A stretch of DNA of 32,242 bases, taken from Candidatus Methylomirabilales bacterium (lineage in GTDB: Bacteria; Methylomirabilota; Methylomirabilia; Methylomirabilales; CSP1-5). Shown here piece by piece: positions 1 to 32,242 of the stretch. Under the pieces are notes generated by a model. The model worked only from the letters and a program-made list of their open reading frames with translations. It was not told the origin of the DNA and did not search any database. The translations under genes were made by a program, and so were the position numbers. The DNA is taken from the NCBI GenBank assembly GCA_046758405.1, contig JBHIAD010000003.1, positions 1-32,242 of the forward strand, in the 5' to 3' direction. Each line of letters begins with the position of its first letter. The first letter of the stretch is position 1.

Positions 1-1871
1 CGCGTCGCCATCACCAGGTACCGATCCACCTCGAATTGGCGGATCGGGATCATGGCGGTGACCCCCTCGCCCTCCTGCAGGGAGAGGAAGTTGACGAGGG
101 ATTTGCCCTTGGCGGCCCGACCGACCTGTGGAATCTCATGCACCTTGAGCCAGTGGACCTTCCCCAGATTGGTGAAGAGGAGCAGGTAGCTGTGGGTGGT
201 GGCGACGAAGAGGTGCTCGATGTAATCCTCATCCTTGGTGGACATCCCGGTCATCCCCTTGCCGCCGCGCCGCTGGGACCGGTAGACCGTCAGCGGGCTC
301 CGCTTGATGTAGCCGCTGTGGGTCACGGTGACGACCATCTCCTCGTCGGCCACCATGTCCTCGAGGGAGATCTCCGCCGTCTCCTCCAGGATCTCCGTCC
401 GGCGCACGTCGCCGTACGTCGCCTTCAACCCCTCAAGCTCCTCGCGGATCAACTGCCGGACTAACGCCTCGCTCGCCAGGATCGCCTTCAGCCGCTCGAT
501 GAGCTGGAGCGTCTCCCCGTACTCCTCCTGGATCTTCTGTCGTTCCAGTTGGGTCAGGCGTTGCAGCCTGAGCTCCAGCACGGCGTTCGCCTGGGTCTCC
601 GACATGCCGAATTGTTCGATCAGGCCAGACCGGGCTTCAGCCACAGCCCGCGAGGCTCGGATCAGCGCGATCACGGCATCGAGGTGATCGAGGGCGATCC
701 GATAGCCCTCCAGGACGTGGGCTCGCTCCTCGGCCTTTCGGAGATCGAAGCGGGTCCGGCGCAGGACCACCGCCTTCCGGTGCTCGATGAAGTGGCCGAT
801 GAGCTCCGGCAGGGTGAGGACCCTGGGCTGGTTGTCCACGAGGGCGAGCATGATGACGCCGAAGGTCGACTGCATGGGGGTGAGCTTGTAGAGCGAGTTC
901 AGGATGGGCAAGGCGGCCTCGTCCTTCTTGAGCTCCAAAACGATCCGCATCCCCTCGCGGTCCGACTCATCCCGGAGATCTGCGACGCCCTCGATCCTCT
1001 TCTCCCGGGCGAGCTCGGCGATCCGCTCCACCAGCTTGGCCTTGTTGACCTGGTAAGGGAGCTCCGTGATGACGATGTTCTCGCGCCCACCCCGCACCTT
1101 CTCCACGGCCGCCTTGGCCCGCATCTGGATCAGCCCGCGCCCCGTCCGGTACGCATCCAGGACGCCCTGCCGCCCGTAGATGTATCCCGCCGTGGGGAAG
1201 TCAGGCCCCGGGAGGACCCGCATCAGCTCGTCGAGGGTCACGTCTGGGTTCTCGATCTGCAACAGGGCCGCCTCCACCACTTCGCCCAGGTTGTGGGGGG
1301 GGATGTTCGTCGCCATCCCCACGGCGATGCCCGCGGAGCCGTTGACCAGCAGGTTGGGGAGCACCGTCGGCAGGACGACCGGCTCCCGGGTCGAGTCGTC
1401 GTAGTTGGGGATGAACTCCACCGTCTCCTTGTCGATATCCCGGAGCATCTCCTGGGCAATCCGGGCCAGGCGGACCTCGGTATACCGCATCGCCGCCGGT
1501 GCGTCGCCGTCCACCGAGCCGAAGTTGCCCTGCCCATCAATCAGCGGGGACCGCATGGAGAAGTCCTGGACCAGCCGCACGACCGTGTCATAGACGGCGG
1601 CATCGCCGTGGGGATGGTACTTCCCCAGCACGTCGCCGACCACCCGGGCCGACTTCCGGTAGGGCCGGTTAAAGGCCAGGCCCATCTCGTGCATGGCGTA
1701 GAGCACCCGCCGGTGGACCGGCTTGAGCCCATCCCGGACGTCCGGCAGGGCCCGGCCGATGATGACCGACATCGCGTAGTCCACGTAGGAGCGTCGCATC
1801 TCCTCGTGGATGTCAGTCGGTCGGACCTCGCCGATGCGCGTCTGGGCGATGTTGTCGCTCTCTTCGGGCAA
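1..1871 (-). CDS. gyrA: DNA gyrase subunit A (3' end runs off the window)
   Basis: Not in the ORF track because it is open-ended. Manual translation gives [44 protein letters not shown], catalytic AAMRYTE and the GyrA-box QRRGGKG (~255-275). TTG start at 1871 with GAGGAGG RBS; alternative in-frame GTG at 1895. Confidence 0.97.
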
Positions 1872-1937
1872 CAGAGCCTCCTCGTCTTCCGTCACGCCAC
1901 CCCAGCCAGCCCCTCACCCCTGCGGGGTGCTGTCCGG

Positions 1938-4617
<2,680 letters not shown>

Positions 4618-4623
4618 GGCCCC

Positions 4624-5727
4624 TCAGATCCGCATCGGCATGATCACGCAGCGATACCCCTCCCCTTGCTTTGGTCGAAAGAGGGCTGGACTCAATGGGT
4701 CATTGAGGTGAAGCGTCACCTCTGCCTCGTTCACCACCCCGAGGAAGTCCATGATGTACCGGGCATTGAAGCCGACCCGGAGATCCGCTCCCCGGTACTC
4801 GATCAGGATCTCTTCGCGAGCATCCCCAAGATCGGCGTTGCTGCACGAGACCACCAGCCGGCCCGTCTTCAGTTCAAGAATGGTGGGTGTCGCACGATCC
4901 CCAACGATCGTTGAAGTCCGGCGCAACGCCCCCAGGAGATCCTCCTTCCGGATCATCGCCCCAGCGCTACTCGTGGTCGGTAGCACCTGCTGGTAATTCG
5001 GAAATTGGCCCTCCAAGAGGCGTGCGGTCAAGATGTTGCGATCCAGGATGAAGATGAGCTGGTTGTCCACGGCGTGCACCTGCGCCTCACCCTCTTCATC
5101 CTTGAGGAGTTTTCCCAGTTCCAGAAGGGCCTTGCGAGGGATCAGAGCTTCTGAGATCCCCTCCCCTTGCACTTCCGCACGCGGAGCGGTGGCCAGCGCA
5201 AGCCGGTGCCCGTCCGTAGCGACCATCCGCGCGTCGTCAGGCCCGATCTGGAGCATCGCCCCGTTCAGGGTGGGGCGCGTCTGATCAGTCGAGACCGCGA
5301 AGAGCGTCCTGTGAATCATCTCTTTGAGGCCCCGTCGACTCAGTGTGACCCTCGGGCCCTTAGTCGCCACGGGGAGGGTTGGAAACTCTTCCTTTGCCAG
5401 TCCCTTCACGTGAAAGGTGGAGCGCTCACACGTGATCTGGACGACGTGGTCCTCCACTTGTTTGAGGTGAATTGGAGCTGGGGGAAGTTCACGAGTGATA
5501 TCGTAGAGTCTCTTGGCCGGCAACGTGATCGCCCCCGGCTGGAGAACCTCTCCCGATAAAGTCGATTGAATCCCAACGTCAAGGTCCGTTCCAAAAACGA
5601 GAATCTGTCCATCTCTTGTCTCGAGGAGGAGGTGGGAGAGAATGGCAAGGGTCTTTTTCGCCTCCACGACCCCTTGCACTTGCCCAAGAGCTGTTAGGAA
5701 GGTATCCCGCTCGACCTGAATTTCCAT
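4624..5727 (-). CDS. dnaN: DNA polymerase III beta sliding clamp
   Basis: 367 aa; GTDLDVGI, RMVATDGHRLA, RLLEGQFPNYQQVLP, GFNARY, C-terminal VIMPMRI; GGAGGGG RBS. Confidence 0.98.
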   Translation of the reverse strand: MEIQVERDTFLTALGQVQGVVEAKKTLAILSHLLLETRDGQILVFGTDLDVGIQSTLSGEVLQPGAITLPAKRLYDITRELPPAPIHLKQVEDHVVQITCERSTFHVKGLAKEEFPTLPVATKGPRVTLSRRGLKEMIHRTLFAVSTDQTRPTLNGAMLQIGPDDARMVATDGHRLALATAPRAEVQGEGISEALIPRKALLELGKLLKDEEGEAQVHAVDNQLIFILDRNILTARLLEGQFPNYQQVLPTTSSAGAMIRKEDLLGALRRTSTIVGDRATPTILELKTGRLVVSCSNADLGDAREEILIEYRGADLRVGFNARYIMDFLGVVNEAEVTLHLNDPLSPALFRPKQGEGYRCVIMPMRI

Positions 5728-6175
5728 CTACCCCTCCAAGATGTTCCCAGTTTCCGCACTCGTACTTTCCTTGTATAGAAAGTAACTAAGAAGAGTTGAC
5801 GTAGTAGGACACGCGAGTATCGGGAAAACCAACGGAAACTCCCTGCCATAAAAAGAAACTCCTCTGTGGGGAAGTTCTAGCATGAATTCGACTTCCTTCG
5901 AAAAGGGGAGTGATGACGCTCTCCTGTCAACACACACGCAGGGCTGCCCACATCCCCATCAACATGATTCCACTCCCCTAAGACTCATGCACCTTTCCTC
6001 GAAGACTAGGGGTTGGCCGCCCTCGGATGGAGGGCGGCGCACGCATCCTTCCTCCTGGGGGAGCGTTGCTGGTATCCACACCGCCGGTTCCGCGTCATTG
6101 GCGCCAGCGGAATGGGGCGAGGCCGCCAGACCCGCATCCTGCCTGATTGAAAAGCCATCGGGTTTACACACACCC

Positions 6176-6195
6176 ATTTCCACAGTTGTGGATAA
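6176..6195. promoter_or_regulatory. Inverted pair of DnaA boxes
   Basis: ATTTCCACA-gt-TGTGGATAA; the second box is an exact reverse complement of TTATCCACA. Confidence 0.8.
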
Positions 6196-6226
6196 TATAA
6201 AAAATACGTGTATTTTCAAACGGTTA
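6196..6226 (+). promoter_or_regulatory. IHF-like site with upstream A-tract
   Basis: TTTCAAACGGTTA (6214-6226) differs from consensus WATCAANNNNTTR at one position and is preceded by an A-tract. It overlaps the palindrome AAAATAC-GT-GTATTTT (6201-6216). Confidence 0.45.
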
Positions 6227-6315
6227 CGATATGCTGAGTCGATCGGATCACCGAGCCCACACACACAAGAGGCTCCCTTAGTAAGCCCGCCCCGCTCCAC
6301 AACCCCCAACTGGAT

Positions 6316-6344
6316 TTTGTACCATAGCGCGCAGATTCTCGCAA
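6316..6344 (-). promoter_or_regulatory. sigma70-type promoter facing dnaN (the usual dnaA promoter position)
   Basis: Minus strand TTGCGA-17nt-TACAAA with TG extended -10. Confidence 0.45.
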
Positions 6345-6377
6345 TTGGAATTTATCCTCTGGGCCACTGTGTAGCGC

Positions 6378-6406
6378 TTGACAGCCCGCGAGCTGACTGC
6401 TATAAA
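6378..6406 (+). promoter_or_regulatory. sigma70 promoter of the rpmH operon
   Basis: TTGACA-17nt-TATAAA with TGn extension, 47 nt before rpmH. Confidence 0.8.
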
Positions 6407-6453
6407 AGTACGTTAGTTTTCGAGAGGGATCAGGGCTCCCCGGGGGAGAGCGG

Positions 6454-6588
6454 TTGAAGCGGACCTACCAACCCAGTCGAGTCAAGCGGAAGAGAACCCA
6501 CGGGTTTCGGGCGCGCATGCGGACGAAGGGGGGACGCCTTGTGCTCAAGCGGCGGCGCGCCAAGGGACGAAAACGACTCACCGTCTGA
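6454..6588 (+). CDS. rpmH: 50S ribosomal protein L34
   Basis: Below the ORF-track cutoff. TTG start; [44 protein letters not shown]. Confidence 0.98.
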
Positions 6589-6615
6589 CCGACCAGATCT
6601 TTCCCCGAAAGCGAT

Positions 6616-7035
6616 ATGACCGAGCGTTTCACCAAGAAGGCCCGGCTCTGCGAGACGGGGGAGTATAGGACCGCCCTGACCTGTGGGAGGCGGGTTGACG
6701 GGCGCGGATTGAGCCTGGTAACGTATCACCGTCGGCTCCCGGGGCGCCGCCTGGGTTTGGCCATCGGACGGCCTGCGGGCCAGGCGGTTGCGCGCAATCG
6801 CATCAAGCGGCGCTTGCGGGAATTCTTCCGGCGGCACGCGGCCGGGATCGTGGACGGAGTCGATCTGATCGTCATGGTGCACCGAGACCTCTCCCGTCTT
6901 TCCGGAGTTCAGTTTCGCGCGGAACTCCACGAGCTCTTTGCCAGGGCAGAGCTCTGGACGGACGGGCCTCGCCGTGGCGGGGTGGCAGATGGTGAAGCCA
7001 AGTCTTGCGGTACGGGCGACCTTCTTACTCCTTGA
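6616..7035 (+). CDS. rnpA: Ribonuclease P protein component
   Basis: RLGLAI...AVARNRIKRRLREFFR (RNR motif); follows rpmH. Confidence 0.93.
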   Translation: MTERFTKKARLCETGEYRTALTCGRRVDGRGLSLVTYHRRLPGRRLGLAIGRPAGQAVARNRIKRRLREFFRRHAAGIVDGVDLIVMVHRDLSRLSGVQFRAELHELFARAELWTDGPRRGGVADGEAKSCGTGDLLTP

Positions 7036-7216
7036 CGGTTATCGTTGGCTGGTGTCGCCCTTCCTGTCGCCGGCGTGTCGCTTCATCCCGAGCTGCTCCA
7101 CCTATGCCCGGCAGGCCTTCGAGCGACACGGGTTCCTCCGGGGCCTCTCCCTGACGGCTTGGCGGCTTCTGCGGTGTCATCCATACTGTGCGGGTGGCGA
7201 GGACTCGGTCCCCTAA
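6989..7216 (+). CDS. yidD: Membrane protein insertion efficiency factor YidD
   Basis: YRWLVSP...CRFIPSCSTY...HG...RLLRCHP...GGEDSVP; ATG at 6989. Confidence 0.93.
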   Translation: MVKPSLAVRATFLLLDGYRWLVSPFLSPACRFIPSCSTYARQAFERHGFLRGLSLTAWRLLRCHPYCAGGEDSVP

Positions 7217-7273
7217 CCTGGCACCACGGAGAGATCAGGATTCATGCGGGGCCTCGGGGACGGCGATCGTGAA

Positions 7274-8920
7274 ATGCAGTGGCGCGTGCTGCTCGCCGCC
7301 CTTCTCTCCCTCCTGATCCTCCTCGGCTACCAGTATTTGTTCGCACCTACGCCGCGCCCCACCTCTTCGCCGCCGCCGAAGGAAGAGCCCGTAGCCTCCC
7401 CACCCCTTCTCCCACAAATCCCTCAGCCGATCACCCCCCCAGTCGCAGCCCAGCCCAGCACCCCTCTCATCCAGGCCGAGCGCGAGAAAGAGATCCTGCT
7501 CGAGACCGATCTGCTTCGGGTCGTGGTCACGAACCGGGGGGGTGCCGTGAAAAGTTGGCGGCTGAGGGCGTACGAGGAGGCGGCTGGCGAGCCGGTCGAG
7601 CTCGTTGGCAGTAACGGCCAGAGTGGGCCCCTCCCCCTTGCGGCCTGGACAGCCGATGGAGAGGGGCAGAGGGGGCTGTACCGGATCATCGAGCGGCCGA
7701 CGGCCGGCGGGCCCCAGACCGTGCTGCTCCGCTTCCAGGGACGATCGCGGCTGATCATTGAGAAGCGGCTGACCCTTTACCCGAGTCGCTACCTGGCGGA
7801 CCTCGTGGTGCGGGTCGTGAACCCAGGCCTCGCACCGATCCAGACGGACCTTCGGGTCCAATGGGGGCCGGGTCTCCGGTCAGGGTCGCGGGATGTCGCG
7901 GCCAGCCTCGTGGCCGCGACTGCCTATGTGGGGGGCAAGCGAGTCCAGCCGACGTTGAAGGAGCCGGGGCAAGAGCATCGGGAGAAGGGGTCGGTGGAAT
8001 GGGCGGCCGTGCAAGACACCTATTTTGCGGCGGCGCTCCTTTCGCCCGAGGGTTCGAGCGAGTCGGTTCTGGCCCTCGACGAGCGGGGGCGGCCCATCGC
8101 CGGGCTTCTCTTCTCGGGGCTTACGATCCCGGCCGGGGGAGGGCGGGAGGTGCCCCTCGGCCTCTATGCGGGCCCGAAGGACCTGGATCGCCTGGGCGAT
8201 ATCGGCCGAGGGCTCAGCGCTCTGGTCAATCTCGGCTGGTTCGACTTCCTGGCGCGGCCTGCCCTCTGGTTGCTGAAGTTCTTCTATCGATTCACGGGTA
8301 ACTACGGAATCGCCATTATCATCATCACGATCCTGCAGAAGGTTGCCTTCTACCCCCTCACCCGCAAGAGCCTGGAGTCCATGCGGCGGATGCAAGCCCT
8401 GCAGCCGAAGATCGCCACGCTGAAGGAGCGCTACAAGAACAATCCGAAGAAGCTCAACGAGGAGACGATGGCCCTCTACAAACGGGAGGGGGCGAATCCC
8501 TTGGGGGGCTGCCTCCCGATGCTCGTGCAGATTCCGATCTTTATTGCCCTGTATAATGCCCTCTCCAGCTCCGTCGAGCTGTGGCGGGCCCCCTTCGTCC
8601 TGTGGATCAGCGACCTTTCAGCCCCGGACACCCTTTTCATGATCGAGCTGTACGGCTCGACAGTCCCGGTGCGCGTCCTACCCCTGATCATGGGGGCGAG
8701 CATGTATATTCAGCAAAAGATGACCCCGACGGCTGGGGATCCCCGCCAGGCCCAACTGATGCTGTACATGATGCCCGTCCTGTTTACCTTCCTCTTCTGG
8801 GGGTTCCCGTCGGGGCTCGTTCTCTACTGGCTGGGCAACAACCTCCTCCAGATCGGGCAGCAGCATCTCATGAACCGGCAGCAGGGGGTCGCGGCGGGCG
8901 CCGGGCAGATGGCCAGGTGA
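7274..8920 (+). CDS. yidC: Membrane protein insertase YidC
   Basis: N-terminal TM, periplasmic domain, GNYGIAIII, SMRRMQALQPK, NPLGGCLPMLVQIPIF, WISDLSAPD, PSGLVLYW; alternative start at 7244. Confidence 0.97.
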   Translation: MQWRVLLAALLSLLILLGYQYLFAPTPRPTSSPPPKEEPVASPPLLPQIPQPITPPVAAQPSTPLIQAEREKEILLETDLLRVVVTNRGGAVKSWRLRAYEEAAGEPVELVGSNGQSGPLPLAAWTADGEGQRGLYRIIERPTAGGPQTVLLRFQGRSRLIIEKRLTLYPSRYLADLVVRVVNPGLAPIQTDLRVQWGPGLRSGSRDVAASLVAATAYVGGKRVQPTLKEPGQEHREKGSVEWAAVQDTYFAAALLSPEGSSESVLALDERGRPIAGLLFSGLTIPAGGGREVPLGLYAGPKDLDRLGDIGRGLSALVNLGWFDFLARPALWLLKFFYRFTGNYGIAIIIITILQKVAFYPLTRKSLESMRRMQALQPKIATLKERYKNNPKKLNEETMALYKREGANPLGGCLPMLVQIPIFIALYNALSSSVELWRAPFVLWISDLSAPDTLFMIELYGSTVPVRVLPLIMGASMYIQQKMTPTAGDPRQAQLMLYMMPVLFTFLFWGFPSGLVLYWLGNNLLQIGQQHLMNRQQGVAAGAGQMAR

Positions 8921-8960
8921 CGGGCCGCTGCGTGGGGAGCCCCTGCAGGGGGAGAAGGGA

Positions 8961-9848
8961 ATGGGAAAGGCGGCCGTCGAGCAGATCGGTGAGCGGACTT
9001 TCCTCATCCCGGGGCACGTCAATGTCGGGATGGTCCGGGAGGGAACGGCCCTCATCTTGATCGACAGCGGGCCCGACCGGAAGGCGGCGGAGCTGGTGCT
9101 CAGGATTGCGAAGGAGATGAAGGGAGACGTCCGGGCCATCATTAACACCCACGCCCACGCCGAGCACTACGGGGCAAACCACTACATCCTCCGCCAGACC
9201 GGAGCCGAAATCTTCGCCCCCCCTCTCGAAGAGGCCCTTATCCGGAATCCAGATGTGGAGCCCCTCTACCTCTACGGCGCCTTCCCACCCCTTGCCCTTC
9301 AGGACCCCCACATCCTCGCCCGACCAAGCCGGGTGGACCACGTACTCCGGGGGCCGGTGATCATCGACGGAGTGACTCTTACGCCGGTTCCACTGCCGGG
9401 CCATACGCCGAATCAGATGGGGGTCGTGGTCGATGACATCTTCTTCGTTGCGGATGCCCTCTTCAGTCGGGAGGCCGTCCTTGAGCACCGGCTGATCTAC
9501 TATTACGATCCCCTCAGACACCGCGAGACCCTTGCCTTTCTCTCCCGCCAGGAGGCGCGCCTGTTCGTCCCCGCCCACGGCCGGCCCACGCATGACATAC
9601 GGGGCTTGATTGACGCCAACCGGAAGAACCTGGAGGAGACGGCGGAGGCGATCCTGGCTGCCATCAGCGTCCCCCGGAGTGCCGAGCAGGTCCTGGAGCT
9701 GCTCGCCGGCCAGTTCGATCTCGACATGAGCTTTGAGGCGTACTGTCTCTACCTCTGCGCCGTCAAGGCCCACCTCTCGGCCATGAACCGGGAAGGAAGG
9801 GCTGCCTGGGAGCTCGACAAGGGCTGCCTGCTGTGGAAGCGGACCTAG
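8961..9848 (+). CDS. MBL-fold metallo-hydrolase
   Basis: LIDSG, NTHAHAEH (HxHxDH with D->E), PGHT, ADA, PAHG motifs; short helical C-terminal domain. Confidence 0.88.
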   Translation: MGKAAVEQIGERTFLIPGHVNVGMVREGTALILIDSGPDRKAAELVLRIAKEMKGDVRAIINTHAHAEHYGANHYILRQTGAEIFAPPLEEALIRNPDVEPLYLYGAFPPLALQDPHILARPSRVDHVLRGPVIIDGVTLTPVPLPGHTPNQMGVVVDDIFFVADALFSREAVLEHRLIYYYDPLRHRETLAFLSRQEARLFVPAHGRPTHDIRGLIDANRKNLEETAEAILAAISVPRSAEQVLELLAGQFDLDMSFEAYCLYLCAVKAHLSAMNREGRAAWELDKGCLLWKRT

Positions 9849-10489
9849 GGGTCCGCCTCGCTCGCGAGAGCGGGCGGCTCGGCCTCTCTCTCCCCCCCTC
9901 CCAGATCGGGGACCTCCTGCGCTATATGGACCTCCTCTGGCGGTGGAACGCCCGGATGAATCTGGTTGGGTTTCGGGATCGGACGGTCCTGCTGACCGAG
10001 GGAGTGATCGACGCCCTGACCCTTCTGTCTGCCTTCACGCCCCACCCTGGGCAGCGGCTCCTCGATGTGGGGAGCGGGGCGGGACTCCCGGGGATTCCCC
10101 TCAAGGTGGCCGCGCCGGAGATCGACGCAACCCTCTTGGAGCCGATCCGGAAGCGCGTCTCCTTTCTGCTCACCGTGGTGCGGGAGCTCGGACTCACGCG
10201 GATCCGGGTGGTTCGCGGGCGAAGCGAAGAGATCAGCTCCCTGGAGGAGCACCGGCGGGCCTATGAGATCGTCACGGCCCGGGCCGTTGCCGGGGTTGAG
10301 GAGGCCGCCCGGACGGCCGCCCCCTTTGTGGCTCCGCATGGCCTCCTGATTCTCCCACGAGGCCAAGAGGCCGCTAGGGAGGCCGAGGGGTTGAGGGGAG
10401 GGAGCGCCGGAGGGCTCGTGGTCGATCGGCTCCTACCGAGCCCTCTTGGGAGGGGGGATCGCCATCTCCTCCTCCTGCGCGCCCCCTAA
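9833..10489 (+). CDS. rsmG: 16S rRNA m7G527 methyltransferase RsmG (GidB)
   Basis: WNARMNL, LDVGSGAGLPGIPL, KRVSFL, TARAV; located directly before parA. Confidence 0.93.
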   Translation: MEADLGVRLARESGRLGLSLPPSQIGDLLRYMDLLWRWNARMNLVGFRDRTVLLTEGVIDALTLLSAFTPHPGQRLLDVGSGAGLPGIPLKVAAPEIDATLLEPIRKRVSFLLTVVRELGLTRIRVVRGRSEEISSLEEHRRAYEIVTARAVAGVEEAARTAAPFVAPHGLLILPRGQEAAREAEGLRGGSAGGLVVDRLLPSPLGRGDRHLLLLRAP

Positions 10490-10505
10490 TGTTTCACGTG
10501 AAACA
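10490..10505. promoter_or_regulatory. parS centromere site
   Basis: Perfect palindrome TGTTTCACGTGAAACA, the canonical parS consensus, immediately after the rsmG stop and upstream of parA. Confidence 0.95.
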
Positions 10506-10580
10506 GTGCTCCCCGAAACCCCTTCCGCCCCCCCGAGGGGTTGTGCTATGGTCTTCGGAGCCTCCTGGGAGGAGGCGCGG

Positions 10581-11357
10581 GTGGGTCGAATCATCGCGGT
10601 CGCGAATCAGAAGGGGGGGGTGGGCAAGACGACAACGGTCGTGAACCTCGCAGCCTGTTTCGGGGCGGCGGAGCAGCCCACCCTGCTCGTCGACATGGAC
10701 CCCCAGGGTAACGCCTCCACCGGGGTCGGGATTTCGCGCGAACGACTCGGACCGAGCATCTATGAGGTGCTCCTGGGGCAGGCGAAGGCGGGCGAGGCGA
10801 TCGAGGGGACGGAGGTCCCAGCCCTGAAGGTTCTCCCGTCTGGCCCGGGCCTTCTCGGCGCCGAGGTGGAGCTGGTCACCGAGGAGGGGCGCGAGTGGCG
10901 GCTAAAGGAAGCCCTGGCGGAGCTCCGGGGCGATTTCACCTACACCGTGATCGACTGCCCCCCCTCTCTGGGCCTGCTCACGCTCAATGCCCTGAATGCG
11001 GCCGACTCGGTCCTCATCCCGCTGCAATGCGAGTACTATGCCCTCGAAGGGCTCTCGCAGTTGTTAGTGACGATCCGTCTGATCCGCCGCCGCTATAACC
11101 CCGCCCTACAGATCGAAGGTGTCGTCCTCACCATGTACGACCCGCGCCCCAATCTCAGCCGTCAAGTCGAGGCGGACATCCGGAAGAACTTCCCCGGTCG
11201 GGTCTTTCGGACGGTGGTGCCCCGGAGCATTCGGCTGAGCGAGGCCCCGAGCTTCGGGAAACCGATTCTCCTCTCCGCCAGCCGGTCCGCAGGGGCCCGG
11301 GCGTATCTTTCACTCGCCAGGGAGGTGATTGATGGGAGCACGGCAGGCCCTCGGTAG
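10581..11357 (+). CDS. parA: Chromosome partitioning ATPase ParA/Soj
   Basis: ANQKGGVGKTT, DMDPQGNAS, DCPPSLGLLT, QCEYYALEG, SEAPSFGKP; GTG at 10581 with GGAGGAGG RBS. Confidence 0.97.
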   Translation: MGRIIAVANQKGGVGKTTTVVNLAACFGAAEQPTLLVDMDPQGNASTGVGISRERLGPSIYEVLLGQAKAGEAIEGTEVPALKVLPSGPGLLGAEVELVTEEGREWRLKEALAELRGDFTYTVIDCPPSLGLLTLNALNAADSVLIPLQCEYYALEGLSQLLVTIRLIRRRYNPALQIEGVVLTMYDPRPNLSRQVEADIRKNFPGRVFRTVVPRSIRLSEAPSFGKPILLSASRSAGARAYLSLAREVIDGSTAGPR

Positions 11358-12180
11358 GGGGCTCGAGGCCCTGATCCCCCCCAGCCGGGAGGAGGAGGGG
11401 CGCGGTGTGCTCGAGGTGCCGGTGGCGGCCATCCGGCCGAGCCCCCTGCAGCCGCGGAAGCACTTTGACGCCAAGGCCATTCAAGAGCTCGCCCAGTCCA
11501 TCCGCACCCACGGAGTCCTCTCGCCGGTCATCCTCCGGGAGGCGGGTGACCGCTTTGAGCTGGTGGCCGGCGAGCGGCGGCTGAGAGCGGCCAGGCTCGC
11601 TGGTCTGGAGAGAATTCCCGCGGTGATTCGTGAAGTCGGGATGAGCGCCATGCTCGAGATGGCGTTGATCGAGAACATCCAGCGGGCGGACCTGAATCCG
11701 ATCGAGGAGGCGGAGGTCTACAACCGGCTGATTCAGGAGTTCGGCCTGACTCAGGAGGAGGTCGCGGCACGGGTCGGTCGGGAGCGCTCGTCGGTGGCAA
11801 ATACCTTGAGGCTGCTGCGACTTCACCCGACACTCCACCAGGCGCTCATCGAGGGGAGACTCTCGGCGGGACAGGCGCGGCCCCTGCTCAGCCTCGAGGG
11901 CCGGGAGCAGGTCCGGGCAGGGGAGCAGGTCATTCGCCGAGCCCTGTCGGCGCGGGCGGTCGAGGTCCTCGTCAAGCGACTCCGGGGGCAAGACGGGATT
12001 CGCAAGGTGAAGGCCAAGCCAGCCTCCCCCCAGCTCAGGGCCCTGGAGGAGGGGCTCCGGCGCGCCCTCGCCACGAAGGTCCGGATTGTTCGCTCGGGAC
12101 GGCGCGGGCGGATCGAGATAGATTTTTACTCCGATGACGATCTGACCCGTCTGGTCGACCTGATCCGGAGACGCAGGTAG
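11332..12180 (+). CDS. parB: Chromosome partitioning protein ParB/Spo0J
   Basis: ALGRGLEALI, QPRKHF, AGERRLRAA, ENIQRADLNPIEEA, HTH RSSVANTLRLL; GGAGGT RBS. Confidence 0.97.
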   Translation: MGARQALGRGLEALIPPSREEEGRGVLEVPVAAIRPSPLQPRKHFDAKAIQELAQSIRTHGVLSPVILREAGDRFELVAGERRLRAARLAGLERIPAVIREVGMSAMLEMALIENIQRADLNPIEEAEVYNRLIQEFGLTQEEVAARVGRERSSVANTLRLLRLHPTLHQALIEGRLSAGQARPLLSLEGREQVRAGEQVIRRALSARAVEVLVKRLRGQDGIRKVKAKPASPQLRALEEGLRRALATKVRIVRSGRRGRIEIDFYSDDDLTRLVDLIRRRR

Positions 12181-12289
12181 TCGGGGGCTCCCGCGGCTGG
12201 CCGGCGACTTCCCGGAAAGAGCAGCGGGCGGGCCCGCAGAGCATCGCCGGATACTCGGATCGTGGTGCAGCAAGATACGCATAAAAACA

Positions 12290-12772
12290 GTGAAAATAGC
12301 CATAAAAGAGATTAAAATTGCCTTAATTGCACTTTGGCTTGGTGCCATTGTCACTTTCAGCTTTATTCTGGCACCAGTAGCCTTCCAAGTCCTGCCTAGC
12401 CGACACCTCGCGGGAGAGGTGGTGACGGGGATTTTGAACCGGCTGAACCTGCTGGGCTACATCCTTGGACCGCTCCTGCTCCTCCTCGTGATTCTCGGGC
12501 GGCACGCTGGGCACAGACCATTCGTTGTCATCCAGGCCATCCTGCTCACCCTCATGGCCGTCTCCTCGGTGCTGTCGCGCGAGGTCATTACGCCCCGCCT
12601 GCTCTCTCTCCGGGCACAGATGGGGCAGATGATCGACCAAGTTCCCCTCCACGACCCGCTTCGTCTCACCTTTCAAACCTGGCACGAGTACGGGGTGGCC
12701 CTGATGGCCTTCAACCTGGTCGCGGCCCTGCTCCTTCTTGCTCTTCTCACCGTCGGACCTCGGGGCTCCTGA
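12290..12772 (+). CDS. DUF4149/TMEM205-like four-TM membrane protein
   Basis: WLG..F..APVAF..LPSR..AG.V...I pattern, ITP.L, F..WH..GV; four hydrophobic helices. Confidence 0.75.
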   Translation: MKIAIKEIKIALIALWLGAIVTFSFILAPVAFQVLPSRHLAGEVVTGILNRLNLLGYILGPLLLLLVILGRHAGHRPFVVIQAILLTLMAVSSVLSREVITPRLLSLRAQMGQMIDQVPLHDPLRLTFQTWHEYGVALMAFNLVAALLLLALLTVGPRGS

Positions 12773-12936
12773 TGGTGGCGGGGAGCTGGGGTGGTGGTAC
12801 ATTTCTTGTACGTAACCAAAAGGAAGAGGGAGGCTGCGGCACGCGCCCAGGGTTCACGGGTCCCAGGCGACCGCGCCAAGCCCTGAAAACTGACCGGAAG
12901 GATCTTCCCCCTAGGATGGGGGAGAAGGAGGGAACT

Positions 12937-13227
12937 ATGAGACAAGCAATTGGTGTCATCGGGATCGCCTTGCTCGTGAGCGGCATCGGCTGGCCCGCCG
13001 CGGCATGGGCAAATCATCTCAGCCGACAGATTGAGCGAATCGAGACGAGGATCGACACGCTTCGCATGAAGGCCTATGCCCTGGTGACCGGGAATATCAT
13101 GATGGGGGCAATGGACGTCAAGAACCGTGACCGGCTTGGCAAAACCCAGGCCAAGCTGGAGAAGCTCCATGCGGAGAGGGGGGATCTCGTCAGGCGGCAG
13201 GATCGCGAGCATAGTGCGGGACGGTAG
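12937..13227 (+). CDS. Small secreted helical-hairpin protein of unknown function
   Basis: ATG at 12937 with AAGGAGG RBS; Sec-type signal peptide ending AWA; two amphipathic coiled-coil-like helices. Confidence 0.65.
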   Translation: MRQAIGVIGIALLVSGIGWPAAAWANHLSRQIERIETRIDTLRMKAYALVTGNIMMGAMDVKNRDRLGKTQAKLEKLHAERGDLVRRQDREHSAGR

Positions 13228-13233
13228 CGTCGC

Positions 13234-13725
13234 GTGGCGAGAGGGTGTGCCCTGGCGCTGATCCTCCTTACGGCGGCCTGCTCGGTGGTCCCGAAAGCGT
13301 TCCGCGAGGGGACGACCGGCCAGCCTCCCTTTCGCCACCTTGCGGCAGGCCCCGAGGCCTACGCCGGATCGCGCATCGTAGTCGGTGGAGAGGTGGCCGA
13401 GGTCCACGCCTGGGGGCGAGGGCTCGCCATCGAGGTGATCCAGCGCCCCCTAGGGTTCCGCGACCGTCCCGAGCGGGAGCGACCATCGGATGGGCGCTTC
13501 ATCGCCCTCGTTCAGGAGCCCATCGCGGCAAAGGAGTTGTACACGGGGCGGCGGCTGACCGTGGTCGGCGTGGTGAGGGGAGCGGCCCTTCGGAGCAGCG
13601 AGGAAGAGCCACGGAGAGTCCCCGAGCTTCTGGCCCAGTACCTCCACCTTTGGCCTGATCTCACCATTGGCGGCAGGCGCTTCGGGATCGGGATCAATCT
13701 GCAGGGGAGCATTGGCATCAAGTAG
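13234..13725 (+). CDS. Slp-family outer membrane lipoprotein
   Basis: Lipobox LTAAC; P..Y.G..IVVGG, IEVIQRPL...RP....SDGRF, GRRLTVVG, HLWP motifs. Confidence 0.85.
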   Translation: MARGCALALILLTAACSVVPKAFREGTTGQPPFRHLAAGPEAYAGSRIVVGGEVAEVHAWGRGLAIEVIQRPLGFRDRPERERPSDGRFIALVQEPIAAKELYTGRRLTVVGVVRGAALRSSEEEPRRVPELLAQYLHLWPDLTIGGRRFGIGINLQGSIGIK

Positions 13726-13932
13726 CGGGTGAATCAGACGCCGCCGAGGAAGGAGATCGGCTACTGCCGGGCCAGCGTCCAGCCGACCAAACTAATCTCT
13801 CAACCCTTTGAGAGAGGGAGAATGCGATCCCAATCTCGGTCCAAGGAGGACCAAGTAGCCTAAAGTGCGTGGCGCTCCGGTGTTTAGAGTAGTAAATAGT
13901 TCTGGTCATTTCCGGTTAGCCGGAAGAACCCA

Positions 13933-14325
13933 GTGGTGATTAGTAAGAACGACGTAATGCCGCTTTTATTGCAAGCCTGCCCCTCGTATCGTCCTCGGTG
14001 GGCGAAGTATTCGGCCGAACCAGAGTTCGACCCCGGCCTTCTCTACGTTCATCTGGGTGATTTTGCGCACCATCTTGTCGGCTTGATGAAGGAAGGAAAG
14101 ACAGGAGAGTTCAGCTCCGTTTTCGATGCCATCGAGCGCCTACATCCCGAAGGCGATAGCTACATACAAGAAGCAGCTATTATCGGCTTTCTTGAGAGCA
14201 TCCAGAACATCGCCGGCGACAGCGGTGTTGATCCTGAGCGGTTTTTCCCATACCTCGGAAGCGAGTCCGCAAGCCGGTGGAAACGGCTCAACGACTTCTG
14301 GGAGGGCAAAACTCCCCATGTGTAA
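13933..14325 (+). CDS. Hypothetical all-helical protein (DUF7674-like; possibly immunity-type/cassette gene)
   Basis: LLLQACPSY, LYVHLGDFAHHL, IE.L..EGD.YIQEAAIIGFLE, YLG.ES..W..L..FW; lower GC than neighbouring genes. Family call from motif recall only. Confidence 0.65.
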   Translation: MVISKNDVMPLLLQACPSYRPRWAKYSAEPEFDPGLLYVHLGDFAHHLVGLMKEGKTGEFSSVFDAIERLHPEGDSYIQEAAIIGFLESIQNIAGDSGVDPERFFPYLGSESASRWKRLNDFWEGKTPHV

Positions 14326-14668
14326 GCGCCAGCTTCCTCAATCTCCGGCTGGCATGTCCCTGAAGCTAGCGGCGCAGGTTAGGAATCAGTGGACAGCGCG
14401 TCTCTCCCCTTAGAGCCAGAGCGGCAGGCAGCGCACTTTCGTGGATAGCAAAGTCAAGCGCAGCTAAGCCGAGAAAATACGGCGTCGGCTTTCGCGTTTA
14501 CTAGAGCCCTTGGGGTTCCAGCGTACGAAGGTATAGTTGTGGACGCGCCTCCGGGAAAGTAAGCAGAAAGCAAGGGGCCAAAACAAAGGGCCAGGTCTTG
14601 AATCTTGACTATTCAGTCTGAGTTGCGGGAGGCACGGTGTCAACCATGAGCAGACTGGCGATGAAGGG

Positions 14669-15547
14669 TCATTGCGGGACATCAAGATTCACGCGTCGAC
14701 TGTGAACCCCAACCCAGGGGACTGAAACCTCAATTTCCGGTGGAACCGAATTGGGACCCTTCTGTTCGGCAAGGAGGGCCTTGAGCCGCTGCCGTTCCTC
14801 GATCCAGGCCTCCGCAGGCAGCAAGGCCAGCAACGTTTCTCCCTCGGTCGTCAGCCGTTCTAACAGAGCCCTCGCCTTCCGATAAAAGCGGCGCACCTTC
14901 CTGTCCACTGCCTTATCCACGAGGGGCCCGAAGAGCTTCAAGAGAGGATGGAGCAGGGCGTGTCGAATCCGAACGTAGCCGGTCAGGGAGTTCTCGGTGG
15001 AGGGGTTTCCTGCCGTATCCTCGGCCTGGCGGAAGGTGACGATGATGGCCATGTCGGCCCGAATCCGCCCGAAGAGCCGCGCCTTGTACTGGCCTTGGGC
15101 GAGGAAGACCCGCCTTCCATCCAGCACGGCGACTCGCTCGAAGACCCCGGTGGCACCGCGACCGTCGTCACCGAAGTATCGTCCGTCTCCTTCCCGGCGG
15201 ATCTTATACCTGCTCACGCCGGCCGCGCGGGCTAACGCTGCGGCGAAGTCGGGATGATCGAGGAGAAAGGCGAAGAGGGGGGGAGAACCAGGCACACGGA
15301 TTCCCGAAACTGTCCGATGAATGGTGTGCTTTGCCAGGAGGCGCTTGACGGCCGCCCCGGTCTGCCCCACGAGGGCCTCGTGAGGGATCTCCTCAGCAGC
15401 GGCCGAGGCAGTCAGGAGGCTGAGAGATAGGAGGAAAAGAGTCCAAACCGGGAGGGAAAATTGCCCTCTCAGCTTTCTCCTACTTCGCCCGCGGTCGATT
15501 GTGCCCAACGTCTTCACATTCCCATCCGCGAAGTGCGCGCGCTGCAT
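14669..15547 (-). CDS. Hypothetical secreted protein (true start may be internal)
   Basis: Long ORF with a signal-like hydrophobic stretch ending ASAAA-EE; core FLLDHPDFAA...Y.I...YFGDDGRGATG; no recognised family. Confidence 0.7.
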   Translation of the reverse strand: MQRAHFADGNVKTLGTIDRGRSRRKLRGQFSLPVWTLFLLSLSLLTASAAAEEIPHEALVGQTGAAVKRLLAKHTIHRTVSGIRVPGSPPLFAFLLDHPDFAAALARAAGVSRYKIRREGDGRYFGDDGRGATGVFERVAVLDGRRVFLAQGQYKARLFGRIRADMAIIVTFRQAEDTAGNPSTENSLTGYVRIRHALLHPLLKLFGPLVDKAVDRKVRRFYRKARALLERLTTEGETLLALLPAEAWIEERQRLKALLAEQKGPNSVPPEIEVSVPWVGVHSRRVNLDVPQ

Positions 15548-15575
15548 TGACAGCCCTGGGGCGCTATGTTAGCGT
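15547..15575 (+). promoter_or_regulatory. sigma70 promoter of the bactofilin-mnmA-MoxR operon
   Basis: TTGACA-17nt-TAGCGT with TG extension. Confidence 0.6.
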
Positions 15576-15621
15576 ACTAAATATTCGTTGCTTCTCGCAA
15601 CCTTTCGCGGAGATCGTCGCC

Positions 15622-16023
15622 GTGCGCAGAGACCGAGAAAGCCCCTCGATCGGTGAAATCAAGGCCTTCCTGGGCGAAGGAACAGAGTTTAAGGGGGTCC
15701 TGAGTTTTCAGGGAACGGTCCGCGTCGACGGGTGGGTGGAAGGGGAAGTCATCGGGGACGAGCTCTTGATCGTGGGCGAGTCGGGACATCTCAGGGCCGA
15801 TATCGATGTCGGCGCCCTGATCTCGAGCGGCCGGATCGTTGGCAACGTTATTGCACGGAAGCGGGTAGAGCTCCTCGCGACGAGCGTCCTGGCCGGGAAG
15901 GTCAAGACTCCCTGCCTGGTGGTTGCCGAGGGGGCATCCCTGAACGGCAGTTGCGAGATGGAGATGGACGAGACGACGGCACCGGCGGACACCTCTCCCC
16001 CGGGAGAGGGCGAGACGGGCTAG
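15622..16023 (+). CDS. Bactofilin (polymer-forming cytoskeletal protein, CcmA/DUF583)
   Basis: AFLGEGTEFKGVLSFQGTVRVDGWVEGEV...VELLATSVLAGKVKTPCLVVAEGASLNGSCEM beta-helix; GTG at 15622 with GGAGA RBS. Confidence 0.92.
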   Translation: MRRDRESPSIGEIKAFLGEGTEFKGVLSFQGTVRVDGWVEGEVIGDELLIVGESGHLRADIDVGALISSGRIVGNVIARKRVELLATSVLAGKVKTPCLVVAEGASLNGSCEMEMDETTAPADTSPPGEGETG

Positions 16024-16043
16024 GAGGCCATGTCGGATTCTTC

Positions 16044-17186
16044 ATGAAGCAGCGGGTCGTGGTGGCGATGAGCGGCGGCGTCGACAGCTCTGTGGCGGCG
16101 GCGCTCTTAAAGGAGGAAGGCTTCGAGGTCATCGGAGTCACCTTGCGCCTCTGGTCCCATACGGATCTGACGCCGGTTACGACGCGGCCGCGGAGTTGCT
16201 GCACCCCCGAATCCCTCGAAGATGCCGCGCTGGTGGCGGCCGAGCTCGACATCCCGCATTACACCCTCAACGTTGTTGACGAATTCGAGTCTCGCGTGGT
16301 GGCCCCCTTTTGCCGGGACTACCTGCGGGGTCGCACCCCGATCCCCTGCGTCGCCTGCAATGGCGAGGTCAAGTTCGGTCTCCTCCTCGAGCGGGCCCTC
16401 GGCTGGGGGGCGAGTACCCTGGCGACCGGTCATTACGCCCGGATCTATCAGGAGGAGGCGCGGGGTCTGTGGCGAATCCGTCGGGCCCGTGACCTCGAAA
16501 AGGATCAGTCCTACTTTCTCTTCGCCCTTCGGTCGGAGCAGATCCGGCACCTCCGGTTTCCCCTCGGGGGTCTGCGGAAGGGTCAGGTCCGGCAGCTTGC
16601 CGCACGCCTTGGTCTTCGGATCGCCGACAAGCCCGACAGTCAGGAACTCTGCTTTCTGCCCGACGGGGACTACCGGAGCCTGATCCGATCTCGCCACCCC
16701 GACGAGCTGTTTCCGGGACCGATTCGGGACCGGACGGGAAGGTCCCTGGGGACGCATCATGGGTTGGCCCTTTACACCGTGGGCCAGCGGCGGGGTCTCG
16801 GCATCGGGGGTGACGGACCCTACTATGTGGTGGAGCTCGATGGTCCAGCGAACACCCTGGTGGTTGGTCGGGACCGGGACCTTATGACGGAGGTCTTGGT
16901 GGCCCGGCCCCGCTACCTGCCTGATCTGGTGGGGTGGGATCCGGCCCGGCCGGTTCTCGCATGTGTCCGGTATCGGCAACCGGCGATCGAGGCACGCCTC
17001 CTCCCCCTCGACGGCGACCTGATCGGGGTTCGCTTCCTTCGACCGATCCGGGCGATCGCTCCGGGGCAGGCAGTCGTTTTCTATGATGGCGCGGATCCCT
17101 CGCTTGTGCTCGGTGGTGGAATTATCGAGGGGAGCGGGATCGAGGCCGAGGAGCTCCTCGCCGCCCGCGCTGGGGTGGAGGGCTGA
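16044..17186 (+). CDS. mnmA: tRNA 2-thiouridine(34) synthase MnmA
   Basis: VAMSGGVDSS, PIPCVACN, ATGHYA, KDQSYFL, SQELCF, YTVGQRRGLG, APGQAVVFY; ATG at 16044. Confidence 0.97.
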   Translation: MKQRVVVAMSGGVDSSVAAALLKEEGFEVIGVTLRLWSHTDLTPVTTRPRSCCTPESLEDAALVAAELDIPHYTLNVVDEFESRVVAPFCRDYLRGRTPIPCVACNGEVKFGLLLERALGWGASTLATGHYARIYQEEARGLWRIRRARDLEKDQSYFLFALRSEQIRHLRFPLGGLRKGQVRQLAARLGLRIADKPDSQELCFLPDGDYRSLIRSRHPDELFPGPIRDRTGRSLGTHHGLALYTVGQRRGLGIGGDGPYYVVELDGPANTLVVGRDRDLMTEVLVARPRYLPDLVGWDPARPVLACVRYRQPAIEARLLPLDGDLIGVRFLRPIRAIAPGQAVVFYDGADPSLVLGGGIIEGSGIEAEELLAARAGVEG

Positions 17187-18652
17187 TGGCTGAAGGGATG
17201 GCGCTCCTCAGACGGCTCAAACCAGGGACCCGTCGCGTCCGCCTCCTCCGGGGGTTCTACTACGGGATTCGGGGTGCTGGGGTCGGGCTCGTCGTCAGTC
17301 TCATTCTCCTCATGTTCCAGGAAGCGATTCCCTTTGGGCGCTGGTGGCTTCTCCTCCCGATCCCCGTCGTCGGCTTCGCCGGATTCGTGGGCGGGCTTCT
17401 GCGCCCCCTGCGCCCCCTCGAGGTTGCTCGGCTCGTCGAGGAACATGGGGGGTTTGAGCAACGGCTCTCGACAGCCCTTGAGGTGATCCATGGGGGAGAG
17501 GAGAGCGCCTTTGGCGGCGCCTTGCTCCGGGAGACTACGAGCTGCCTTGAGCATCGGATGCGCCCCCCGACCATCCCCGTCACACTGCCCCGAGAGGGCC
17601 TGTACCTGCTCCCGGTTGGCCTGGCGGTTGTGGCCCTGCTCGTGCTGCCGTCTGGTCTCCCGCGCCTGATCGAAACGAATGACCGGGTTCAGGAGGAGGC
17701 GCGGGCGACGACCGCCTCGGAGACACTCGGCGAGACCGTCACCCCGCCCGCGGGGGATTCGCCCCGGGCCGAGCCGCCGCGGGTCCAGGACCGACATCTC
17801 TCGCGTGGGCTCACTCCGCCAAGCAAGGTCCCGGGCGAGATCGCCGCCCTCTTCAAGGATGCCCCCCTGGGGCAGAGCCGCCCGGACTTTTCCCTCTTTC
17901 TCCGTGAGGGGGACGAGCGCCTCAAATTCCTTGGACGGATGGGCGCGATTCCCGAGCTCAAGACGGGGAACCTCAGGAGTCCTTACCAGATTGCCATGGC
18001 GCAACTGGAGGCGATGCGGGCCCGAGGGGACGCCCGGAGCCTCTCCGGAGACCAGGTCCGTCGTCTCTTGATGGACATGAAGGCGGGCAAGCCGGGCAGG
18101 GGACAGCTCGGCTCGGCCCAAGGGACCTTCGGGGAGGAAGATCTGGGGAACCTGGAGGGAGAGGCGGGCCTGCAGGCGCTCCAGGATGCCCTGGACGAGC
18201 TTCGCGAGAGCGAGGAGGCGGGCCTCTTTGACTCGCAGGTCCCTCCCGGGAGGGGATCCGGCACGCGAGAGGGGCAGGGGCCGAGTGGCGGCGACGATGC
18301 AATGACCGAGGAGGGCGGATCCCGCGAGTCCATGGGATCCTTTGCGGGTCGTGGGCGGGGCAGTGACCCAGAGGGCGAGCAGGCGCAACGGATCCCGACT
18401 GCTCCCTGGGATAGTGGGCTGAAGGGTCGCCGGGGGAAGCGAGGCCAGTCGGAAGCCTACAACACCAACATGGTGGGGCCGGGCAGCCAGGGGAAGGGGC
18501 AACTTCCCCAGATCCAGCTTTTGACCGAGTACCGGCAGATGGTGGAGACGGCCCTGACCAAGGAGGCCGTCCCGCCTGCCTACCGGGAGCAGGTCAAACG
18601 TTACTTTGACTTCCTGAAGCCCCCAGAGCAGGCTCTGTCACGGGACCGATGA
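17186..18652 (+). CDS. Membrane-anchored protein with Gly/Glu-rich tail, MoxR/vWA-cluster associated
   Basis: Two N-terminal TMs, ERLSTALE-type motif (QRLSTALE), third TM, low-complexity Gly-rich region, C-terminal VPPAYREQVKRYF; TGATG overlap with mnmA. Confidence 0.8.
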   Translation: MAEGMALLRRLKPGTRRVRLLRGFYYGIRGAGVGLVVSLILLMFQEAIPFGRWWLLLPIPVVGFAGFVGGLLRPLRPLEVARLVEEHGGFEQRLSTALEVIHGGEESAFGGALLRETTSCLEHRMRPPTIPVTLPREGLYLLPVGLAVVALLVLPSGLPRLIETNDRVQEEARATTASETLGETVTPPAGDSPRAEPPRVQDRHLSRGLTPPSKVPGEIAALFKDAPLGQSRPDFSLFLREGDERLKFLGRMGAIPELKTGNLRSPYQIAMAQLEAMRARGDARSLSGDQVRRLLMDMKAGKPGRGQLGSAQGTFGEEDLGNLEGEAGLQALQDALDELRESEEAGLFDSQVPPGRGSGTREGQGPSGGDDAMTEEGGSRESMGSFAGRGRGSDPEGEQAQRIPTAPWDSGLKGRRGKRGQSEAYNTNMVGPGSQGKGQLPQIQLLTEYRQMVETALTKEAVPPAYREQVKRYFDFLKPPEQALSRDR

Positions 18653-19542
18653 CCCTCCCGGCCGCGAACATCTCATACGATCCAGCCTTCCTCCAGAAAC
18701 TGGAACGCCTCACGATCGTGATCCGCAGGGTCCTGGGGGGGCGCGTCCGCGGGGAGCGGCCGAGTCGGCGACGTGGGGCCGGCGTGGAATTCCAGGACTT
18801 CCGTCCCTACGTGGCAGGGGACGACATCCGGTACCTCGACTGGAATGTGTATCGCCGGATGGAGCGACTCGTTCTCAAGCTCTTTGTGGAAGAGCAGGAC
18901 CTGTGTCTGCACGTGCTGGTGGACTCGAGCGCGTCGATGGGGTTCGGGCAACCGACAAAGCTCGTGTACGCCGCGCAGGCGGCGGCGGCTATCGGCTATG
19001 TGGCCCTGGCAAGCCACGAGCGGGTCGCGGCGGGGCTCATCGGTTGGGGGGACTCCTTGGCCTTCAGACCAACCCGGGGGAAGCGACGGATCTTTGCCCT
19101 TCTGGAGTTTCTGGAGAAAGGACGGGCGGCTGGCCAGACAGACCTGACGGCCGCCTTGGCCGACTATGCCCGCCGGACGCGCGCGACAGACCTGGTCGTT
19201 CTCCTGAGTGACCTCCTCGACCCTCAGGGATTCGAGGGTGGGGTGGATGCCCTGCTGGCCCGGGGGGTCGATGTCGTCCTGCTCCATCTGATCACGGAGG
19301 CCGAGGAGGAGCCCCCCCTTGCCGGGGACTACCGCTTGGAGGATGCCGAGACCGCCGAGCATTGTGACGTGACGGTAGACCCAGACACCCTTGACCGGTA
19401 CCGACAGAACCGTGACGCCTTCTTCGGGCGGTGCGAGGAGTTCTGTCGTCGTCGTGGTGTGGACTATCTCCGGGTCCGGACCGATCTCCCGTTGGAGGAT
19501 CTGATCCTCCGGGACCTTTGCGCCGGGGGGATCCTGCGATGA
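18649..19542 (+). CDS. DUF58 domain protein (vWA-like)
   Basis: G.GVEFQDFRPYVAGDDIRYLDWNVY.R...KLFVEE, DSSASM, LSDL; ATGA overlap. Confidence 0.95.
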   Translation: MTLPAANISYDPAFLQKLERLTIVIRRVLGGRVRGERPSRRRGAGVEFQDFRPYVAGDDIRYLDWNVYRRMERLVLKLFVEEQDLCLHVLVDSSASMGFGQPTKLVYAAQAAAAIGYVALASHERVAAGLIGWGDSLAFRPTRGKRRIFALLEFLEKGRAAGQTDLTAALADYARRTRATDLVVLLSDLLDPQGFEGGVDALLARGVDVVLLHLITEAEEEPPLAGDYRLEDAETAEHCDVTVDPDTLDRYRQNRDAFFGRCEEFCRRRGVDYLRVRTDLPLEDLILRDLCAGGILR

Positions 19543-22500
19543 TCTTCGCCTACCCCTTAGGGTTGCTCCTCTTCCTCGGGGTGCCTCTGGTGATTCTCTT
19601 GCACACGGTCTTTCGCCGTCGCCGCCCCGCGATCGTGCCGAGTCTGCTCCTGTGGCGGTTTCCGGCGACCCCGCGCCAGACAGAGAGCTTCTTTCGACGG
19701 ATCCGGTTCGATCTTGTGCTGCTCCTCCGGATCCTCTTCATCAGTCTCCTCAGCCTCGCGCTGGCCCAACCGGAGTTGCACTTCACGCGCGCCGGGGCGC
19801 GCCACGTTGTCCTCATCGTCGACACGTCGGCCAGTATGCAAGCAACCGATCTCTACCCGAATCGGTTCGCGCGGGCGCAGAGCGAGGCCCTGGCCCTTCT
19901 GGACGAGTTGAGCGCTGCCCGCCGGGTGCTCGTCCTGGAGGCGGCCGCGCGGACGCGCGTGGTGGCACCGGTGACGGTTGACCGGGCAGAGGCTCGCCGG
20001 CGTCTCGCCGGCCTTAAGCCGCAAGACGGGACCACGGAGATCGGCGAAGCCCTGGAGCTGGCAGCGGCTCTCGGTCGTCCGGGGGAACCGGTGGAGATCC
20101 ACCTCTTCACGGACGGGGCCTTTCGGTCCCTGCCCACGCTCCCCGAGGGGCAGGCGCACCTCACGGTTCACCAGGTCGGGGAGCGGAGCCGGAACGTGGG
20201 CATTACGGCGTTGCGGGTCCGACGGGACCATTATGCCCCCGATCGGTATGAGGCATTCCTCTCGCTTCACAATGCGGCCGAGGAGCCCATGGTCTTCCCC
20301 CTCGACCTGCGGCTGGACGGGGTTTCATTTCACCGCGAGCAGGTCAGCCTGCCACCAATGACCCGGCGCTCACTCTTGATCCCCTTCACGCGCCGAGAGG
20401 GCGGGCTCGTCGAGGTGGAGGTCGCCGTGGCGGATGACCTGACCGTAGATAACCGGGCGGCCTTCGTCATCCCACCGCCGCAACCCCAGCGGGTCCTCCT
20501 GGTGACCCCGGGCAACGTCTTTCTCGAGCAGGCGCTTCGAGCCGATCGTCAGGTGGTCCTGACCGTGGCGAGTCCCGAGGAGTTTCCGCAGGCCGCAGCC
20601 GGGCATGACGTGGTGGTGCTAGACCGATATGCGCCGGCAGCGCTCCCTCCGGGTCGGTACCTCCTCCTCCGGTCGGTTCCCGGCAACCTGCCGGTCGAAG
20701 TGCTGGGGGAGGTGCCGCGCCCCACGGTGGTGGATTGGGATCGGTCGCACCCCGCCATGCGGTACGTGAATCTGTCCGAGGTGGCGATCAGGCAAGCCCT
20801 CAAGGTCCGCCCCCTCACGGGCAGCGTCACCCTCGTGGAGTCGCCGCTGACCCCGCTTGTCCTGGCCTTCAACGAGGGAGGGACCCGGGCGATCTTCCTC
20901 GGCTTCGATCCGCTGCAGTCCGATCTGCCACTCCGGACTGCGTTCCCCCTGTTGATCTCGAATGCGGTCCACTGGCTCCATCCAATCCAGATGGAGGATC
21001 TGGACTTGCAGGGGCAGGCCGGCATGCCGGTGCCGGTCCGGGCCGACCCGAGTCTGCAGGAACTCCAACTCGAGCCCCCTGCGGGGGGGGTACGGCGACT
21101 CCCACTCCGCACAGGGGTGGCGTACCTCAGTGATACGCGGACCAGTGGTGTGTACCGCCTCAGCGGGAGGGACTTCAGCCGGCAGATTGCGATCAATCTG
21201 CTGGACGATGAAGAGAGCGATCTCCGACCTCGCCTGGTACTCCCGCCGGCCCCATCCGGGCCCCCGGCGGGGAGTTACCGCGACCGACAGGAGCTGTGGT
21301 ACGCCCTCCTCTTCTTGGCCCTGGTGGTCCTCATCATCGAGGCGATCTTGGTCTGGCGCCGTCGAGCGATCGGCTGGTTCCCCCTGGCGATCCGAGGGGG
21401 CGCAGCCCTGCTCCTGATCGTAGCCCTGACGGCCCCGAAGGTGGAGCGCCCCACCGAGCGCCTGAATGTTCTCTTCCTCCTGGATACCTCCGATAGCCTC
21501 CCCTTCGAAGAAAAGCTCCGGGCGCGAGAGTTCGTCCGGACGGCCCTCACCTTCCGCGACCGGGAGGACTGGGCCGGGCTGGTGACCTTCGCCGCCCGTC
21601 CCGAAGTGGTGAGCCTCCCGGGGACCGAGTTCGACACCACCACCGCGCCGGCCCGGGGGCCTGCTCCACGGGCGACGGACATTGGGGCGGCGCTCCGGAT
21701 GGGCCTCGCCCTGCTCCCCGAGGGCGGACGGAGCCGAATGATTCTCCTCTCCGATGGCAACGACAGTGCCGGGCAGCTTGCGGATGAAGTCCTGGCGGTT
21801 GCCCAGCGGGGGGTGGAGATTTACAGTGTGCCTGTCGGGTCCTGGCGGGGGGGCGAGGTCCTGGTGGAGCGGGTTGCCCTGCCGCAAGAGGTGAAGGAGG
21901 GAGAGCCCTTCGTGCTCCGCCTCACCCTCTGGAGCGCCGAGGAGACCGAGGCCAGATTCACCATCCACAGGAACGGAGAGTTCCTCGGAGCCCAGAAGGT
22001 TCACCTGTCGCCAGGGAAGAACGTCTTTGCCTACCGGCAAACGCTCCGACAGGCAGGGTTCCACACCTATCAGGTTGCCGTCGAAGGGCGAGAGGATGTG
22101 CTGGAGGAGAATAACCGAGCGCTGGGAGTGGTCGCAGTCCGGGGGCGGCCCCGGGTCCTCCTGGTGGAGAGGGATCAGGCGCAGGCTGAGCATCTGGCCC
22201 GGGCGCTCCGGACGCAACAGGTGCAGGTCGAAGTGCGAGGGCCTGGCGGGATCCCGAGAGACCTCCCGGATCTCCAGCGCTTTGACACGGTGATCCTCTC
22301 AAATGTCTCCTCCCTCCGGATGACACGGCGGCAGATGGAGATGGTCCGCTCCTACGTCCGCGACGCCGGCGGCGGGCTGATCATGCTCGGGGGGGATGAG
22401 AGCTTCGGCGTCGGCGGCTATTACCACACCCCGGTGGAGGAGGCGTTGCCGGTCACCATGGAGGCGCGGCAGCGCCTCGAAGTCCCCTCCCTGGCCGTCG

Positions 22501-23915
22501 TCTTGGTGATCGATCGGTCGGGGAGCATGGACACCAGGGTCGGTCAGTTCACCAAGCTTGACCTCGCCAAGGAGGCCGCCCAGCTTGTGGTAGAGCTCTT
22601 GGATCGGCGGAGCGAGATCGGGGTCCTTGCCTTCGATACGACCCCCGGGTGGGTGGTGGAGCCCAAGCCGGTTCGGGATCGCGAACGTATTCTCGGTGAG
22701 ATTTCGACGGTTCGGCCGGGGGGTGGGACCGACATGTTTCCCGCCCTGAAGGAGGCGTATCAGAGCCTGTACCAGCGGGACGCCCTCCTCAAGCACATCA
22801 TCGTCTTGAGCGACGGTCAGTCTGCCGCCGGCGACTTCACGGGATTGATTCGCCGGATTGCCAGGGACCGGATCACCGTTTCCACTGTTGCCATCGGGCG
22901 GGACGCAGACGCGCGGCTTCTGCGGGACATCAGTCGCTGGGGGCGGGGGCGCTTCTATTTCACGGAAGATCCCGCCAACCTCCCTCGCATCTTTACCCTT
23001 GAGGCCCAATTGGCGAGCAAGTCGGCGGTGGTGGAAGAGCCCTTCCGGGCCGTCCCCATCCAACCGGGGCACGAGATCCTCCGGGGGATCGACTGGCCTG
23101 AAGCGCCGCCGTTGGGCGGCTACGTCGCGACCACCTCGAAGGCGACGGCTGAAGTCCTTCTGGTATCGCCGCAGGGTGACCCCCTCCTTGCCGTGTGGCG
23201 CTACGGACTCGGGCGGGCCGGGGCCTTCACCTCAGACGCCAAGGCGCGGTGGGGGGTCCTCTGGCTCAAGTGGTCAGGGTTCTCCCCTTTCTTCGCGCAG
23301 TTGACCCGGTGGACCCTTCGGACTGCCGAGCCCCAAGAGGCCGTGGCGGAGATCAGGCGTCATCGCAATCGGGGGATCGTGGGCGTGGAGACCATAACCC
23401 CGACCGGCCAGTTCGTGAACTTCCTTGAGGCTCGGGCGGGGGTGGTGACGCCGGAAAAGCTCCGGCGGGTTGTGGAGCTCACCCAGGTCGCCCCCGGCCG
23501 CTACGAGGGGAGTTTTCCGATCACTGAGGAGGGAGCCTACCTCGTTGGCATTGCGCGCCGACGCGGTGAGACGATGATCGGCTCGGAGCTTGCGAGCCTG
23601 GTGGTGCCTTACCCCAGCGAGCACCGCAGCCTCGGCGTGAATATGCGGATGCTGACCGAGATGGGGGCGCTCAGCGGCGGAGGGGTGATCGGGAAGGCGG
23701 AGGAGGCCTTCCGGCTCGCCCGGCGTCCCTCAGTGAAACACCAGGATCTCTGGCCCTTGCTGGCCGTGACCAGCCTGGTCCTGGTCTTCTTGGCCATCCT
23801 TATTCAGAGCCTCGGGGCATGGGGCGATGGCCTGCGACGTCCGGCGGTCTCGGTCAAAGGGGGTGAAGCCCCGAGGGGCCTGTCCCGCCTCGTCCGGGGC
23901 CGGCGGATCCGGTAG
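19539..23915 (+). CDS. Giant BatA-domain / triple-vWA / GATase-like membrane protein (1458 aa)
   Basis: ATG at 19539 (ATGA overlap). BatA N-terminus (PLVILLH...PSLLLW...LLLLRIL...ALAQP). MIDAS motifs DTSAS (19821), DTSDS (21483), DRSGS (22512). GGGLIMLGGDESFG.GGY..TPVEEALPV GATase-like segment, internal TM pair and C-terminal TM. Confidence 0.9.
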   Translation: MIFAYPLGLLLFLGVPLVILLHTVFRRRRPAIVPSLLLWRFPATPRQTESFFRRIRFDLVLLLRILFISLLSLALAQPELHFTRAGARHVVLIVDTSASMQATDLYPNRFARAQSEALALLDELSAARRVLVLEAAARTRVVAPVTVDRAEARRRLAGLKPQDGTTEIGEALELAAALGRPGEPVEIHLFTDGAFRSLPTLPEGQAHLTVHQVGERSRNVGITALRVRRDHYAPDRYEAFLSLHNAAEEPMVFPLDLRLDGVSFHREQVSLPPMTRRSLLIPFTRREGGLVEVEVAVADDLTVDNRAAFVIPPPQPQRVLLVTPGNVFLEQALRADRQVVLTVASPEEFPQAAAGHDVVVLDRYAPAALPPGRYLLLRSVPGNLPVEVLGEVPRPTVVDWDRSHPAMRYVNLSEVAIRQALKVRPLTGSVTLVESPLTPLVLAFNEGGTRAIFLGFDPLQSDLPLRTAFPLLISNAVHWLHPIQMEDLDLQGQAGMPVPVRADPSLQELQLEPPAGGVRRLPLRTGVAYLSDTRTSGVYRLSGRDFSRQIAINLLDDEESDLRPRLVLPPAPSGPPAGSYRDRQELWYALLFLALVVLIIEAILVWRRRAIGWFPLAIRGGAALLLIVALTAPKVERPTERLNVLFLLDTSDSLPFEEKLRAREFVRTALTFRDREDWAGLVTFAARPEVVSLPGTEFDTTTAPARGPAPRATDIGAALRMGLALLPEGGRSRMILLSDGNDSAGQLADEVLAVAQRGVEIYSVPVGSWRGGEVLVERVALPQEVKEGEPFVLRLTLWSAEETEARFTIHRNGEFLGAQKVHLSPGKNVFAYRQTLRQAGFHTYQVAVEGREDVLEENNRALGVVAVRGRPRVLLVERDQAQAEHLARALRTQQVQVEVRGPGGIPRDLPDLQRFDTVILSNVSSLRMTRRQMEMVRSYVRDAGGGLIMLGGDESFGVGGYYHTPVEEALPVTMEARQRLEVPSLAVVLVIDRSGSMDTRVGQFTKLDLAKEAAQLVVELLDRRSEIGVLAFDTTPGWVVEPKPVRDRERILGEISTVRPGGGTDMFPALKEAYQSLYQRDALLKHIIVLSDGQSAAGDFTGLIRRIARDRITVSTVAIGRDADARLLRDISRWGRGRFYFTEDPANLPRIFTLEAQLASKSAVVEEPFRAVPIQPGHEILRGIDWPEAPPLGGYVATTSKATAEVLLVSPQGDPLLAVWRYGLGRAGAFTSDAKARWGVLWLKWSGFSPFFAQLTRWTLRTAEPQEAVAEIRRHRNRGIVGVETITPTGQFVNFLEARAGVVTPEKLRRVVELTQVAPGRYEGSFPITEEGAYLVGIARRRGETMIGSELASLVVPYPSEHRSLGVNMRMLTEMGALSGGGVIGKAEEAFRLARRPSVKHQDLWPLLAVTSLVLVFLAILIQSLGAWGDGLRRPAVSVKGGEAPRGLSRLVRGRRIR

Positions 23916-23940
23916 GGGGAGAGGATGGAAAGGTGAGCCG

Positions 23941-25287
23941 ATGCGGGGATGGAGCGCCATAGTCCTGGGGGGACTTCTGCTGGCAGGATCGAGCCAGTCC
24001 CTCGCCGCCGAGCGCCCGAAGCGGGTCAACGTTCTGATGGTCGTCGCTCCCGAGTCCGGGGCGCTGGGCGAGGGACTGGCGGACCTCCTGGGATGGTGTC
24101 TGACCCGTGCCGCCCGGATCCACCCAACCCGCCTTGAGATCCTAGGAAGGGCCAGCGAGGGTGCCCCTAGCCCTGGGCCGGCGGTGGCAGAGGAGGCCGA
24201 GGCACTGGCGAGGCGGCTGGACCAGGATGGGCTGTTGTGGATGCGTTTTGGCACGCGGGGGGAGAGGCTTGTGGCCATGGCGAGCGTGGTCGACCTCCGC
24301 AGGAGTCCGGCACGGCGAGGTCACTTTGGGCCCCGAGAGGTCCGATGGGACCAGGGAGCCCTCTTGCAGGAGGGGATCACCCAGCGCCTCCTGATGACGA
24401 TGAGCCTGACCCTGTTGGCGCCAGAGGAGCGGCGGCAGGCCCGCGCCTGTGGCCGTCCCCTGCCCGGACCGGCCGCCCTCACCGCGTTTGGCCAGGGACG
24501 CCTAGCAATGCTCCGGCAGGCACCACCCCAGATCGAGGAGGCGATCACCCACTACGAGCGGGCGGGCGAACTCGGGGTCGGTTTCGCCCTCAGCTTTTAC
24601 CGCCAGGGGGAGAGCTACGAGGCCCTCGGGAGCCGCTGGAAGGCTGCCGGGGCCTACCGACGGGCGATCGATGCGGATCCGGACTTCGCCGAGGCCTACA
24701 AGCGGTTGGGGGATCTGCTCGCCCTGAGTCCCCGACGTCTCTATGACCAGGCGGCCCAGGCCTACCGACGGGCGATTCAGGTGGATCCGGACTTCGCCGA
24801 GGCCTATCTCGCCCTGGCGACGGTCCGGGCCAATGAGGGCCGGGCGGAGGAGGCGATCACGGAGTACAAGCGCGGGCTCGAGGTGGACCCCTGGAATGCC
24901 CAGGGACATTACGGGCTCGCGCGGGTCTATTACACCGAGCGCGGGCTCTTCCATGAGGCCCTTGCCGAGTACCAGAGGGCCATCAGTCTCGACCCGGACT
25001 TCGCCGAGGCTTACCTGGCCCTGGGGGACATGCAGGAGGAACGGGGATTGTACCGGGATGCCATTCAGAGTTACCAGGCGGTGCTGCAGATCCGACCGAA
25101 ACACCCCGGGGCCCTCTTCGCCGTCGCCCGCGCCCACGAGAATGTTGATGTGGTCCTGGCGGTCGCACACTGGGAGCGGTACCTGGAGGTTGCCCAGGGG
25201 CTTCCCTCGGAGCGGGAGTGGATCGACATCGCCCGGAGCCATCTGGACAAACTGAGGCGGCTCGGGGATCCCCTCCCGGCCCGGTGA
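23941..25287 (+). CDS. Secreted tetratricopeptide repeat protein
   Basis: Signal peptide MRGWSAIVLGGLLLAGSSQSLA; about 6-7 TPRs (AYRRAI..DPDFAEAY..LG). Confidence 0.88.
   Translation: MRGWSAIVLGGLLLAGSSQSLAAERPKRVNVLMVVAPESGALGEGLADLLGWCLTRAARIHPTRLEILGRASEGAPSPGPAVAEEAEALARRLDQDGLLWMRFGTRGERLVAMASVVDLRRSPARRGHFGPREVRWDQGALLQEGITQRLLMTMSLTLLAPEERRQARACGRPLPGPAALTAFGQGRLAMLRQAPPQIEEAITHYERAGELGVGFALSFYRQGESYEALGSRWKAAGAYRRAIDADPDFAEAYKRLGDLLALSPRRLYDQAAQAYRRAIQVDPDFAEAYLALATVRANEGRAEEAITEYKRGLEVDPWNAQGHYGLARVYYTERGLFHEALAEYQRAISLDPDFAEAYLALGDMQEERGLYRDAIQSYQAVLQIRPKHPGALFAVARAHENVDVVLAVAHWERYLEVAQGLPSEREWIDIARSHLDKLRRLGDPLPAR
24651..25014 (+). repeat. Intragenic TPR-coding direct repeats
   Basis: 24651-24698 and 24759-24806 match at 44/48 nt (period 108 nt); third partial copy gacccggacttcgccgaggcttac at 24991-25014. 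Confidence 0.8.
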
Positions 25288-25306
25288 GCCGGAAGGAGCC
25301 AACGAC

Positions 25307-26314
25307 ATGGATGGGATCGGGGAGGAGCGGGCAGCGCGGTTTCGCGCCGCCTTTGAACGGACGCGCCAGGAGATCGGACGAGTCATCGTCGGTCAGCAGG
25401 AGGTCGTGCACCAGGTTCTCCTCTGTCTCTTCTGTGGAGGGCACGCCCTCCTCGAGGGGGTTCCTGGGCTCGGGAAGACTCTCTTGGTCAAGACCCTCAG
25501 CCGTTCCCTGGACGTCCCTTTTTCACGGATCCAGTTTACGCCGGATCTCATGCCGGCGGACATCATCGGCACTACAGTCGTGGTCGAGGACTCCCACGGG
25601 CGGAAGCACTTCCAGTTCCAGCAAGGGCCGCTCTTCGGGCAGATCGTCCTCGCCGATGAGGTGAACCGGGCGACCCCAAAGACGCAGGCGGCACTCTTGG
25701 AGGCGATGCAGGAGATGAGTGTCACGGTGGGGCGGACGCTCTATCCCCTCGCTCGCCCCTTTTTCGTCCTGGCGACCCAGAACCCGATCGAGATGGAAGG
25801 GACCTACCCGCTGCCCGAAGCGCAGCTGGACCGGTTTTTCTTCAAGATTCAGGTGAGCTACCCGACCCTCGCCGAGTTGACCGAGATCATCGAGCGGACC
25901 ACCACGCCGGAGGGGGAGGGAGTGCATCCGGTGATTACCGGATCGGAGGTCGAGGAGATGAAGGGATGGGTCCGCGAAGTCCCGGTCGCGAGCCACGTCA
26001 AAGAGTGTGCGGCACGCATCACCCTTGCTACGCATCCCGAGAACCCCACCGCCTCGGAGCTCACCAAGCGCTACGTTCGGTACGGCACCAGCCCGCGAGG
26101 GGCCCAGGCGCTGCTCCTGGCGGCCAAAGCAACGGCCCTCCTCAGGGGGCGGTTTAACGTCAGCCTGGAGGACATCCAGGCGGTGGCCCTGCCCGCCCTC
26201 CGACACCGGGTGATCCTGAGCTTCGAGGGAGAGGCGGAGGGGATCCCTCCCGAGCGCGTCGTGGAGGAGGCGGTGAGCAGAAGCATCGCCGCCGCACGGG
26301 CCCCTGTGGTGTGA
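25307..26314 (+). CDS. MoxR-family AAA+ ATPase (MoxR proper subfamily)
   Basis: EGVPGLGKT, RIQFTPDLMPADI, LADEVNRATPKTQAALLEAMQE, ATQNPIEMEGTYPLPEAQLDRF, SPRG, LRHR. Confidence 0.96.
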   Translation: MDGIGEERAARFRAAFERTRQEIGRVIVGQQEVVHQVLLCLFCGGHALLEGVPGLGKTLLVKTLSRSLDVPFSRIQFTPDLMPADIIGTTVVVEDSHGRKHFQFQQGPLFGQIVLADEVNRATPKTQAALLEAMQEMSVTVGRTLYPLARPFFVLATQNPIEMEGTYPLPEAQLDRFFFKIQVSYPTLAELTEIIERTTTPEGEGVHPVITGSEVEEMKGWVREVPVASHVKECAARITLATHPENPTASELTKRYVRYGTSPRGAQALLLAAKATALLRGRFNVSLEDIQAVALPALRHRVILSFEGEAEGIPPERVVEEAVSRSIAAARAPVV

Positions 26315-26317
26315 TGA

Positions 26318-26355
26318 GCCGAGTCTCGGGGTGGGATGCGAAGCGGGGACTCGGC
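26318..26355 (+). terminator. Possible stem-loop after the MoxR gene
   Basis: GCCGAGTCTC / GGGACTCGGC 10-bp stem (one G-U) with an 18-nt loop; weak U-tract. Confidence 0.3.
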
Positions 26356-26387
26356 CTATGTTCGTGCGCTCGTAGTCCTGAAGCCGC

Positions 26388-26417
26388 TTGACAGAAAACG
26401 AAGCCCCATGATAGGTT
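26388..26417 (+). promoter_or_regulatory. sigma70 promoter of the atp operon
   Basis: TTGACA-18nt-TAGGTT with TG extension, upstream of the GGGAGGA RBS. Confidence 0.55.
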
Positions 26418-26465
26418 ATGCCGTTTTTTCCGCGCCCCTCTGGTCCCCCCATCGGGAGGAACTAG

Positions 26466-26864
26466 GTGGGTGACCGGGCTTCCGCCTCGCTCCGTCGGGC
26501 GATCACGCGACTGGCGGTACCCCTGCTGCTTGGCGGGTTCGCCATCTGCTTTCTCCTTGGCGGCTGGGGCTGGGCCCTTGGTTACGGGGTGGGGGCAGGC
26601 GTGGGCCTGGTGAATCTGTGCCTGCTCGTGCGGGCCGTCGGTCGGGTCCGGACAACCCCACAGGCCGTTTCCATCGTGGCGGTTGTCCGGGGATCGCTGC
26701 TACGCCTCATGCTGGCGGCCTTGATCCTATTCACGGCGATAGCACTCCTGCAAGTCAATGTGGTGGCCCTCATCGTGGGGCTCCTGGTGGTCCAGGTCGC
26801 CACCGCGACCGTGGGCTACCGAGAGGGATTGGATGTGGACGAGGGGGATGCCGATGGGACATGA
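26466..26864 (+). CDS. atpI: ATP synthase subunit I-like membrane protein
   Basis: Four TMs, G..VG.GVGLVN..LL and LRL motifs; first gene of the atp operon. Confidence 0.75.
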   Translation: MGDRASASLRRAITRLAVPLLLGGFAICFLLGGWGWALGYGVGAGVGLVNLCLLVRAVGRVRTTPQAVSIVAVVRGSLLRLMLAALILFTAIALLQVNVVALIVGLLVVQVATATVGYREGLDVDEGDADGT

Positions 26865-27468
26865 CACGGGACACACCGGTCACTGGATGGGGCGGACCGG
26901 AGCGTGGCTTGGGGGGTTCTCCATCGTCGGGAGAACGAGTGGGGTCTGGGCTGCGGCCCAGGAAGCGGAACACCAGCCGGGGATCATTAACCTCGACTTC
27001 AGCTTAGTGCTCCAGGGGATCAACTTCCTCATCCTCCTGGCGATCCTCTATAAGTTTCTCTTCAAACCGCTCCAGTCCTTCATGGCAGGGCGCGCCCAGG
27101 GGATCAAGCAATCCCTGGAGCAGGCCGAAGAGGCCCGCAGGCAGGCAGCCCGGGCAATGGAGGAGTACCAGCGGCAACTGCAGGCAACGCGGCAGGAGAC
27201 GGCCCAGCTTCGGGAGCGGATGGAACGGGAGATCGCGGAGGAACGCCAGCGCCTCATGGCACGGTCGCAGGAGGAGTCTCAGAAGCTCGTGGCCCAGGCG
27301 AAGGCCGACATCGAGCAGCAGGTGAAACGGGCCAAGGCGGAGATCCAGGGCGAGGTGGTGAACCTGGCGCTGCTGGCCGCCGAGAAGCTGGTTTCCCAGA
27401 CCCTTCGAGAAGAGGACCATCGCCGGCTGGTGGAGCGATCCATCCAGGATCTCTCCGGGAGAAACTAG
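26854..27468 (+). CDS. atpF: F0F1 ATP synthase subunit b
   Basis: INLDFSLVLQGINFLILLAILYKFLFKPL...R...I...L..AE, long coiled coil, ALLAAEKL; start at 26854 or 26887. Confidence 0.93.
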   Translation: MGHDTGHTGHWMGRTGAWLGGFSIVGRTSGVWAAAQEAEHQPGIINLDFSLVLQGINFLILLAILYKFLFKPLQSFMAGRAQGIKQSLEQAEEARRQAARAMEEYQRQLQATRQETAQLRERMEREIAEERQRLMARSQEESQKLVAQAKADIEQQVKRAKAEIQGEVVNLALLAAEKLVSQTLREEDHRRLVERSIQDLSGRN

Positions 27469-28007
27469 TGCCACGGTTGCTGGCGAAACGATTGGGGCGA
27501 ATGCTGGCCGAGGTGGCGGCCGAGGCCGGGAGCCTCGAACGCACGGGAGAGGAGCTCGGACGGATCACCGAGGTCCTCCAGGTGGGTGGGGATGCCGCCG
27601 CCTTTTTGCAGAACCCCCGGATCCCCTTACAGGAGAAGACCACAGCCCTCGAGGTGATCGCCAGGCGGCAACGGTGGTCCGCGTTGATTCGGCGGTTCCT
27701 GCGGATGCTCCTGGAGCGGAGGCGAATCCGTCTGTTGTCTGAGGTGGTCGAGTTCTATCGGCAGGCGATGGACGAGAGGCTCGGCCGCGTGCGAGCGAGG
27801 GTGACCACGGCCACGGGCCTCAAGCCGCGGCAGGTGGCGGGCCTCCGGGCCAGCCTCGAAACGCGCCTTGAGCGGACGGTTCTGCTGGAGGAGGGGATTG
27901 ATCCGGCAATCCTGGGGGGGCTCGTCGTGCAGGTGGGGGGCACGATCTACGACGGAAGCATCCGGTCGCAGCTGAAGCGACTTCAGACCTATCTGACGAA
28001 GGAGTAA
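27468..28007 (+). CDS. atpH: ATP synthase delta subunit
   Basis: FLQNPRIP..EK, RVTTA, DPAILGGLVVQVGGTIYDGSIRSQL. Confidence 0.93.
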   Translation: MPRLLAKRLGRMLAEVAAEAGSLERTGEELGRITEVLQVGGDAAAFLQNPRIPLQEKTTALEVIARRQRWSALIRRFLRMLLERRRIRLLSEVVEFYRQAMDERLGRVRARVTTATGLKPRQVAGLRASLETRLERTVLLEEGIDPAILGGLVVQVGGTIYDGSIRSQLKRLQTYLTKE

Positions 28008-28013
28008 GGGGCC

Positions 28014-29543
28014 ATGGTGCAGATCCGGGCAGACGAGATCAGCGAGATTATCAAAGCGCACCTCAAGGGGTACGAGGCCACCCTGGACGTCGCCGAGGTG
28101 GGGACCGTCATCGATGTGGGAGATGGGATCGCCCACGTCCACGGTTTGGAAAAGGCCATGGCCGGGGAGCTCATCGAGTTCCCCCATGAGGTTGTGGGTA
28201 TGATCCTCAACCTGGAAGAGGGCAGCGTGGGGGCGGTCCTCTTTGGTGGGGAGACCGAGATCAAGGAGGGGGACCAGGTGCGGCGGACAGGACGGATCGC
28301 CCAGGTTCCGGTGGGGGAGGCCCTGATCGGCCGCGTGGTGAACGCCCTTGGGCAGCCGGTGGATGGGAAGGGTCCCATTGCGGCCGAAGAGACCCGCCCC
28401 ATCGAGCGCCTCGCCCCCGGGGTCGTGGATCGCCGCCCCGTCAATGAGCCGCTCCAAACCGGCCTCAAGGCCATTGATGCCATGATCCCGATCGGCCGGG
28501 GGCAGCGGGAGCTGATCATCGGGGACCGGCAGACCGGCAAGACCGCCATTGCCGTGGACACCATCCTGAACCAGAGGGGGAAGGACGTCTTCTGCTTTTA
28601 CGTCGCTATCGGCCAGAAACGATCCACGGTGGCGCAGGTGGTGAAGATCTTCGAGGACGCAGGGGCCATGGAGTACACCACGGTGATCGTGGCGACCGCC
28701 TCGGAGACGGCCCCTCTCCAGTACATCGCCCCCTACGCGGGCTGCGCCATGGGCGAGTACTTCCGGGACTCGAAGCGGCACGCGCTGTGTATCTACGACG
28801 ATCTCTCCAAGCACGCGGCAGCCTACCGCCAGCTCTCCCTCCTGCTCCGGCGCCCGCCGGGCCGTGAGGCCTACCCCGGGGATGTCTTCTATCTGCACTC
28901 CCGGCTCCTCGAGCGTGCGGCCAAACTGAACGATGCGCTCGGGGGCGGGTCCCTCACCGCGCTCCCCATCATCGAGACTCAGCTGGGTGACGTTTCGGCC
29001 TACATCCCGACGAACGTGATCTCCATCACCGATGGTCAGATCTACCTGGAAGGCGACCTCTTCTTCGCGGGGGTCCGCCCGGCTGTGAACGTGGGGCTCT
29101 CGGTCTCGCGGGTCGGGGGCGCCGCCCAGATCAAAGCGATGAAGCAGGTCGCAGGGCGCCTGCGCCTCGACCTGGCCCAGTACCGCGAGCTGTCCGCCTT
29201 TGCCCAGTTCGGCTCCGAGCTTGACAAGGCCACCCAGGCCCAGCTCAACCGAGGGGAGCGGATGGTGGAGATGCTGAAGCAGGATCAGTACTGCCCCCTT
29301 CCGGTCGAAAAGCAGATTGCGATCGTCTACGCGGGGATCAACGGCCACGTGGACGATGTCCCCGTGGAGGCGATTCGGGAGTTCGAGGCAGGGCTCTACA
29401 AGTTCATGGACAGCCGGTACCCAGAGGTCCTGAAGGGAATGGTGGAGAAGAGGGAGCTGAATGACGAGCTCCGCAAAGAGCTCGATCAGGCGATCCGAGA
29501 GTGCAAGACTGAGTTCCTCGCGGCACGGGAGAAGGCGGCCTAG
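28014..29543 (+). CDS. atpA: ATP synthase alpha subunit
   Basis: [44 protein letters not shown]. Confidence 0.99.
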
Positions 29544-29579
29544 CCCCCGGGAGTCAAGAGATCGAGGGAGTCCGTCCCG

Positions 29580-30458
29580 ATGGCGACGCTGAGAGACATT
29601 CGGCGCAGGATCCGGAGCGTCGAGAGCACGCAGAAGATCACCAAGGCGATGAAGATGGTCGCTGCGGCGAAGCTCCGTCGAGCTCAGCAGCGGATCCTGG
29701 AGGCTAGGCCCTACGCCTTCAAGCTGCAAGAGGTCATCGGCTCCCTCGCGCTCCGCTCCGAGGCAGCCCGGCACCCCCTCCTCGAACGGCGCGAGACGGG
29801 CCGGAAGGGGTTGGTGGTAGTGGCGGGAGACAAGGGGCTTTGCGGGGCCTTCAACGCGAATATCATCCGGAAGGCGAGCGAGTACCTCCGGAGGACGCAG
29901 GCGGAGACACTGCAGGTGATCCTCCTCGTCGTCGGTCGAAAGGCACGGGACTTCTTCCGGCGCCGGCAGGTCAAGCGGCATGCCGAATACATCAATGTCT
30001 TCGATCGCCTCGCGTATAGCCATGCCGCCGAAATCGGAGCCGAATTGGCCCGGGCATACGGGAACGGGGAGATGGACGAGGTACACCTCGTCTACAATGA
30101 GTTCAAGTCGGCCGTAGCACAACGACCGGTACTCGAGCGGCTCCTTCCGATTGAGCCCTTAGAGGCTCCTGAGGATCTCAAGCCGGTCGACTTCATCTTT
30201 GAACCCTCCCCCCAGGCGATCTTAGGCGATCTGTTGCCGCGACATGTCGAGATCCAGGTCTTCCGGGCGCTCCTTGAGTCGGCGGCAGCGGAACTGGGGG
30301 CGCGGATGACCGCAATGGAGGGGGCGACGAAGGCGGCGGGTGACATGATCGAACGTCTGACGCTGCAGTTCAACAAGGCCCGCCAGGAGAAGATCACGAA
30401 GGAGCTGATGGACATCGTCGGTGGGGCGGAGGCGTTGCGGCAGGCGGGGGCTGGATGA
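29580..30458 (+). CDS. atpG: ATP synthase gamma subunit
   Basis: KITKAMKMVAAAKLR, DKGLCGAFN, ARMTAM, NKARQEKITKEL. Confidence 0.98.
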   Translation: MATLRDIRRRIRSVESTQKITKAMKMVAAAKLRRAQQRILEARPYAFKLQEVIGSLALRSEAARHPLLERRETGRKGLVVVAGDKGLCGAFNANIIRKASEYLRRTQAETLQVILLVVGRKARDFFRRRQVKRHAEYINVFDRLAYSHAAEIGAELARAYGNGEMDEVHLVYNEFKSAVAQRPVLERLLPIEPLEAPEDLKPVDFIFEPSPQAILGDLLPRHVEIQVFRALLESAAAELGARMTAMEGATKAAGDMIERLTLQFNKARQEKITKELMDIVGGAEALRQAGAG

Positions 30459-30595
30459 TTCGACATAGCCCCCGCGGCGGTTCCAAGTCGGGCGGGATCT
30501 CACGGGAGAGAGCGGTGGGGCGCAGGGTTCGCAACGGCGCACAACGGGGGGCCATGCAAGGCAGATCGGACCGACGGCTCGCAGCCGACGGGTAG

Positions 30596-32065
<1,470 letters not shown>

Positions 32066-32067
32066 AG

Positions 32068-32137
32068 CAGTTCACAGTTCACGGACGGAGACCGGATGTG
32101 GGATTTTTCTGTGAACCGTGAGCTGTGAACGGTGAAC
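32068..32137. repeat. Inverted arrays of heptamer tandem repeats (GTTCACA / TGTGAAC)
   Basis: GTTCACA-GTTCACG (32070-32083) versus TGTGAAC-CGTGAGC-TGTGAAC-GGTGAAC (32110-32137); can form a 15-bp stem. Confidence 0.75.
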
Positions 32138-32151
32138 CCGAGGGAACGCGG

Positions 32152-32242
32152 ATGGCGACGGTTGAGGCGATTCCAAAGACCGTGACGCTGGAAGTCGTGA
32201 CCCCGCAGCGGCTTGTCGTCAGTGAGATGGTGGAAGAGATCA
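32152..32242 (+). CDS. atpC: ATP synthase epsilon subunit (truncated by window end)
   Basis: MATVEAIPKTVTLEVVTPQRLVVSEMVEEI; LEVVTP motif, follows atpD. Confidence 0.92.
   Translation, partial: MATVEAIPKTVTLEVVTPQRLVVSEMVEEI

Follow-up and report, generated by a model that had tools for sequence, protein, structure and literature searches.

The 726-bp non-coding gap between the divergent genes rpmH and dnaN (positions 5728–6453) is, with a probability of roughly three in four, a DnaA-dependent, dnaN-linked replication origin, on which DnaA made from another locus acts in trans after an ordinary relocation of its gene. The gap lies in a stretch of 32,242 nucleotides of a Candidatus Methylomirabilales genome (hereafter the window), and it holds DnaA boxes without holding dnaA. 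The finding reduces to a simple relocation because dnaA is intact elsewhere in the same genome, and because the separation of dnaA from dnaN is normal for the clade.

To the left of the gap, on the minus strand, dnaN (4624–5727) encodes a beta clamp of 367 aa in which all three DNA_pol3_beta domains were matched, and beyond it lie gyrB (1938–4388; Pfam DNA_gyraseB, Toprim, HATPase_c and GyrB_C) and gyrA (3–1895; DNA_topoisoIV, E 2e-163, and DNA_gyraseA_C), the latter truncated by the contig end. To the right, on the plus strand, follow rpmH for ribosomal protein L34, with a TTG start (6454–6588; Ribosomal_L34, E 3.6e-24, 1–44 of 44), rnpA for the RNase P protein (6616–7035; Ribonuclease_P), yidC (7244–8920; 60KD_IMP and YidC_periplas), rsmG, or gidB (9833–10489; GidB), parA (10446–11357; AAA_31/CbiA) and parB (11329–12180; ParB_N, HTH_ParB and ParB_C). 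A perfect parS, TGTTTCACGTGAAACA, occupies 10490–10505 and is the sole site in the window within three mismatches of the parS consensus; together with parAB it lies 4 kb from the gap. The genes point away from the gap on both sides (3/3 on the minus strand to the left, 16/17 on the plus strand to the right). The original prediction, made from the sequence alone, had put rpmH and dnaN about 725 bp apart, too close to accommodate dnaA, with gyrB and gyrA beyond dnaN, parS and parAB nearby and transcription co-oriented, all of which agrees with these measurements. Its recF is not there as a gene: no intact recF was found in the gyrA-gyrB-dnaN block, and what is left is a relic of 39 codons (4489–4605, minus strand) in a dnaN-gyrB spacer of 235 bp, detected as a six-frame match to positions 38–76 of the recF model TIGR00611 (24.4 bits, E 1.2e-5), far under the cut-off of 172 bits. 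The GC content of the gap is 0.54 vs 0.65 for the contig. A 191-aa open reading frame inside it has no Pfam match, and the only Rfam hit, a U6atac RNA below threshold (18.1 bits vs 33, E 0.066), was taken as chance. A probable rpmH promoter (TTGACA, 17 nt, TATAAA; 6378–6406, plus strand) was read by eye; its TTGACA is kept in the family alignment, and the candidate is absent from the output of the consensus promoter scan. The sequencing runs that contain the window's DNA are labelled hydrothermal vent metagenome, and the four strong holders all come from one study.

The absence of dnaA was predicted without a choice between relocation and loss, the latter implying DnaA-independent initiation. 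On the window's contig the absence holds, as none of the DnaA domains PF00308, PF08299 and PF11638 gives a match there even at E <= 10; genome-wide it does not. The profile search of the genome and its relatives that had been proposed as a check recovered an intact dnaA on another contig (G000:C43:3720–5069, minus strand, 449 aa) with matches to Bac_DnaA (E 3.7e-70, 1–161 of 162), Bac_DnaA_C (1.1e-28, 3–69 of 69) and DnaA_N (4.8e-17), and this protein, full-length and with its three Pfam domains end to end, would be expected to function. Its identity to relatives is 71% within the family, 66–67% within the order and 51–59% in the sister orders, and the corresponding values for DnaN are 59%, 48–53% and 38–51%; the identity of DnaA thus declines with distance like that of DnaN, and therefore the dnaA of C43 is the lineage's own gene. 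Relocation stands, and loss, to which the empty space between rpmH and dnaN and the lack of any relic on the window's contig had pointed, becomes extremely improbable in the face of a full-length gene in the same genome, of dnaA in 37 of the 41 genomes of the order sample, and of DnaA boxes kept at both loci. One of the four order genomes that gave no dnaA match is 92% complete (G003), and the other three are 63–68% complete.

A collapsed or misjoined assembly had been named as what could undo the prediction. The window's genome is a fragmented metagenome bin (210 contigs, 74% complete), and the GC content of C43 is 0.626 vs 0.644 for the genome, so that a faulty joint at the gap, or a misbinned dnaA contig, might be suspected. 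However, Logan contigs of two runs, X1 (5,371 bp) and X3 (5,043 bp), each cover positions 4800–7300 unbroken and free of joints, indels and loose ends; X3 comes from another sample of X1's study and shows three base differences, and X1 may represent the source sample. The gap is not a misassembly, because independent contigs from two samples span it. The binning of C43 is likewise supported by an ntrC-dnaA neighbourhood that recurs in seven of the nine family relatives fetched (in one it is cut by a contig end, and in one it was not seen), and by an estimated contamination of 0.05%. As rpmH and dnaN are also neighbors in 18 of the 20 order relatives fetched, a closed genome included, an artefact of assembly or binning is scarcely credible.

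The comparison with relatives shows how general the arrangement is. Both genes are present in 34 of the 40 order relatives searched (NC10/Methylomirabilota), and dnaA is adjacent to dnaN in none of the 34 (all 32 remain split when the unpublished G012 and G021 are left out); in 33 genomes the two genes lie on separate contigs, and in G036, a closed genome, ~206 kb separates them. In the sister orders within this class, dnaA adjoins dnaN in 43 of the 45 genomes that have both (41/43 without the unpublished G056 and G072), the order rpmH-dnaA-dnaN-recF is kept, and rpmH lies divergently upstream of dnaA in all 20 genomes fetched. Because the sister orders keep dnaA in place, its departure can be assigned to the root of a single order, in which dnaA moved, recF was mostly lost and the origin DNA is still in place. 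The rpmH-dnaN spacer measures 465–1086 bp in the 18 relatives mentioned above; the two exceptions are a contig end and a locus lacking an L34 gene within 2.5 kb, and two records titled NC10 have the identical rpmH-dnaN arrangement.

The element that links these spacers is a module of three adjacent DnaA boxes, found in the window at 6164–6195. It consists of a degenerate box TTACACACA (6164–6172), a box ATTTCCACA (6176–6184) and a box TGTGGATAA (6187–6195), which is a perfect TTATCCACA on the minus strand; the perfect TTATCCACA has just two sites in the 1.66-Mb genome, one of them within 6176–6195, and the full triple-box module is unique in it. The module is present in 19 of 19 rpmH-dnaN spacers of the order, at both named NC10 loci and in 19 of 20 rpmH-dnaA spacers of the sister orders, and both the family alignment and the module scan show that its boxes are kept in position and orientation. 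The commonest 8-mer in the spacers of the order is TTTCCACA (17/19), and the commonest 9-mer is TTTTCCACA. Elsewhere in the gap there are a box GTATCCACA with one mismatch (6072–6080, plus strand), which aligns to a kept TGTGGAAAC box of family relatives, a weak box TTCCCCACA (5865–5873, minus strand, two mismatches) and a degenerate box TTTTCCCGA (5820–5828, minus strand, two mismatches). Family relatives have a good dnaN-proximal box ATTTCCACA beside the site of the last of these, without a counterpart in the window. At a distance of 9 bp from the degenerate box, a trio-like element (5802–5810) reads GTC-CTA-CTA on the minus strand, that is TAG-TAG on the plus strand, corresponding to two 3'-GAT-5' DnaA-trios. 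Strong boxes had been foreseen near 6160–6195 and degenerate boxes with trios near 5775–5975, and both were recovered.

The numbers of boxes were treated with caution. Three boxes lie within one mismatch of TT[T/G/A]TCCACA in the 726 bp (one of them perfect) vs 0.21 expected (Poisson P = 0.0013), and three weaker boxes are present in addition. With clade variants, at least three boxes are reached at ten loci in the genome (129 of 60,285 windows), and with the E. coli consensus the gap is not singled out in the genome-wide count, every window having two boxes or fewer. Because ten loci tie at three, box number was dropped as a main argument; the origin signal in the gap is the conservation and arrangement of its boxes, not their number. 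The BUS rule, as given in PMC8287927, asks for a box with at most two mismatches, a spacer of 0–16 bp and at least three NAN trios (3'-NAN-5') on the correct strand, and the window is a borderline case, with TTTTCCCGA (two mismatches), the 9-bp spacer and GTC-CTA-CTA. Shuffled sequences produced some BUS in 12% of trials and at least two CTA trios in 0/200; among real spacers, a BUS is present in 10 of 19 in the order and in two of five dnaA-dnaN spacers in the sister orders. CTAC/CTA repeats are found at the equivalent place in the relatives and in the sister dnaA-dnaN spacers, which are 163–171 bp long in the three of five measured by script and contain a box, CTAC repeats and AT-rich sequence (the dnaA stop was located by script in these three, and in G054 and G087 the tail was read by eye). 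Compared with the sister rpmH-dnaA and dnaA-dnaN spacers, the gap is consistent with the proposal that it retains the two halves of a bipartite origin.

In this region, the two 30-mers with the lowest duplex stability each flank a group of boxes. The least stable (6191–6220, dG -30.3, in the bottom 0.006% genome-wide) belongs to an AT-rich stretch beside the module (6191–6228), and the second (5763–5792, dG -32.4, in the bottom 0.024% of 30-mers genome-wide) to an AT-rich stretch adjoining dnaN (5763–5800); both stretches are candidate unwinding elements, the second for the dnaN-proximal half. A promoter scan offers another reading of the stretch by the module, namely a sigma-70-like promoter TTGAAA-16-TATTAT on the minus strand (6219 to 6192), of which the -10 element overlaps the perfect box in the layout of a classic operator. 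Since this stretch also reads as a promoter, the module could serve as an operator and not as part of the origin. The wider explanation built on this is that the origin travelled with dnaA or is now close to it, and that the gap is a promoter pair with a DnaA operator, in which the former dnaA promoter now drives dnaN under DnaA control. The sister orders lend it some support, as the module lies there, in most genomes, in a short GC-rich rpmH-dnaA gap directly before the dnaA start. So does the region upstream of dnaA in the order itself, where a second copy of the module occurs in 9 of 22 genomes, where genus g8 has five exact boxes vs one or two in its rpmH-dnaN gap, and where G019 has 11 boxes. 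Within the window's family, however, that region holds only two to four boxes, one of them exact (three boxes in 7/9 relatives, two in G000), and a conserved TTGACA promoter precedes them, a layout suggestive of autoregulation.

GC skew bears on the same choice. Among the 71 contigs that reach 8 kb, the one carrying the gap has the strongest skew switch, at ~6400 (from -0.071 on its left to +0.052 on its right; -0.063 and +0.040 once corrected for strand); this was measured with no more than 5.7 kb of sequence left of the gap, and at a point where gene orientation switches as well; the coding-strand effect in this genome is ~0.003 (14 contigs) vs a replication component of ~0.045. In the family relatives G008, G004 and G001, the cumulative minimum lies within 1 kb of the rpmH-dnaN gap (in G008 the strand-corrected component passes from -0.042 to +0.041), so that all four family genomes, G000 included, switch at this gap. 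No switch was seen at dnaA in G000, where C43 has positive skew to either side of the gene, or in G004 and G008; G001 has a local switch there. The skew check that had been called for thus places the switch at the gap within the family and is ambiguous between the two loci in G036, G033 and G037, which belong to other families. The closed genome G036 is flat from ~2.43 Mb to 25 kb, also after coding-strand correction, with two local minima, the shallower at the dnaN gap and the deeper 7–25 kb past dnaA, and G033 has a local minimum ~11 kb past dnaA, both as expected if the origin had gone with the gene. The terminus of G036, at ~1.1–1.2 Mb, is nevertheless opposite 2.5 Mb, where dnaN lies, and not opposite dnaA. 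In view of this, of the family skew and of the parS and parAB beside the rpmH-dnaN gap, an origin that moved with dnaA appears unlikely, and the proposal that the gap is still the origin is supported for the window's family by the skew switch, the kept module and parS/parAB.

A variant of relocation, in our judgement quite improbable, is that dnaA took a copy of the module along when it left, creating two paralogous box clusters that may both act in initiation. If this were true, the two clusters would be alternative or dual origins, or an origin and a strong DnaA-titrating site, and both the zone without net skew between the clusters of G036 and its second minimum past dnaA would be explained.

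In the preferred reading, that of an origin left in place at the rpmH-dnaN gap, the ancestral layout would have been rpmH, boxes, dnaA, then boxes, trios and AT-rich sequence, and dnaN, and dnaA would have left in the common ancestor of the order. With dnaA no longer between its two halves, the origin would therefore have become continuous. DnaA would be made from the intact gene on the other contig and, acting in trans, would bind the module at 6164–6195 and the weaker boxes at 6072, 5865 and 5820. It would then open one of the two AT-rich stretches, more likely the one adjoining dnaN; that side has two 3'-GAT-5' trios at a distance of 9 bp from a box, which resembles the dnaA-dnaN half of bipartite origins. 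Replication would run outward along both diverging gene sets, starting presumably from the gap and not from the cluster upstream of dnaA.

The closest parallel is provided by cyanobacteria. A dnaN-side oriC with dnaA elsewhere is described for Synechococcus elongatus PCC 7942, Anabaena PCC 7120, Microcystis and Cyanothece (PMC4009838, PMC2650636, PMC4674748), and it is proposed that translocation of dnaA left origins linked to dnaN alone (PMC4009838/PMC2650636). The same layout, with a predicted dnaN-side oriC and a distant dnaA throughout a clade, is found in the window's order, and the preferred cyanobacterial box of those accounts, TTTTCCACA, is also the commonest 9-mer here. In contrast to cyanobacteria, the other flank of the window is still rpmH-rnpA-yidC, the ancestral frame being kept with only dnaA missing; the event can be dated to the root of a single order; another copy of the module appears to have travelled with dnaA; and the origin is a prediction from sequence. 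In the bipartite origins of Bacillus subtilis, Clostridioides difficile and Helicobacter pylori, oriC1 lies upstream of dnaA, and oriC2, with DnaA-trios and the unwinding site, downstream (PMC7561715, PMC8287927). The sister orders, with rnpA-rpmH-dnaA-dnaN and a box module upstream of dnaA, resemble this, and the window combines the two kinds of element in a single gap; the strand of its trios and their site upstream of dnaN match the trio run of C. difficile (PMC7561715), whereas the window has few trios (two canonical) and a degenerate adjacent box.

For Sorangium cellulosum, the predicted oriC is flanked by dnaN and a kinase gene and is remote from dnaA (PMC2650636). That genome is likewise rich in GC, and its dnaN-side origin is predicted from skew and a few boxes; it differs in the flanking gene, in the box motif TTATCCCCC, and in being a single-genome prediction, whereas the present one is a comparison at clade level. 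Two clusters of DnaA boxes on one chromosome, one of them near the dnaA region, recall the dual chromosomal origins of Pseudomonas aeruginosa, predicted also in Halomonadaceae (10.1101/2025.08.05.668638). In the window's family, however, the skew switches at the rpmH-dnaN gap only, and there is no sign of dual firing. In Escherichia coli, the origin has moved off the rpmH-dnaA-dnaN block and the block is intact, whereas in the window's order the gene moved and the origin stayed. What the two share is a DnaA that acts in trans, its gene lying away from the origin; oriC of E. coli is described in PMC8287927 as apart from dnaA.

Initiation without DnaA would be striking, and this tempting false lead is removed, as the window's genome has DnaA. 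The NC10 order is poorly studied and mostly uncultured, and includes nitrite-dependent methane oxidisers; the titles and abstracts of the papers retrieved on dnaA in Methylomirabilota and on oriC in NC10 contained nothing on origin layout in this group. A placed origin for this order aids genome finishing, the orientation of replichores and estimates of growth rate from coverage. The order also presents a clean evolutionary case, in which the sister orders keep the block while dnaA moved and the origin DNA stayed, and the duplicated box module offers a natural test of which part belongs to the origin and which to the dnaA operator.

The contig of the window (C3) belongs to a metagenome-assembled genome of 1,656,875 bp in 210 contigs (completeness 74%, contamination 0.05%), and the genes on both sides of the proposed origin, all with clear Pfam matches, diverge from it. 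On the minus strand lie dnaN (4624–5727), gyrB (1938–4388) and gyrA (3–1895, cut by the contig end), and on the plus strand rpmH (6454–6588), rnpA (6616–7035), yidC (7244–8920), a metallo-beta-lactamase-fold gene (8961–9848), rsmG (9833–10489), parA (10446–11357) and parB (11329–12180). The gap between dnaN and rpmH measures 726 bp (5728–6453), with a GC content of 0.54 against 0.65 contig-wide. The original prediction held that dnaA is missing from this gap. This core observation is correct, since three DnaA domain models, searched against all six frames of the genome (E ≤ 10), gave no match on C3, and a 191-aa open reading frame inside the gap has no match in Pfam. The misassembly that the prediction had named as a possible objection is ruled out by two independent public assemblies, of sequencing runs X1 and X3, whose contigs (5,371 and 5,043 bp) each span positions 4800–7300 in one piece with no joints, indels or loose ends over that interval. 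X1 may be the source sample; X3 is another sample of the same study, with three base differences.

As to whether dnaA had been relocated or lost, relocation stands and loss falls away. Domain-model searches of the whole genome found one full dnaA, on contig C43 (3720–5069, minus strand; 449 aa), whose product covers positions 1–63 of 65 of DnaA_N, 1–161 of 162 of Bac_DnaA (E 3.7e-70) and 3–69 of 69 of Bac_DnaA_C. It is flanked by a PDZ protein gene on one side, and by genes for a sigma-54 activator and a histidine kinase on the other; an ntrC-like gene followed by dnaA is kept in seven of the nine family relatives fetched; of the other two, one gave a match truncated by its contig end and the other had none. 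DnaA identity is 71% within the family, 66–67% to other families of the order and 51–59% to sister orders of the class, and DnaN identity drops with distance in the same order (59%, 48–53% and 38–51%, respectively). Therefore, the C43 gene is the lineage's own dnaA, which has moved, rather than a foreign replacement. By GC skew, the coding strand of dnaA is the C-rich strand in this genome as well as in relatives G004, G008 and G036, and hence dnaA at its new site appears to be transcribed against replication. The sole further DnaA-domain match in the genome is a 321-aa protein on contig C9 (18916–19881, plus strand), in which an IS200-like Y1 transposase domain is fused to the C-terminal HTH DNA-binding domain of DnaA (32.9 bits). 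Two full-length dnaA matches each were found in G017 of the order and in G060, G069 and G080 of sister orders, and in these last three one copy adjoins dnaN and the other lies elsewhere; such doubling could represent a duplication stage like that preceding relocation, or bin contamination.

The separation of dnaA from dnaN proved to be the norm of the clade, being found in all of the 34 order relatives (out of 40) that have both genes, or 32/32 without the unpublished G012 and G021. The two genes are on separate contigs in 33 of the 34, and ~206 kb apart in the closed genome G036 (2,752,854 bp). Divergent from dnaN over 465–1086 bp, rpmH is retained in 18 of the 20 order relatives whose dnaN-upstream regions were fetched; in one exception the contig ends 24 bp upstream of dnaN, and in the other no L34 gene occurs within 2.5 kb. 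Two public "candidate division NC10 bacterium" loci, the nearest named relatives (DnaN identity 51–52%), likewise read rpmH–gap–dnaN–gyrB. Among sister orders, both genes are present in 45 of 47 sampled genomes, and dnaN directly follows dnaA in 43 of these 45 (41/43 when the unpublished G056 and G072 are left out), with both exceptions at contig ends; rpmH is divergent just upstream of dnaA in all 20 sister genomes fetched. As the sister orders keep this frame and the order is split throughout, the canonical rnpA–rpmH/dnaA–dnaN frame is ancestral, with a single departure of dnaA at the base of the order. The original prediction also counted recF in the block, mistakenly, as the 235-bp dnaN–gyrB spacer holds only a 39-codon relic (4489–4605, minus strand; recF model positions 38–76) scoring 24.4 bits, where the cut-off is 172. 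Scores above this cut-off were obtained in one of 23 order relatives (G017) and in 40 of 47 sister-order genomes (38/45 without G056 and G072), in most of which recF lies directly downstream of dnaN. Thus, the order seems to have lost recF in addition to moving dnaA, and the relic in the window shows this loss in progress.

The commonest 8-mer over 19 order spacers, TTTCCACA (46 copies, in 17/19), is the core of the TTTTCCACA-type DnaA box. From the family alignment and a pattern count, we defined a module consisting of a plus-strand box, 2 nt, a minus-strand box, 5–7 nt and then TGTGNNTAA, which is present in 19/19 rpmH–dnaN spacers of the order, in both named NC10 loci and in 19/20 rpmH–dnaA spacers of sister orders. 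In the window, it occupies 6164–6195 and is unique as a full module within the genome; the perfect TTATCCACA that forms part of it occurs at just one other genomic site. On the rpmH side of the module, the 30-mer at 6191–6220 has the lowest stability in the region and ranks in the bottom 0.006% genome-wide. A sigma-70-like promoter (TTGAAA–16 nt–TATTAT; 6192–6219, minus strand), whose −10 element overlaps the perfect DnaA box, is aimed at dnaN and may be the former dnaA promoter, now placing dnaN under DnaA control.

Near dnaN in relatives, CTAC/CTA repeats and an AT-rich run come after a DnaA box, and the same kind of element occurs in the dnaA–dnaN spacer of sister orders (163–171 bp in three of five by script, the other two by eye). 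The window has a degenerate box, TTTTCCCGA (5820–5828), GTC-CTA-CTA, i.e., two 3'-GAT-5' DnaA-trios (5802–5810, minus strand), and an AT-rich stretch (5763–5800) that ranks among the lowest 0.024% of the genome in stability. Under the rule for a basal unwinding system excerpted from PMC8287927 (box with ≤2 mismatches, spacer of 0–16 bp, ≥3 NAN trios), the window is a candidate that passes minimally, and the rule holds in 10/19 order spacers and 2/5 sister spacers; at least two CTA trios arose in ≤1% of sequence shuffles. In Clostridioides difficile, a CTA/TTA triplet run in the dnaA–dnaN spacer is described, in an excerpt of PMC7561715, as the DnaA-trio upstream of the unwinding site. The layout in the window agrees with the earlier suggestion that both halves of a bipartite origin persist, now in a single gap.

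None of the other contigs among the 71 that measure ≥8 kb switches skew as strongly as C3, where the values are −0.071 left and +0.052 right of position 6400, with only 5.7 kb of sequence left of the gap. Coding-strand bias could imitate such a switch, and the coding-strand and replication terms were therefore separated (~0.003, from 14 contigs, and ~0.045); strand-corrected skew is −0.063 left and +0.040 right on C3, and positive on both sides of dnaA on C43. The cumulative skew minimum lies ≤1 kb from the same gap in family relatives G008, G004 and G001, the corrected term in G008 passing from −0.042 to +0.041 across it. A sustained switch at dnaA is absent in G004 and G008, and G001 has just a local 35-kb block. 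In addition, a perfect 16-bp parS (TGTTTCACGTGAAACA, 10490–10505) is located at the rsmG end, within the annotated parA start and shortly before parB; no other site in the window has ≤3 mismatches, and parS lies with parAB ~4 kb from the gap. Because the C3 switch, the family minima, parS/parAB and the diverging genes concur, we consider, in keeping with the prediction, that the gap is the replication origin in this family, with a probability of roughly 0.75.

An origin that left with dnaA, the rpmH–dnaN gap being a promoter plus operator, is unlikely, and draws on several observations. Closed G036 has one skew minimum at the gap and one 7–25 kb past dnaA, both persisting after correction, and a flat zone of ~350 kb without net skew that begins at ~2.43 Mb and, across the sequence start, reaches 25 kb (loci L085–L105); its terminus at ~1.1–1.2 Mb is nevertheless opposite dnaN at 2.55 Mb. 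Skew in G033 and G037 is no clearer. A second minimum 4–47 kb past dnaA is also seen in G033, G037, G001 and G008. The gap has a modest three boxes, a count shared by ten loci of the genome, the left flank is short, and the AT-rich stretch by the module can be read as the promoter toward dnaN. Moreover, the DNA preceding dnaA at its new site (C43 5170–5230; in relatives, L145–L164) holds a further copy of the module, between a conserved TTGACA promoter and the start codon; this second copy is present in 9/22 order genomes and has five exact boxes in genus g8. Evidently, dnaA moved together with its upstream region. In the family, the copy is degenerate, with two to four boxes, and its position downstream of the promoter looks like autoregulation. 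That both box clusters act in initiation is less probable still.

The preferred reading, an origin remaining at the gap, has precedents. Excerpts of a review (PMC4009838) give an origin beside dnaN with dnaA elsewhere as the rule in cyanobacteria, where TTTTCCACA is preferred too, and propose the same history, with dnaA translocated out of a dnaA–dnaN origin; a further predicted origin of this kind, in Sorangium, is described in an excerpt of PMC2650636. The titles and abstracts of the papers searched contained nothing on origin layout in NC10/Methylomirabilota. Unlike these systems, the order keeps the rpmH flank at the origin, its dnaA departure is datable against sister orders, and its box module is duplicated. 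A dnaN-linked origin with a distant dnaA is thus of a kind already known, to which this order adds a case.
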